From assembly GCA_019358915.1 (NCBI GenBank), contig JAHHIM010000036.1:352001-416000 (forward strand): a stretch of DNA of 64,000 nt. The letters are read 5' to 3'. The DNA is from Trichormus sp. ATA11-4-KO1 (GTDB taxonomy: Bacteria; Cyanobacteriota; Cyanobacteriia; Cyanobacteriales; Nostocaceae). Made by a program: the position numbers and the translations under genes. The notes below the pieces were generated by a model that ran no database searches, was not told the DNA's origin, and worked only from the letters and a program-made list of their open reading frames with translations. The stretch's first letter is position 1. Each line of letters begins with the position of its first letter. Positions 1 to 64,000 of this stretch are shown here, piece by piece.

Positions 1-267
1 AAACGGGTCATTCCGCCCTTTTGACACTATTGCTTCTCGCTCTTTGGCATTAGTTGATTGAATTAAATTAGGAGTTGCAGAGGTATTTGTGACCACATTC
101 TTGGTAGACACCACAGGATTATTGAAAGATTGAGTTGCTGGTGGTAACTTTGCTGTCGGTGTCACAGTAGGCGTAGGATTAATAGCCTCTTGTGTACCTT
201 CCGAGCTACATCCAGCGATCGCCAAAGTTAAAAGAGCGACAAATGCAATTTTGGAATTTCTGCCCAT
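1..267 (-). CDS. Putative lipoprotein, partial (runs off the left edge); has a GRNDPF motif reminiscent of PilP-type N-termini
   Basis: Manual translation from ATG at 267: MGRNSKIAFVALLTLAIAGCSSEG...VSKGRNDPF. Lipobox LAIAGC, P/T-rich linker, no stop before base 1. Confidence 0.7.
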   Translation of the reverse strand, partial: MGRNSKIAFVALLTLAIAGCSSEGTQEAINPTPTVTPTAKLPPATQSFNNPVVSTKNVVTNTSATPNLIQSTNAKEREAIVSKGRNDPF

Positions 268-430
268 TAGCTGTTCTCAAAAGCTATAGCAAACTTTGCT
301 TGTGGAAATTAACTATGCCTATTTGTATTCAAGGCAAAGCATGTTCCCTTTATAACCTAATTTTCTGAATTTTAAAGGTTATTTTTAGCACCACCAGTCT
401 GGGGGAAATGCGGCTTAACCTTGCTGGCAA

Positions 431-1207
431 TTAATCTTCTGTCACACCCATGAGGTGCTTTAACAAGCCCAGCCCTTTTTTCACCCTACGGGAAACTGTA
501 ACTACACTAATCCCTAAGTGTTCAGCTACTTGTTTTTGGGTCAAGTCTTGCAAAAATACACATTCCAACACTTCACGAGTACATTTCTCTAGCTGAAACA
601 ATGCTTGTTGTAGGCGCATTTGGTCTTCTTGTGCCAGTTGAAAGCTGCGGTAATGAGGATCTGGAACCAATTCCCCTAGGCTGGTAGCTCCTTCTTCTCC
701 GTCCAGAATTGGGACATCCAAGCTCAGAGGGGCGCGATTGACCCATGCTAATTTAATTTCTTGCCATTCGTTTGGCGAAATCGCCAATGCTGTGGCTAAT
801 TCAGAGTCAGTAGGTTGACGGTTATATTTTTCGCGCAAAGAACGTGACACTCCTATTGCCTGCTGTTGCAGTGCCAAATAGCGCCGAGGAATTCGCACTG
901 TGACACCTTTATCTCGGAGGTAATGTTGAATTTCACCACGAATATAGGGAATAGCAAAAGAACTGAAAGCGTGCCCTTTGGAAATTTCAAATTTTTCAAT
1001 AGCCCTTATTAAACCCAAACAACCTACTTGGAGCAAGTCATCATAGCTTTCACGGCATTGATTTATCCAATAGTGAGCTTCTTTTCTGACCAGTCCAAAG
1101 TTAAGTTTTACCAGTTTATTACGAACAGTTTCTGAACGAGATTGTTGATATTCCCGCAATAACTGCCAAATTTCATGCTTCAGTTCGTTAGTGGCTGTAG
1201 TAGGCAT
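431..1207 (-). CDS. sigF: Group 3 RNA polymerase sigma factor (SigF/SigB type)
   Basis: Region 2 motif DLLQVGCLGLIRAIEKF...FSSFAIPYIRGEIQHYLRD and region 4 HTH LTQKQVAEHLGISVVTVSR; lies next to psbO as in Nostoc/Anabaena. Confidence 0.85.
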   Translation of the reverse strand: MPTTATNELKHEIWQLLREYQQSRSETVRNKLVKLNFGLVRKEAHYWINQCRESYDDLLQVGCLGLIRAIEKFEISKGHAFSSFAIPYIRGEIQHYLRDKGVTVRIPRRYLALQQQAIGVSRSLREKYNRQPTDSELATALAISPNEWQEIKLAWVNRAPLSLDVPILDGEEGATSLGELVPDPHYRSFQLAQEDQMRLQQALFQLEKCTREVLECVFLQDLTQKQVAEHLGISVVTVSRRVKKGLGLLKHLMGVTED

Positions 1208-1726
1208 AGCACCGCGTTTATTTAGTAAATAAACAGTGAATACCCGCTTAAAAAAAAGCTACAATTGTCCGATATTCCAGCAAAAAATTGGCTATCTTTT
1301 TTATCAAAATATATGATAAATAACAATTTGTGCTGCGCATCACCTTATATGTTTGACAATCGAGCAAAATTCAAATAAGCGAAATTGGTATTTTGTTTGG
1401 TCTTTAAAATTGTTGTCTATATGTAGTTTTGAAAGCTACATATAGACAACATATAAAATTATTTATTTAATTTCAAACCGAAATTTTACTTAATTTGATT
1501 ACTTAAATATGCCATCTAATAGCTAAAATTTTGCTAAATACTCAAAATTTTGTTCTCCGTAAAACTACTATAGTTATTCAATAAAATTTAATTTTATTCA
1601 GTAACTGAGTGTCAAGAAATATCTTCATTAAGGTATTGAGTACAGGAGTACAGCTGAGTTAATCAACACCGTCCTAACCTGTGTGACTTTGGCTATAAAT
1701 TTGTGTTCATTTGGTCGTAAATTAGT

Positions 1727-1765
1727 AAAAAACCCATTTGCTCTCAAAACAAGGAGCAAATGGGT
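1727..1765 (-). terminator. Rho-independent terminator of psbO
   Basis: 12-bp stem ACCCATTTGCTC...GAGCAAATGGGT followed by a U-tract on the minus strand. Confidence 0.65.
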
Positions 1766-1839
1766 GAAATCAGGCGATGAAGTTGATGATTACAAAACCA
1801 TATTCTTGAGTATTAACCAGTTGTCATACTCAAAAGGAT

Positions 1840-2673
1840 TTAGCCACGATTTGGTTCAACCCGTGCATAAAACAGGCCTCGAATCTTGACTTCCTTGGGT
1901 TCGCCAGCACCCAAATCAGTATCAGATGGTTGTTCGCTCTCGAAAGTACCAGCAATTTCACCACTAGAGCTATCTACTTTGGCTACTTGCAGAGAAATCG
2001 TGCCATCAAGAGTGTCAACACGTTTGACGTTAGCGCGTGTGAGTTCTTCGTCATCGGCTTGGGCAGGGAGAGCCACAGCATTATCATAGCCAGTGACGAC
2101 ACCACGACCTTTGGGATCTAGGAAGGCAGCACCACGATAGGAAGGAACCTTAAAAGTACCTTCAAAGTCCGTGGAAGTGTTGATGCTGGTCAAACCAGGT
2201 TGTGTTTGAGCAACTAAATCTTTGATGGTGAAGAGAAAAGGTACTGATTCACCACCAGGGAGTTTGACAGTGATGGCTTGGAAGTCAAGACCATCAGCTT
2301 CTACAAAGGTCAGGCTATTATCTGGGTTGATTTTCAGGTCGCCTTGTACCTGATCAATGGTAGAAGTGTATCTGGTCAATAATTTTCCAGGCACAAATTC
2401 TGCTGTTTGTCGTTTATTAGCAGGTTCTTCTTTCACAAAGAAAGTCGTTGGTTCCAAGCAGAGTTCTTTAATGGTGTAGGACTGGCTGGAATCAATGGGA
2501 ATAGAACCACGGCTGGTTTCTGCTAGTTGGGGGCATGAGTTAGCCAAACCAGTGCCTCGAATTTGTTCGTAAGTAAGTAAATCTTTGCCAGTAGAAGCTG
2601 GAGCTTCACTGCAAGCAGTTAATAGCCCCAGACACATAGCCAAGAATGCAACAATTAAAGCGCGATACCTCAT
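1840..2673 (-). CDS. psbO: Photosystem II manganese-stabilising protein PsbO
   Basis: MRYRALIVAFLA signal peptide; GTGLANSCP, VPSYRGAAFLDPKGRG and FESEQPSDTDLGA motifs. ATG 2673 preferred over the upstream TTG. Confidence 0.97.
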   Translation of the reverse strand: MRYRALIVAFLAMCLGLLTACSEAPASTGKDLLTYEQIRGTGLANSCPQLAETSRGSIPIDSSQSYTIKELCLEPTTFFVKEEPANKRQTAEFVPGKLLTRYTSTIDQVQGDLKINPDNSLTFVEADGLDFQAITVKLPGGESVPFLFTIKDLVAQTQPGLTSINTSTDFEGTFKVPSYRGAAFLDPKGRGVVTGYDNAVALPAQADDEELTRANVKRVDTLDGTISLQVAKVDSSSGEIAGTFESEQPSDTDLGAGEPKEVKIRGLFYARVEPNRG

Positions 2674-3337
2674 GGTCAACCTCAATGTCAAAAATTAATA
2701 TCTAAGTTGTAAAACTGCACCGCAGCTTTGATGGGATGGACACTTGGCTTAACTCAAGCCACTGCTTTTGGCAAGCGGCGTGGGAACCTTTCCCACGCAG
2801 GTGTCCTCCAGAAGCCACCGCTCAAACTTCTCACTGCTAAACGCACTTAACGCGTCGCTTTCTTAAGCCTTTAGTTTAAATCAAAGGCTGACCCGCACAC
2901 CGGATCTATTTTTTTTGATGTGTGGTTCAAGAGCAGCAAAACCAGCAGTTTTACTGGTGGCGGTATTTGCTAGGGTTTGGGTGCATGAGTGAATACGCCC
3001 CAGTACAGAGCAGCATCAGGGCTGACTTCGAGAAACGCAAAGCAAAACCTAGCTTTGCGCTTGCTTTGCAAATGCTGATGGCATTTGCAGTGTTGCCCAA
3101 ATCGTTCTGTATTATGTATGTGTTGTCACTACATACAGCCCATTGCCTTATAGGGAAATCAGCCAGATCATACGATTTTTTTTAACTCAAGATCAAAGCA
3201 CTCTGGTCTTAACCAAAAAAACCTGATGCTACATAGTTCACTGAGAGACGGTGCTAAGGGACTGACAAATAAATAAATAGTGCTTCCTGCCTGAATATGG
3301 GTATTTAATATCACTTCTTCCCTCTGACTTCTAACTT

Positions 3338-3595
3338 CGTTCAAAACCAGGGAGATTTTTGCCCCTTTGGGCGTTGGAGAGGGGTTGGGGCAGGGCTGAT
3401 TCGTTCTCTAAAAGGGTTAAAATTGCAAGGGCAAATCCACAATTAAGACCGAAAATTTTGGCATCTTCAGTCCGAAATACCTGATTTTTCTTTGCGTCTT
3501 TGCGCCTTTGCGTGAGATTATCCTCTTGACAAATCTCCAACACAAGCGAATGAAACAGCCCTGGGGGTTGGGGTGAGCTCCATCGAATTCACGTT
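3338..3595 (+). repeat. Partial copy of the dispersed GGAGAGGGGTTGGGGTGAG...TCGAATTCACGTT repeat family, interrupted by a MITE
   Basis: With 3391-3563 and one TSD removed, it aligns by eye with the copies at 33855-34009 (reverse) and about 51700-51879. Confidence 0.7.
3391..3563. mobile_element. 173-bp MITE with CAGGGC termini (ISAs1-like ends)
   Basis: TIRs CAGGGCTGATTCGTTC / GAATGAAACAGCCCTG (14/16 match); perfect 10-bp direct repeat GGGGTTGGGG at 3381-3390 and 3564-3573. Confidence 0.85.
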
Positions 3596-3799
3596 AATTT
3601 AATTTTTGGAGTTCACATAGTAGTTGCCAAGTAGCTTAGGACAGAAACTAATTATCAAACTCAGACACGAAGGGACTTTGAAGCCTGCTCCTGTCTCTTA
3701 TACCCTGGTGCACTTATGCACTTGACGTTTAAGATAGCGAGTGAAAGCTAACAATCTCCGGTAAATTTGAGTAGACTTCATTTACACGGAGATAGTGGT

Positions 3800-4174
3800 A
3801 TGAGCAACAACAAAAGTTTTGAATCAGAGAAGTTGGCTGATCAACTGCAAACGATCGCCATAGCAGTGCATGATGTGGCTAAGGTTTGTCAAGGAGATGC
3901 TATAGCTATTTTGGGCTTGCTACGGCATTTGGAGCAGTTACACCGAGATATCCGAGATAGTATCTTTCAAGAGAGTTTGCCTGATAATCGCCAGAAACTC
4001 TACTCACTACTGAAAGATATTGAGTCTGAGGGAGGCTGGCCTTACATTGAGCGCATGAGACTGCAAGCATTTTTAGCCACTTTGCCACCAGAAGCCATGG
4101 AAGATATGGAGAATAATTACGAGCAGAAAAACAGCGATGATTTGTTAGACAGCGATCGCTCCTTGAGTTGGTAA
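3800..4174 (+). CDS. Conserved cyanobacterial hypothetical protein
   Basis: Motif LRHLEQLHRDIRDSIFQESLPDNRQKLYSLLKDIESEGGWPYIERM; ATG at 3800 preceded by GGAG. Confidence 0.75.
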   Translation: MSNNKSFESEKLADQLQTIAIAVHDVAKVCQGDAIAILGLLRHLEQLHRDIRDSIFQESLPDNRQKLYSLLKDIESEGGWPYIERMRLQAFLATLPPEAMEDMENNYEQKNSDDLLDSDRSLSW

Positions 4175-4250
4175 GCTAAAAACTAGTTTTGAGTTTTGTA
4201 TTAAAAATTCATCACTCTTCATAACTCTTAACTCACAACCCCAAAATATT

Positions 4251-4802
4251 TTAGTGGCTGCGGCTGATGTCATCACCAAGAAAGCGATCGCTTTCTTCCA
4301 CATTACGGTTGTGTTTAAGGTAATCATTTACCCAGTTGCAACCACGAAGAAGCAGGTGATCAAGATGCAAATTCCACAAAATAATCGTTGTATCATCACT
4401 TGCCAAATCAGCTTTTGTTTTTTTTAGTGAACGTGTACCTTTTTCATCAGTTAACTTAAACAATAATTTCCAACTTAACTCTTCATTTTGTTGACCACAA
4501 TCTTTAGCAACTTCCTCTAAACTAGGTTCTACTAATTTTTCTGAGCCACCACAAAGTGTATATTGTTTATAATCAGCACGAATAATTATTTAGCCGCCAT
4601 ATCCGGGTCTTGATTGGACTCAAAATAAGCCACGTGAAGTCCTGCAATTTCCAACTCTGCTTTCTGCTTTTAGACGCTGTAATTCCGTTGATTTACCACA
4701 GCCAACATAACCTGTAAATAACTGACAGGTTGGCTCATCCGGAAAAATATGTGTGATGGTACGTTGCAATACTACATAGATTTTGCTGATGTACGTGGTT
4801 AA
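4251..4802 (-). pseudogene. Collapsed relic of a P-loop ATPase plus WD40-repeat (STAND-like) gene pair
   Basis: Minus-strand fragments: LQRTITHIFPDEPTCQLFTGYVGCGKSTELQRLKAE (Walker A), a frameshift, ELEIAGLHVAYFESNQD, then LEEVAKDCG...LFKLTDEKGTRSLKKTKADLA and the WD40 tail SDDTTIILWNLHLDHLLLRGCNWVNDYLKHN. Confidence 0.75.
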
Positions 4803-5213
4803 AAAGTGTGTATAAAAAAATACTAATTATTAGGTGCGGTCGTACAGAGGTAGACACCATTTAGACGGCTTCTCGCACGGCGAATCATGGCTTTGCGCGT
4901 AAGTTTAACCAAATTTATTGGCAGTCATCTAGCAAAATACAAATTGTGTTATGGTTGTCAATACTTTTTTGTAGCATTTTCAACGGTAACAGCTATTACC
5001 TACCAAAAAGGTTATGTTCGGTTTAAACTAAACACTGCAAACTTGAGGAAAAAGATTACTACTACCTAAATACTGGTGTAGTTGCCACAAAGTGTTACTA
5101 AAAGTAAAAAAAGTCTTGAGGAGAGAGGCTAATAGATACTGGCAGGGTTTACTGTAATTAATCAATGAGCTGAGCCTAGCAAAGAATTAGATTGAAACCA
5201 AAAAGGGGTTTGA

Positions 5214-6050
5214 ATGGCTGGCATAGTATCAGTTTCCCACAGACATTTGGTCCAGCGCCGTAAGAAATTACGTCGCCAGAGGCAAATGAAAATTATCCAG
5301 GCTATATGGCGAACCGTTGCCATTAGTGGTCTGGCAGGTGGTTTGCTGTGGGTGGCAATCCAACCAATATGGGTGTTGAATGCTCCCAATCAAATTGTCA
5401 TGAAATCAGGCGATCAATTACTATCGGAAGCGGTGATTCAGTCATTACTGGTGATATCCTATCCTCAGTCTTTATGGCGAATTCAACCTTCGGCGATCGC
5501 TCACTCTTTGCAGCAACAACCGACTATTGCACAAGCAAGTGTTAGTCGTCGGCTTTTTCCTCCTGGATTAAACATTGAAATACAGGAGAGAGTGCCTGTA
5601 GCAATAGGTCAGAAGCCCAAAGCACAAAATACAGCTACGGGCAAAAAACAAGTATCTGTGGGTTTACTAGATGCTAGTGGGGTTTGGATACCCTTAGAAA
5701 AATACACATTAGTCAATCCCAGCGTCAAATTGCCGAGTCTCAAGGTTGTTGGTTCACCAGAACAGTATCGCTCTTACTGGAGTCAACTTTATCCATCATT
5801 AAGTCAAAGTACCGTGAAAGTTACGGAAATTGATTGCCAAGATCCCACAAATATCATCTTGAAAACAGAATTAGGAAATGTGCATCTTGGTGTCCCAGGA
5901 CCTCAGTTAACTGAGCAAATCAAGGTACTCTCCCAAATGCGATATTTAAATGGAAAAATCAATAATAGTCAAATAGAGTACATTAATTTGAAGAATCCTA
6001 AATATCCGTTAGTACACGTGAACCAAAAAAACCAAAAACTTGACTCCTAA
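5214..6050 (+). CDS. ftsQ: Cell division protein FtsQ (POTRA)
   Basis: Basic N-tail, one TM helix, POTRA segment ending VSRRLFPPGLNIEIQERVPVA; directly upstream of ftsZ. Confidence 0.92.
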   Translation: MAGIVSVSHRHLVQRRKKLRRQRQMKIIQAIWRTVAISGLAGGLLWVAIQPIWVLNAPNQIVMKSGDQLLSEAVIQSLLVISYPQSLWRIQPSAIAHSLQQQPTIAQASVSRRLFPPGLNIEIQERVPVAIGQKPKAQNTATGKKQVSVGLLDASGVWIPLEKYTLVNPSVKLPSLKVVGSPEQYRSYWSQLYPSLSQSTVKVTEIDCQDPTNIILKTELGNVHLGVPGPQLTEQIKVLSQMRYLNGKINNSQIEYINLKNPKYPLVHVNQKNQKLDS

Positions 6051-6396
6051 ACTCCTGAGAAACATCATGCTAATCTAAACCATTAACAAGAAATAGTAGG
6101 AGGGCATTGGGTATGCTGAAGTTATAATGTGCCAAATTAGTGAAAATATTAATTTCTCATAGAAGTTATACAGATCAATATTTAGGTAAATGTTAGGTAT
6201 ACTTCTCTAGAATTAGCTGTGCGATCAGCTGCGTTTAAGCTTATCCCATAGCCAACTTTCACCATGACAATCCTGTTAAGGTTGAAAGTCGTGATCACAA
6301 TAAAGAACAGTGCCATACATTTTGGCAGCGTCAAACTATAGTTGACTCTTAGGTGAATACACCTGAAAAAGTCGTTTATCTACCTTTCTGAATCCA

Positions 6397-7680
6397 ATGA
6401 CACTTGATAACAACCAAGGGCTTACCTATAAAAATTCCCAATCTGTGGGACAGCCGGGGTTTCCACTGGCAGTTAACTCAACTAATCCCTTTAATAACTC
6501 TGGTCTGAACTTTGGACAAAACCATGACAGTAAAAAGATATCCACGGAAAATAGCCGGATTGGCGAAATTGTTCCTGGTCGGGTTGCCAACATTAAAGTG
6601 ATTGGTGTGGGTGGTGGTGGAGGAAATGCGGTTAACCGCATGATTGAGTCCGATGTTTCAGGAGTGGAGTTTTGGTCAATTAACACTGATGCGCAAGCTT
6701 TGACACTGGCAGGCGCTCCTAGTCGGTTACAAATTGGACAAAAGCTAACGCGCGGTTTAGGAGCAGGTGGTAATCCTGCTATTGGTCAAAAGGCAGCTGA
6801 GGAATCACGGGACGAAATTGCTACGGCTTTAGAAGGTGCTGACCTAGTGTTTATCACTGCCGGCATGGGAGGCGGTACTGGGACAGGTGCAGCCCCAATT
6901 GTTGCGGAAGTAGCAAAAGAAATGGGTGCTCTCACTGTGGGTGTGGTAACACGTCCATTTGTCTTTGAGGGACGCCGCCGCACTAGCCAAGCGGAGCAAG
7001 GTATTGAAGGGTTAAAAAGTAGGGTAGATACGTTGATTATTATCCCTAATAACAAGTTGCTGGAAGTGATTCCTGAGCAAACCCCTGTACAAGAAGCTTT
7101 TCGCTATGCAGATGATGTGCTGCGTCAAGGGGTACAAGGAATTTCTGATATCATCACGATCCCAGGCTTGGTAAACGTTGACTTTGCCGATGTCAGAGCT
7201 GTGATGGCAGATGCGGGATCGGCACTGATGGGGATTGGTGTCAGTTCAGGAAAATCAAGAGCGAGAGAAGCGGCGATCGCGGCTATTTCTTCACCATTAT
7301 TAGAATGTTCTATTGAAGGAGCTAGAGGAGTTGTCTTTAATATTACTGGTGGTAGCGACCTCACTCTGCATGAAGTGAATGCTGCCGCAGAAGCCATATA
7401 TGAAGTAGTTGATCCCAACGCTAATATTATTTTCGGCGCAGTAATTGATGACAGACTCCAAGGTGAGGTGAGAATTACTGTAATTGCCACTGGGTTTACA
7501 GGTGAAATACAAGCAGCACCACCACAAAATGTGGCTAATACCAGGGGAGCACCTCCCCCAAAACGGCCAACAGGACAGCAACCAACAGTTAATCCTCCCA
7601 CACCAGTTGCTGAACCCAAAGAAAAATCGGGATTAGATATCCCTGACTTTCTGCGAAATCGGCGGACACCACGGAATTAA
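6397..7680 (+). CDS. ftsZ: Cell division GTPase FtsZ
   Basis: [26 protein letters not shown] tubulin signature, C-terminal LDIPDFLR. Confidence 0.99.
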
Positions 7681-8006
7681 TTGATTTTGGATTTGAGTTT
7701 TTAGATGAAATTTGCAGTGTCAGGTTTAGCTGAGCACTGTATAAAATCTACTAGTGCTAGAGTTTCACCAGGAACATGGGTAAGTAATACCGTTGCTATA
7801 CCCAAAGTGGCAAATTGGTGCTGGAACTTGTCAATGCTATTCACATATAGAATGACTGGGGCAAGAGTCCACAGGCTCAGATGTCCTAATTTGTATTGGA
7901 AAAATTACAAATAGAGGGTTGGGAGCAAGCTCATTGCTGATGTTTATGGCAATCTAGTAACTAAAGCTGACTATAAAAAACTTAGGGGTTAACTAACCAA
8001 GATAAA

Positions 8007-8987
8007 TTATTGTAATTTTTTAGTTAGTAAAGTCTGCTCAACCCACTCAATCACCTGATCACCAAGATGAGTGCTATCTAGCCGATCAATTTCACGAATT
8101 CCAGTAGGACTGGTGACGTTGACTTCAGTCAGATAGCCACCAATCACGTCAATACCGACAAATATTAAGCCGTCTTTACGTAAGGTTTCGGCTATTTGGG
8201 TACAGATTTCATACTCTCTTGGGGTAATTTCTGTTTTAGCAACTGTACCACCAGCCGCCATATTATTGCGAAAGTCAGTGCCACTAGAAAGGCGATTGAG
8301 GGCACCAATGGGTTCTCCATTGAGCAGAATAATCCGCTTATCTCCCTCTTTAGCCTTTGGTAAATAGGTTTGCACCATCACTGGTATTCGACCATGAAGT
8401 GTACTGAGTTCAACAATAGAGTTGAAATTGCGATCGCCTGGTTGTAAGAATAAAATCCCTTCCCCAGCTTTGTTACCCAGTGGTTTGATAATTGCTGCGC
8501 CCTTGGCTTCAAGAAATTGCCGGATAAACTGCTTGTCTGCACTGACAATGGTTTCGGGAATCGCGTTGGTAAACTGGAGGGCATACATTTTTTCGTTTGC
8601 CCCTCGGATACCATTGGGATTGTTAATCACCAGAGTTTTGTGTTGGTCAATGTAATCTAGAACGTAGGTAGTATAGAGGTAAGAATCATTAACTGGTGGA
8701 TCTGTCCGCATAAACACGGCATCCATTGTTTCTAAGGATGTAAAGTAGGCGTCACTCAACTTATACCAAGGATTCGTCGCTACCCAGCGTTCCTCCACCA
8801 ACTGCACCGGGACAAGTTCTACCTGCTGTAGGATAGCCCAAGCTTTGCTATCTACCACGCTCAACAGATTAGCTTGAGTCACCCAAATTTCATGTCCCAA
8901 GGTTTGTGCTGCTTCCATCAGAGCAACGCTGGTATCATGACACGGATCAAGCTGATGGATGGGATCAATAATAAAAGCCAGTTTCAC
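8007..8987 (-). CDS. gshB: Glutathione synthetase
   Basis: KLAFIIDP, VFMRTDPP, GDKRIILLNGEP and EVNVTSPTG motifs; GTG start at 8987 with GAGG upstream. Confidence 0.95.
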   Translation of the reverse strand: MKLAFIIDPIHQLDPCHDTSVALMEAAQTLGHEIWVTQANLLSVVDSKAWAILQQVELVPVQLVEERWVATNPWYKLSDAYFTSLETMDAVFMRTDPPVNDSYLYTTYVLDYIDQHKTLVINNPNGIRGANEKMYALQFTNAIPETIVSADKQFIRQFLEAKGAAIIKPLGNKAGEGILFLQPGDRNFNSIVELSTLHGRIPVMVQTYLPKAKEGDKRIILLNGEPIGALNRLSSGTDFRNNMAAGGTVAKTEITPREYEICTQIAETLRKDGLIFVGIDVIGGYLTEVNVTSPTGIREIDRLDSTHLGDQVIEWVEQTLLTKKLQ

Positions 8988-9107
8988 ACTATTTGCCTCA
9001 ATCACCGGGACATTCTGAAATTACCCAATTTAGATTATCCCCTGATGATTAGACTAATTCACAATCGCTTTTGTGGGAAAAAGTCCAATCTTGAATATTG
9101 TCTCAAC

Positions 9108-9380
9108 TTACACACTATTACTAGAAGCTAGTAATTCATCCAATTGGCCTTGACTTTCTAAAGCGTGGATATCATCACAACCCCCAACATGGCGATCATT
9201 AATAAAAATTTGCGGTAGAGAGCGTCTTCCGTTGGCTCTTTCAGCCATTTTAGAGCGTTCTGCTTCGTTGCCATCAATGCAGTATTCAATAAAATCAACT
9301 TTTTTCTTGTTCAGTAAACTTTTAGCACGGATGCAAAATGGGCAAGTACTCCAAGTGTAAATTTCAACTTTAGCAGCCAT
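9108..9380 (-). CDS. grxC: Glutaredoxin 3
   Basis: CPFC active site; SLPQIFIND-HVGGCDD. Confidence 0.93.
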   Translation of the reverse strand: MAAKVEIYTWSTCPFCIRAKSLLNKKKVDFIEYCIDGNEAERSKMAERANGRRSLPQIFINDRHVGGCDDIHALESQGQLDELLASSNSV

Positions 9381-9778
9381 AACGTCCTCATCTTGATTTA
9401 ATACTTCTTAATTTTAGAACGTTGTTCTTGGCTGTAGCCGCTCTCTGACTAATAAAAAAGCGGAGCTTGTCCGTCAGATATCACTCAACGAAATTAGCAC
9501 CGCTACCTAACTGACTGGAAAAAAATTGGTGTTTTTTTACCTTGGTGGTAAAAAAATCTTCAACCACAAAGACACCAGGACACAAAGAGTTTTTATATGT
9601 TCTGGTGTATGCAGTTTATGTCGGCTACTTAGTTAACTCCTACAAAATTTGCGGATATTATAATTAAGCCTAAAGCGGAGACTGAAAATTGCCGAATGGT
9701 AGATTTTTTTATTGACCTTGCTGTTTTTTATACCGGAAATTTGACGAACCTTGATATCAACATCTACGGTAGTTTAAT

Positions 9779-10492
9779 TTAAGCTTGTACTAAAGGCTTT
9801 TTCTTTAGTACTCTCACCGCACCCACAACACAGAACCCGAGAGCAGCTATTGTAGCAGGCTCTGGTGTACGTTGAGGAGTTTCAGGAATAGTTACGTAAC
9901 TAGCTTTAAATAACGAAGCATGAGACAAATCTTTCCCTGATTTGCCATTTCCAGCTAGAGAAACGCCGATGGTATTGAAAATTCCTTCTAAACCTGTTTG
10001 AGAGAAATCAATGTTTTGGAATAGATAAGCGCTGTAAGAAGTACCACTCTTGAGACTAATTACAAACGTACTCAGACCACTGTCCAGAGCTTGATCCAAA
10101 CTCCATGTACCAGTGCTAGAGTCATTTTGTGCTTGAAAACCAAACTCATTGTTCTGACTAGAGTCTGATTTTCCCACTAACTCCCAAGTGGCGTTAGTAC
10201 CAACGTTAAACAGACCATTATTCAAATCAGTCAGTAAAGGGTTTCCTGCTCCTGTATCATTACCAGTAAAAGGTCCCTGACAAGCACTAGCACTAACAGA
10301 GCCGATGAATACATCAGTAAGACTACATTTCGCACTAGAAGAAGTTGTAGTGGTATTGGAAGTGGTGCTAGTAGGAGTTGAATTTTTATGAGGATTCTTT
10401 GCTAAAGCCGAGGGAGCTAAGGCGAAACAATAGAGTCCAATTGCAGATGTAATTGATAGACCAAAAACTAATTTGGAAAAAATTTTTGGCAT
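9779..10492 (-). CDS. Secreted PEP-CTERM sorting-domain protein
   Basis: Signal peptide, S/T-rich linker, C-terminal TPEPATIAALG + TM helix + KKK. Confidence 0.85.
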   Translation of the reverse strand: MPKIFSKLVFGLSITSAIGLYCFALAPSALAKNPHKNSTPTSTTSNTTTTSSSAKCSLTDVFIGSVSASACQGPFTGNDTGAGNPLLTDLNNGLFNVGTNATWELVGKSDSSQNNEFGFQAQNDSSTGTWSLDQALDSGLSTFVISLKSGTSYSAYLFQNIDFSQTGLEGIFNTIGVSLAGNGKSGKDLSHASLFKASYVTIPETPQRTPEPATIAALGFCVVGAVRVLKKKPLVQA

Positions 10493-11169
10493 CTTGATTT
10501 TTACCTCTCTTTTAGTTGTTGAAGAGCCAAATCAATAATTTGATAGTCTCTGTTTATACATAACTATTAAAGTATGTTCTAAAAAATTAGATTCGGCTAT
10601 GGATATGAATAAAATTAGTCATATCTTTATTTATTTTTAGTAACTAGTAAAGATTTTAAAAATTGCTATTTTTATTTTTCGTTTAAGTTTATTTAAAATA
10701 AATTTTCAGTCTAAATACTGGAGTTAAATCGTCAAGATTAAGAGTAGTATTTGCGTATACTTAGCAGATAACATGGAGGTAATTAAGTCAAAATATCCCT
10801 AAATCACAAGCCTTTTGAAGCATACATTTGTCTATTCGATAAAATATTTAGCCATTGATATCCTAGAGATATCAAATATATATTAGGAATAATACGTAAT
10901 TATTTTCACTTAAACTAGATAAAAATTCTTTGAAATATATAGTTAAAATCAGTATTTCTATGAAAAATCGCAGGGAATAGGCTGGAAATTTTGATCGCAT
11001 CCGGGCTTTATGGTCAGTTTATATCCTCAGCTACGCAGCAACTGCCATACCTCAAAATAAACTTGTTTTTTTTCGTTACCTAATTGATTTTCTAAAGTAT
11101 ACACGTAATAAATTTTTTATATATTCAGAAGAAATTGAAAGGATAGAATGAACGACCACCCGCCGCTTT

Positions 11170-11203
11170 AGTCATTGGTCATTGGTACTAATGACCAATG
11201 ACT
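11170..11203. repeat. STRR-type (TTGGTCA) inverted heptamer hairpin, possible terminator after hflX
   Basis: AGTCATTGGTCATTGGTACTAATGACCAATGACT. Confidence 0.6.
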
Positions 11204-11242
11204 CGCGCATCTACAGCTTTTGATGAAAAAAGATGGCAGGAT

Positions 11243-12979
11243 TTAACGAGTATCAACAGCGTATTGAATCAACTGGGTAACCCGTTGGCGTAGAGTTTCT
11301 AATCCCAAGCGCTGACTTGCCGAAATAAACACTGCTAGGGGAAACTCTTCCTGCGCTATGGCTAGTGTTGCACTATCAGCTTGGTCAATCTTGTTAAACA
11401 CAACTAACGCCGGGCCGGGAGTTACTGGCATTTGTGCCAGAATTTCTCTGACCGAGCGAATATGGCTCAACCAAGCCGGATGGGATAAATCCACCAAATG
11501 CAGTAGGGCATCAGCTTCTGTTACTTCTTCTAAGGTGGCACGGAAGGCATCCATTAAGGAAGCAGGCAGTTCATGTATAAATCCTACCGTATCTGTCAGT
11601 AGAATCTCTTGAGGTTCACCAGCCTCGCCGTGAGAAATTGCCAGGCGGCGCGTAGTCGGGTCAAGAGTCGCAAACAATTGGTCGGCTGTATATACTTCAG
11701 CGTTGGTTAGAGCATTTAGCAAGGTAGACTTACCAGCATTGGTATAGCCCACCAAGGCCACCGAAGGTACTTCCCGATGTTGGCGACGTTGACGTAACCG
11801 TGAACGATGAGCCTGCAACTGATTCACTTCTTGTTGTAGTCGGGAAATCCGTCTTTGAATAGCCCGGCGTTCTGTTTCTAGTTTAGTTTCACCAGGGCCA
11901 CGAGTCCCAATACCACCACCTAACCGTGACATGTCCAGACCTCTGCCACTGAGTCGCGGCATCATATATCCTAATTGTGCTAGTTCTACTTGCAATTTAC
12001 CAGCACGGGATTGGGCACGTTGGGCGAAGATATCCAAAATCACTTCAGTGCGGTCAACTACCCGGACACCAATTTTTCTTTCTAGGTTACGGACTTGAGC
12101 GGGCGAGAGATCGCGGTCAAAGACGACGAGATTAGCTCCCATAGTTTGGGCAGTTAGGGCAATTTCCTGCACCTTACCTTCACCAACTACTGTCTGGGGA
12201 TGAATGCGCGATCGCTTTTGTTGAAGTGTTTGTAATACATCGCCGCCAGCAGTATCTACCAACCGTGCTAATTCTGCCAGAGTATCCTGGAATCGTTGGG
12301 GAGATAGATTATCTGTAACTACTCCCACAATTAGCACGCGATCGTGGTCAGCATCTACTTCCTGGGCGACAAATTCTCGCTGGAATTCTGCTTCCAGATT
12401 TTCCACCAAGTCAATAAAGTCTTGTTGTGCCAGCATATCTAAGCTCATAGGCGGCGATACACTAGAGTAAAGTGCCAAGTCTTGATTACTAATTGCTGAT
12501 TGTTGAGTTAAGACTAGCTGTTTAGTATTTGATACTAGGTGAGCCAAATAAGCTTCTTTGACATACCCAGTAGAGCCGCCACCGCGCCTAGTAAATCCCG
12601 TTCCAGTTATATTTAGCACTACTAAGGCATCTAAGCGTTGCAGAGCCATCGCTGTCAATGCCGCTTCATTTGGCGGTTCTGACTTGAGATGAGTGGCAAT
12701 ACAACGAATACCGCTAAGACGTTCTGCACCATAACGGGGCAATTCTAGCGGTGGGATTTGCGTCTGACGCGGTGTCCCTACCCCTACACGAAACACTTGT
12801 CCTCGACGGTTGAGATAGGCACACACAGGCTGATTGATTTCTGTGCTGATTGCTGCCAGACGCTGGGAAAATTCAGGCGTAGTGATGCGATCGCCTGGTA
12901 TGCGCTGGTGGTACAGTCGCTGTAGTTGCTTCAGCTGACTGGATTTTAAACCTTGGAGATTTCCAAAGATAGTTTCTAT
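11243..12979 (-). CDS. hflX: GTPase HflX (long cyanobacterial form), probably with a non-canonical ATA start
   Basis: GYTNAGKS, DQLFATLDPT, DTVGFI and NKID motifs. The frame stays open 51 codons upstream of the called GTG (12826), encoding IETIFGNLQGLKSSQLKQLQRLY. Confidence 0.9.
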   Translation of the reverse strand: METIFGNLQGLKSSQLKQLQRLYHQRIPGDRITTPEFSQRLAAISTEINQPVCAYLNRRGQVFRVGVGTPRQTQIPPLELPRYGAERLSGIRCIATHLKSEPPNEAALTAMALQRLDALVVLNITGTGFTRRGGGSTGYVKEAYLAHLVSNTKQLVLTQQSAISNQDLALYSSVSPPMSLDMLAQQDFIDLVENLEAEFQREFVAQEVDADHDRVLIVGVVTDNLSPQRFQDTLAELARLVDTAGGDVLQTLQQKRSRIHPQTVVGEGKVQEIALTAQTMGANLVVFDRDLSPAQVRNLERKIGVRVVDRTEVILDIFAQRAQSRAGKLQVELAQLGYMMPRLSGRGLDMSRLGGGIGTRGPGETKLETERRAIQRRISRLQQEVNQLQAHRSRLRQRRQHREVPSVALVGYTNAGKSTLLNALTNAEVYTADQLFATLDPTTRRLAISHGEAGEPQEILLTDTVGFIHELPASLMDAFRATLEEVTEADALLHLVDLSHPAWLSHIRSVREILAQMPVTPGPALVVFNKIDQADSATLAIAQEEFPLAVFISASQRLGLETLRQRVTQLIQYAVDTR

Positions 12980-13799
12980 AGGCGTTTCTGACCAGTAAAT
13001 GGCCCCCCGAATCCTTAATTATGTCTATTTTATAACAGAGTTTTGTCTGCAAACTCTATCTTTTGAGGGTTGTAATCTGTCTGCTTGAGGAAATAGTCTC
13101 TGGTGATTGACACACTACAGAAAAATATCGAGAGAATCATCTATCAAACTTAACTCAGTAGTCGTCCTCCGGTAAACTTTTGATTTTTTTCGTGAATCTA
13201 CCCTCTGTTTTCGAGACAAAGGGCTTATTTTTCCTAAATTTCAGGTAGTCTAGTTAACTTAGTTTTAATGAGTAACTGGCACAACTAGATTAGTTTGTAC
13301 TTATCAAACAAGATTGTACGACTGACTAAATAATATCTAGGTTTAATTATGTAATCTATATGACATTTTATTTTATACTCAATGCCTTAGAATAGATTAT
13401 CCCTAAGCGATGAACTTCCGAAAGTCTAGTACTCACCAAAGAAACAGGGCATTTTTGCTTGCACAAGTACATTTCAATATACTGTGCGGTTTCCGAACCT
13501 GAAATTTAAATTCAGTGTATGGGATCACTATGTTCAATCTCAGCAATTAATAAGTTAATAGAATACCATTTTTATATTTTCTTTGTTATTTTGTATTTAA
13601 CGGGACAGTTATTCATCATCTGGTGAGTTTAAATATCAAGTAAGTGAACAGTTTACCAGCAAATTCTATGCAAATTACTCACTATGTGCTTGACCTATTT
13701 CGATTCATAAGCACAATCCAAACTTCCCACATAGATTGCGTGGTAATACTCCCAATTAGCACATAATTGATCAATACAAGGAAATCCTTGCTTAGAACT

Positions 13800-14165
13800 A
13801 TGCTCAAGACAAAGAATCAGCATATTATTCTACCTGCTTTTATTAATACTGTAGAAGTAGGAACAAATCATCCAGTAGGTAGTAGAAATAAATTTACTAA
13901 GCTTAAATTTGATTTACTCCAACCATTACGTAAAAGGCTCGATGAACTCGAAATTCAGAACCGTAATTTTGCTCACTTTATTGCCAAATTAATTCCTTCT
14001 CAATGTCCTTTTGAACGAGATTTGATGCTGTTCGGTCATAAAATCGCCCACATTCCTCCTATGTGTAAGCTCAATCCACTTTATGATGAGTTTGTAGGCT
14101 TGCGCTTTCGGGCTTTGTGTTATTTAGTAGACCAGTGTGGAGAGGATATTCAATCCTACTGCTGA
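13800..14165 (+). CDS. Mo-dependent nitrogenase C-terminal-domain family protein (stand-alone)
   Basis: IPSQCPFERD...HIPPMCKLNPLYDEFVGLRFRALCYLVD.CGEDI..YC signature. Confidence 0.85.
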   Translation: MLKTKNQHIILPAFINTVEVGTNHPVGSRNKFTKLKFDLLQPLRKRLDELEIQNRNFAHFIAKLIPSQCPFERDLMLFGHKIAHIPPMCKLNPLYDEFVGLRFRALCYLVDQCGEDIQSYC

Positions 14166-14187
14166 ATCTAAATAGAGAAAATACAGC

Positions 14188-14460
14188 ATGGAAATTAAAA
14201 TTGAGCATCAACCCAGTGAAAAACGCCTTAGTGAGTTGGGTGTGTCTAAATGGGCAATTTGGCAGAAGGAAGTTTCCCAATTTCCCTGGACTTATGATAC
14301 TCAAGAAACTTGTTACTTTTTGTTAGGCGATGTCATTGTTACACCTGACGGTGGACAACCAGTGCAAGTGGGTAAAGGAGATTTAGTAACTTTTCCTGCT
14401 GGTATGTCCTGTACATGGGAAATTACAAGCGACGTGAAAAAACATTATTGCTTTGATTAG
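14188..14460 (+). CDS. Cupin-domain protein (DUF861/cupin_3 type)
   Basis: WQKEVSQFPWTYDTQETCYFLLG...GDLVTFPAGMSCTW...VKKHY. Confidence 0.88.
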   Translation: MEIKIEHQPSEKRLSELGVSKWAIWQKEVSQFPWTYDTQETCYFLLGDVIVTPDGGQPVQVGKGDLVTFPAGMSCTWEITSDVKKHYCFD

Positions 14461-14540
14461 TCAAGGATCAAGAATCAAGAATTAATTTTTTTGTCTTTTG
14501 GTTTCTTTGATGCTCCAGAATGCAAACATCTCTACAGTGG

Positions 14541-14568
14541 AAGGGACACGGTATTTCCGTGTCCTTTT
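14541..14568. terminator. Probable bidirectional terminator between convergent genes
   Basis: AAGGGACACGG-TATTT-CCGTGTCCTTTT hairpin. Confidence 0.6.
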
Positions 14569-14591
14569 GATATTATAGAATTAGGATTCTC

Positions 14592-15437
14592 TTATCGGCT
14601 TCTTCTTTGAAGCGCCCGTTCTACTGTTCCACCTCTACGAAACCGAGAAAGAACGATCACGGCTTCAGATCGAGTCACAGGTTCTTTGGGTGCAAAAATG
14701 CGAGTTTTACCATAGACACGGGCAAAGTTAAAGTTACTAGCACCATTTCCTAAATCAAACGCAATGTGTAGGAGATACTTTTCACTGATTTGATCAGCAT
14801 CAGAGAATCCTTTCGTTCGACCAATAAAAGTGCGAAGTGAATCAGGCGATCGCGCACTTGGTGCAACATTGGCATCTAAGCTTGTTTTGAGGACAATCAT
14901 CTGTTCCCGCGTCAAGGTTTCATCAGGTCTAAAATTGCCATCCTCAAACCCGGCTAAATACCCTGCATTATGAGCTGCTTGGATAAAAGTAAAGTAGCGA
15001 TGAGAATCAGGTACATCAGGAAAAGCTAATTTTGCACCTCGTGCTAGACGAATACGAATGGGATCTCGATGCAGTTCATTGTATGTCTTTATTAACCAAG
15101 CGACGAACTCACCACGAGTAATAGGTGCTAATGGTTGAAACTCGCTAGAAGTGGTTTCGAGTACCCCTAATTCTGCTAATTGCTGGATCTCTTTTTCGCC
15201 ATGAACGCCACTAATATCCGTGAAAGTGGTCAAAGACTTTAACTGGCTAATTTTAAGTTGTTTGCAGCTGGCTAAAGTTTTCACAGAAGAACTTTGGAGA
15301 TCAGTTGGGTTGTAGATGCAACTTGCTAGTTTTGGAGATTGTGCAAAAGCAGAATGACCAATTCCCAGTAATCCTAGGGTAACAATAGTAGCGCTGACTA
15401 AATTTGCCACAGACTGAATATTGAGATACATCATCAT
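14592..15437 (-). CDS. Secreted S-layer homology (SLH) domain protein
   Basis: Signal peptide; SLH motifs FTDI...PITRGEF, FPDVP...FRPDETLTREQ and FAPKEPVTRSE. Confidence 0.85.
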   Translation of the reverse strand: MMMYLNIQSVANLVSATIVTLGLLGIGHSAFAQSPKLASCIYNPTDLQSSSVKTLASCKQLKISQLKSLTTFTDISGVHGEKEIQQLAELGVLETTSSEFQPLAPITRGEFVAWLIKTYNELHRDPIRIRLARGAKLAFPDVPDSHRYFTFIQAAHNAGYLAGFEDGNFRPDETLTREQMIVLKTSLDANVAPSARSPDSLRTFIGRTKGFSDADQISEKYLLHIAFDLGNGASNFNFARVYGKTRIFAPKEPVTRSEAVIVLSRFRRGGTVERALQRRSR

Positions 15438-15744
15438 TTTCCCTTTAGTCCTCCGTGTTAATGGAGTATGAAAAACAGTTTATTTTGTCCGCCCAAAGGT
15501 CTATATGTGTACATGAGAAGGAATATGCAAAAAATCGGCACAATACCCTTGATTTGGATCTAGCCTTATGCATTCTGGCGATCGCAGGTAAAATTTACCA
15601 AGCAAGACTGGGTTTCATCGTGATTCACTCCATCTCCAAGTCAGAGAGTTCATAATCGTGTTAGTGAGAAGTTAACTATAGAAGACGCTATCCAGCAGAA
15701 TCAGTTGCTTGTTACCGCAATTATAATGAGGATATGCATAAAAA

Positions 15745-16491
15745 ATGTTACTACATTTAAGTACCTGGCAGGAAGTTGAAACTTATCTACAGCAGTCTCA
15801 AGGAATTATCTTTCCTATTGGTTCTACAGAGCAACATGGCCCCACAGGATTAATTGGTACTGATGCTATTTGTGCAGAAGCGATCGCTCGTGGTGTGGGT
15901 GAAGCAACTCAGGCGATGGTTAGCCCGACAATCAACGTGGGGATGGCGTTGCACCATACCGCTTTTCCTGGCACAATCAGTCTTCGCCCCAGCACCTTGA
16001 TTCAGGTAATACGGGACTATGTAACTTGTTTAGCTAAAGCTGGTTTTACTAAGTTCTACTTGATTAACGGACACGGCGGTAACATTGCCACTCTCAAAGC
16101 CGCTTTCTCGGAGACTTACGCCCACTTAGAAGATTTGCAGATTGCCAATGCGGCAAAGGTACAATGTCAAGTTGCTAACTGGTTTATGTGCAGTTCTGTA
16201 TACAAGTTGGCTAAAGAATTATACGGAGACCAAGAAGGCTCTCATGCTACTCCAAGTGAAGTAGCTGTTACTCAATATGTTTATCCAGAGTCAATTAAAC
16301 AAGCACCTCTTGCACCAGAAGTTGCCAGTGGACACAAAATTTATAGTGCAACCAACTTTCGAGTCCGTTACCCAGATGGACGCATGGGTTCAAATCCAGC
16401 TTTAGCAACACCAGAACACGGTAGGCAGTTTTATGATTTGGCGGTGAAAGAACTTAGCAATGGCTATTTAGAATTTTTGAGTGCAGAATGA
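15745..16491 (+). CDS. Creatininase/creatinine amidohydrolase family protein
   Basis: PIGSTEQHGP, GTD, INGHGGN and HA..SE motifs. Confidence 0.9.
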   Translation: MLLHLSTWQEVETYLQQSQGIIFPIGSTEQHGPTGLIGTDAICAEAIARGVGEATQAMVSPTINVGMALHHTAFPGTISLRPSTLIQVIRDYVTCLAKAGFTKFYLINGHGGNIATLKAAFSETYAHLEDLQIANAAKVQCQVANWFMCSSVYKLAKELYGDQEGSHATPSEVAVTQYVYPESIKQAPLAPEVASGHKIYSATNFRVRYPDGRMGSNPALATPEHGRQFYDLAVKELSNGYLEFLSAE

Positions 16492-16773
16492 ATTTGAGGA
16501 GTTAAGAAACAAACCACAGAGACACAAAGGTCACAGAGTTAGAGAAAAAGAGGATATTTTTAAGATATGTCTCGTCGCCTAGCAAGGTTAATTTGTCATA
16601 GTAATAGGAACTTAGGCACATTTTGAATGCCAAGGTTAGTATAGCCGTAGTCACATAGATTAGGACATTATTGATTGCTCAAAGCACTGAAGCCACTGGG
16701 TTTATACTCAGCACTTTGCTATAGCTAAAATCCAGTTTCATGCAAGCTGATTAATTAGGGTGAACATTAAAAT

Positions 16774-17775
16774 ATGGCTCCAAAAAGTAAGAATCGAGAA
16801 ATACTGATATTGCTACTAACTCTGTTGATTACTGGTGGACTTCTAGGGTTAGTTTTGTGGTATTTCAATTTATTACCTGGACTCATGCAAAGTCCTGGAT
16901 CTTCTCATCAGAATGCATCGCCATCTTTAAATAATGATCAATCTTCTGGCTCTCAACCTAACCCAGTTCAAAGTTTTGATTTAGGAAGTTTAGATACGAG
17001 TTTGCCTAATCCCAATATTTTAACGATTGATGGCAGTGTAACTATAGTTACTCTAGTTAAGCAGTTTCAAATTGCCTATAACTTTTTGAACCCTAACTTA
17101 CCCACAACTTACGGCATACCAGATGGCAGACCCAATGGCACTAATGCCGGACTGAAAAACCTGATCGATGGCAAAGTTTTGATGGCAGCTAGTTCGCGTC
17201 CCCTGAATTCTCATGAATTGCAAGCGGGAATTGTTGGCATACCCATCGCTCGTGATGCTTTAGCTTTAGCTGTAGGTATCAACAACCCTTACAAAGGGGG
17301 ATTAACCATAGAACAATTGAGAGGAATTTTCCTAGGACAAATTACTAATTGGTCAGAGGTGGGTGGGTCGAATCTGCCGATCAAAGTTATTAACCGTTCT
17401 CGCGACAGTGGTACTCATTCATTCTTTCAGGAGGCGGTACTTTCTGGTAAACCTTTTGCACCTGATGGGAAAAATTTTACCACTGTAGCGCAAGATGAAA
17501 CAACACCAATCTTACGGGCTTTAGGTAATGATGGTATTAGCTACAGTACAGTTACCCAAATTGAAAATCAACAAACTGTCCGCATCATTCCCATTAATGG
17601 CATATCGCCCACAGATAAAGCTTTAGTGAAAAACGGTACTTACCCTATTAGTCGAGTTGTTTATTTAGCAGTACCGCGTAAAACCAGCCCAGCCGTCAAG
17701 CAATTTGTTGATTTAGCTCAATCTCCTCCAGGACAACAAGCTGTCCAACGAGCTGGTTTTATTCCCTTGCAGTAG
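16774..17775 (+). CDS. PstS-like periplasmic phosphate-binding-domain protein, membrane anchored
   Basis: N-terminal TM helix; IDGSVT, AASSRPL, GQITNWSEVGG, RSRDSGTHSFF and YPISR motifs; no pstCAB nearby. Confidence 0.82.
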   Translation: MAPKSKNREILILLLTLLITGGLLGLVLWYFNLLPGLMQSPGSSHQNASPSLNNDQSSGSQPNPVQSFDLGSLDTSLPNPNILTIDGSVTIVTLVKQFQIAYNFLNPNLPTTYGIPDGRPNGTNAGLKNLIDGKVLMAASSRPLNSHELQAGIVGIPIARDALALAVGINNPYKGGLTIEQLRGIFLGQITNWSEVGGSNLPIKVINRSRDSGTHSFFQEAVLSGKPFAPDGKNFTTVAQDETTPILRALGNDGISYSTVTQIENQQTVRIIPINGISPTDKALVKNGTYPISRVVYLAVPRKTSPAVKQFVDLAQSPPGQQAVQRAGFIPLQ

Positions 17776-17795
17776 GAGTAGGGAAATGAATGGTG

Positions 17796-17899
17796 GGCGT
17801 TGCATATTTGCGGGACGAATTGAGCTTTTTGAGCAAGGCTAAAGGTAGATTCTTAGCCCCTTAGCGCGAAACAAAAATCATCCCGTTAACAGCAATACC
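17796..17899. mobile_element. MITE-like repeat, GGCGTTGC...GCAA(C/T)(G/A)CC family
   Basis: Ends GGCGTTGCATATTTGCGGGACGA and TCATCCCGTTAACAGCAATACC resemble the ends of the copies at 38111 and 59164; no clear TSD. Confidence 0.65.
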
Positions 17900-17906
17900 A
17901 GATTAA

Positions 17907-19298
17907 TTAACTGCGAGCTATACCTTCTTGACGGGCTGCTTGTTGGACAGCAGCAGCAACGGCGGTGACAACTCGGGGATCAAATACCGAAGGAATAATA
18001 TGTTCCCGATGCAAGTCCGAAGGTTTGACCAAAGACGCGATCGCACTGGCTGCTTCTAGATACATGGTGGTAGTAATTGTCTTTGCGCGACAATCTAAAG
18101 CACCACGAAATACTCCCGGAAAAGCCAGGACATTATTAATTTGATTTGGGTAGTCACTACGACCTGTAGCCATGACAGCTACAATTTTACTGACTAATTC
18201 TGGTTGAATTTCGGGAATGGGATTGGCCATGGCAAAGATAATCGGGTCTTTGGCCATTGCTTGCACCATTTCTGGTGTTAAAACTCCTGGTGCGCTTACG
18301 CCAATAAATACATCCGCCCCTTGCATTGCACCTCCCAAAGTACCCTGGGCTTTCACGGCAAATTCTCGCTTTTCTTCGGTCAAATCAGTGCGGCTGGTAG
18401 AAATAATTCCTTTGGAGTCGCACATCCAGATTTTTGTTGCTCCAGCTTTGCTCAGTAGCCGAGCGATCGCTACACCCGCAGCCCCAGCACCGTTAATCAC
18501 AATTCTGATTTCGGCGATTGACTTATGTACTAGTTTTAAGGCGTTAAACAAAGCTGCTAAGGTGACGATTGCTGTACCATGTTGGTCATCGTGAAACACC
18601 GGAATATCTAATTCCTGCCGTAATCTCTTTTCAATTTCAAAGCATCGCGGGGCGGCGATATCTTCTAAATTCACGCCACCAAACACCGGAGCCAAATTTT
18701 TGACTGTCCGGACAATCTCATCTGTATCTTGGGTGTCAAGGCAGATGGGAAAAGCATCTAGCCCGGCAAATTCCTTGAATAGCATGGCTTTCCCTTCCAT
18801 GACTGGTAAGGCCGCAGATGGGCCGAGATTGCCTAAACCCAAAACAGCACTACCATCTGTCACAATAGCTACAGTATTTTGTTTGATGGTTAAATTGTAA
18901 ACTTCCTCTGGGTCTTGCGCGATCGCCGTACAAATCCGACCAACTCCCGGCGTATAAGCCATTGCTAAATCAGAAACACTCTTGAGGGGAATTCTGCTAG
19001 CAATGCTAATTTTGCCACCGCGATGCAAATTAAAGGTGCGATCATAAACACTTAACACTTTAATATCTGGCAATGCTTTGACTGTTTGCACAATCGTTTC
19101 TGCGTGTTCGGTGCTAGACGCATCCACAGTCAGATCACGAGTGGACTCATTACGGGTTTGCTCAATTAAATCGATTTGTCCCAGATTACCACCACTGGTC
19201 GCGATCGCCTGTGTGACTGATGCTAACATTCCCACACGATTGGGAATTTGCAAGCGCAGGGTCAAACTAAAACTAGAGTTAGGAGTTAGGTCTGCCAT
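17907..19298 (-). CDS. NAD(P)-dependent malic enzyme with N-terminal ACT domain
   Basis: AYTPGV, TDGSAVLGLGNLG, PVMEGK, FHDDQHGTAIV, GAGAAG and GRSDYPNQINN motifs. Confidence 0.93.
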   Translation of the reverse strand: MADLTPNSSFSLTLRLQIPNRVGMLASVTQAIATSGGNLGQIDLIEQTRNESTRDLTVDASSTEHAETIVQTVKALPDIKVLSVYDRTFNLHRGGKISIASRIPLKSVSDLAMAYTPGVGRICTAIAQDPEEVYNLTIKQNTVAIVTDGSAVLGLGNLGPSAALPVMEGKAMLFKEFAGLDAFPICLDTQDTDEIVRTVKNLAPVFGGVNLEDIAAPRCFEIEKRLRQELDIPVFHDDQHGTAIVTLAALFNALKLVHKSIAEIRIVINGAGAAGVAIARLLSKAGATKIWMCDSKGIISTSRTDLTEEKREFAVKAQGTLGGAMQGADVFIGVSAPGVLTPEMVQAMAKDPIIFAMANPIPEIQPELVSKIVAVMATGRSDYPNQINNVLAFPGVFRGALDCRAKTITTTMYLEAASAIASLVKPSDLHREHIIPSVFDPRVVTAVAAAVQQAARQEGIARS

Positions 19299-19621
19299 TG
19301 TGATTTTTGATTTTAAGTTTTAGATTTTATATCGAATTTTTCTCAAATCGTGGCAATACTTTGTTAAAAGTTTCCTAAATATGAATCCAACAATGACCAA
19401 AATCTCTAGCTGTGCTTCTTGTAATGAGATCATTGTTAGTGTTACAAAACAAAGTCTGATGCCTTCAAGCATGTTTTCGTAGCCATCCAAAAGCTTACAC
19501 CTGCTAGGTGATGCCAGAGACACTCAGGCTATAGATTAGAGGCTGGGATTCTTACTCAGCACTCGGCGCTTTTTCTAGCTAAGTATTTTGGGAAATGGTT
19601 TAAACTTTTGCTACAAAAAGT

Positions 19622-19834
19622 TTAGCGTCTGGTACCAACACCACTTAATATACCTGCACCAATTGAAAACAGAATGATTGCCCAGACTACGTATGTGGAA
19701 ATTGCCTTAATGACACCAATTCCTAGCAGGAAATAAACCAACGCCGTCATTAAAAAAGCCAGACCAACAGCAACACCAACAATGTATAAAAATCTTCTAG
19801 TCTCTGGATTAGGGGGCTGGTTCACAAATATCAT
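19622..19834 (-). CDS. Small two-TM membrane protein
   Basis: 70 aa with two hydrophobic helices; GGAGG RBS before the ATG. Confidence 0.6.
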   Translation of the reverse strand: MIFVNQPPNPETRRFLYIVGVAVGLAFLMTALVYFLLGIGVIKAISTYVVWAIILFSIGAGILSGVGTRR

Positions 19835-19945
19835 TCCTCCATCATGCTTGATTGTGATTCCAGAATCACGCCACCCATTTTTACATAATTGAGATGTGTT
19901 GAGAGTTGGAATCTGGGATTCCTGTGTGATTTTTATCTGTTTGAA

Positions 19946-20320
19946 CTACAACGTCTCCAAATAGCTCAAAAGGTCTGCCATTTCTTGAGTACTAGGCTGA
20001 AATTTTGGCATTGGTGGTGTTTCGCCACTGATAACTTGGCGAATCAACCTATATCGAGACTTGCGCTGGGAAACAGCTTGCAAACTAGGACCAACTAGCC
20101 CATCTGCTTCCAGTCCATGACAACCAGCACAGTTGATTTGAAAGATAGCATGTCCTTGAACTGGGTCTCCTGTCAGGGAAAGAACACTCTTGACATATGG
20201 ATCGGAGGCTCTAACCATCTGAACACCAAAAATGCCCAAAGGGACTGCTAGCAGTATCACCAAAGCCAACAAGGCGAACCACTGAATCAGAGTTTCAGGT
20301 TTACTAATCTGGTTATCCAA
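19946..20320 (-). CDS. cytM: Cytochrome cM
   Basis: TM helix, CAGCH heme motif, GPSL, QVISGETPPMPKFQP; divergent from petG. TTG start at 20320 is inferred. Confidence 0.88.
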   Translation of the reverse strand: MDNQISKPETLIQWFALLALVILLAVPLGIFGVQMVRASDPYVKSVLSLTGDPVQGHAIFQINCAGCHGLEADGLVGPSLQAVSQRKSRYRLIRQVISGETPPMPKFQPSTQEMADLLSYLETL

Positions 20321-20510
20321 AAGGTTTACTAAAAGTTTTTCATTTCCTACACATAGCTTAAAAGTTCTTGATTGTGTCTGCAAGCACAATACATTATTTT
20401 TTCATGATCATCAGTCGCCCAAAAACACTGTAGGGCGAGGGATTCATCCCTAATTTGGTAAGATCAAAGGTAGTAACGAATGTTGAACAATTGCAAACAG
20501 GAGATTTAAA

Positions 20511-20624
20511 GTGGTTGAACCCCTGCTCTCAGGTATTGTCCTTGGTCTAATTGTAGTCACCCTCGCGGGGCTGTTTTACGCTGCCTATAAGCAATACAAG
20601 CGCCCCAATGAATTGGGCGGTTAA
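20511..20624 (+). CDS. petG: Cytochrome b6f subunit V (not in the ORF track)
   Basis: GTG start with [45 protein letters not shown]. Confidence 0.97.
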
Positions 20625-20944
20625 ATAGTGCTTCTTTCCTGAGGAGCCAGTGACGGGTACGTAGGGGTCTCCCCCGCCCCAGGATGCGCGCAGCGCTGTA
20701 GTGGAGCATCTGGCGTTGCTGATTAGGGGAGATGAGAAGTTTCTTAAAAATTACTTACTTTTCCTCATCTCCCTCATTCTTCTGGTAAGTTGCAGGCTGT
20801 TTGCAAAATGAACGCACTATGACGATAAATAGCTTTTAGGGTTTGATGCATCAAGAAACTTGTAGTCGCATTTCCCACCATAACTAACCGTACAGACAAC
20901 CTGAAAGTACTGTATCCCATGTCCTAGTGCCCAATTACGTGTTG

Positions 20945-22954
20945 CTACTGAGGAAAGTAAGCAATAATCATTGCCACTTGGGGGTGGCTACGAGCGATCG
21001 CCTCTGGTGCATGGCCGAGAAGTGAAAATAGTTGATTTTTCTGCTCAACTGTGCCATTTAACAATAGCAAATCATTGGGTTTAAGTAATCGAGAAACTTG
21101 CCGGACAAAGTTACCGCGCACCCTTTGAATTGGTGTATCTGGTGGTAATCCAGTATCAGTCAGTTCTACAGTTGCTCCTCGTACTGATATTACTTGTAAC
21201 AATTGTAAAGATGCTTTGAGTTCCGTCGCCAAACTTTTGGCTAATTCAATACTCTGACCAAAAGAACTAGCATAAGTCTGTTGGGTAGTAAACGCCAGAA
21301 ATACTCGTGCTGTATGCTCAATTGGTAATGGGAATCGAGTTACTAAAACAGGAACTGAACTACGTTGCACAATTTTATCAATGACACCACCAAATAAATT
21401 TTCTTGATAAGTGGAGTAACCCTTCCAACCGCAGACAATCACACTCGCCTGCTTCTCTTCTGCTACGCGGGCAATACCCTTATCAATTGATTCATCAATC
21501 CGACCAATAGGGATGACATTGGCAACCGCAGCATGAGCAATCATTTCTGCTGTTGATAATAATTGGCTTTGTCTGGCTTTGTCTTCTGGAGAGATAGGGG
21601 CATTTTGTTCAAGTAAAATGTGGAGGGGTAACAAAGTGCCCGTAGATGATTTTGCTAGGAGGATGGCTAACTGAAGCAAATTATCTTCAGTGCTGGGGTT
21701 AGCAACTGGAACTAAAACGCGATCGCCTATACTGCCTGAATTTGGGGTTTGAGTAATAGATTCTCCTGGCTTGAGTTTTTGCCCCCACTGGGCTGTTACC
21801 CAAGGAGAAGCAACACAAGTAACTAAGATCATGGCGATCGTGCCATTTACTGTTAATTGATCAACCAACTCGATATTATAAGCAACGGTAATTGCTGCTA
21901 GAGTCGAGGCTGCCTGAGCTACCGATAGCCCAAACATCACCATAATATTGTCAAAGTTGAATCCAAATAACTTGCCTGCGCCCCAAGCAGGAATATATTT
22001 AGAAATAATAGCGGCAGCCACCATCACACCTGATACTACCAGCGATCGCGGTTCTTGAATCAAAATACCGGGATTGACCAACATCCCTACAGAAATTAGG
22101 AAAAATGGCACAAATAGCGTATTGCCGATAAATTGAATCCGATTCATCAGGGGGCTAAGTTGCGGGATCAGTTGGGTAATGGCAACTCCAGCTAAAAAAG
22201 CACCGATTATTGGCTCAATCTGGACTAATTCTGCCCCATAGGAAACGACAAATAAGGTAGCCAAAACAAAGGTAAACTCTGCCCCTTCATCGTGTCCAAA
22301 GCGCTGAAAAAACCAACGTCCGAGGCGAGGTAGTCCCCACAGGATCAAGAAGGTGTAGATAATCAATGAGGGAATCAGGAATAGCCAAAACTCTAAAGTT
22401 AAACTACCTTCATGCGCTCTCACTACTACTGCTAACACTAACAGTGCCAGAATATTGGTGATTAACGTTCCTCCCAGAGTAGTCGTCATGACCTGCGATC
22501 GCATAATTCCCAGTTTGCTGGCTACAGGTAATGCCAGTAAAGTATGGGAAGCGAAACAAGATGCGACTAGAATAGCTGGCAACAAATCGTAGCCGATAGC
22601 CATCATCGCTCCAGTACCTAAGGCCATTGGCACCAAAAAAGTCGCCAGTCCAAAAATAACTGCCTTATCAGCGTTAAATTTCATGTCATCCAGGCTAGTT
22701 TCCAGTCCTGCCATAAACATGAGAAATAACAAACCTACCGTACCCAGCAGCACAATTGTGTTATCTCGTGCCAATAATCCCAGCCCATTTGGCCCGACTA
22801 CGACTCCTGCCAAAATTAATCCCACAATCCCAGGTAGCCGGATTTTTTCAAACAGCAGGGGGGCAATGAGCATAATCCCCAAAATCATCAGAAAAACTGG
22901 TACCGGGTCTTTAATCGGTGTAGAAATTAGGGTAGTCATTAAAAAATCAGTCAT
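20945..22954 (-). CDS. Cation:proton antiporter (CPA2) with C-terminal USP-like domain
   Basis: RLPGIVGLILAG, MFMAGLE and IIGAFLAG motifs, many TM helices, then RVLVPVANP USP domain. Confidence 0.9.
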   Translation of the reverse strand: MTDFLMTTLISTPIKDPVPVFLMILGIMLIAPLLFEKIRLPGIVGLILAGVVVGPNGLGLLARDNTIVLLGTVGLLFLMFMAGLETSLDDMKFNADKAVIFGLATFLVPMALGTGAMMAIGYDLLPAILVASCFASHTLLALPVASKLGIMRSQVMTTTLGGTLITNILALLVLAVVVRAHEGSLTLEFWLFLIPSLIIYTFLILWGLPRLGRWFFQRFGHDEGAEFTFVLATLFVVSYGAELVQIEPIIGAFLAGVAITQLIPQLSPLMNRIQFIGNTLFVPFFLISVGMLVNPGILIQEPRSLVVSGVMVAAAIISKYIPAWGAGKLFGFNFDNIMVMFGLSVAQAASTLAAITVAYNIELVDQLTVNGTIAMILVTCVASPWVTAQWGQKLKPGESITQTPNSGSIGDRVLVPVANPSTEDNLLQLAILLAKSSTGTLLPLHILLEQNAPISPEDKARQSQLLSTAEMIAHAAVANVIPIGRIDESIDKGIARVAEEKQASVIVCGWKGYSTYQENLFGGVIDKIVQRSSVPVLVTRFPLPIEHTARVFLAFTTQQTYASSFGQSIELAKSLATELKASLQLLQVISVRGATVELTDTGLPPDTPIQRVRGNFVRQVSRLLKPNDLLLLNGTVEQKNQLFSLLGHAPEAIARSHPQVAMIIAYFPQ

Positions 22955-23438
22955 ACTCTGCCCTCAGGTTACGATATCTACGCTAAGCTACGCTAACGCA
23001 TCTGGTTTCATAGCTGTTTTCAGGCACTATAGTTAGTTGCACTGACTCAAATATTAGTACCTCCTCAAAACTTCAATCACATTAACAGTGTTTTAGATAC
23101 GTATTTTTTTACTGGCGATTGGGGATTTGCGACTACTGATTGGGTACTAGGCTACTCTTTAAAAGTGCATCAAAGTTAATATTAATATTAATTTTTACTA
23201 GATAAACAGTTAAATATTTTTAAAGTCATACAAATTATTTTTCAGTAAATTACTCCTGATATCTGCCATATCAAAATTAATAGAATAAATACACTAACTA
23301 AAGTCGTATTTTTCTATCAAGCCTTGGCATTTTTAACTTATTTTTGGAGACTATTAACAATTAGTTAGGGTATATGTTTCAGTTTTAAATAATGGTATTA
23401 TATCCATTAATTGTAGTTTTGAGTAATTGCATAAAAGC

Positions 23439-23514
23439 TATAGCAATCATATTTGATTTGCAAACAGCGAAAGGCTCAGATCCCAGACTTCTCCAAGAAG
23501 TCTGGGATCTTTTT
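23439..23514. repeat. Dispersed hairpin repeat / likely dxs terminator
   Basis: ATAGCAATCATATTTGATTTG end, then the perfect stem AGATCCCAGACTTCT-CCA-AGAAGTCTGGGATCT. Confidence 0.55.
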
Positions 23515-23544
23515 GTCTAATTCGATTTGCTCAAAAACTGTTAA

Positions 23545-25452
23545 CTAGATAACAGTAGATAGTTGCAGATGAAAGAAAGCGTCCATAACTCTTTCAGCTA
23601 TTTGACGGCTAGTTAGACCTAATTCTGCCTTAGATTCATCCGGTGTAGCATGGTCTACCAACACATCCGGTACACCAATACGCTTGACTGGAACCACAAC
23701 ATCGGCATCTAATAAAGCTTCTGCCACCGCAGAACCAAAGCCACCCATGACACAGCCTTCTTCTAAGGTAACGACACGGCCAATTTGCTTCGCTAAAGGC
23801 AAAATTAATTCAGTATCCAAGGGCTTGACAAACCGGGCATTAATCACAGTTGCTTCGATGCCGTGTTCGCTGAGAATTTCCGCCGCTTGCATACTGGGAT
23901 AAACCATTGTGCCGTAGCCGATAATTAACACATCATCCCCATGACGCAGAATTTCTCCTTTGCCGATGTCCAGGGGTTCCCAGCCTTCTTCCATCAAGGG
24001 GACACCATAGCCGTTGCCACGAGGGAAGCGCATGGCTATTGGCCCACTGGTGTGGTTAATGCCAGTCACTACCATGCGTTGCAGTTCGGCTTCGTCTTTG
24101 GGTGCCATCATTACCATGTTGGGAATGCAACGCAGATAGGCAATGTCATACATACCTTGGTGAGTAGGTCCATCAGCACCAACGATTCCTGCCCTGTCTA
24201 GGCAGAAGAACACAGGTAGGTTTTGGATACAGACATCATGAATAATCTGGTCGTAAGCCCGTTGTAAGAAGGTGGAGTAGATAGCGGCAACAGGGCGCAT
24301 TCCTTCTGTTGCCAGTCCCGCAGCTAGGGTGACAGCATGTTGTTCGGCAATGCCGACATCAATATATTGATTAGGTAGTTTGGCTTGGAGTTTATCTAAA
24401 CCTGTTCCTGTGGCCATTGCTGCCGTAATCCCAATAATTTTGGGGTTTTGTTCCGCCAGTTTGACTAGGGTGTGGGAAAAGACTTTGGCATAAGCGGGGG
24501 GTTTGGGTTTGCTAGAAGGAACAGCTTTACCAGTTGTTAGGTTAAATGGACTTTGGGCGTGGTAGCCTACTTGGTCTTGTTCAGCAATTTCGTATCCCTT
24601 ACCCTTGACTGTAGCTACATGCACCAAAACTGGCCCTGTGATTTCATGCGCCTGTTGGAAGGTGGCAATTAATTCCTCTAAGTTATGCCCATCCACTGGC
24701 CCGATATAGGTAAAGCCTAATTCTTCAAAAACAGCGCCTACCTTGGGAACAGCTAAACGCTTCATTCCTTCTTTGATGCGTCCGAGTTCGGGAGATAAGG
24801 ATTCACCGACAAAAGGAATTTGTTTAAGCTGTTCCTCAAAGTTATCTTTAATAAACTGCACCGGTGGACTAAGACGCATTTTATTGAGATAACGGGGAAT
24901 CGCGCCTACATTGGGAGATATGGACATTTCATTGTCATTGAGAACAACTAGCAAGTTCGTTTTAGGCAAGTGTCCTGCATGGTTAATAGCTTCTAAAGCC
25001 ATACCTCCAGTTAAGGCACCATCACCAATGACTGCTACTGCTTTAAATTTTTCCCCCTTCATCTCTCCAGCTAAAGCCATGCCTAATGCTGCGGAAATAC
25101 TGGTAGAAGCATGTCCTGCGCCAAAGTGATCGAACTTGCTTTCACAGCGCTTGAGATAACCAGCAATTCCTGATTTTTGCCTGAGGGTATGAAAGTTGCT
25201 GTAGCGTCCTGTAAGTAGTTTGTGGGGATAAGCTTGGTGTCCGACATCCCAAATGACTTTATCCCGATCCAAGTCCAGCGTCTGGTAAAGCCCTAGTGTT
25301 AACTCTACAACTCCTAAACCTGGCCCCAGATGCCCCCCAGTTGCTGCTACGGTTTGTAGGTGCTTGTCTCGAATCTGACGAGCAATTTGTTGCAATTGCC
25401 GGATTGACAAACCATGCAACTGGTTAGGATGGGTGATTTCACTCAGATGCAT
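23545..25452 (-). CDS. dxs: 1-deoxy-D-xylulose-5-phosphate synthase
   Basis: [48 protein letters not shown] and DGPTHQG motifs. Confidence 0.98.
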
Positions 25453-25596
25453 ATTATAAAGTGTTCCTCTCTAAAGTCTACTTCTAGCATTATTTGATTT
25501 TCCCACGGTGGGGATGTCTCCAGATACTGTATTTGGGGGAGTGGGAAGAAAAGGAGATGGGGGGATGGGGAGAAGAACTTAATATTAGTAATCTCT

Positions 25597-25629
25597 CCTT
25601 GTCCCCTTGTCCTCTTGTCCCCTTGTCCT
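25597..25629. repeat. Octamer tandem repeat (CCTTGTCC)n
   Basis: CCTTGTCCCCTTGTCCTCTTGTCCCCTTGTCC; same unit as at 61758-61802. Confidence 0.7.
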
Positions 25630-26309
25630 CAACTTTCTGGACGTGGGGGAACACCAGGAACTACTGGTGTTTCTGGTAATGGTTGCTGTCTTTGTAAATA
25701 CTGATTCAGTAAATATGCCATGTCTCCACGGGTCATTGGTCGTAACGGAGCAATATTATTTTGGTCATCTGTGTTGATAAATCCTTCTGCTACAACTGTG
25801 GCGATCGCTCTTCTAGCCCATGTGGGAATAGAGGCAGCATCTGGATGTGGGGCAAGAATTTCATTTACACTATCATCGGAAAACTGAAATACACCATAAG
25901 CTTGGGCGAAAATAGCTATACCTTCTGCCCTTGTTACTCTTTGGTTAGGAAAAAACAAATTTCCTCTATAGCCTTTCATGATATCGGTTTTAAGAACTGT
26001 TTGAATATCATTAAATGCCCAATGAGAACGAGGAACATCAGGTACAGATATTGCTTCTTGTTGTTTAACAGATTCGCGTTTATCTAGGTAAAATGCTTTC
26101 ACTAAAATTGCTGCTAGTTCTGCACGATTAATCAACCTTTCTGGATAAAATTTTCCATCAGGTGAATTCGTCATTAATTTGGCTGTAATTACTTTTTGAA
26201 TTGCGGCTTCATCTATTCCAGTTGAAGGTTCTATAGCTCTAACTCTAACAATTGGTGTCAGGTTTTGGAGTAGTAAGACTAAGGAAAGAGTCCCTAACAA
26301 TTTTCGCAT
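25629..26309 (-). CDS. SLH-domain protein
   Basis: Signal peptide; FYPERLINRAE, PDVPRSHWA, FFPNQRVTRAE and PLRPMTRGD SLH repeats. The start could be as far up as 26342. Confidence 0.85.
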   Translation of the reverse strand: MRKLLGTLSLVLLLQNLTPIVRVRAIEPSTGIDEAAIQKVITAKLMTNSPDGKFYPERLINRAELAAILVKAFYLDKRESVKQQEAISVPDVPRSHWAFNDIQTVLKTDIMKGYRGNLFFPNQRVTRAEGIAIFAQAYGVFQFSDDSVNEILAPHPDAASIPTWARRAIATVVAEGFINTDDQNNIAPLRPMTRGDMAYLLNQYLQRQQPLPETPVVPGVPPRPES

Positions 26310-26965
26310 ATTTATCACGGTTTTCATTTTGCTACTCTGCATCTAAAAACAACTGAGCTACTAACTTTTGTTGGTGATACTCAGAATCTTGACTTGAGCT
26401 ATGGTGACGCATTTTAGCTTGATAAAGTTGCCCTTTTTCGATATGAAATTAAGTAAATAAATTATAACTTATGACTCATTATATATCTCTAAGTCCTATT
26501 TTTGTTCAAGTTTTTGGCAAATTACAATTGTAATTAGGTTATTTTTTTGAGTTAGGACGAATAGTTTATTTTAACTAATTTTACTTGAATATTTCAGACT
26601 TTTATTGTGCATATTCAGCCAAAAAAATTCACTAATTTAAAATGCCAAATCACAATAGGCATAGTATGGTCAACTCCAGTGTAGGGCAGTTAAAATTACA
26701 TACTAAAAATTCGGAATTAATCTCAAGTAATCATGATAACAATACTAAAATTTATTTTACGTAGGATTAACTTTTAGATTCAAGCTAGATAGACATTATA
26801 ACTTAACAGGCATCAAGCTGTTGTGTAACTAATAAATCACGTAATGTGCGGAAATGATGGAAAATTCTGCGTAAGTGAATTTTGAATTGCCTAGGATGTA
26901 GTATAGTCGGCCGTGATAGAACCATCTATTCAGTCCATTTAGTCAATATTTCAGGAGTTTTGGGA

Positions 26966-27676
26966 ATGAGCGCAACAGTAGACCCCGTAAAGTTGATGAA
27001 GCAAGAAGTTGGCAAAGCCGCCGCCGCCCTGGTAAAATCAGGCTCGATTGTCGGGTTGGGTACGGGGTCAACCACAGCCTATACAATTCAATTTTTAGGC
27101 GATCGCCTCAAGTCTGGTGAACTTAAAGATATTGTAGGAATCCCTACGTCTTTTCAATCAGAAGTTTTGGCAAAAGAATACGGCGTTCCTCTCACCACCT
27201 TAGATGCAGTTGACCACATTGATATTGCCATTGATGGAGCTGATGAAGTTGACCCCAAGAAGAATTTAATCAAAGGTGGCGGTGCTGCACACACCCGCGA
27301 AAAAGTAGTTGATTACTTGGCAGAGCAATTTATCGTCGTGGTAGATAGTGGTAAGTTAGTAGAGCGTTTGGGTTCTACTTTTGCCGTACCTGTAGAAGTA
27401 ATACCAATGGCCATTACCCCTGTTACTAATGCCATTAAAAAACTCGGTGGAAAGCCTGAACTCCGCATGGGTATAAAAAAAGCTGGGCCAGTCATCACTG
27501 ACCAAGGTAACATGGTATTAGATGTCAGATTTGACTCAATTGATGACCCAGTTAACCTAGAGAAAACCCTGAATAATATTCCCGGCGTTTTGGAAAATGG
27601 GATTTTTGTCAATTGTGCAGATTTAGTTTTAGTTGGTGAAGTTAAAGACGGTCAGCCTTTAGTGCGGCAATTGTAA
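26966..27676 (+). CDS. rpiA: Ribose-5-phosphate isomerase A
   Basis: GLGTGST, DGADEVD and [11 protein letters not shown] motifs; ATG at 26966 after AGGAG. Confidence 0.97.
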
Positions 27677-27745
27677 GAGAGGAGTGGGGAGCGGGAGCAA
27701 GAAGGAGATTACTCACTAATCTTTCCCCTAATCCCTACTCTCTAC

Positions 27746-28024
27746 TCACTTATTCCCATGACTCGGACAGGGAGGTGCAGAAATAGAGCGATCTAACCAG
27801 CCAACGGCTTGTTCTAATCTAGCGATCGCTTCTTGTGGCTGCTCCTTCAGAAGATATAAAACAGCAGCAGCAGCTTGTTCACTAGCGCGGGAATTGCGGT
27901 TAGACTTGAGGCGATGCCAATCATTAGGGGAAATGCTGAGTCTTTCCATGAGGGCTTGGGCTAGTTCTAAAGTGCTAAATTCACTTAATTGACTGGTTTT
28001 AGGAAGCTGGGTAGGTTGAGACAT
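27746..28024 (-). CDS. Conserved cyanobacterial hypothetical protein
   Basis: DWHRLKSNRNSRASEQ...LEQAVGWLDRSISAPPCPSHG motif, typical of a small cyanobacterial family (DUF6439-like). Confidence 0.75.
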   Translation of the reverse strand: MSQPTQLPKTSQLSEFSTLELAQALMERLSISPNDWHRLKSNRNSRASEQAAAAVLYLLKEQPQEAIARLEQAVGWLDRSISAPPCPSHGNK

Positions 28025-28104
28025 GATTTTAAGTGCTCAGTGCTGAGTCAGGAGTTAGAATCTTGACCATTGGTTAGCATTTAATCATAGTTTACTACCT
28101 GAAA

Positions 28105-28467
28105 ATGAAGCCGCCTAAACAATCACAGTCGCCAGGGGAAAATCAGGAACCTGATTTTGAGCAAGAACTAGAGGATGTAGAGCGATCGCTTATATCTTTG
28201 AAAGAAAGATACACTCAAGTGCAACGAGATCGTCAGCAACAGGCACAATGGCAACAGCGTCGCCACGAATTGCAACAAAATAAACACCAGACACCAGAAA
28301 TTAAAGCCGAGTTGCAGCACATTCAACAGCAGTTGGAAGTGCTAGAAATAAACTTAGAAAGCCAGCTATTTTCTTGGCGTAGTCTGAAAAAACCTTTCTG
28401 GCAAGCCGTCCGCTTTGGTGGAATGGGCGTTATTATAGGCTGGATATTAAAGTCCTGTGTTGGGTAA
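28105..28467 (+). CDS. Coiled-coil protein with C-terminal membrane anchor
   Basis: Q/E-rich coiled coil, [19 protein letters not shown] tail; 2 nt before asnS. Confidence 0.75.
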
Positions 28468-28469
28468 AT

Positions 28470-29861
28470 ATGGTAAATCGTCGAATTGCAGAAATATTGC
28501 CAAGTGGTCAACCTGATGAGTCTTTCGTGGTTCAAGGCTGGGTAAGAACGAAACGCGAGTTAAAAGGGTTTGCTTTTATAGAAGTCAATGACGGCTCATC
28601 ACTAGCTAATTTGCAAGTCGTCATCAATCAGGATTTGCCAGGTTACGCAGAAATCATCAAACAGCTGAATACAGGCGCTGCTGTTGAGGTGAGTGGGGTA
28701 CTAGTGGCTTCTCAAGGTAAAGGACAGCGCATTGAGTTAAAAGCCGAAGCTGTGAAAGTCTACGGGGAAGCTGATCCCGAAACATATCCACTGCAAAAGA
28801 AACGCCACTCATTTGAATTTTTACGCACCATTGGACACTTGCGATCGCGGACTAATTCCTTTGGTGCAGTTTTCCGCGTCAGAAATGCCTGTTCTACAGC
28901 AATTCACCAATTCTTCCAAGAAAGAGGCTTTTTGTGGGTACATACACCCGTAATTACTGCTAACGACTGCGAAGGTGCGGGTGAACTTTTTAGCGTTACT
29001 AGCTTGGATCTTCAGAATATTCCCCGCACAGAAAACCAAGCCATAGATTACACCCAAGACTTTTTTGGTAAACCCACGTATTTAACAGTTAGTGGTCAGT
29101 TGGAAGCGGAAGTTATGGCTATGGCGTTTAGCAACGTCTACACCTTCGGCCCGACATTCCGTGCAGAAAATTCCAATACGTCCCGCCACCTAGCAGAATT
29201 TTGGATGGTCGAGCCAGAAATGGCTTTTTGTGACCTAGATGGCAATATGGATTTAGCTGAAGCATTTCTCAAACACGTTTTCCAATATGTGTTGGAAAAA
29301 TGCCCAGAAGACATGGAATTTTTCAATCAACGTATTGATAATACTGTATTAGCAACAGCCGATAATATTATTAATAATCAATTTGAGCGCTTAACTTATA
29401 CAGAAGCAGTCAAACTTTTAGAAAAAGCCGATATTAAGTTTGAATATCCAGTAAGTTGGGGTTTAGATTTACAATCAGAACACGAACGCTACCTAGCAGA
29501 ACAACTGTTTAAAAAACCTGTAATTGTCACAGATTATCCAGCGCAAATCAAAGCCTTTTATATGCGGTTGAATGATGATGAGAATACCGTGCGCGCCATG
29601 GATATTCTTGCACCTAAAATTGGCGAAATTATTGGTGGTTCCCAACGGGAAGAACGCCTAGATGTACTAGAACGCCGGATATTAGCGCAAGGAATGCAGC
29701 CAGAAGATTTGTGGTGGTATTTGGATTTACGCCGTTATGGTACTGTTCCTCACGCTGGTTTTGGTTTAGGGTTTGAAAGACTTGTGCAATTTATGACGGG
29801 TATGGGAAATATCCGCGATGTCATCCCGTTCCCCCGGACACCACAAAGCGCGGAGTTTTAG
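28470..29861 (+). CDS. asnS: Asparagine--tRNA ligase
   Basis: OB fold; [35 protein letters not shown] and [11 protein letters not shown] motifs. Confidence 0.98.
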
Positions 29862-29992
29862 CAGCAGTTTTATATAATTCACGTAACTACACAAACATCT
29901 GCCAGCGCGGGTTTTTGTGTTTAGTACAAGCAGTAGAGATTATCCTAGATAAAGAGAGATAAAGCCAAACATAAATCAAATGGGATGATTGT

Positions 29993-30250
29993 ATGAGTAA
30001 AATATTAACAATTCAGTTGTCAGATGAGCTAGAACATCAATTAACAATTCAAGCTGAAAAATTAAATATATCTTTAGAGGAATTAATTCTACAATCATTG
30101 GCTAAATCACTACAGTTCAAGAATCCTCATGAAGAAGATCCGATTTTGCCGCTATTGGGTACATTAAGATTTGAGAATTCTGCTCTTGGAGAGAATCACG
30201 ATCATTATCTCCAAGAGAGTTTACATCAGGAGTTGAGAATTGCCGAATAA
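29993..30250 (+). CDS. Putative type II antitoxin (RHH/CopG-like)
   Basis: LTIQLSDEL...A..LNISLEEL N-terminus and DPILPLLGTL...GENHDHYL C-terminus; overlaps the start of the PIN gene. Confidence 0.7.
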   Translation: MSKILTIQLSDELEHQLTIQAEKLNISLEELILQSLAKSLQFKNPHEEDPILPLLGTLRFENSALGENHDHYLQESLHQELRIAE

Positions 30251-30551
30251 AGTTTTTATAGATACATCAGGGTGGGCTAATTTATTTGTTGCTACTGAAT
30301 CTTACCATGAACAAGCAAAACAGTGGTTTCAGCAAGCACGACGGCAAAATTTAGAGATGATCACAACCAATTATGTTGTGATTGAATTGGTTGCTTTGCT
30401 AAATAGCCCATTGCGTGTACCTCGTTTAAAGTTATTTCAATATGTGGATGCTGTGAGAACTGCTCACTATCTCAGCTTAATTTATATTGATGCAGCCATA
30501 GACACAGCAGCTTGGAATCTCCTGAAAACAAGAGAAGATAAAACAAACTAA
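30240..30551 (+). pseudogene. vapC: VapC/PIN toxin, C-terminally truncated
   Basis: VFIDTSGW and TTNYVVIE PIN motifs present, but only 103 aa; ends at REDK, before the usual SLVDC...TxD segment. Confidence 0.7.
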
Positions 30552-32278
30552 AAACCCAGGTCAGCTTTGGCTAATTCAGCCGCAGCGAATACCTCTGCAT
30601 CTGGCTTTTCTTCCCAGGCGGGATCACCGATTTCTGCATAGAAAGTTGCGTCGTAGGGACGAGTCCGCACCACCACCGGCATGGGAACGGCATGACCTAA
30701 AATTAAGGCTTGTTGCTTAGAGTCTAACTTGGCTAATACTGACCGCAAACCACCAGCACCAGATACGCCAGTGAAAATTGCTTCAATATCTTTATCATCA
30801 TTGAGCAAAGCGGTGATGCGAGTACCAATCTGGGACATGACTTCATTATCGATTCCCGATGGACGTTGGTCTACTACTAGTAGGGTGACGAAATATTTTC
30901 GTAGTTCCCGCGCAATAGTGCCAAAGATAGTACTTTGTACCACGGCTGGGTCAAGGAAACGATGCGCCTCTTCAATGGTAATCATTAATGGTGTGGGGCG
31001 ATCGCTAGGATTTTTGCTTTGTAAGAATTTATCTGCTTTTTTAACGTAATGTTCATGAATACGTCTGGTGATCATATTAGTCACCAACATATAAGAAAGC
31101 ATATTTGACTGGGAACCAAACTCTACAACAACATTCTTCCCAGCTTCTAAGGACTGCAAAATTTTACTAATGTAATTCTGGGGGCAAACTGCTCGCATAT
31201 ACTTTAAACTATCCATGCGTAGGAGTTTGCGCTGTAATGCCATAATTGAACCTTTATGTCCCCGCTTTTCTTCGCAGAACATTTCGATTTCTTCATTAGT
31301 CATGTTCAGCAGCTGCACAATCCAAGATTTACCGAACTCGCTATACAAAATATTCGCGTTATCCAAAGCTGCATCCGATAACCCTAAGTCTCGACTACAT
31401 AACTTGATATCTTCAACTTCAATTTGTTCATAACTCAGATATAGTTCTTGAGAATCGCGCACACCCCGACGTTTTGTTGATTCGGGATCGAGGGTATAAA
31501 CTTCGACTTTACCAGGAAATAATTGTTTTAAGCCTTTAACAGTATTAACATTCTTACCTTCGGCTACCGCTTCCCAGCCATACTCAGAATGCATATCAAA
31601 AATTAAGTTTACCGCCGCACTTTTGCGAATTACCCCAGCTAAAAGTAAACGTGTGAGAAAGGATTTACCAGTACCTGATTTACCAAAAACCCCGTTACTG
31701 CGTTCAACAAAGCGATTTAAATCAATACAAATAGGCACATCCATATCTAAAGGTTTACCAATAGAAAAATTGCGCCTTTGGGGATCATCTTCCCAGCCAA
31801 ATACTTTACGAAAATCCTCAACACTTGCTTCGTAAACTTGGCTAAAGTGGCTGGGAATTGTTTTAACCGGCAGCAATTCCATTGTGGTGCTGGTTTGGGG
31901 CTGAAACGAGGCTAAATTAGTTGCTGATGCTGCGAAGGAATTGGCAGCTTTGCCATTGCTTGACGACAAAGATTCATCAGATTCGGGAGTGAACATCAAC
32001 ATCGGTGAGAGATTGACAGTACCGTATGTTCCACTACCGGCTAAAACTTCTCGTAAAAAAGTATCTTCCCAACTGGGGGGATTGGCAATAATGCGCGCAT
32101 TTGCAGTGCCCAAAGCTACATCTGTAAGCATACAGAAAAAACGCGATCGCAATCCTTGCACAACTAAAAATTTACCCACCCGCATATCTTCAACGGAAAT
32201 ATCAGGGTGTAATCGTACTTCTAATCCCCCAGTCAGAGAACCTTGTATTACCGAACCTAATGGTTGTGCCGAATTCAT
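30548..32278 (-). CDS. HerA/FtsK-like ATPase (DUF87), HAS-barrel N-terminus
   Basis: GVFGKSGTGKS Walker A, IFDMHSEY, IEEAHRF, IARELRKY and VDQRPS motifs. Confidence 0.88.
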   Translation of the reverse strand: MNSAQPLGSVIQGSLTGGLEVRLHPDISVEDMRVGKFLVVQGLRSRFFCMLTDVALGTANARIIANPPSWEDTFLREVLAGSGTYGTVNLSPMLMFTPESDESLSSSNGKAANSFAASATNLASFQPQTSTTMELLPVKTIPSHFSQVYEASVEDFRKVFGWEDDPQRRNFSIGKPLDMDVPICIDLNRFVERSNGVFGKSGTGKSFLTRLLLAGVIRKSAAVNLIFDMHSEYGWEAVAEGKNVNTVKGLKQLFPGKVEVYTLDPESTKRRGVRDSQELYLSYEQIEVEDIKLCSRDLGLSDAALDNANILYSEFGKSWIVQLLNMTNEEIEMFCEEKRGHKGSIMALQRKLLRMDSLKYMRAVCPQNYISKILQSLEAGKNVVVEFGSQSNMLSYMLVTNMITRRIHEHYVKKADKFLQSKNPSDRPTPLMITIEEAHRFLDPAVVQSTIFGTIARELRKYFVTLLVVDQRPSGIDNEVMSQIGTRITALLNDDKDIEAIFTGVSGAGGLRSVLAKLDSKQQALILGHAVPMPVVVRTRPYDATFYAEIGDPAWEEKPDAEVFAAAELAKADLGF

Positions 32279-32406
32279 TATGTTAAGTGCTTCCTTTCTG
32301 TGTGCTGAGTGGAAGTAGAGAGACTGTCATCCTGTTGAGTGTTTATCTTATGTTGAATTGTAGTTTATTCTCCCTTATCCTCCTCATCTTCGGCACACCC
32401 TATCAC

Positions 32407-33198
32407 TTATTCAATTTGAATAGAAGTAGGCGCACTTCCAGTTGGCGGTAAACCGATTAATGGTTTGCGAAATTGGGCATAGAGGCGATCGCGCCAAGCA
32501 AAGAATGGTTCATAATCGGGATTATCTGCTAAACCCGGCACACCTTTGCCTCTAAGACCTGCTGGTAAATCCAAATAGGGGCCTTCGGGGAACTTCAGCA
32601 ACATCGACAAACCTGCCACTGCTAAATCAGCTAAAGTAGGTTCATCTCCTGTTAAATAAGGACTATCCACTAACAATAGTGTCAGCGCTTCTAAGTCTTG
32701 TTTTAAGTCCGCGATCGCTGATTTAATCACATCTGGACTATAACCCACCCCAAAGCCCAAAATAGTCAATAAGTCTCTAGGTACTCCTTCAACCAAATTT
32801 TTTAGTATATCTGGTGTGGAGGTAGGTAATAAAGACTTACGGAAATTTTGGTCTTGACTAATGGTAGAAAAAAGAGAAGTTCTGCTTTTGACACCTATTG
32901 ATTCATCTGCCCATTCCTCGATCAATAAGCATAAACCCCGTTTCTGAGAATCTTGGGGTATCAGTGGGCGCTCAGGATATTCTAAGTCTAAATACTTAGC
33001 TATTTCCGTGGAATCCACAATATATCTATTACCGTCCTTCAAAACGGGCACTTGTCTTTGACCAGTCAGCCGGAACAAATCTACTTGGCCAATTCCAGGT
33101 GTAACCTCTATTTTTCGGTAATCCAGCCCTTTATAATCTAGAATTAACCGTACTTTTTCTGAGTAATGAGATAGTTCCCATTGGTATAATTCCAGCAT
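32407..33198 (-). CDS. Glutathione S-transferase family protein
   Basis: LYQWELSHYSEKVR, QVPVL, DSTEIAKYL and PTLADLAV motifs. Confidence 0.9.
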   Translation of the reverse strand: MLELYQWELSHYSEKVRLILDYKGLDYRKIEVTPGIGQVDLFRLTGQRQVPVLKDGNRYIVDSTEIAKYLDLEYPERPLIPQDSQKRGLCLLIEEWADESIGVKSRTSLFSTISQDQNFRKSLLPTSTPDILKNLVEGVPRDLLTILGFGVGYSPDVIKSAIADLKQDLEALTLLLVDSPYLTGDEPTLADLAVAGLSMLLKFPEGPYLDLPAGLRGKGVPGLADNPDYEPFFAWRDRLYAQFRKPLIGLPPTGSAPTSIQIE

Positions 33199-33320
33199 AA
33201 TCTATACCTTTTAGCTGATTAATCGAACAACGCTTTTATTGTATCTTTACTTTATGTAACTTTCCGGGAAAATCCAGCAATTTATCTCCAAATTAATCGA
33301 TAAAAAAGTTAAATGCTTGG

Positions 33321-33815
33321 CTAATTTTCTGTGAATTCTTGTGTAAGTTCATCTATTTTTTGATATTTCATAAATACAACAAAACCCTTAAAATACTTCT
33401 TTCGCGCTTGAGATAGTCGAAATTTATATTGCAGCGCAGATGGTAAATCCTTGAATTTAACAGGTATAAATCCTTGTTTTATATAAAAATTTACTAGGCG
33501 ATGTTCTACACATTTTAGATAAAGAGGTTGAGTAGCTTGATTAATTAAATGTTGCGTCATAAAAGTTCCTAAACCTTGCTTTCGCCAAGCTGGCAGAACA
33601 AATAAACTACCTAATTCTTGTGCAAGATAAAAGTTTCTTAATTGTCCAATGGCTATCACACGGTTATCAATTTTAATTATCCAAAAGTTCTGCCATTTTA
33701 GTTGAGTAGGATCGAGCCAAGCTCGAAATACCAAAAATATTATTAACCATTTATCCTTAGGTTTGGCTCTACAAATAACACATGATTTCGGTAGTATGAA
33801 ATTATTGTGTTTCAT
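33321..33815 (-). CDS. GNAT family N-acetyltransferase
   Basis: ELGSLFVLPAWRKQGLG motif A; FY...GF. Confidence 0.85.
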   Translation of the reverse strand: MKHNNFILPKSCVICRAKPKDKWLIIFLVFRAWLDPTQLKWQNFWIIKIDNRVIAIGQLRNFYLAQELGSLFVLPAWRKQGLGTFMTQHLINQATQPLYLKCVEHRLVNFYIKQGFIPVKFKDLPSALQYKFRLSQARKKYFKGFVVFMKYQKIDELTQEFTEN

Positions 33816-33854
33816 TTATTTAATGTTCTTTGGTTAATTTACTTTTGTATAAGT

Positions 33855-34009
33855 AACGTGAATTCGATAGACCTCACCCCAACCCCTCTCCGACGCCCAG
33901 AGGGGCTTAAATATCCTTAATTACCAACGAAAAATCAAGGTTTCAAAGCCTCTCTCCTTGCAGGGGAGAGGTTTGGAGAGGGGTTTTTGATATTTGTCGA
34001 ACTCATGTT
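33855..34009. mobile_element. 155-bp MITE-like element
   Basis: Ends AACGTGAATTCGA / TCGAACTCATGTT form an imperfect TIR; internal CCCCTCTCC...GGAGAGGGG inverted repeat; homologous copies near 3338-3595 and 51700-51879. Confidence 0.75.
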
Positions 34010-34182
34010 AAATTAATAGAAATTGTCAATTTTAGCAACTTTAAGTATTGATAGATAATTTTTATAAAAAATTCCCTAACCAGACTTACTGGTAGGGAAA
34101 AATGATTAAAAATATTCATTGTATCCTCAACAACTTGATTCTGTCTAAATGAAAAAAGCTATACCTTAGCTAGCGCTTTTTG

Positions 34183-37053
34183 CTATAAAGTTTGAAACGA
34201 TCGCATAAATCTCTGGAGTTGCCGACTTTCCATCTCCAAAACACGCCGAGCAAAATCGTGATCGAGATCCAGAAAATCATCAAAGGCATCAACAGAAACT
34301 GCTAAAATGCGCGTGATTTTATTGTCAGCAATAATGGTGTTTTTTGAGTCACTATGCGCCAAGACTTCTAACTCATCTAGGGTTTGCCCTGGGTGAAGTT
34401 TCTCTACTCGCACCTCCTCGTTGTGTAAATAGAAGTGAATTTTGGCATCTCCTTCAATTAATAACAGCAATTCTCGGCAAGTATCGCCTGCTTCTGTAAT
34501 CACCTCGTTGGTGGAGTAGGTTCTGACTTCGGAGCGCTCGGCGAGAGCAATTAAGGTTTCGCTGTGCATTCGGTGAAAGAAATCACTATTGAATAGATGC
34601 ACTACTTTCTCCAACATGGGAAATGTTGTTAGAGGTAGATCCGGCTCAGATAGGGATAGAAGAATTTTGGCAGTTTCTTGAAATAAAGGTGAGTTGTGGA
34701 CATTAGAAAAATCACGGGCGATCGCTTTACTTTGCTCAAGGTCAAGTTGGGCAATGATGTAAAGGCAGGCTGTGGGAATCAGGGGATTTTGATCGTGTAG
34801 CAGAGGTGCCAAAGACCTCAAGATTGCTTCAGGAGAATCATCTAGTGAGCAAGTACTGGATTGTCCTGGTAGTGGAGTTAAATTCTGCAAGACATCTGGA
34901 TGAAGCCGAACGCGCCAGTTCTCAAGTTCTAACAGCTCTGCCAAAACTGCTGGTGCTAACTGTCCTAACGATTCGGCAAGAGCGATCGCCCCTGAGTCAG
35001 TTTGCAGTGTTTCCAGCGTTTCGAGAATGGTTCGCACAATCAATTGCTTCTTGTGATGAATACTGTCTCGCAATAGCATCAAAACTGCTCTGTACTTGTG
35101 TAGCATCGGTTGATGAAGTGCGCGATAGCAGGAAATTAAAGTGGGCAATTGGGCAAGCAGAAATTCAGCTCTCCGAAGGTTCCCAGCTTCAGGAGAAATG
35201 CCGCTCAAAATCCAGGCTTCTTCCTTAGCGGTGATTGAATATTGGCGACGCAAGGCACGAATTTCGGCTGCGTTTTCTCCCATCAACGTATTCAAAGCAC
35301 TGCTGCTGAAACTGCCAATTTGTTTTTTCTGCAATAACATCAGTCGCTCCAGCGATTTGCGGTAGCCACTCAAGCGAATTTGATTCTCTAAACTTCGTTG
35401 ACGAGAGGGATTGAGTAGTTCTGGATCTTCAATGCCCAGTTCTTCCAACACCTCCCGGTGTTCATCATCAGTAATGCTTAATTCCTGCCGCAATTGCTGC
35501 AAAACTTCTAAGCTACTGGAGTAGTTGATGTATCCTTCTTCCAATGCTTCTCGAACAACGCCCTTATACGCTTCATGCCGCTTCTCTCTGGTAAAACCTG
35601 GCAGAACTCGTGCCAAAATGTAGACTTCATGTGTGTTCAAATCACTCAAGGAACGTCCTTCTAAGAACTGGGAAATATTCAGCTGCAATTTCTCTAACTG
35701 CTTGCGGAAACGACTAGCTAAATTTTCTCTCGAATACAGTTCAGGGTTGCGCTGCCAGGTTTTATAGAGCCAAAGCGTACTCAGCAACACAAGACCCAAA
35801 TCATAAATGTATTGACCCCAAAGCGGCAGCAGTTGAACTAAAGGACGACCACCAAAAATAAAGAAGAAATTAAAAATTCCAAAGGTACAAAGCGTAAAAA
35901 TTCGATGTCGAATGATTTCTGAACTCAATTTCAGATCGTGATTCCGGCTATAAGCTTTTGCCCGTTGTTCCATCCAACGACCTAACTGATAGCCGACCAC
36001 GGTAGTAGCACCTAATGTGAGAGGAACAGCAATCAGCTTAGGAATATTAATCGCTTGGCCAAATAGATAGAATCCGGGACTCAATAATGATGCTAGTTGG
36101 TCGGTTTGCCGTACCCATGCACCAGAAAAGTAATAGTTCCAATTGCCTGCATACAGATAGTAGTAGACAAAATAGCCAATGACTAACCCTACATAGCCGT
36201 ATCGCAGCCATGATTCTTCCGGTTTATTCAAACCATCCCAGTAGGCTCGCTCAGAGTCGATATCAATACAGGGATTTTGACAGGCCACACAGGCGCTCTG
36301 CTCTTTGCCATCCGGTAAAACTGTACGGCACATGGATTGAGTAATCATCTGTTCGCTGGTATGAGCTTTACTGCCGAATAACCCTCCTGGCTCGCTATAA
36401 ATGCGTTGCACTGGAGCCATGGGGCAGAAGTAATTACACCAGGATTTACCACTGTAAAGATAGCCAACGGTAATAGCAGATGCGATCGTCAATAGTAGCC
36501 ACAATGCCAGAACTAGGCGATCGGCATTAAAAAACAAAATCCGTCCGCATAATCCGACAAAGAACCAGCCAAACTGGACGTAGGGATAATTTTTCCCCAA
36601 CCAGGAATCTGACTTTACTTTTGCTAGTTCATAGCGGACTTTACCTGTCTTGGCATTTTCCCGTTTGAATTGCCGTTGCCAACCCAATGCTCGAGGAATT
36701 TGAGACAAAAAGGATAAGGGGCAAATGCGTCGCCATAATTCATGTCCAAACACCAATAAAATGAAAATCGCCGCAGGCACGATCGCTCCCCAAAACAAAG
36801 TAGTACCCAAAGGATAGGGCTGTTCAACTAAGCATTGTCCTTGTACTGCAATACACTCATCTGGCAACCGTAAAGGACTCCAAGGATGATTGGGCGTTGT
36901 TAGTGCCACAGTCCAAGGATCGGAGAATAACGATGCAATGATTAACAGCCATGCGATCGTCAGTATCCAACGAATCCAGTGCATTCGCCGCTCAGAGAGT
37001 TGTGCAAACGCAAAAATAGATAAACTTTTGTTGAAGAAAGATTCCTTGTTCAT
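34183..37053 (-). CDS. Membrane 4Fe-4S-binding (NapH/CcoG-like) protein with C-terminal cNMP-binding-like domain
   Basis: WRRICP, WCNYFCP and CVACQNPCIDID motifs, many TM helices, HEAT-like helical region, VITEAGD...LLLIEG cNMP fold. Confidence 0.82.
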   Translation of the reverse strand: MNKESFFNKSLSIFAFAQLSERRMHWIRWILTIAWLLIIASLFSDPWTVALTTPNHPWSPLRLPDECIAVQGQCLVEQPYPLGTTLFWGAIVPAAIFILLVFGHELWRRICPLSFLSQIPRALGWQRQFKRENAKTGKVRYELAKVKSDSWLGKNYPYVQFGWFFVGLCGRILFFNADRLVLALWLLLTIASAITVGYLYSGKSWCNYFCPMAPVQRIYSEPGGLFGSKAHTSEQMITQSMCRTVLPDGKEQSACVACQNPCIDIDSERAYWDGLNKPEESWLRYGYVGLVIGYFVYYYLYAGNWNYYFSGAWVRQTDQLASLLSPGFYLFGQAINIPKLIAVPLTLGATTVVGYQLGRWMEQRAKAYSRNHDLKLSSEIIRHRIFTLCTFGIFNFFFIFGGRPLVQLLPLWGQYIYDLGLVLLSTLWLYKTWQRNPELYSRENLASRFRKQLEKLQLNISQFLEGRSLSDLNTHEVYILARVLPGFTREKRHEAYKGVVREALEEGYINYSSSLEVLQQLRQELSITDDEHREVLEELGIEDPELLNPSRQRSLENQIRLSGYRKSLERLMLLQKKQIGSFSSSALNTLMGENAAEIRALRRQYSITAKEEAWILSGISPEAGNLRRAEFLLAQLPTLISCYRALHQPMLHKYRAVLMLLRDSIHHKKQLIVRTILETLETLQTDSGAIALAESLGQLAPAVLAELLELENWRVRLHPDVLQNLTPLPGQSSTCSLDDSPEAILRSLAPLLHDQNPLIPTACLYIIAQLDLEQSKAIARDFSNVHNSPLFQETAKILLSLSEPDLPLTTFPMLEKVVHLFNSDFFHRMHSETLIALAERSEVRTYSTNEVITEAGDTCRELLLLIEGDAKIHFYLHNEEVRVEKLHPGQTLDELEVLAHSDSKNTIIADNKITRILAVSVDAFDDFLDLDHDFARRVLEMESRQLQRFMRSFQTL

Positions 37054-37214
37054 ATGACAGTTCTGGGTGCGGAATGTGGGATTTAACGAAATCGCATTGC
37101 TTCCGTGTCGAAATCCCGTTTGCGGAGCGCCAGCCCCGCACATCAGGGAGCAACCAGGAAAGCCAAGAAGTGATTCTTGGATATCTGATACTGAATCATT
37201 CAGAGTGAGAGGTA

Positions 37215-38081
37215 TCAGCCCACATCATCATGGGCAAACCTGTTAAAGAGAAAATCTAGGGCATAATTACGTAGTTTATAGTATTGTGGATCTTCCATGA
37301 TCAGGGCGCGATCGCGTGGGCGAGAAAAGGGAATTTCCAATACTTCACCGATTTTGGCGTGGGGGCCGTTAGTCATCATTACCAATTTGTCAGCTAAAAA
37401 TAGCGCCTCATCAATATCGTGAGTAATCATTAATACTGTGCAGCGATTTTCATTCCAAATCTTCAACAGTTCTTCTTGTAATTCCTCTTTGGTAATGGCA
37501 TCCAATGCACCGAAAGGTTCATCTAAAATCAGGACTTTGGGACGAATTGCCAAAGCACGGGCAATGGAAACCCGTTGTCTCATACCGCCGGACATTTGCA
37601 GAGGTTTTTTTTCCATAGCGTCAGCTAGTCCCACCATTGCCAAATGTTCCCGCACAATCGCCCTTTTCTCTGGTTCTGGCTTGTGGGGATAAACGGCGTT
37701 CACAGCTAAGTAGATATTTTCAAATGCAGTTCGCCAAGGAAGCAGGGCATAGTTTTGAAACACCACCATTCTATCTGGCCCTGGTTTGGTGATTGGTTGA
37801 CCTTCCAGTAATACTTGCCCGGAGGTAGGAAAGTTAAAACCCGACACCATATTTAGCAGTGTCGATTTACCACAGCCAGAGTGACCGATGACGCAGATAA
37901 ATTCACCCTTTTCTACATTTAAGTTAACGCCATCAAGGACGGTGAAGGGGCCTTTCTTGGTGGGATAGACTTTGGTAACGTCTTTAATTTCGAGGAAAGG
38001 TCTGCTATTGGTTGCAATTGCTGATAGTTGTTCTTGTCTGTTTTTGGTGGTTTCGGTAACACTAAATCTGCGGTTTTGCAT
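37215..38081 (-). CDS. cmpD: Bicarbonate ABC transporter ATPase CmpD
   Basis: GHSGCGKS, MSGGMRQR and LDEPFGALD motifs; last gene of a cmpABCD-type operon. Confidence 0.85.
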   Translation of the reverse strand: MQNRRFSVTETTKNRQEQLSAIATNSRPFLEIKDVTKVYPTKKGPFTVLDGVNLNVEKGEFICVIGHSGCGKSTLLNMVSGFNFPTSGQVLLEGQPITKPGPDRMVVFQNYALLPWRTAFENIYLAVNAVYPHKPEPEKRAIVREHLAMVGLADAMEKKPLQMSGGMRQRVSIARALAIRPKVLILDEPFGALDAITKEELQEELLKIWNENRCTVLMITHDIDEALFLADKLVMMTNGPHAKIGEVLEIPFSRPRDRALIMEDPQYYKLRNYALDFLFNRFAHDDVG

Positions 38082-38110
38082 GGTTGGGGAGTGGGGGAAA
38101 AATTATTTTT

Positions 38111-38216
38111 GGTGTTGCATATTTGTAGGGTGATTTTGTTGGTTTTGGGGGATGGGCATCTTGCCTGTTCCTTTGATTTCTGGATGCCTACCCCACAAAA
38201 ATCATCCCTATTCACA
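38111..38216. mobile_element. Degenerate MITE inside the cmp operon (cmpC-cmpD spacer)
   Basis: GGTGTTGCATATTTGTAGGGTGATTTTGTTGGTTTTGGGGGATGGGCATCTTGCC...TGCCTACCCCACAAAAATCATCCCT aligns with the reverse complement of 59164-59317. Confidence 0.7.
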
Positions 38217-38224
38217 CATGATAT

Positions 38225-40228
38225 TTACGCAACTCTTCTTGTCGGCGAGTCGAGGATAACTTCCGCAATGGAGAAATCACGCTTAATTTGCAAGCTGTTG
38301 AGATAGGCTATGGGGTCATCGGCGTTAAAGGGAGTCCCATCAAAAAGCTGAATGGGTTGGCGAGTATAGTTGATATCTAGTCCTAATTCTCTGGCGGCGG
38401 TACTGAAGACGCGCACACGGCAAACCCGTTCTACAACTTCTACCCAGTTTCTGGGGAAAGGTGTGTCACCCCAACGCGCTAACTGACTCATAATCCAGAT
38501 TTGTTCGGTACGACTGGGGCGGTTGATGGCTGACTGGGCAAAAAACTGGTGGTGGGCGTAGTCTTGCAATGGATGGTCTAAGTCACAGGTAAGGTTATTG
38601 GGGTCTTCCAGTTGGATGTAATCTAAATCAGTGCTGACGTAATCTCTACCTGCCACAATTGTTCTGACTTCTTCGGCATTTTCTGGTCTAGAACAGTATT
38701 CACAGGCTTCCAGCAAAGCTTTAGTCAAGGCAATATGGGTGTTAGGATACCTTTCTGCCCATTCTTCCCGCACACCGAGGACTTTACCCGGATGTCCCAA
38801 CCACACTTCCAAGTCGGTAGCAATAGTAAAGCCTACACCTTCCACGGCGGCGCGGTAGTTCCAAGGTTCACCCACGCAATAACCATCAATACTTTTGTTT
38901 TGCAAGTCGGCTACCATCTGGGCGGGGGGAATGGTCTTCATGTCCACATCTAAATCGGGGTCAATACCACCAGCCGCTAACCAGTAACGCAGTAGTAAGT
39001 TGTGCATAGATGCGGGATGGACTACCCCCATTGTGTGGCGTTGGTCGCGGGTACGCAGCAGGTAATTTTTGAAGTCCGATAAGGTGCGGACACCTTGATC
39101 ATAAAAGCGTTTTGCCAAGGTGATGGCATTACCGTTGCGGGTCATGGTAAGGGCGGTGGCAACAGGGAGAGGTCGGTTATCATGTCCTCCCAGTGTTAAC
39201 CACATGGGCATTCCTGAAGGCATTTGAGCTGCATCGAGATAACCGCCACTTATGCCATCGACGATACCCCGCCAGCTAGTTTCCCGCACGAGGTTGACTT
39301 CATCTAAACCATACTTGATGAAGAAACCTTTTTCTTTGGCAATGGCTAAGGGGGCGCAAGCAGTCAAGGGTAAGAAGCCAATTTCTAAGTTAACTTTTTC
39401 TAACCCATGACGAGAGACATCTGCGGTTTTGCGGGCGCGAATTTTCTTTACTCGTTTTTGCTGGTTGAGGAAGTAAATCATCTCACTCCGCAAACTGTAG
39501 TAGCTGGGATGTTCTACTACTTCCATGCGTTTGCGGGGTCTGGGAATATCTACTTCGAGGATGTCACCAATTTTGGATTCGGGGCCGTTGGTGAGCATGA
39601 CAATTTTGTCAGACAACAACACTGCTTCATCTACGTCGTGAGTCACCATGACTGCCGTGACTTCATTTTCTTCGCAGATTTGCATTAACTGTTCTTGCAA
39701 GTTACCCCTAGTGAGGGCATCCAACGCGCCAAAGGGTTCATCTAATAGTAGTAGTTTAGGACGAATGGCTAAGGCACGGGCGATCGCAACTCGTTGTTTT
39801 TGTCCACCTGATAACATACCCGGCTGTTTATCTGCATGGGGACGCAAACCCACCATATCTAGATGTTTTTCTACAATCGTTTTGCGTTCAGCTTCTGGTA
39901 TTCCCTTCATAACTGAGTTTACAGCCAAGGAAATATTTTCTCTCACCGTCCGCCAAGGCAACAAAGAATAATTTTGGAAGACCACCATCCGGTCTGGTCC
40001 TGGTTTAGTTATTCTCTGTCCTTCCAGTGTCACTATACCTTCAGTTGGTAAATCCAACCCAGCAATCATATTTAATAAAGTGGATTTACCACAACCGGAG
40101 TGACCAATCAAAGAAACAAATTCACCTTTTTTAATCTGGAGGTTAATTCCTTTGATGGCAATATATTTACCACCGCCGGTTAACTCAAAAACTTTTTCAA
40201 TTTGGTCAACAGCAACGAATACTGACAT
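38225..40228 (-). CDS. cmpC: Bicarbonate ABC transporter ATPase / solute-binding fusion CmpC
   Basis: True start MSVFVAVDQIEK at 40228; ABC domain followed by the HGLEKVNLEIGF...ETSWRGIVDG NrtA-like domain typical of CmpC. Confidence 0.88.
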   Translation of the reverse strand: MSVFVAVDQIEKVFELTGGGKYIAIKGINLQIKKGEFVSLIGHSGCGKSTLLNMIAGLDLPTEGIVTLEGQRITKPGPDRMVVFQNYSLLPWRTVRENISLAVNSVMKGIPEAERKTIVEKHLDMVGLRPHADKQPGMLSGGQKQRVAIARALAIRPKLLLLDEPFGALDALTRGNLQEQLMQICEENEVTAVMVTHDVDEAVLLSDKIVMLTNGPESKIGDILEVDIPRPRKRMEVVEHPSYYSLRSEMIYFLNQQKRVKKIRARKTADVSRHGLEKVNLEIGFLPLTACAPLAIAKEKGFFIKYGLDEVNLVRETSWRGIVDGISGGYLDAAQMPSGMPMWLTLGGHDNRPLPVATALTMTRNGNAITLAKRFYDQGVRTLSDFKNYLLRTRDQRHTMGVVHPASMHNLLLRYWLAAGGIDPDLDVDMKTIPPAQMVADLQNKSIDGYCVGEPWNYRAAVEGVGFTIATDLEVWLGHPGKVLGVREEWAERYPNTHIALTKALLEACEYCSRPENAEEVRTIVAGRDYVSTDLDYIQLEDPNNLTCDLDHPLQDYAHHQFFAQSAINRPSRTEQIWIMSQLARWGDTPFPRNWVEVVERVCRVRVFSTAARELGLDINYTRQPIQLFDGTPFNADDPIAYLNSLQIKRDFSIAEVILDSPTRRVA

Positions 40229-40283
40229 AGGGGATTGGGGATTAGGGATTGCTCTGTAACCTATAACCTGTAACCTGTAACCT
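40229..40283. repeat. Heptamer tandem repeats (STRR1-like GGGGATT and TGTAACC)
   Basis: GGGGATTGGGGATTAGGGATT followed by (CTGTAAC/CTATAAC) x4 in the cmpB-cmpC spacer. Confidence 0.7.
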
Positions 40284-41121
40284 ACTTTTGTTCTGCTGGT
40301 AAAATTAGGTTTTGAATCCAAGCCATGAGTTTGTCTAGTAACAAACCCACTGCACCGATGTAGACTAGTGCCAAGATAATTTCGCTGATGTAGTTGTTCT
40401 GGTAGGCATCCCAGATGAAGAAACCGATACCTACGATACCTGACATGACGATTTCGGCAGCGATAATTGCCAACCAAGCTAAACCAATCGCAATTCTTAA
40501 ACCTGTAAAAATGTAAGGTAAAGCAGCAGGAATCAGAATGTTCAAGAAATAATCTTTTCGGGAAAGTTGCAGCACTTTGGCAACGTTGTTATAGTCTTGA
40601 GGAATTTCTTTGACACCTACAGCCGTGTTAATGAGAATTGGCCAAATTGCGGTGATAAATATGACAAACAGCGCGGCGGGTTCATTTTGGCGTAAGGCTG
40701 CTAAGGAAATAGGCACCCAAGCTAACGGCGGGACAGTTCGCAATAACTGAAACAGAGGATCTAAAGCTTTAGACATGGTTTTATTAACACCAATGACAAT
40801 GCCTAAAGCAATACCAAATACGGCAGCCAAAGAGTAACCAATAGCTACTCGTTGCAGACTAGCCCAAATCTGCCAAAATAATCCTTTATCAATGCCGCCT
40901 TTGTCATAAAAGGGATATAAAATCAAAATCCAAGTATCTTGTACAACCTTAATTGGCCCTGGTAATGTCGCGCCAGGAGTCCATGAAAATAGTTGCCAGA
41001 TAACTAGAAAAATTGCGATCGCGATAAATGGTGGGACAAGCTCAGGAAATTGTTTTTGCAATCGAGATATGAAACTGTTATCTAATTTAGAGGTGCCTGG
41101 TCTTCGTTGAGCGAGTGTCAT
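40282..41121 (-). CDS. cmpB: Bicarbonate ABC transporter permease CmpB
   Basis: DKGLFWQ and AEIVMSGIVGIGFFIWDAYQ motifs are Cmp-type rather than Nrt-type. Confidence 0.87.
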   Translation of the reverse strand: MTLAQRRPGTSKLDNSFISRLQKQFPELVPPFIAIAIFLVIWQLFSWTPGATLPGPIKVVQDTWILILYPFYDKGGIDKGLFWQIWASLQRVAIGYSLAAVFGIALGIVIGVNKTMSKALDPLFQLLRTVPPLAWVPISLAALRQNEPAALFVIFITAIWPILINTAVGVKEIPQDYNNVAKVLQLSRKDYFLNILIPAALPYIFTGLRIAIGLAWLAIIAAEIVMSGIVGIGFFIWDAYQNNYISEIILALVYIGAVGLLLDKLMAWIQNLILPAEQK

Positions 41122-41142
41122 GAATTTTGTTCTCCGATTCTC

Positions 41143-42543
41143 TTATGCGATATATTGTGTCTCGATTGACTGACTAACTTTTTTAATTTGCAGACTCTTG
41201 AGATATGCTTCTGGGTTTTCTGGGTCAAATTTTGCCCCATCAAAAAATTCTTCTACACCACGGGATGTGTTTGTGGGAATATCAGCCGCCGCAATTCCTG
41301 CTTCTTTTGCAGCTTCTTTCCAAATGTCCTCACGGTTAACTTTATCGATTAATGCTCTAGCCTTGGCGGCGTTATTATCAATGTAATCTTTGGGCAAAAA
41401 TCCCCAACGCACACTTTCGGTAATAAACCATAAATCATGGCTCTTGTAAGGATAAGAAACGCTGCCTTTTTCATCTTTCCAATACAAAGCTGCCATTGAT
41501 TTATCATCAATTTGACGACCTTCACCCATATCGTATTTACCCATAAATGGGTCAATTAAAACATCAACTGGCACGTTAAAGTAAGCCCGTTCTGCCAAAA
41601 TGTTCGCCATTTCTTGGCGGTTATCAAAGTTATCGCACCATTGTTGAGCTTCCATGATGCCTTTTAATAGTGCTTTTGTCGCTTTGGGATGTTGATCAAC
41701 CCAGTCAGCCCTCATAGCGAGATATTCTTCGGGGTGATTCTTCCAAATTTCTGCTGTTAATGCAGCCATGAAGCCAACTTTGTCTTTGACGATGCGGAAA
41801 GGCCAGGGATCGCCAGTGCTGAAGGCATCCATTGTCCCTGTCTTCATATTGGCGACGGTTTGCGCTGATGGGACTGTGAGCAATTTCACGTCTGCATCGG
41901 GGTCAATACCACCGGCTGCTAACCAGTAGCGAATCCAGAAATCTTGGTTAACGGCGGGGAAGGTTTGGGCGGCTGTAAAAGGCGTGGGTGAGGCTTTGAG
42001 TTTGGAGAATAAAGACTTAGCACTAGCTAGGTTTAAGCCTATACCGCTACCTTGGTGTTTGTTGGCGATCGCAATTCCATTCCCATGTGTAATTAATTGA
42101 CATAATACATACATGGGAATCTTCTGATTGCCTTTAGTAATTAAACCTTCAGTAATTAAATGTGGCATGGGCATTTGCCATTGACCACCATCAATTCCAC
42201 CACCAGCCGAACCAATTTCTACGTTATCTCTAGCAGCACCCCAAGAAGCTTGTTTAGAAAGCTCTACATCGGTCAGTCCATACTTAGCAAAAAAGCCTTT
42301 TTCTTTGGCAATAATTAAAGGTGCAGCTTCCACAATGGGAATATATCCCAACTTAACTGTGGTGACTTCTGGTGCTTGTTCTGCGCTGATATTAGCCGCA
42401 GGTTGAGCAGTTGGCAAAGATTGCGTACCTCCTGTATTTTCCGGTGGATTTCCTAAACAACCTTTGAGGAACACAGCACTTGCCGATACTCCTGCTGTTG
42501 TTATAAATTTACGGCGAGAAATTTGATTAAAAAACTCTGTCAT
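41143..42543 (-). CDS. cmpA: Bicarbonate-binding lipoprotein CmpA
   Basis: Tat signal [14 protein letters not shown] lipobox, [21 protein letters not shown] and STGDPWP motifs. Confidence 0.88.
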
Positions 42544-42838
42544 AATAGCCTCTTGAGTCGAATTTAAATTTTTTTGAACAAGATAATAAATGCCAGTAAA
42601 ACAGATGTTTCTTGCACAACATACAAACTTTCTTCACTAGACTTAGTAAGTCAATTCCAACTATTTCATGACAGAAATAGCTGGAATGACTACTGAGTAA
42701 ATAAAAACAGTTAAATTTCTTGGCTTTTCTCGAAGTTTCCTTGAGTTCATTCGCTGTATTAAAATTTAGTTTACAAGCTTTTTTGTCAAAGTGGTGAACT
42801 TTGAACAAGCAATTATAAACAAATATTAGATTGGTTAT

Positions 42839-42854
42839 ATAAGTAAAAATTTAT
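42839..42854. promoter_or_regulatory. Possible LysR (CmpR/CcmR-type) binding site upstream of cmpA
   Basis: ATAA-N8-TTAT dyad about 300 bp upstream of cmpA; the AT-rich background makes a chance match possible. Confidence 0.35.
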
Positions 42855-43331
42855 CTTTAAAACTAAAAGCAGGTATGTTGATTTGATATATCAATTCTGG
42901 TTAATGATAAGCATTTGTTTAGAAAATACTTCACCTAATTTATCCATATATAGGATTTTATCTGACTTTTGAAATACACATAGGCGAGCCACTTTCGTGG
43001 GGGGGTGGTACCAATTGCCGAAAATAATGTGACAGTCGCTATGTGTGTCGCCAACATTTTTTGAATTTTCAAGGTGAGTTCGATTTTGACACAAGAATTC
43101 GCTATTCTCTGTATTCTCTACGCCTCTGTAGTTAAATTAGTTACTTTTCAACCGCAGAGATACAGAAAATGATCTCTTCTCCTATTCCCTGTCACTTGTA
43201 AACTATTTCCTACTTTCAAGCTAGTACATTATTTTTTTGACCAAAAATATTGGTGCCTCTGTTAGATATTATGCGTAGCGAAGTGTTATAAATCTTTATG
43301 TAACTGTTTAAAAGCAAGACAAACAAAATTT

Positions 43332-44027
43332 ATGAAGGTAAATTACAGCAAATTGCTCACCAATTTGGTAGGTGTAGTAGGAATAGCAGGTGTTAGTCTC
43401 CTAGTCACTTTACCATCTGGAGCAAATGAGACAAGTAATAATTTAGTAGCACAGGGCGGTGGGGCATTAAATCCCAGACCAAGTATTTTTAACGAACCTC
43501 CTTATAACCGTGGTAGCCGCACTTCACCCACTGAAGTTACACCTACTCCAAGTACTCCCCCAGCTACAACACCCCCCACAACTACCCCAGAGACAGGTAC
43601 AACTGATACTCAAGACAAAACCTTGTTAGCATTGGCAGAATCAAGCCCTTCTTTCACAACCTTAACCAAGGCTTTAAAAGCAGCAGGATTGACAGAAGCT
43701 TTGCAAGGTCAAGATGACTTAACAGTTTTTGCGCCCACTGATGCTGCATTTGCCAAATTACCGCAAGATGCTGTCAGAGATTTATTGAAGCCAGAAAATA
43801 AAGAAATCTTGCTAAAGCTATTAACTTACCATGTTGTCAGTGGTACAGTCTTATCTACTGATTTGAAATCTGGAGAAGTCAAAAGTGTTGAAGGTGGCGC
43901 AATTAGCGTCAAAGTTGATTCTGCTGGTGTGATGGTAAATGATGCCAAGGTAGTTCAGGCAGATATCAAAGGTAGTAATGGTGTGATCCATGCGATTGAC
44001 CAAGTGATTTTGCCTCCTGACTTGTAG
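43332..44027 (+). CDS. Fasciclin (FAS1) domain protein
   Basis: Signal peptide, P/T linker, TVFAPTDAAF, LLTYHVV and SNGVIHAIDQVILP motifs. Confidence 0.92.
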   Translation: MKVNYSKLLTNLVGVVGIAGVSLLVTLPSGANETSNNLVAQGGGALNPRPSIFNEPPYNRGSRTSPTEVTPTPSTPPATTPPTTTPETGTTDTQDKTLLALAESSPSFTTLTKALKAAGLTEALQGQDDLTVFAPTDAAFAKLPQDAVRDLLKPENKEILLKLLTYHVVSGTVLSTDLKSGEVKSVEGGAISVKVDSAGVMVNDAKVVQADIKGSNGVIHAIDQVILPPDL

Positions 44028-44170
44028 GTTTTAAACATTTAACCCTGCCTTTCCCCACCCTTTGCCAGGGGTGGGGTGATAAAATCTGCATAATATAAAT
44101 TTTTATTACAGTTTTTCTCGCTTTTGCCCTGTTAGTTAAAATATGTGTCACAATCTCTGTTGAGAGTTAA

Positions 44171-44273
44171 TTCGGCGACAGCGTTTGTTTTTAGTATTGA
44201 CAGGCTTTTTCCTTGTGGTATTTACAGACTTCTCTCCGAAATCTAAATCTCTACACTCTTGTGATTTTGGAGA
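44171..44273 (+). promoter_or_regulatory. Conserved 5'-UTR boxes of cold-inducible cyanobacterial rbp genes
   Basis: TTCGGCGA (44171-44178), TTTGTTTTTAGT (44184-44195) and TCTCCGAA (44233-44240); the last is complementary to the RBS region TTTTGGAGA (44265-44273). Confidence 0.75.
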
Positions 44274-44279
44274 CATTCT

Positions 44280-44585
44280 ATGTCAATTTATGTAGGCAAC
44301 CTTTCTTACGAAGTTACCCAAGATGCTCTAACTGCTGTGTTTACAGAGTATGGTTCTGTAAGACGGGTACAAATACCTACTGACCGTGAAACAGGTCGTG
44401 TGCGTGGCTTCGCTTTTGTAGAAATGGGTACAGAAGCTGAAGAAACAGCAGCTATTGATGCCCTTGATGGAGCTGAATGGATGGGACGTGACCTAAAAGT
44501 CAATAAGGCTAAACCCAAGGAAGATAGAGGTTCCTTTGGGGGTAACCGAGGCGGTGGCGGTGGCAACTTCCGTAACCGTTACTAA
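44280..44585 (+). CDS. rbp: RRM RNA-binding protein with Gly-rich tail (Rbp family)
   Basis: RNP2 IYVGNL, RNP1 RGFAFVEM, Gly-rich C-terminus; paralog not resolvable. Confidence 0.93.
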   Translation: MSIYVGNLSYEVTQDALTAVFTEYGSVRRVQIPTDRETGRVRGFAFVEMGTEAEETAAIDALDGAEWMGRDLKVNKAKPKEDRGSFGGNRGGGGGNFRNRY

Positions 44586-44717
44586 ACGAAATAAAGTCAA
44601 TTAGGTAGATAAACAGCTCTCAGACCATTATTCTGATACTTTAATTCTGCCTCAGTTTCACAAAACAAGTGCTATTTCTGAGCACATTTAGTTTGAGGAA
44701 CTTAATTGAATTTAGTA

Positions 44718-44747
44718 GAGGCTCAGGCATTATTGTCTGAGCCTTTT
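44718..44747. terminator. Terminator between rbp and the PPIase gene
   Basis: AGGCTCAGGCA-TTAT-TGTCTGAGCCTTTT. Confidence 0.65.
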
Positions 44748-44764
44748 GTGTACAAAAATTTTAT

Positions 44765-45520
44765 TCAGTTCAGTAAATAATTAGGTAAAGATGAATTGAG
44801 TAAAGAGTCTAGTTCTTTAACTAGCCAATTTTGAAACATATTATTGAGAACTTCTAAATATTTTTCAGGTGTTAATTCAGCAGGAAGGAACTCTTCCACC
44901 ATTAAAAGATGATAACCTTGCTCAGTTTTTAAAGGGCCTATCAACTGTTTAGGTGGTGTTCTAAATACGATCGCGGCTATATCTAGCTGGAGAGAAAAAC
45001 GATAGATTCTTCCTTCATAACCGCACTTTTGCCTGCGTTGAGCATCAATATTATAGAGGTGAGCGGCATCATAAAAACTGATTTCTTGATCTTCTATTTG
45101 ATAGTAAATTTCTTGAGCCAGTTTTTCAGAGTCAACAATGATTTGATAGAGAATTACCTGCTCAAACTCTAGGCGCTTGTGGATAAAAAACTGTTCTACT
45201 TCTTGAGCAAATAATGCTTGAGCTAATTTTTGTGACAACAGGCGATCGCGAATTTTCATTTCCCAGTCACTGGGAGTAACTAATTGATCCGTTAACCATG
45301 CTAGTGTGTCTGTAGCTTTCTCTAATCGCTGTTCGCGGCGCTGGCGATTCGCTTCAGCCTCAATCTCGGCTGTCGTCACAGTTATTCCTCTTTCCTCAGC
45401 TACATGCCATATCACCTTATCAAATAGAATTTTTTGATATACTTCCTTTAAACTCATTTCTTTTTTGAGGAAGTTGATAATTTCTTCGGCTTCAATAACT
45501 ATTTTAGAAAGGTCACTCAT
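44765..45520 (-). CDS. PpiC/parvulin-type peptidylprolyl isomerase of hetC/type I secretion loci
   Basis: LAQEIYYQIED..SFYDAAHLY, CGYEGR and IGPLKTEQGYHLL motifs. Confidence 0.82.
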   Translation of the reverse strand: MSDLSKIVIEAEEIINFLKKEMSLKEVYQKILFDKVIWHVAEERGITVTTAEIEAEANRQRREQRLEKATDTLAWLTDQLVTPSDWEMKIRDRLLSQKLAQALFAQEVEQFFIHKRLEFEQVILYQIIVDSEKLAQEIYYQIEDQEISFYDAAHLYNIDAQRRQKCGYEGRIYRFSLQLDIAAIVFRTPPKQLIGPLKTEQGYHLLMVEEFLPAELTPEKYLEVLNNMFQNWLVKELDSLLNSSLPNYLLN

Positions 45521-45906
45521 TGGTATTTAGGTTGTTAAATAACCAGTTAAACAAGGTTTTAGTTCATCGCTTTGAAAAATATAAAAAACTGGAAGCTAAA
45601 AAAGTTAAGTAGCTTCCAGAAATTACTATATAAATTGTAAACTTATAAAGCGGAAAGAATCCTATTTGGGAGAAAAAGGATTAAGATATTTGCAAGAAAA
45701 GCGTAAGTTCTATCAGCCATAACAATGATGGAATCGTCACTTTTTCCTTTTTCGCTGCTGGTGAAGGTGTTAATCGTCAGCTTTTAAACTCAAATAACAC
45801 CAACTTCAGCCAAGAAGCTCTATCCAGTTTCCCCACGTTTAGAGACTCGATAGAAAACATTCAAAGTTAGGATGGCGGGGAGACGCTAATCTAACTTTTA
45901 TTTGCT

Positions 45907-46044
45907 TTAACTTCTGCCGAAAAAAGAACCACCATTCGCAACGGTCACATCGTTATTTTTGGTTGAGGAGTTGTTTACTCCCTGATATACTGACTGCTTC
46001 AGCAACTGCAATCAGTTATATGTGTTTCATAGTCAGATAATCAT
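45907..46044 (-). pseudogene. Decayed double-glycine-leader peptide gene (asr2819/patC-like position)
   Basis: ATG ATT ATC TGA..ATG AAA CAC ATA TAA CTG ATT GCA GTT GCT GAA GCA GTC AGT ATA TCA GGG AGT: resembles MIISDLxHLEVVAEAxSIxGG leaders but has stops and frameshifts. Confidence 0.4.
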
Positions 46045-46326
46045 TGATTTTATCGTTGTAAATTAATTTTTTTCATCACCTCTTGTTGAGTAGTTATTTA
46101 TAATCTATAGGATCTTGTTAGAAAATATTTGCCATTTTGGCAATAGTTTTCGTATTTAGGATGAAATACTTAAAATATAAATTTTTGAAAAACAAATTTT
46201 TTTAGCAGTTTATGCAACTGTAAAATTATATAAAAAACCTACCATACTCATGAGAAATACATAGTATGGCAGGCGTTAACACTCCCAATAATCTGTGAAG
46301 CATGATCTATTAATGCAATAGATTGT

Positions 46327-46797
46327 TTAATTAAATTCACAGATTTTCAATGATTCATCTTCAGCTTTTTCAGGGTTTAATGCCAATGATATGGGTTGAG
46401 ATTCGTGCATTTGCTTTGCCGATGAATTATTTAAACTACCACCACGAATTTCTCTGGTTTGATTTCCCACTACTTCAAGATAAGCCAGGTCTTTAATTTT
46501 ACTTAAGCAACCTGGTGAACTCTTCATATCAGACCTTTTACTAGCCGACGGTTGAGCAGTTTTCATACTTTCGTTATGCTGTTGGTGCGTTCTGCTAACT
46601 TGGGTGTTTTCTTTCAGCAATCGGTTATAAGTGCGGTAAGGAATGTAATGTAAAGGATTATAACCAACTATGCGTAGCATTAAAACACATGCCCAGGAAT
46701 ACTTTCCGGCAAGAATCGCTTCCACTATTTGATCGAATTGTTGAGGATTCATTGCTTTATTGAAATTGCTACTAATGCCAGGAATATCTTGATTCAT
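46327..46797 (-). CDS. hetP: Heterocyst commitment protein HetP
   Basis: [24 protein letters not shown]...[20 protein letters not shown]; about 156 aa; downstream of hetC. Confidence 0.92.
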
Positions 46798-47376
46798 AGT
46801 GTTAGTTATCTTTGATGAAGCTAGATCAATTTCGTCAGTTTTTGGTGTTGCAGTTGACTTGCAGTTACTGAGTTATTCTCGGAAATATATTGGCTGTGTG
46901 GCGAATGAGGCGATCGCACTAGTAAAGCTTGATGCCTGCTGAGGAATTAGATAGTAGTAAAAATAAAAATCATTGAGCTTCATTTCTAAACTTTCCCCTT
47001 GATTTGAGGTTTCTACTGCATTTGACTTGATAATTTCCATGAGTGGAAACAAGTCTGTATGTAGCTCGTGGTAGATGCAGTTTTGACTTCTTGTGAATGT
47101 CTGGTCTATTAATCTAAATTTACTGACCCTGATCATTTATTGTATATTTTCTGCTCGGCAATTAAGAGCAATTTTGGATAAATTTATTTGTTTTTACTTA
47201 AGTATGAAAACTTATTTATCCAATAATACTAAGAATAGCTTTCGTATTTATACTATTCTATCTCATTAATCTTATTCGTCATTATAGCATTGCTACCAGT
47301 CAAATTTACTGAACTTTTTTTCATGTTATTTCTTTGTTGTGCAACTTTGTTTTTTGTCACTTATTTACTAAGAGAT

Positions 47377-47393
47377 GAGGGGTTTAACCCCCT
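47377..47393. promoter_or_regulatory. HetR-binding inverted repeat upstream of hetP
   Basis: GAGGGGTTTAACCCCCT has the GGG-N5-CCC core and is 14/17 identical to the Anabaena hetP site GAGGGGTCTAACCCCTC as I recall it; 580 bp upstream of the hetP ATG. Confidence 0.8.
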
Positions 47394-47865
47394 ATTGGTA
47401 ATATCTTTGAGGTTTTGAATTTAATTAATCTACTAGAAAAATTTACCATCAAATAAGTTAATAAACAACTGTTTGATAAAACAAAAGAAATATCATTAAA
47501 AACTCACCCAGGATTCTTTGGTTAGAGTTATTGAGAATTGTTTTCCCTGATATTGATGATATTTATACCGCCAAAAGCTGAATATACAAGCCTAATAGCT
47601 ATTAGGGCTGGCGACTTCGCTGAATCTTGAAGCAGTCACAGTTAAAAAATTAGGGTAATTAATGTTTTATGTTATGATCTATTGACTTATTGAAGATTTA
47701 TAAATTATCTATAACCAAACATCCATTGAGGATATTTGAAAAAAATATGTAGCAGTCTTAGTCTGCATATCATTGATGGAATGCAGCGAATCAGAGAGTT
47801 TTATTCAGTGTGTCTGGAAGCAAATTTATAGGTAGATTGAGCTTTAACCACCTGAGCCAGGTGAA

Positions 47866-50800
47866 TTATAGTTGTAATTGCAGTTGAGCTAAGTTGTAAT
47901 AAAGACCAGCAATTTCCATTAATTCTTGATGAGTACCTTGTTCAACAAGAAAACCTCTGTCTAGGACGAGTATGTAGTCAGCTTGACGCACACTAGAGAA
48001 ACGATGGGAGATGATAAAAGTGGTACGATCGCTACTCATCCTGGTTAAGTTCTGTTGCAAGCAGAGTTCCGATTCTGCATCTAGTCCGCTAGTCGCTTCA
48101 TCCAAAATCAAAATACCTGGATTTCTAATCAATGCGCGGGCGATCGCAATTTTTTGTTTTTGTCCACCAGAAAGCGTTACACCCCTCTCCCCTACCTCGG
48201 TGTTGTAACCGAAGGGTAATGCTTGAATAAAGGCATGTGCTTCAGCTAACTTTGCAGCTGCGATCGCCTGCTCTAAGCTAAACTCCGAACTGTATAAGGT
48301 GATGTTTTCTAAAATGGTTCCAGAAAACAAAAAACAATCTTGCGGTACAAAACCCAACTGACTCCGCAACGACTGGAGAGAAACCAGCGAAATATCTTGC
48401 CCATCAATGAAAATCCTTCCAGCGTGGGGACGATATAAACCAGCCAGCAAATTCGCTAAAGTACTTTTACCTGAACCACTCTGACCGATAATGCCAATAG
48501 TCTGCTGGGGTTGCACTTGAAAAGAGATATTTTGTAAAGTGTTGCCGTTTTCGGGGTTATATCGGCAGCAAACATTTTCAAAATGCACTTCACCGCGAAT
48601 CGGAGGCATTACCAGTAGCGGTGTTGGGGAATTTTCTTCTGGCTGGGAAGCAAAGACATCCTCCAGCCTCTCCAGAGAAATCTGGATCTCTGGGAACTCA
48701 TCCCACAACCCCACCAATGCCAAAATGGCGATCGCAATATTACTAATAAGCAGATTAAAAGCGACAAACCTACCGAGTGTCATCTGCCCACTAATTACCA
48801 GATTTGCCCCAAACCACAAAATAACTGTGCTACCAACGTGATTAAGCAAACTTCTGGTGAGTTGCAAGTTACTCACCAACTTTCGTCCCCGCAACCGCAC
48901 CTTCAACATATTCTGAAAACGCTCTTGCCAATGCATCTGCACTGGGTATTCAGCTGCTGCGGTTTTGACTATAGCAATACCAGTAATCATTTCGCGCATC
49001 GAGGTGTTATGTCCTGCCGATTCCTGTAAAATTTCCTGCGACGCTTTTTTGAGGAATGGACTTGTGCCGATAGTCAAGATTACAACTAGTAGCATCCAAA
49101 CCAGTACCAGGAGAGTCAATTGCCAGTTGTAATCAGCCATTAACCCTAGGTATATCACCACCATGAAGGTGTCTATCGTGCCATTGATAGCTTGACGAGT
49201 CAGAAATAATTGGATTTTGCGGTTTTCTTGGACGCGGCTAATAATGTCTTCTACTTGACGCGAGGCAAAAAATTGCCACGGCAACTGCAACGTATAGTTA
49301 ATGAAACGACCAATCAAGTTAATATCGATTCGATTGGCAACATACTCCAATAAGTATTGACGCTGTGCTGTTAAAACAGCACGCCAGATACCTAAACCCA
49401 GGAAGCTGACAGCAAAAATATTCAGCGTATCAAAGTCTTTCAGGGGCATTACTTGGTCGATTACCACCTGAGTAAATAAGGGAGTCGCTAGCCCAAACAC
49501 TTGCACCAACATGGAAGCGAGAATAATTTGACCGAGTAATTTACGGTAATGCCCCAATGTGTGCCAATAACGACCCAGAGAAATTTTTTCGTTCTTGAGA
49601 TTATAAAAATCTGCGGTGGGGTTTAAAAGTAGGGCGTATCCTGTCCAACTAGCGACAAACTCCGGACGTGAAAGCCAGCGCTTACCGATGGCTGGATCGG
49701 AAATCAATAAGCGATCGCTTTTGACTCGCCAGACAACAACATAGTGAATTCCTTGCCAATGAGCAATCCAAGGATTTGGATCAGCATCTAACTTATCTAA
49801 ACTTGCCCGTACTGGTAGCACATCATATCCCAAGGTGGCAGCTGCGGCGGCTAAATTTTGCAGAGATGCACCCATGCGGTCTACCTGTGCTAAATTTCGC
49901 AGGGTGTAAAGGTTCAAGCGTTTACCCCAGTACTGACAAACCATCGCCAAACACGCCGCACCACAATCCGATGAACTTTGCTGTTGAATGCAGGGATAAG
50001 AACGCCATAACTTATTTCTTAACCGAGGCTGGTTTTCCGCTTGAGGAAAGTTAATTTCTTCCACATTTGGCAGAAGTTCCGCTTCTGTTGTTGATTCTGC
50101 TTGTTCCTGATCCCCAATCTCCAGTGCCCAATCTCTATTGTGATGTGGAACAGGAAGTGGTATTTGGGTTATTGGTGCGCTTTCTGCTGCTGCTACTGGT
50201 GCAGATTTTTCCGGAAATAACTGCGGTGCGATCGCTCTGACTAATTCCCAATTATTTGTTGACAAATGGTAAACTAACAAATCGGTTTCGGCAATCCCAT
50301 CAGTCGGTGTGATATCAGGATATCCCCAGCTATCGCCTATCTGTAGTGAGTTGTCAATTTTGCCCCCCGCCAGCCAAAAGCGTCCCTTAACTGAAGAAGT
50401 TGTTTCTACTAGAGATGAACCAGCCGTGATCTTAGTAGCTACGAGGTAGGGTAGTAATTCTCGCAGAGTGGAACTAGTAAGCGATCGCAACTCGGTATAA
50501 CTTTTAAAAAAAATCAGTGCTTGCTGTTTACAAGTTAACTGCTGTAAATAACTTTTTAATTTAGGTAGGCGCTGCAACCACTGTTTTAAATCAGAAATAG
50601 CTATTTGCGCTATACAACCTGCACTAGCTGCGATCGCTCGGTATGGTAAAGGTTGATGACAAAATAAATGATCTGCCCCAAAAGTTTGTTCTGTTAATAG
50701 CAACTGTGTAGAAACTTCTCGTTTCAAAGTTGCATCAAAACCCAATAAACGCACGCGACCATGACAAACTAAGTAAAGAAAATCTTCAGTGTCGCCATTG

Positions 50801-50997
50801 AGAGCATAGCTACTTAGTTCATCACCTAGTTGAAACTCACGTATCACCCAAAATTGGCTAAAGTCTGATATGATACTTGTATCCCCTACAACTATCTTCA
50901 AAAATTTGAGGATAGCCGCTTCTGGAGTAGGAGATTGTTGGTTATTGGTATCTTTTTGCATATCTCCCTGAACTCTGAACGACAAAGAGGGGTTCAT
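47866..50997 (-). CDS. hetC: HetC, peptidase-C39-containing ABC exporter
   Basis: 1043 aa; cNMP-like N-terminus, QQQSSSDCGAACL / HYVV / SDP C39 triad, TMD, GQSGSGKS, LSGGQKQK, LDEATS; upstream of hetP. Confidence 0.92.
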   Translation of the reverse strand: MNPSLSFRVQGDMQKDTNNQQSPTPEAAILKFLKIVVGDTSIISDFSQFWVIREFQLGDELSSYALNGDTEDFLYLVCHGRVRLLGFDATLKREVSTQLLLTEQTFGADHLFCHQPLPYRAIAASAGCIAQIAISDLKQWLQRLPKLKSYLQQLTCKQQALIFFKSYTELRSLTSSTLRELLPYLVATKITAGSSLVETTSSVKGRFWLAGGKIDNSLQIGDSWGYPDITPTDGIAETDLLVYHLSTNNWELVRAIAPQLFPEKSAPVAAAESAPITQIPLPVPHHNRDWALEIGDQEQAESTTEAELLPNVEEINFPQAENQPRLRNKLWRSYPCIQQQSSSDCGAACLAMVCQYWGKRLNLYTLRNLAQVDRMGASLQNLAAAAATLGYDVLPVRASLDKLDADPNPWIAHWQGIHYVVVWRVKSDRLLISDPAIGKRWLSRPEFVASWTGYALLLNPTADFYNLKNEKISLGRYWHTLGHYRKLLGQIILASMLVQVFGLATPLFTQVVIDQVMPLKDFDTLNIFAVSFLGLGIWRAVLTAQRQYLLEYVANRIDINLIGRFINYTLQLPWQFFASRQVEDIISRVQENRKIQLFLTRQAINGTIDTFMVVIYLGLMADYNWQLTLLVLVWMLLVVILTIGTSPFLKKASQEILQESAGHNTSMREMITGIAIVKTAAAEYPVQMHWQERFQNMLKVRLRGRKLVSNLQLTRSLLNHVGSTVILWFGANLVISGQMTLGRFVAFNLLISNIAIAILALVGLWDEFPEIQISLERLEDVFASQPEENSPTPLLVMPPIRGEVHFENVCCRYNPENGNTLQNISFQVQPQQTIGIIGQSGSGKSTLANLLAGLYRPHAGRIFIDGQDISLVSLQSLRSQLGFVPQDCFLFSGTILENITLYSSEFSLEQAIAAAKLAEAHAFIQALPFGYNTEVGERGVTLSGGQKQKIAIARALIRNPGILILDEATSGLDAESELCLQQNLTRMSSDRTTFIISHRFSSVRQADYILVLDRGFLVEQGTHQELMEIAGLYYNLAQLQLQL

Positions 50998-51561
50998 AGT
51001 TTGACTTCTGGTTATTTGTATGATGTTTAACTTGTAATATGTGAGCAGTTGTAGTCTCAGAAAATAGAGATATAAATGCTTGGATTAATTGGGTTTTGCA
51101 TTATTCAAATGTTATTAATCAACAAATATTTAAGCTCATTTTTCCTACATACAGTTTTAATCACAAGATTTTACTAGGAGAATGCAGCTTGAATTGACAC
51201 CAGAAACTTAAGCATCTGCTTCAGGATTACATTCTATAACTTGTAAAAAATTGATACTTGTTGAATAATTCCAGATAACTTAGCTAATGAACTGTGCCCC
51301 CAACTGAACATTAGTGTTACCAGAAAATCTAGAATATCAATTTCTAAGAATAAACATAAGCATAAGAAAATCAGTAACTTTTATGACTAAAATTAGCAAT
51401 ACTTGTATTTTTGAAAAATGCCGTCTTAATGCGTAAGTATTTAAATTGTTTTTTAACCCTACTTATACTTTCCTGGGGTTCATGAAATACCCGGAAAATA
51501 AAACTAAAAATTGGAGATTTTTAGTTTTTGAGTTGTATACACAATACCGTTCAAAATACAA

Positions 51562-51603
51562 ATAATAAAATATCTGTGGTAGTTGTTGTGTATCTTTGGT
51601 TAC
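51562..51603 (-). promoter_or_regulatory. NtcA-activated (class II) promoter of hetC
   Basis: Minus strand GTAACCAAAGATAC (GTA-N8-TAC, 51603-51590), exactly 22 nt, then TATTAT (TAN3T); about 560 nt upstream of the hetC ATG. Confidence 0.85.
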
Positions 51604-51609
51604 AGATTT

Positions 51610-51879
51610 AACGTGAGTCTCCAAGGAAGGCGCACCTGCGGGAAGGGCGAAAGAAACAGAATCCTCCGTACTTTTTACTCGTAACTCAGCACTATTTCTT
51701 AGGAGTTCTACAAGTTGAAAAAACCCCTCTCCAAACCTCTCCCCTACAAAGAGGAGCCACTACGTTGTGCGGGTTCACCGCGTTGTAGCAAGTGGCGTAG
51801 AGGCTTCAAAACCTTAATTTATCGTTGGCCCCTTTCCGTGTCGGAGAGGGGTTGGGGTGAGGTTAATCGAATTCACGTT
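51610..51879. mobile_element. Composite repeat: AACGTGA...TCGAATTCACGTT MITE-family copy with nested small inserts
   Basis: Matches the reverse complement of 33855-34009; extra 44-bp hairpin 51755-51798 flanked by AGAGG direct repeats. Confidence 0.65.
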
Positions 51880-51950
51880 CTTACTTTGGGGCTAGTTTCT
51901 TCATCTCTGTTCCCTATTCCCTGTTCCCGCCCCAAAGGGGCTGATGAAAG

Positions 51951-54359
51951 CTACTCACAAATAAATAGGTAAATTGCCCAAATAGCCATCGCCCGGAGAT
52001 AAGTGCTAGCACGGAAAGTCCCAGATGCTGTAATCGCTTCAGGTGTGCGGAATTGCAATCCATTTTCGTAAATTTGCGCCACTACCGCTTGCGTTAACCT
52101 TAAAGCTTCATCCTTCATTCCCATCTGCACGAGAAAAGCTGCTAATCCAAAATTAATTCCTGTCCAAACTTCCAGAGGATGGGTAGCTTTGGGGTTTTCT
52201 GGCGAACCATCGGGACGAACGCCATTCGCCGCACCAAATTGACCATGACAGAATTGGAGGAAGCAGGCATCATAAACAGTTTGCAACGCCGAGAGGGCGC
52301 GATCACTGGGTACAATATCTGGTAATCCCAACAGACGCGCATAAAATTGTCCGCACAATTGATCCGCCATGACTACATTAGAACCACTCTCACTATCCAA
52401 GCGGTAATACTGCCCATTCCAGAGTTTTTCTTCGTATACAAGGCGTGATTGTGCCAACCAATTTTTATAGGTAGATGCTAACTCCTCAGTGTTCTCTGCG
52501 CCTCTGTGGTTCGTCAACAAAACCTCACTAATGGTGATCGCCGCTTCTAACGCTGCTAACCACAACCCGCCACAATAGGCGCTGACACCCTGTAACCGCC
52601 AATCATCAAAGGTTTGGTCTGGTGCGCCGGAATTTTCGGGAATCCCATCTCCATCTTGATCGAAAGTTTTTAGGTAGTTAAGAGTTTGGACAATACTATC
52701 CCAGCAATCTGCTAAAAATTCCACATCATCGGCACCAGTAAGTAGGAAATCTCGGTATACTTGCAACACAAAATCACTACCTAAATCCTTCCACAAATTG
52801 CAGTCTTGATAGCAGGTGTAGTTGGTTTTTTCCCAAACGTGTTCATTAGGTGCGCCCAAGTCGTGGGGTGTTGCACCTGCAATTTTGCGTGGGGCTGTTG
52901 TAGTGTCTGCGCCAATTGTGTAGTAATAGCCAATTACACGCTGATGATCATCACTTTGGGGAATTGCCCTGGCAAATGCCCGCATCACTGATTTTTCTAG
53001 TTCAGGAAACAGGATTAACAATCCAAAAGAACCATATAACCGTACATCTAAACTTTCGTACCAGCGATAATCTAAGCACTCTAGGACGGCAAACTGACCA
53101 ATAGGATCAATTGCTGAAGCTGCACTCCAAAGAGTACCACCACAAGTTAGGTCGTATAGCTCATTAAACAGCGCCATTTTGAACCAGTTGGGTAAATCTT
53201 CCCGGTTTAGAATGGGTTGTTGCCAAGCTTGAATTTGTGCTCGCCAACTTTGGTATTGTGCTAAAGCACTAGCCGCGATCGCCCAAGCATGATTACCACC
53301 ACGACCAAAAAAATCTGTATATCTGCGGTAATAATTAATTCCGGCTGCAAATTCTGTTACCGGAAAATCCCAAGTCAATACTAAAGGGATTTCCAGATTT
53401 TCGCCTGGTTGCAGCGTGAAACGCACTGCGATCGCTGCTCCTATTTGTATATTTTCTAACGCAGCAGTTGCATCTGAAAAATTGGGTAAAGAACCATCTG
53501 CGGCAAAGCTGCGCCACACATCTTCCCCCGTACCCGCAGGATTCCAGCGCGTATGGTGAAATACTTCCACCTGGGGATGTTTAATTGTGGTTATACACCA
53601 GCTACCGTCCCCTTCTTGTACTGATTCATCACTACCAACTCGACCTAAAAAGCAACCAACATATTCTGTATTTTCAATTAGCTTATTGTAATTTCCTTGA
53701 CTTTCCCCTATGCGTGGCTGATATTCATAAACCGGACTACCATCATCCCGTATTCGCACCTGTGGAGATTTCAAAGCATTAGTAAACCAGCCCACCATAT
53801 TTTGCCAAGTCAGCATAATACTCAGAGTAATAGGTGCGTCTGTGGGGTTGTGAGCATTCCAGAGGAATATTGCCACAGGATAGCTAGTTTCTTGGTAGTT
53901 GTTTGCCCAAATCGGAGAAAACTGCTCACAAGTTAACTGTGCTTGAAACACATTTTCATAAACAAACCAGCTACGCGGATATAGGGCATGATACGTGCCT
54001 GTTTCCTGCATTGCTGTAGATGCTGGATACCATCTCCACGCTGCGAGACTACCATCTTGAGGCGGTTCTGTCGATAAAGCGTAGGCTTGGGAAGATGTAC
54101 CATTTGATTCAAATACACTGAATTGACAAGCGGGGATATTTTTGAAGGTATGCTCACCGCCATCAATGTGCCACAGATTAAAGTCTCCCCGTGAAGAACG
54201 ACCAATACAACCTGCACCAAAACCCCCTAAAGGCATACCATGCCAGGGGCCATCATCAATATTACTAGCGTAGCGAACAGTGTAGGGTTTGTCCCAGCCT
54301 AAACCGATGGGACGACTCCAAGAGCAAGAGGGAATTACGGACGAGAGCGGATTTGTCAT
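51951..54359 (-). CDS. GH116 glycoside hydrolase (non-lysosomal glucosylceramidase-like)
   Basis: GMPLGGFGAG, YHALYPRSW, LECLDY.WYESLDV, PDQTFDDW and FRTPEA...YLRAMAIW motifs. Confidence 0.92.
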   Translation of the reverse strand: MTNPLSSVIPSCSWSRPIGLGWDKPYTVRYASNIDDGPWHGMPLGGFGAGCIGRSSRGDFNLWHIDGGEHTFKNIPACQFSVFESNGTSSQAYALSTEPPQDGSLAAWRWYPASTAMQETGTYHALYPRSWFVYENVFQAQLTCEQFSPIWANNYQETSYPVAIFLWNAHNPTDAPITLSIMLTWQNMVGWFTNALKSPQVRIRDDGSPVYEYQPRIGESQGNYNKLIENTEYVGCFLGRVGSDESVQEGDGSWCITTIKHPQVEVFHHTRWNPAGTGEDVWRSFAADGSLPNFSDATAALENIQIGAAIAVRFTLQPGENLEIPLVLTWDFPVTEFAAGINYYRRYTDFFGRGGNHAWAIAASALAQYQSWRAQIQAWQQPILNREDLPNWFKMALFNELYDLTCGGTLWSAASAIDPIGQFAVLECLDYRWYESLDVRLYGSFGLLILFPELEKSVMRAFARAIPQSDDHQRVIGYYYTIGADTTTAPRKIAGATPHDLGAPNEHVWEKTNYTCYQDCNLWKDLGSDFVLQVYRDFLLTGADDVEFLADCWDSIVQTLNYLKTFDQDGDGIPENSGAPDQTFDDWRLQGVSAYCGGLWLAALEAAITISEVLLTNHRGAENTEELASTYKNWLAQSRLVYEEKLWNGQYYRLDSESGSNVVMADQLCGQFYARLLGLPDIVPSDRALSALQTVYDACFLQFCHGQFGAANGVRPDGSPENPKATHPLEVWTGINFGLAAFLVQMGMKDEALRLTQAVVAQIYENGLQFRTPEAITASGTFRASTYLRAMAIWAIYLFICE

Positions 54360-54603
54360 CGCCTGATTTTACAGCGTGCGGTTACGCTAAGGAAGCTTAA
54401 CGCGATGTGTAATTTTTCTCAAGTAACCGGTTTTACCAAGGTTTGAGCGCAATCGGACTCCAGTTTCTCTAGATAATACTGCTCAAGCTCGATTGCGCGG
54501 TGACTATGCTGTAAATTAGTAAATAAACATAACAAAGAGCTATATATTGTTGAGGGAAGAGATGGACAAGCGATTGATCCTTCTGGCAATCCTCTTCTAC
54601 TTG

Positions 54604-54900
54604 ATTAATATTGATAAGCTTGAAGAAATAACTGGATATGATTTCCTATCTAATCTTCCCTCTGAAATTCAAGAGGCAATTGAAGGGCGAAAATACCCTG
54701 ATATTCTAGAAGAAATTTATAATAAACGGCTTATGTGAGTTGGAGTCTGGAAAGTCGTAAATACGGCAATATGGTTAAACACCTTGGCCAAACCACAGCC
54801 TGAAACCCTTGCCATAGCTTGGGCGTTTTTAATTCACATAAGGCGTAATAAGGAAATTAAGATTAGACCCAGGTCTGCTTCTTTAATGGCTTCAACGACC
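54604..54900 (+). pseudogene. C-terminal tail fragment of a NucA-like endonuclease module, split by a MITE
   Basis: INIDKLEEITGYDFLSNLPSEIQEAIE; removing 54726-54846 plus one TSD restores ...EEIYNKEIKIRPRSASLMAST in frame. Confidence 0.75.
54726..54846. mobile_element. 121-bp MITE
   Basis: TIRs ACGGCTTATGTGAGTT / AATTCACATAAGGCGT (14/16 match); 5-bp direct repeat AATAA at 54721-54725 and 54847-54851. Confidence 0.8.
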
Positions 54901-54901
54901 G

Positions 54902-57229
54902 GGGATTGCAGGAAGAGAAGGAGTAACTTTTAAAACTATAAGTTCAAAAGTTAGCGTTCCTGAAAGTATTTGGAAGGTTGTACTATTTCTAGATCGTCCT
55001 GGTCAAGGAATTTCCGACGTAACTAAAGATACCCTCGCTTTTGGTATTTATTTATCCAACACCCTTGATGTAAATGGTAAAGGGCAAGATCCTAATGACG
55101 ATTGGAAACAAAACTTTACACTTGATGGAAAGACATTTGGACTATTTAATGTTGAAGAACTTGAAAAGCTAACTGGGTATAATTTCCTGTCTAATATTCC
55201 CACAGAAATTCAGGAAGCAATTGAGAATCGAGATGTTAATGATATTTTGACAAAACTCAATGTCATTAAACCTCCGTCACTTATGGCTGCAACTGAAGAT
55301 GAACTAAAAATCTCCGAAAAAGGGACCGCTTTTGATAGTGCCATCGGGCATAGTAGTCTGGTAAACAAAATTCCCATAACTCCAAATAATGTTTGGAGCG
55401 ATGTAAGCATCTCTGAAGTTAGTTTTAATCAGAATAGCGAACTCAAAACTACTGATGTTAGCTCCACAGAAGGTAGCACGACTAGCGTTCATATGATTCA
55501 GGTCGGTTCCTCCCAAATCGGCTTCAGTCAAATCACACCAACTCAAGTTGGCGGAATACAAATTAGCATCCCTGACAATAGCGCGTTTCAACCAAGCGCT
55601 TTCCAAGGAAACACCAAACAAATCGGCTCCAGTCAAATCGGCTCGACACAGATCGGCTTGTCTCAAATAGGCTCCGCGCAAGTTGATATCTCTCAAAATA
55701 GCGCCTTCGAGGTCAATCGAACTGTCGAGGGGAACACCCTCAGATTGAATCAACTCAATCCCTCGAAAATCGCGCTCTCCATCAGCATACCGAGCCAACA
55801 ACTCCTCAGCAGTTATTTCCCAAGCCATGAATTAACCTCCAATTTCTTTTCCAATCTTAAATATAGTGTTAATAATATTTGGGGAGATTTACTCACATCG
55901 GAAACGCCCACCTTAAACATCTCCTTCCAAATCACCAACCTCCCCACCGGACAACTAGCCGAAGCCCAACTAACCCAATTCGACCCCCAAGGTCGCCCCA
56001 ACGGAGGCACAATCCTCATCGACCACGACGCTAACGGCTACTCGTGGTTTATCGACCCCACCCCGCTTGACAACAGCGAATTCACCACCTCCCTCACCGA
56101 CACAACCTACCGCGCCACCACAGGCGACGCATTCGGCAAATACGACCTGCTCACCACCATCCTCCACGAAACCGGACACCTACTAGGTATAATCTCCGGT
56201 AACCCAGGCTTCGACCGCTACATCCAAACCATCAACAGCACCAAAACCTTCATCGGCGATAACTTCACTGCCACCCTCACCCCAGACGGTAGCCACCTTG
56301 ACTCCCAGGTACACCCCTACGACCTGATGAATAACACCCTGTCCCCAGGCCTGCGTAAGCTACCATCATGGCTCAACCTGCAAATGATTAACGCCATCCG
56401 TAACACTACGGTAGCGCCAAGCAGTACAACACAACTAACAGCACCACTAACAGCAATCCTGCTTGCAGACATCACCAACGGCAACTTCAACTTTAGCGAC
56501 ACAACCAAACCCGAATACGGCTGGACAACCCGTGGTGCAGCCACCATCCTCAACCCCACAACCCTGTCCATTCAAACCAACCCCACCAACAGTACAATCC
56601 AACTAACCCCAGATGGCACAGTCACATACACCCCTAACCCCACCTTTGTCGGCATAGACACCTACACCTACACCATCACCGACACAGAAGGCTTAACATC
56701 TAATACTGCCACCGTCAACAATATAGCCCCAGTGATCACAGTAATTACAGGCGACACCACCACCACCGAAGGCACAACAGCCAACTTTAGTGCCACAGCA
56801 GTTGACCCTGGTGACGAACTTACCTACCTCTGGAACTTTGGCGACGGTTCACAACTGGTCGAAGGTGAAAACGTCACCCACACCTACACCGACAACGGCA
56901 CATACATCGCCACCCTGACTGTTATCGATAGTCTTGGCGTCAATAGCTTCCAAACCCTAGAAATCACCGTCAATCATGTCGCGCCTCGAGAAATTACCAA
57001 ACTCAAATTCGAGCAAAAACTACTCCATCTCAGAGTTTACGAAAATTCCCAACTAGTAGAACATGTTAAAGGCAGACAAAATCAACCAGTATCACCCCTA
57101 GCCTTTGACAGAATCCAAATACTCGCCCTCAACAACAATGGCCAATCCCAGATATTTGATGACATTACCTTCCATGATAGTGGAGAAGGTATTGGCACTA
57201 TAGAGATTCCAGTAACGCCACTGGGGTGA
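54902..57229 (+). pseudogene. 5'-truncated, internally condensed large exoprotein: NucA-like endonuclease half, antisense-pentapeptide linker, HExxH zinc-protease domain, Ig/cadherin-like and PKD domains
   Basis: Frame open from 54887 (no ATG/GTG/TTG before TTG 55247): VSVPESIWKVVLFLDRPGQG...LEKLTGYNFLSNIPTEIQEAIE; later WFIDPTP, YDLLTTILHETGHLLG, TYTPNPTFVGIDTYTY and YLWNFGDG...HTYTDNG. Confidence 0.75.
55304..55828 (-). CDS. Pentapeptide-repeat protein, nested antisense inside the + frame
   Basis: N-cap EELLARYADGERDF, A(D/N)LxxA repeats, C-cap TTMPDGTI; ATG at 55828 with GGAGG at 55836-55840. Confidence 0.88.
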   Translation of the reverse strand: MAWEITAEELLARYADGERDFRGIELIQSEGVPLDSSIDLEGAILRDINLRGAYLRQADLCRADLTGADLFGVSLESAWLKRAIVRDANLYSANLSWCDLTEADLGGTDLNHMNASRATFCGANISSFEFAILIKTNFRDAYIAPNIIWSYGNFVYQTTMPDGTIKSGPFFGDF

Positions 57230-57315
57230 GTTCCCATAGCACGTTCAATATCTTCTGGACGATTGCGTCCACCTCGAACAACTAATGCTTCATCGGGTAT
57301 TTTCTTTAAGGTCAC
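57200..57315 (-). pseudogene. N-terminal fragment of a small hypothetical gene fused head-on to the exoprotein relic
   Basis: MTLKKIPDEALVVRGGRNRPEDIERAMGTHPSGVTGIS looks protein-like, then continues as antisense of the + frame from about 57200. Confidence 0.45.
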
Positions 57316-57393
57316 TGGAGGGATGCATATATTTGTTGTAATTAACTGTAATTTATCTAGTAAATATTAAAAAACTTTTGAAAAACTAAAATT

Positions 57394-59031
57394 ATGAAAA
57401 TGAAGTACTTATTTCTAGTTTGGGTGCTTGTACTCTCATTAGTCATTCCCAGCGAGGCACTTGCCCAAACCAAACAGCCTGATAATTTAATACCTGGACT
57501 CGGCACACATCACCATGCTGTTGCTACCCGTAATCCAGAAGCACAGAAGTTTTTCGATCAAGGACTAAATTTAATTTACGCTTTCAACCATGATGAAGCA
57601 GTACGTTCTTTTCAACATGCTGCCGAACTTGATCCCCAAATGGCAATGGCATATTGGGGGATGGCTCTGGGTATAGGCGCAAATATCAACTTAGATATAG
57701 ACCCTGAACGAGAACAAGTCGCCTATCAAGCCATACAAAAAGCTTTGGCACTTTCCCCCCAAGCACCAGTCCCAGAACAAGACTACATCGCTGCCTTAGC
57801 AAAACGTTACTCTAACGAACCAGATGCAGATTTGCATCAATTAGCGGTGGACTACGCCAAAGCAATGGGGAACTTAGTCAAGCGCTATCCAGATGATTTA
57901 GATGCGGCTACATTGTATGCCGAAAGCTTGATGGATTTGCATCCTTGGCAACTCTGGAGTAAAGATGGCAAACCCCTGGGAGATACTGAAGAGATTGTTA
58001 CTGTTTTAGAATCAGTTCTCCGACGTGATCCCCACCATCCGGGAGCGAATCATTATTATATTCATGCAGTGGAAGCATCGCCGCACCCAGAACGTGCCCT
58101 TGAGAGTGCTAAACGACTAGAAACCTTAGTTCCCGCAGCCGGACATCTAGTACATATGCCTTCCCATATTTATTTTCGTTTGGGAGATTATGAAGGGGCG
58201 ATGCGGTCAAATCAGCAAGCGATCGCTCAAGATAATATCTATTTGCGTAATCATCAAGTCCAGGGCATTTATCCCCAGATGTACTATAACCACAACGTGC
58301 ATTTCTTGATGGTTGCCAGCAGTATGGCAGGTAGATATCAAGATGCCCTACAAGCTGCCGACAAGTTGGTAACAAATGCTGCTGCTATTGACCCATATTT
58401 ACCAATGCTTGAGGGATTCCTCGGTAACAAAATGCTGATTCAGGTAAGGTTTGGTGATTGGGATGCTATCTTAAAAACTCCTGCACCTGACGCTAAACTA
58501 CCCACTACTACTGCACTTTGGCATTTTGCTCGCGGTATGGCTCATGCAGCTAAGGGTAACTTAGAAGATGCAGCAAACGAAAGCCGTGCCTTACTAACAG
58601 CAACACAGACAATTCCTGACGATGCCACCATTGGTTTTACTCCTGCTAGTCGCATTTTAGACATTGCCATAAAATACCTGGATGCCAAAATTGCCAAATC
58701 CCAACATAATTACGATTCGGCAATTAAATTACTACAACAAGCAGTAGTAGCAGAAGATGCCCTTGATTATGTAGAACCACCAGATTGGTATTTTCCCACA
58801 CGGGAAGCATTGGGTGGTGTATTGCTAGCTCAAGGCGATTACGCAGCAGCCGAGAAAGTTTTTCGTGCCGATTTAGAAAAATATCCCCATAACGGACGTT
58901 CTTTATTTGGCTTACAGGCCAGTTTGCAAGCACAGCGCAAAGATAACGCGGCAAAACTTGTACAAACTGAATTTGCTACAGCATGGAAACATTCGGATAC
59001 TCAGCTACGAGTTGAAAATCTCAGAGATTAG
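57394..59031 (+). CDS. Secreted TPR-repeat protein
   Basis: Signal peptide; AQKFFDQGL..YAFNHDEA, HPGANHYYIH and GHLVHMPSHIY motifs. Confidence 0.85.
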   Translation: MKMKYLFLVWVLVLSLVIPSEALAQTKQPDNLIPGLGTHHHAVATRNPEAQKFFDQGLNLIYAFNHDEAVRSFQHAAELDPQMAMAYWGMALGIGANINLDIDPEREQVAYQAIQKALALSPQAPVPEQDYIAALAKRYSNEPDADLHQLAVDYAKAMGNLVKRYPDDLDAATLYAESLMDLHPWQLWSKDGKPLGDTEEIVTVLESVLRRDPHHPGANHYYIHAVEASPHPERALESAKRLETLVPAAGHLVHMPSHIYFRLGDYEGAMRSNQQAIAQDNIYLRNHQVQGIYPQMYYNHNVHFLMVASSMAGRYQDALQAADKLVTNAAAIDPYLPMLEGFLGNKMLIQVRFGDWDAILKTPAPDAKLPTTTALWHFARGMAHAAKGNLEDAANESRALLTATQTIPDDATIGFTPASRILDIAIKYLDAKIAKSQHNYDSAIKLLQQAVVAEDALDYVEPPDWYFPTREALGGVLLAQGDYAAAEKVFRADLEKYPHNGRSLFGLQASLQAQRKDNAAKLVQTEFATAWKHSDTQLRVENLRD

Positions 59032-59163
59032 GGAAAAGGGGACAGTGGAATTTTGAAATAGTCATGACCCAATCAAGCGGACTAACAACAGTGGCGGTGT
59101 TTTTAGCAGAATTGCTGGGTAAAAGGAAAATACAGTACATCAGCAATTACGGGAATGGTTAAC

Positions 59164-59317
59164 GGCATTGCTGAATCAAGGGATGACTCTTGTGAGGTAG
59201 GCAGCGTTCGACTGAGCGCTCACGCCGAAGTCTTGCCTGCCCCGAAATATATACAAGGGACGGCAAGATTGCCCATCCCACAAAACCAATAAAATCATCC
59301 CGCAAATATGCAACGCC
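59164..59317. mobile_element. 154-bp MITE (GGC(A/G)TTGC family) carrying a nested small repeat
   Basis: Ends GGCATTGCTGAATCAAGGGATGA / TCATCCCGCAAATATGCAACGCC; flanks TGGTTAAC / TGGTTAAG (7/8 match); homologous to 38111-38216. Confidence 0.78.
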
Positions 59318-59494
59318 TGGTTAAGAGACGCAACAGATAAAACAAAAACAAAAGATGGGCGTGCTCCGTTGGAGGTAATATCTTGTTTCAGTCCGTTGTT
59401 AAGCTGGATTCTGAGCTTATGGCCAGAGTCAGTAAAACGTCTAGCATTGGTAGCAGACGCTGCGACATTAAGCCTCTCTGAACCCCTACCGTTG
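59311..59494 (-). ncRNA. ssrS: 6S RNA (ssaA/ssrS)
   Basis: About 184 nt downstream of pmgA; contains ACTGACTCTGG as in cyanobacterial 6S RNAs; 5' GGTTCAGAGAGGC can pair with 3' GCGTCTCTTAACC to close a rod. Confidence 0.75.
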
Positions 59495-59517
59495 AAAGCC
59501 ATTCCCCAGTCCCCTCT

Positions 59518-59973
59518 TCATCGGCGCAAAGATAGACGGGGGCGATTTTCCAGTTGCTTACATAGCCTTAATTCTGTACCTTTGCGATTCCACTCTACTT
59601 GATCAAAAATTTGGTGCAGAAGGCACAGACCACGACCACTTTCTGATTCATCGGGTGGTAAATAATCTATGGGATCTTCATCAGAATCAGCACCAGACGC
59701 AGGAACAAAGCCTTGACCTTGGTCTGATATTACCCACCAATATTGATTATCTATTAAGGAAAAACGGACTACGACTGTTTTACTGGGATCAAGATTATTG
59801 CCGTGTTTTGCTGCATTTACTAAGGCCTCTTGGAGTCCTAACCGCAGTTCTGCTTGTAATTTTTCTGGAATTTCTGCCAGCAATAAATCTAAGATTGGGC
59901 AAAGGTAGAGGGTTGAGGCGAAACTAATTGTGCCCCAATATCGTCCAACCGGACGGAGGGAAATGGTAATCAC
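59518..59973 (-). CDS. pmgA: PmgA, RsbW-like anti-sigma/HATPase protein
   Basis: ISFASTLYLCPILDLLL, LQEALVNAAKHGN, ISDQGQGF and GRGL motifs. Confidence 0.85.
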   Translation of the reverse strand: MITISLRPVGRYWGTISFASTLYLCPILDLLLAEIPEKLQAELRLGLQEALVNAAKHGNNLDPSKTVVVRFSLIDNQYWWVISDQGQGFVPASGADSDEDPIDYLPPDESESGRGLCLLHQIFDQVEWNRKGTELRLCKQLENRPRLSLRR

Positions 59974-60402
59974 AAGAGAAACCCCGTAGCTTTCAGTTAG
60001 CTAGACATCAGTTTGCTTTTACAGGCACCCTGATAATAATTGAGGTGGTCATGCTGCCTTCAAACTTGCGTCTTTAGATACTAAATTTTGAAAATGCTAG
60101 GGAGCATTGACTCTGTTTATGAGGTTAGATTGCTGATACATAAAACGGCTCTAAGAAAACTGCTAGTGCAGTTAACAACTAAAATTTTGAGAAATTTGCC
60201 AGGGTATTAGGATACCTTGGGGATTGCCGATTCGTACTTTAGACAATCTTATTCATGTTGTTTAGAGTTGATGCAACTTTAATGTTTGTAACAAAATCAT
60301 TTTTATTTTTTGGTTAATTCGATTTTAGCATTTTTAGTATGCACTAGACTACGAATTTGAAATTTGAGTTTTTGTCAAAGACTCAGTAGCCCTATCCAAA
60401 TG

Positions 60403-61755
60403 TCATAGCACAAGAAAGGCGGCAACTTCCACATGAGCTGTTTGAGGAAAAAAATCAGCCGGTTGTATCCGTGTGATTTTATATTGCGAATCTTGGCACA
60501 ACAATTTCAGATCACGGGCGAGAGTAGCTACTTTACAACTGACGTAAACTATGCGTGGAGGTTTCGATTGCAATAAAGAATCGATAACGGCGCGATCGCA
60601 TCCTTTACGTGGCGGATCAAGTAACACCACATCTGGTAGTATGCCCATCTTTGGCAGCAAATTCTCTACTGCTCCTACTTGAAATGTGACGTTATTAATT
60701 TCATTGTGTTGGGCATTGAGAATAGCTTGTTGTACAGCTTCTGGTTGTAATTCTAATCCTGTAGCTTGGCGTACTTGTTTAGCTAAAGGCAAAGTTAAAG
60801 TTCCTATACCACAATAGGCATCGACTAGCAACTCATGTCCTTGAAGATTCAATTCTGACTGAATTACTTGTAATAGAGCCTCTGCGGTTTCTGTGTGCAC
60901 CTGGAAAAATGTATCTGGACGGACTTGAAATTCCAGTCCAGCAAATTTTTCTCGGAGGTAAGGAGTTCCCGCAATGCAACGAGTTTGAGAGCCAAAGATG
61001 GCATTTGTGCGATCGCTATTGCGATTTAAAGACACTCCCACCAACCGAGGATAACGCTGCAACCATTCCTGCGCTTGGTCTTCAATCCCTGGTAAATGCC
61101 AATCCTTGACCACCAAAGTCAACAACATTTCTCCAGTGCGTCGTCCAATGCGTAAACCGAGATGGCGGATTTGCCCTTGGTGACGCTGTTCATTGTAAAT
61201 CTGCCACCCGTGCTGTTGAATATCTTGTTTAACTTCAGCCAGCAAAGGATTTAATCGTGGGTCTTGAACTGGACATTGATTCAAGTTCACTAATTGATGG
61301 CTACCTTTTTGGTAATAACCAGCCTTTACCTGACCTGTGGCGGAAACACTCACAGGATAAGTGGCTTTATTGCGATAACCCAAAGGTGAAGCAGTGGTCA
61401 GCACCGGATCTACTGGTGGATTAACAAAACCGCCAATCCGTTGTAGAGCTTGAATAACTTGATTTTGCTTAGCTAGCAGCTGATAATTATCATCAATATG
61501 CTGCCACTGACAACCACCGCACTTATCAGCCACAATGCAACTCGGTCGGATACGGTGAGGAGATGGTTGTAATAGCTGCTGAAGTTTGCCGTGAGCGTAT
61601 TTAGGTTTGACATGTACCAAGCGCACGATCGCGCGATCGCCTGGGACAGTATCCGGGACAAAAACCACCAGTTCCTCAAAACGTCCCACACCATCACCCG
61701 TATCACTCAGGTCGGCGATCTTTACTTCAACTAACTCACCTTGTTGTTTAGTCAT
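60403..61755 (-). CDS. rlmD: 23S rRNA (uracil-1939-C5)-methyltransferase
   Basis: TRAM domain, C...CGGCQWQH, FFQV, DAYCGIG, LDPPRKG, YVSC and DFFPQTAHVE motifs. Confidence 0.95.
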   Translation of the reverse strand: MTKQQGELVEVKIADLSDTGDGVGRFEELVVFVPDTVPGDRAIVRLVHVKPKYAHGKLQQLLQPSPHRIRPSCIVADKCGGCQWQHIDDNYQLLAKQNQVIQALQRIGGFVNPPVDPVLTTASPLGYRNKATYPVSVSATGQVKAGYYQKGSHQLVNLNQCPVQDPRLNPLLAEVKQDIQQHGWQIYNEQRHQGQIRHLGLRIGRRTGEMLLTLVVKDWHLPGIEDQAQEWLQRYPRLVGVSLNRNSDRTNAIFGSQTRCIAGTPYLREKFAGLEFQVRPDTFFQVHTETAEALLQVIQSELNLQGHELLVDAYCGIGTLTLPLAKQVRQATGLELQPEAVQQAILNAQHNEINNVTFQVGAVENLLPKMGILPDVVLLDPPRKGCDRAVIDSLLQSKPPRIVYVSCKVATLARDLKLLCQDSQYKITRIQPADFFPQTAHVEVAAFLVL

Positions 61756-61757
61756 TA

Positions 61758-61802
61758 CCCTTGTCCCCTTGTCCCCTTGTCCCCTTGTCCCCTTGTCCCC
61801 TT
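61758..61802. repeat. Octamer tandem repeat (CCTTGTCC)n just upstream of rlmD
   Basis: About five units of CCCTTGTC/CCTTGTCC. Confidence 0.75.
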
Positions 61803-62033
61803 CCCACTCTTCAAACGTATAAATTCAATACAGTCAGGTGAGGACAGAGTATTGATGGCTCAAAACCCTGAAGCAACTAACTGGCTTGATACTCAGCACT
61901 CAGCACTCCCCTTCGACTTCGCTCAGGGCCAGCGCACTCAGCACTTTGCCATACATCACAGCTTATATCTCTTTCTTTGTGTACCTCAGACTCGTTAAAC
62001 TAGCAAATAATATTTCGCGTGATTGCCATAATC

Positions 62034-62519
62034 ATGACTGTAATTAGCCAAGTTATTCTCCAAGCCGACGACCAACTGCGCTACCCCAGCAGTGGTGAAC
62101 TCAAAAGTATCAAAGAATTTTTGCAAACCGGTGTCCAACGCACAAGGATTGCAGCAACTCTAGCTGAGAACGAAAAAAAGATTGTTCAGGAAGCAACCAA
62201 ACAACTTTGGCAAAAGCGGCCTGACTTTATCGCACCCGGTGGTAACGCTTACGGTGAACGTCAACGTTCTCTATGTATCCGTGATTTTGGCTGGTACTTA
62301 CGCCTGATTACCTATGGCGTACTTGCTGGTGACAAAGAGCCAATTGAAAAAATTGGTTTAATCGGTGTGCGAGAAATGTACAATTCTTTGGGCGTTCCCG
62401 TGCCTGGAATGGTAGAAGCTATCAATTCCTTGAAAAAAGCCTCCCTTGACTTACTAAGTGCGGAAGATGCTGCGGAAGCTGCACCCTACTTTGATTACAT
62501 CATTCAAGCAATGTCTTAA
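62034..62519 (+). CDS. apcD: Allophycocyanin-B alpha subunit
   Basis: [40 protein letters not shown] and [11 protein letters not shown] motifs. Confidence 0.95.
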
Positions 62520-63037
62520 TGCAAAGTGGTGCTGGTTCTCAAAGTGTAATTCCGATCTATTAGAGTGAGTGTAAGGTATTAGCACTTAACATCCATAAGA
62601 TTTCTCATTTGATCATACCTTCCCCACAGTTGGTAATGGCTTTGGCAAATACTCTGTCAAGTTATTAACCAGTTGTGGGGAAATTTTATTAGCCTGTAAA
62701 TCCACGCAACAAAAAACCGACAGGCTTTATTTTATAAAGACTGTCGGCAATTTAGTGTGTTCCCTATTAATGACTCGGCTAGAGTTCAGTAATAAGCTAT
62801 TCTGGCAAATTGGTAGTTGAAAAGAAAGGATCTTAATCATCGCTCTAAGTGATTTTCATCACTACGATTGCTACCAAAAAGCTGTAATTGCTCAAGTAAT
62901 ATATCTGTTTGGTTATAGTACACATCCTTAAAGCATAACGCGACGAAGTGTGTGACACCCAGTATGTGGTTCACTCAGGAACACAGATATAAACTTATAG
63001 GCAGTGGACAAACAACTAGGTGTGGAGTGTGGTTACT

Positions 63038-63703
63038 ATGGAACAGAGAATTTATCGTCATTGTTTTCACTTCGTGGCTGGGATCATTCTCTTGGGAGTA
63101 TCCTATGGTTGTACGATGCCACAACCAAATCAAGTTACTCAAAGCAACAGCGTCACAACTACGCCTACTTCCATCCAGACTAACAACTCTCAAAGCAACA
63201 AACCAGATACCAAAATTGCCACGATTAGTATAGAAGGGGAAGACACGCCCATCACTTTAAGGCTTTACAAGCAATACAGCAGCGTATTTACCACTTACTA
63301 TCCCGACGCAGAATTTCTTAGCCAAGGTGTGAGTTCCGGTGAAGGAACAGGCGTGAAATTTATTGCCAATTTCGATGGAAGCAAAAATGAAGATGCTTAT
63401 GTTAACCTTTCCTTCCTCAACAGTTTTAACTCTCTAGAACAGCTAAGAAGCTTTGTCAATGGCGAATCTGGGCTAATTGTGTCTAATGGATGGCAGGTTG
63501 TCAGTCGCACTCAAAAGACCCCTTATCCCTGGGCCCAAGAACAGATTGTTTTCCGCAAAGGGCAAGACATAACAGGTGTTGTATATCTTGGTCAACAAAA
63601 TGGCAAAGTTTTCTATACAGTTACCCATTACCCAGTTGAATATGGAGATGGATTTTCACCAAGAGCCGACTTAATTTTACAAAACCTGCAAGTTGGCGGG
63701 TAA
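63038..63703 (+). CDS. Hypothetical lipoprotein
   Basis: Lipobox VSYGC, T/Q-rich linker, C-terminal HYPVEYGDGFSPRADLIL. Confidence 0.75.
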   Translation: MEQRIYRHCFHFVAGIILLGVSYGCTMPQPNQVTQSNSVTTTPTSIQTNNSQSNKPDTKIATISIEGEDTPITLRLYKQYSSVFTTYYPDAEFLSQGVSSGEGTGVKFIANFDGSKNEDAYVNLSFLNSFNSLEQLRSFVNGESGLIVSNGWQVVSRTQKTPYPWAQEQIVFRKGQDITGVVYLGQQNGKVFYTVTHYPVEYGDGFSPRADLILQNLQVGG

Positions 63704-63807
63704 TGGAGATTAAGCGCAGATAAGCACCTCATAATGATTGTCTACTCAAAATCGCTGAACCAATGGGATAAACTGGACTCAGCAGCAACAAACCTAGCAG
63801 CATAAAT

Positions 63808-64000
63808 ATGGAACCAAAGCAAGCAGAAGACTTATCAAAACTCGATGAACCCGAAGCATCGAAGGCAGATGATGCACTTGGCATGAGATATCGCATCCAG
63901 CAAATCAAAAATAAAATGGCAGACCAAGGCATCACTCTAACTGCCGAAGATTTGGACGGTTTGCAATCTTACTTAGTTTCTGAGCAAAAATGGGAAGAGG
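63808..64000 (+). CDS. Small protein, partial; possibly an antitoxin preceding a Doc-type toxin
   Basis: Manual translation MEPKQAEDL...LQSYLVSEQKWEE runs off the edge; the ending resembles the ...WEEVYRRLA tails of small cyanobacterial genes upstream of doc. Confidence 0.4.
   Translation, partial: MEPKQAEDLSKLDEPEASKADDALGMRYRIQQIKNKMADQGITLTAEDLDGLQSYLVSEQKWEE

What the first reader, a model, noticed from the sequence alone, without database searches (positions are those of the whole stretch)
54902..57229. Dual-coding cassette: an intact pentapeptide-repeat gene nested antisense inside a nuclease-protease exoprotein frame (candidate toxin / DNA-mimic immunity system)
Seen: the + frame has no stop from 54887 to 57229 and carries recognisable domains on both sides of 55304-55828. 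Upstream is the C-terminal half of a NucA-like DNA/RNA non-specific endonuclease; downstream are a HETGH zinc-protease domain and Ig/PKD repeats. The 525 bp between them encode, in exact codon register on the minus strand, a complete pentapeptide protein with N-cap, C-cap and a GGAGG RBS. For the + frame to stay open, none of its roughly 19 Leu codons can be TTA/CTA and none of its roughly 12 Ser codons TCA, although TTA/CTA are common in neighbouring genes. Established: pentapeptide proteins such as Qnr, MfpA and McbG form DNA-mimicking beta-helices. Inference: the nested gene may be a cytoplasmic inhibitor of the adjacent nuclease and genetically inseparable from it, an architecture unlike classical NucA/NuiA or downstream-immunity polymorphic toxins. 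This copy of the host gene looks 5'-truncated while the nested gene is intact, as expected for retained orphan immunity. Caveat: in-register antisense ORFs of similar length occur by chance (e.g. 7125-7619 under ftsZ), but those lack real domains.
Basis: partly seen in the sequence, partly recalled or inferred. Interest (0 to 1): 0.88.

Follow-up and report, generated by a model that had tools for sequence, protein, structure and literature searches.

The report
Backwards gene nested inside giant nuclease gene
A complete small gene for a pentapeptide-repeat protein lies backwards, codon for codon, inside a huge cyanobacterial exoprotein gene just after its DNA-cutting domain; many related genomes keep both reading frames intact, which suggests a built-in antidote to the nuclease.

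Summary
The window's + frame (54887-57229) is a truncated, partly deleted duplicate of the 3' end of a 10,408-codon gene on another contig of the same genome. That gene encodes a full NucA-type nuclease, then an HExxH protease-like module, Big_9 and PKD domains.

Between nuclease and protease, on the minus strand and in exact codon register, lies an intact pentapeptide-repeat (PRP) gene with GGAGG, ATG and a stop.

- **Conservation:** 28 of 28 related loci, from three families of one order, keep both frames open, at PRP identities down to about 31%.
- **Selection:** The nested PRP frame is under purifying selection (dN/dS about 0.2-0.5). The host frame is near neutral but never closed.
- **Codon use:** Nested PRPs carry no TTA, CTA or TCA codons. 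The 26 unrelated PRP genes of this genome carry 4-70.
- **Cassette behaviour:** Nuclease and PRP diverge together (r = 0.70), independently of the adjacent protease.
- **Orphans:** Stand-alone PRP copies occur, including a tandem array of five with nuclease scraps between them.

Best reading: a nuclease/inhibitor cassette, topologically like nucA/nuiA, with this window holding an orphan copy. Inhibition itself is inferred, not shown. I found no published report of this arrangement.

The parts
54504..54717 (+). Scraps of a second, different nuclease cassette: one piece like nuclease residues 123-156 and one like the C-terminal tail. No PRP follows them.
   Evidence: tblastn gives 85% identity over 54504-54605 and 50% over 54580-54717. 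One search found the same tail fragment at window 54586-54717.
54887..55303 (+). C-terminal half of a NucA-type (Endonuclease_NS) nuclease domain in the host frame. It is 5'-truncated, so the catalytic RGH..N..E region is missing from this copy.
   Evidence: It is 94% identical to residues 148-280 of the C41 nuclease domain. The catalytic residues are seen only in full-length relatives (alignment A1).
55304..55828 (-). Intact pentapeptide-repeat protein gene (174 aa; ATG at 55828-55826, stop TAG at 55306-55304). It is nested antisense in exact codon register and is the candidate nuclease inhibitor or immunity protein.
   Evidence: Pfam PF00805 scores 4.4e-23. The paralogous C41 PRP (82% identical) modelled with alignment A2 gives pLDDT 93.6, and every listed PDB fold match is a pentapeptide-repeat or solenoid structure. 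dN/dS is 0.19-0.51 in 35 of 36 nested pairs. There are no TTA, CTA or TCA codons.
55836..55840 (-). Shine-Dalgarno GGAGG, 7 nt upstream of the PRP ATG. It lies inside the host frame's codons for ..LTS..
   Evidence: Purine-rich SD-like motifs precede most of the homologous ATG or GTG starts listed for nested copies, though a few are weak.
55304..55828 (+). Host-frame read-through of the PRP gene: a Ser/Gln/Ile/Gly-rich stretch of 175 codons between the nuclease and protease modules. It is probably a disordered linker whose only constraint is to stay open.
   Evidence: Host-frame dN/dS is 0.53-1.44. The homologous C41 host-frame stretch modelled with 20-row alignment A3 gives pLDDT 40.4 with no secondary structure. 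In the 10,408-codon paralogue, the longest run free of antisense stops is exactly these 175 codons.
55829..56566 (+). HExxH (HETGH at 56166-56180) metalloprotease-like module. This is the conserved 3' flank of the cassette, and the PRP's promoter would have to lie in its first codons.
   Evidence: NCBIfam NF038122 hit is weak. Identity is 57-86% across loci, while nuclease and PRP fall to about 30%. Identity jumps from 0.2-0.3 to 0.6-0.78 at the PRP start.
56561..56971 (+). Partial Big_9 domain and a PKD domain. About 180 residues present in the C41 paralogue are deleted just before them.
   Evidence: Pfam Big_9 scores 5.3e-8 and PKD_4 scores 3e-22. The deletion is seen in the alignments.
56972..57229 (+). 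Shortened, divergent C-terminal tail and stop of the host fragment. The C41 paralogue continues for about 150 more residues.
   Evidence: Alignment.

Best explanation
**What it is.** The window holds an orphan copy of a nuclease/inhibitor cassette that normally sits near the 3' end of a roughly 10,000-residue cyanobacterial exoprotein gene.

**The full-length gene (contig C41 of the same genome).** One frame encodes CARDB, PA14, He_PIG, Big_9, RHS and dockerin-like modules. These are followed by an active-looking NucA-type beta-beta-alpha-Me nuclease, a 127-318-residue stretch, then an HExxH protease-like module, Big_9 and PKD.

**The nested gene.** That stretch is the exact-register reverse complement of a complete pentapeptide-repeat (PRP) gene with its own Shine-Dalgarno, start and stop.

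**Shown here.**
- Both frames are kept open wherever the host gene is intact.
- The PRP protein is under purifying selection while nested.
- The host frame over it evolves almost neutrally and does not fold in silico, so it is read through as a linker.
- The PRP is forced to avoid TTA, CTA and TCA codons.
- Nuclease and PRP change together as one recombination unit next to a conserved protease module.
- PRP genes survive alone after the host gene decays.

**Inferred.**
- The acidic beta-helical PRP binds the nuclease domain in the producer's cytoplasm and blocks it, as NuiA does for NucA, perhaps by mimicking DNA as MfpA and Qnr do for gyrase.
- Stand-alone copies act as orphan immunity.
- The inhibitor is nested because the nuclease is internal: the conserved C-terminal modules must stay attached. 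Exact antisense register is the one overlap that both genes can keep open by synonymous codon choice alone.

**The window copy.** Its host fragment lacks the catalytic half of the nuclease and is probably a pseudogene. Its PRP is intact.
For: 1. **Three copies in this genome keep both frames open.** They lie on C36 (the window), C41 and C65. The C41 copy sits inside a 10,408-codon frame with a full Endonuclease_NS domain (5.5e-34).
2. **Conservation across loci.** In 28 of 28 related loci the PRP ORF (127-318 aa) lies in exact antisense register. The protease is in frame in 28 of 28. The nuclease is in frame in 23 of 28, and the other five are 5'-truncated fragments.
3. **Searches that did not use the PRP region as bait.**
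   - Protease-only query, 401 genomes of the phylum: all 8 matches covering at least 200 of 246 residues have the PRP directly upstream, including families f11 and f17 (PRP shown for the other six).
   - Nuclease profile, 151 genomes: all 6 matches in frames over 1000 aa are loci with the nested PRP. The rest are stand-alone genes in frames of about 105-542 aa, mostly 270-460 aa.
4. **Selection.** Among 9 nested copies, the PRP-frame dN/dS is lower than the host-frame value in 35 of 36 pairs. For example, L025-L032 gives 0.19 against 1.44, and the window against L017 gives 0.23 against 0.96.
5. **Codon avoidance.**
   - All 28 nested copies have no TTA, CTA or TCA codons, since the host frame is open across each.
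   - Unrelated PRP genes of this genome have 4-70.
   - The chance of avoidance in the window copy is about 7e-7.
   - The host gene has 7.9 such codons per 175, yet none across the PRP, a chance of about 3e-4 per locus.
6. **Folding of the same DNA, each frame with a 20-row alignment.** The PRP frame gives pLDDT 93.6 and a pentapeptide beta-helix fold. The host frame gives pLDDT 40.4.
7. **Cassette behaviour.** Pairwise identities of nuclease and PRP correlate at r = 0.70 (0 of 2000 permutations reach it). Neither correlates with the adjacent protease (-0.05 and 0.05). Mean identities are 0.37, 0.36 and 0.67, and there is a sharp identity step at the PRP start.
8. **Orphans.**
   - 19 of the 30 loci are PRP genes without an intact host gene (host-register frame 10-283 codons).
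   - They carry only 0-3 TTA/CTA/TCA codons, a trace of nested ancestry.
   - One genome has five intact PRP genes in tandem. Four resemble a different cassette's PRP at 64-98% identity and one only weakly (36%). Nuclease-tail and protease-head scraps lie among them.
9. **Positional analogy.** The same genome has a canonical NucA (281 aa) and NuiA (133 aa, PF07924 at 2.3e-56) pair in the same convergent nuclease/inhibitor topology.
10. **Catalytic residues.** The nuclease residues G83, H84 and E131 are invariant, and N106 is conserved in at least 90%, of the 23 cassettes.
11. **Charge.** All 20 nested PRPs examined are acidic, pI 4.05-5.33.
Against: - **Expression.** There is no evidence that the PRP is expressed. 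A simple promoter scan found nothing on the minus strand upstream of the PRP, and totals were not above shuffles (6 found against 5.3 expected).
- **Binding.** There is no evidence of binding.
- **Linkage.** Nuclease/PRP co-variation could reflect only where recombination breakpoints fall. It is also partly driven by one clade of similar cassettes.
- **Acidity is not specific.** 15 of the 22 PRP-like ORFs of 320 aa or less in this genome (three of them the nested-type copies) also have pI at or below 5.45.
- **Known immunity families.** Those listed for NucA-type polymorphic toxins are Imm36, SUKH and NTF2, not PRPs (PMC3482391, passages read).
- **Atypical toxin layout.** The nuclease is not at the C-terminus as in classical polymorphic toxins.
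- **Secretion is unshown.** The giant protein's N-terminus is not hydrophobic by eye, so I see no obvious signal peptide.
- **Exception in the dN/dS test.** For the window copy against C41, the PRP-frame dN/dS is 0.71. That pair is a mosaic of segments 58-100% identical at the nucleotide level.
Confidence: 0.6

Rival explanations
1. The nested PRP gene is real and selected, but it does not inhibit the nuclease. It might regulate the giant gene through convergent transcription or antisense RNA. It might act as a chaperone or export helper for the giant protein. Or it might protect against something else, such as the adjacent protease or a topoisomerase poison.
For: The conservation, selection and codon evidence shows only that the PRP protein matters, not what it binds. 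PRPs have diverse or unknown roles (PMC8145042, passages read). The PRP's start and presumed promoter lie in the conserved protease-coding part.
Against: The PRP co-varies with the nuclease and not with the protease (r = 0.70 against 0.05). A regulator or chaperone of the giant gene would not be expected to persist as stand-alone copies or tandem arrays once the host gene is gone. Its position copies that of nuiA relative to nucA.
Confidence: 0.25
2. The PRP gene is a hitch-hiking or selfish insertion into a tolerant linker of the giant gene. It would resemble the homing-endonuclease genes hidden inside phage genes whose frames stay open, with no functional tie to the host protein.
For: The host simply reads through about 175 near-neutral, non-folding residues. 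Embedded genes with an open host frame are known for selfish HNH elements (PMC11855218, abstract read).
Against: A PRP has no known mobility function. No flanking inverted repeats were found beyond short weak matches. The position is constant across three families. No intact giant locus without the PRP was found: 8 of 8 full protease-module matches and 6 of 6 long-frame nuclease matches carry it. The PRP diversifies together with the nuclease.
Confidence: 0.08
3. One of the two frames is not a gene. Either the PRP ORF is a decaying relic or by-product of a host-encoded 'SQIG' repeat, or the giant frame is not translated across it.
For: The reverse complement of A(D/N)LXX codons itself reads as a five-residue xQ(I/V)(G/S)x repeat, so one repeat could mimic the other. 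This follows from the sequence and the genetic code.
Against: - The PRP has a non-repeat N-cap and C-cap, and an ATG or GTG start plus a stop at homologous positions, usually preceded by an SD-like motif.
- Its dN/dS is lower than the host frame's in 35 of 36 pairs.
- Stand-alone intact copies exist where the host frame is broken.
- It gives a confident fold.
- Conversely, the absence of TTA, CTA and TCA in all 28 nested copies, against 4-70 in unrelated PRPs, shows selection to keep the host frame open. So does having nuclease and protease in one frame on either side.
Confidence: 0.03

Closest known systems
NucA / NuiA of Anabaena-Nostoc (secreted sugar-non-specific nuclease and its intracellular inhibitor)
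   Same: The nuclease is in the Endonuclease_NS family. A small acidic protein is encoded immediately downstream on the opposite strand (convergent). A canonical pair with this layout exists in the same genome.
   Different: The putative inhibitor is a pentapeptide-repeat protein, not a NuiA-family protein. The nuclease is a domain inside a protein of about 10,000 residues. The inhibitor gene lies inside the nuclease gene's reading frame, which reads through it. Inhibition is not shown here.
Polymorphic toxin systems with Tox-NucA domains and poly-immunity or orphan arrays (Zhang et al. 2012, PMC3482391; passages read)
   Same: A very large repeat-rich protein carries a hypervariable nuclease domain. 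A small adjacent gene co-diversifies with it. Stand-alone or arrayed copies of that gene occur with toxin scraps between them.
   Different: The toxin domain is internal, not C-terminal. The immunity candidate is antisense and fully nested, not downstream on the same strand. It is a PRP, whereas the paper's table lists Imm36, SUKH and NTF2 for Tox-NucA. The word 'pentapeptide' does not occur in the 300,000 characters held, and cyanobacteria are not in the listed spread of Tox-NucA.
DNA-mimicking pentapeptide-repeat proteins (MfpA, Qnr, AlbG, McbG)
   Same: They share the right-handed quadrilateral beta-helix fold and an acidic surface, and they protect against a DNA-directed enzyme activity. 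Structural matches are and the review PMC8145042 was read in passages.
   Different: The window PRP scores far below those families' NCBIfam cutoffs, for example Qnr 28.3 bits against 240 and MfpA 27.3 against 360. Its nearest solved relatives are cyanobacterial Np275/276, HetL and Alr5209. The proposed target is a nuclease rather than gyrase.
Genes hidden inside other genes whose frame stays open: the ShiLan 'hidden HNH' insertions in phage methylase genes (PMC11855218, abstract read) and antisense overlapping genes such as pop/ompA in E. coli O157 (PMC7103648, search listing only)
   Same: A complete second gene lies within a host ORF that has no stops across it.
   Different: Here the inner gene is not a selfish endonuclease. 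The overlap is antisense in exact register. It is conserved across three families of one order, with comparative evidence of selection on both frames. The inner gene appears functionally tied to the neighbouring host domain.
PRP genes next to His-Me finger nuclease toxins (YjbI-like genes beside GH-E Rhs toxins, PMC5714182; a PRP annotated as the antitoxin of a T7SS toxin, bioRxiv 10.64898/2026.07.13.738213; passages read)
   Same: A PRP is encoded beside a beta-beta-alpha-Me nuclease toxin domain and has been suggested, but not shown, to be its immunity protein.
   Different: Those PRP genes are separate neighbouring genes in proteobacteria and actinobacteria. None is nested antisense in the toxin gene.

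Membership tests
Pentapeptide-repeat proteins (Pfam PF00805) | Tandem A(D/N)LXX repeats scoring above the Pfam gathering threshold | tested here: met
   80.9 bits against a cutoff of 20.2, E 4.4e-23, in 3 stretches.
Pentapeptide-repeat proteins (Pfam PF00805) | Right-handed quadrilateral beta-helix fold | tested here: met
   The AlphaFold2 model of the C41 copy (82% identical to the window PRP) has pLDDT 93.6 and pTM 0.87. Every listed Foldseek PDB match is a PRP, a PRP-derived solenoid or the beta-helix domain of NleL; top matches include Np275/276, HetL, Qnr and MfpA.
Qnr / MfpA DNA-mimic PRP families (NCBIfam) | Score above the family's curated cutoff | tested here: not met
   Qnr scores 28.3 bits against 240, MfpA 27.3 against 360 and QnrB 31.9 against 460. 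The best family, Alr5209-type, scores 105.2 against 125, also below cutoff.
NucA/NuiA nuclease-inhibitor pair | Nuclease of the Endonuclease_NS family with the catalytic RGH..N..E residues | tested here: met
   The full-length paralogue scores 5.5e-34. G83, H84 and E131 are invariant and N106 is nearly invariant in 23 cassettes. The window copy itself keeps only the C-terminal half.
NucA/NuiA nuclease-inhibitor pair | Inhibitor belongs to the NuiA family (PF07924) | tested here: not met
   The nested protein matches only pentapeptide families. A true NuiA (2.3e-56) is present elsewhere in the genome, beside a stand-alone NucA.
NucA/NuiA nuclease-inhibitor pair | Inhibitor binds and inhibits the nuclease | not testable with these tools
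   This needs biochemistry or co-expression experiments.
Polymorphic toxin-immunity systems | Variable toxin domain at the C-terminus of a large conserved protein | tested here: not met
   The nuclease is variable (mean pairwise identity 0.37) but internal. A conserved protease-like module (0.67), Big_9 and PKD follow it.
Polymorphic toxin-immunity systems | Immunity gene immediately downstream on the same strand | tested here: not met
   The candidate lies immediately after the nuclease domain but on the opposite strand and inside the ORF.
Polymorphic toxin-immunity systems | Toxin and immunity co-diversify as a cassette, with orphan or arrayed immunity genes | tested here: met
   Nuclease-PRP identity correlates at r = 0.70, against about 0 for either with the protease. 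There are 19 stand-alone copies among 30 loci and a tandem array of five with toxin scraps.
Antisense fully overlapping protein-coding gene pair | Both frames open and each under selection in independent lineages | tested here: met
   28 of 28 loci have both frames open. The PRP frame's dN/dS is 0.19-0.51 in 35 of 36 pairs. Host-frame openness is enforced by complete avoidance of TTA, CTA and TCA.
Antisense fully overlapping protein-coding gene pair | Both products expressed | not testable with these tools
   No RNA run could be listed. Stranded RNA-seq, Ribo-seq or proteomics would be needed.

The most novel reading that the evidence does not exclude
Antisense, codon-for-codon embedding of an immunity gene may be an evolved design. 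It would let an internal toxin domain of a giant secreted protein be swapped together with its antidote as one recombination unit. In that case this clade of cyanobacterial pentapeptide-repeat proteins are DNA-mimic inhibitors of NucA-type nucleases. That would give a first biochemical role to part of the large, enigmatic PRP expansion in cyanobacteria. It would also make this one of the best-supported long antisense dual-coding regions in any cellular genome.
Probability: 0.4. Interest if true: 0.92.

Novelty: new variant of a known kind. Interest (0 to 1): 0.85.

Why it matters
Long protein-coding overlaps on opposite strands are usually dismissed in bacteria, and gene callers exclude them. 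Here comparative data alone show that a 127-318-codon antisense overlap is maintained across three families of cyanobacteria, with a clear signature for each frame.

- **Annotation.** Nested PRP genes are likely to be missed by annotation pipelines, or giant genes may be wrongly split.
- **PRP function.** The finding gives a testable function, nuclease inhibition, for one clade of pentapeptide-repeat proteins, most of which have no known role.
- **Toxin-immunity architecture.** It extends known toxin-immunity layouts to internal cassettes with an embedded antidote.
- **Dual-coding evolution.** It offers a natural system for studying how two genes share the same codons. One gene pays in codon choice and the other in sequence freedom.

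Tried and rejected
- **Complex prediction.** I submitted the C41 nuclease domain with its PRP, each with an alignment. The result was 'no answer' (score 0.00, mark 0.32). It counts neither for nor against binding.
- **RNA runs.** No RNA holder was listed for window 54800-57300, so expression stayed unchecked.
- **Promoter and terminator scan of 54400-57500.** Six promoter-like sites were found against 5.3 expected, none on the minus strand upstream of the PRP. No terminators were found. This is uninformative. By eye, a TATAT-like motif about 30-40 nt before the PRP ATG recurs in most loci. It coincides with a conserved host Tyr codon, so it cannot be separated from protein constraint.
- **Invertible-element idea.** If the PRP segment flipped, it would read in frame with the host. 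Only short, weak inverted repeats flank it (13-18 nt, 78-86% complementary), so I dropped the idea.
- **Alternative cassettes.** I looked for a different toxin or antidote in the same slot. The one protease-module locus without a PRP (L062) is cut by a transposase insertion right at the protease start. It is not an alternative cassette.
- **Host-frame fold.** I tested whether the host-frame 'SQIG' repeat folds as its own beta-helix. The model has pLDDT 40.4 and no secondary structure.
- **Public annotation.** This stayed unchecked.
- **Literature.** Five searches found no report of an antisense-nested PRP or of a PRP inhibiting a NucA-type nuclease. The library holds open-access papers and bioRxiv only.
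Full report
**1. Observation**

The + frame of the window is open for 780 codons, 54887-57229. On the minus strand, 55304-55828 is a 174-codon ORF plus stop, in exact antisense codon register. It starts with ATG, 7 nt after a GGAGG.

- The minus-strand protein is a bona fide pentapeptide-repeat protein (PRP). Pfam PF00805 scores 80.9 bits against a cutoff of 20.2. Its nearest solved relatives are Np275/276, HetL and Alr5209.
- The + frame carries the last third of an Endonuclease_NS domain (weak on its own, E 0.003). After the overlap it carries an HETGH motif, a partial Big_9 domain and a PKD domain.
- In long ORFs of this genome, TTA+CTA make up 46.6% of Leu codons and TCA 17% of Ser codons. 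Chance avoidance therefore has a probability of about 7e-7.

**2. The window copy is a fragment of a giant gene**

The same genome holds two further copies with both frames open.

- **Contig C41.** The copy lies inside a single frame of 10,408 codons (1570-32793; likely start ATG at 1666).
  - The frame contains about 25 CARDB repeats, PA14, He_PIG, Big_9, an RHS repeat and a dockerin-like module, plus an N-terminal matrixin-like HExxH.
  - Near the 3' end it has a complete Endonuclease_NS domain (5.5e-34). After that come the antisense-PRP stretch, the HExxH module, Big_9 and PKD.
- **Window copy.** It starts in the middle of the nuclease domain, lacks about 180 residues before Big_9 and ends early. 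Against C41 it is a mosaic of segments 58-100% identical at the nucleotide level. Host-frame pN/pS is 0.35-0.70.
- **Contig C65.** This copy is a 363-codon scrap.
- All three keep the PRP ORF with GGAGG, ATG and stop.
- Two further scraps of a different nuclease cassette lie just upstream in the window, at 54504-54717.

**3. Conservation elsewhere**

A search of 301 genomes of the family gave two classes of hits. The query was the nuclease tail, the overlap and the protease head.

- Ten of the 30 loci fetched lie in very long frames (1312-11,175 codons). In all ten the PRP frame is open for 154-303 codons, although PRP identity falls to 31%.
- I then took 17 further regions that had matched mostly through the protease part. 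Sixteen have a complete antisense PRP ORF in exact register. The seventeenth is cut by a transposase at the protease start.
- Over 28 loci, the PRP is in exact register and the protease is in frame in 28 of 28. The nuclease is in frame upstream in 23 of 28. The other five are 5'-truncated fragments like the window's.
- Five loci carry double-length, tandem-fused PRPs of 249-318 aa.

Two searches did not use the overlap as bait, and they agree.

- **Protease-only query, 401 genomes across the phylum.** All 8 matches covering at least 200 of 246 residues have the PRP directly upstream. These include two other families of the same order (the other six loci are covered).
- **Nuclease profile, 151 genomes.** All 6 matches inside frames longer than 1000 codons are loci with the nested PRP. 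The many other matches lie in stand-alone frames of about 105-542 codons, mostly 270-460.

Named public records with the intact arrangement include a Nostoc, a Plectonema and a Waterburya assembly.

**4. Both frames are maintained, for different reasons**

- **PRP frame.** Among nine nested copies, Nei-Gojobori dN/dS is 0.19-0.51 in 35 of 36 pairs. The host frame gives 0.53-1.44, and the PRP value is the lower one in those 35 pairs. The exception is the mosaic pair, window against C41. Many pairs are saturated (dS above 1), but the less diverged ones show the same pattern:
  - 0.23 against 0.96
  - 0.28 against 1.20
  - 0.19 against 1.44
  - 0.22 against 1.05
- **Host frame.** Its openness is not a property of PRP genes in general. 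The 26 unrelated PRP-like ORFs of this genome carry 4-70 TTA/CTA/TCA codons (5.4-19.2 per 175). The three nested-type copies carry none.
- **The converse.** The giant gene has 469 such codons in 10,408 (7.9 per 175). Its longest run without one is exactly the 175 codons of the PRP ORF, and the next longest is 132.
- **Folding.** I modelled the C41 copy's two frames from the same DNA, each with a 20-row alignment. The PRP frame gives pLDDT 93.6 and a pentapeptide beta-helix. The host frame gives pLDDT 40.4 with no secondary structure.

My reading is that the PRP is the sequence-constrained gene. The giant protein reads through its complement as a tolerated linker, and the PRP pays by giving up three codons.

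**5. Evidence on function**

- **Co-variation.**
  - Across 23 loci, nuclease and PRP pairwise identities correlate at r = 0.70 (0 of 2000 permutations reach it).
  - Neither correlates with the protease module, which directly abuts the PRP (-0.05 and 0.05). Mean identities are 0.37, 0.36 and 0.67.
  - Identity along the host protein jumps from 0.2-0.3 to 0.6-0.78 exactly at the PRP start. Nuclease and PRP therefore behave as one exchangeable cassette.
- **Active-looking nuclease.** The catalytic residues are conserved in all cassettes.
- **Stand-alone copies.**
  - PRP genes 50-93% identical to the window's are frequent where no intact host gene surrounds them (19 of 30 loci).
  - They still carry only 0-3 TTA/CTA/TCA codons. 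This is far below unrelated PRPs, so they look recently released from nesting.
  - One genome has five intact PRP genes in tandem. Four are close to the PRP of a different cassette (98, 84, 73 and 64% identity) and one matches only weakly (36%). Nuclease-tail and protease-head scraps lie among them. This is the pattern of orphan-immunity arrays.
- **Positional analogy.** The same genome has a canonical secreted NucA (281 aa) with a convergent NuiA gene downstream (PF07924, 2.3e-56). That is the topology the PRP has relative to the giant protein's nuclease domain.
- **Charge.** All 20 nested PRPs examined are acidic (pI 4.05-5.33). Most PRPs of this genome are acidic too, so this is weak evidence.

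**6. What remains inference**

- No expression data could be obtained, and the promoter scan is uninformative.
- Binding and inhibition are untested.
- Co-variation may reflect only where recombination breakpoints lie.
- By eye, the giant protein's N-terminus is not hydrophobic, so I see no obvious signal peptide. Its export route is unknown, as is whether the nuclease acts on competitors or on environmental DNA.
- I suggest the nuclease is internal because the C-terminal modules are needed for export or processing, and that this is why the antidote ended up inside the gene. That is a hypothesis.

**7. Comparison with what is known**

- **Polymorphic toxins.** NucA-type domains are known in these systems, with Imm36, SUKH and NTF2 immunity proteins. 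PRPs are not mentioned in the part of PMC3482391 that is held, and cyanobacteria are not in its listed spread of Tox-NucA.
- **PRPs beside nuclease toxins.** PRP genes next to His-Me nuclease toxins have been noted without a demonstrated function (PMC5714182; bioRxiv 10.64898/2026.07.13.738213).
- **Embedded genes.** Genes embedded in a host frame that stays open are described for selfish HNH elements in phage genes (PMC11855218, abstract).
- **Literature searches.** Five searches found no report of an antisense-nested PRP or of a PRP acting on a NucA-type nuclease.

**8. Verdict**

The dual-coding architecture is real, ancient and selected. The toxin/antidote reading is the best-supported explanation (about 0.6) but is not proven. 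I class the finding as a new variant of known kinds: toxin-immunity cassettes and antisense overlapping genes. Interest is high.

Noticed in passing
own genome contig C13 (locus L008 949-1794 + and 2074-2475 -): A canonical stand-alone NucA-like secreted nuclease (281 aa) has a convergent NuiA inhibitor gene (133 aa) downstream. This genome therefore has both the classical pair and the giant-gene/PRP version.
   Followed up: yes
L084 5965-9702 (another genome of the family): A tandem array of five intact PRP genes on one strand. Four match the PRP of a different nested cassette at 64-98% identity and one matches only weakly (36%). Nuclease-tail and protease-head scraps lie among them on the other strand. 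No giant gene was found in that genome with the query.
   Followed up: partly
L042, L047, L050, L056, L061: In five loci the nested antisense ORF is a double PRP of 249-318 aa. In three of them (L050, L056, L061) a second ..ELL.RYA.GER.F.. N-cap motif is visible mid-way, as if two inhibitor genes had fused. The host frame stays open across all of it.
   Followed up: no
L062 797-3537: Transposase-like ORFs, named so by eye from their sequence, sit exactly at the start of the protease-like module. This is the only protease-module locus examined without a PRP upstream.
   Followed up: partly
own genome contig C41 1666-2500: The giant protein begins without an obvious signal peptide. It has a second, matrixin-like HExxH motif (HEFGHILGLDH) near its N-terminus, which also matches the C-terminal protease-like module weakly.
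   Followed up: no
window 55304-55430 versus C41: The window and C41 copies are 100% identical at the nucleotide level over most of the PRP gene but only about 58% identical over its last 40 or so codons. This mosaic suggests recent gene conversion or recombination between cassettes.
   Followed up: partly
I did not scan it for domains. It looks like the low-complexity complement of a Gly/Ala-rich gene.
   Followed up: no
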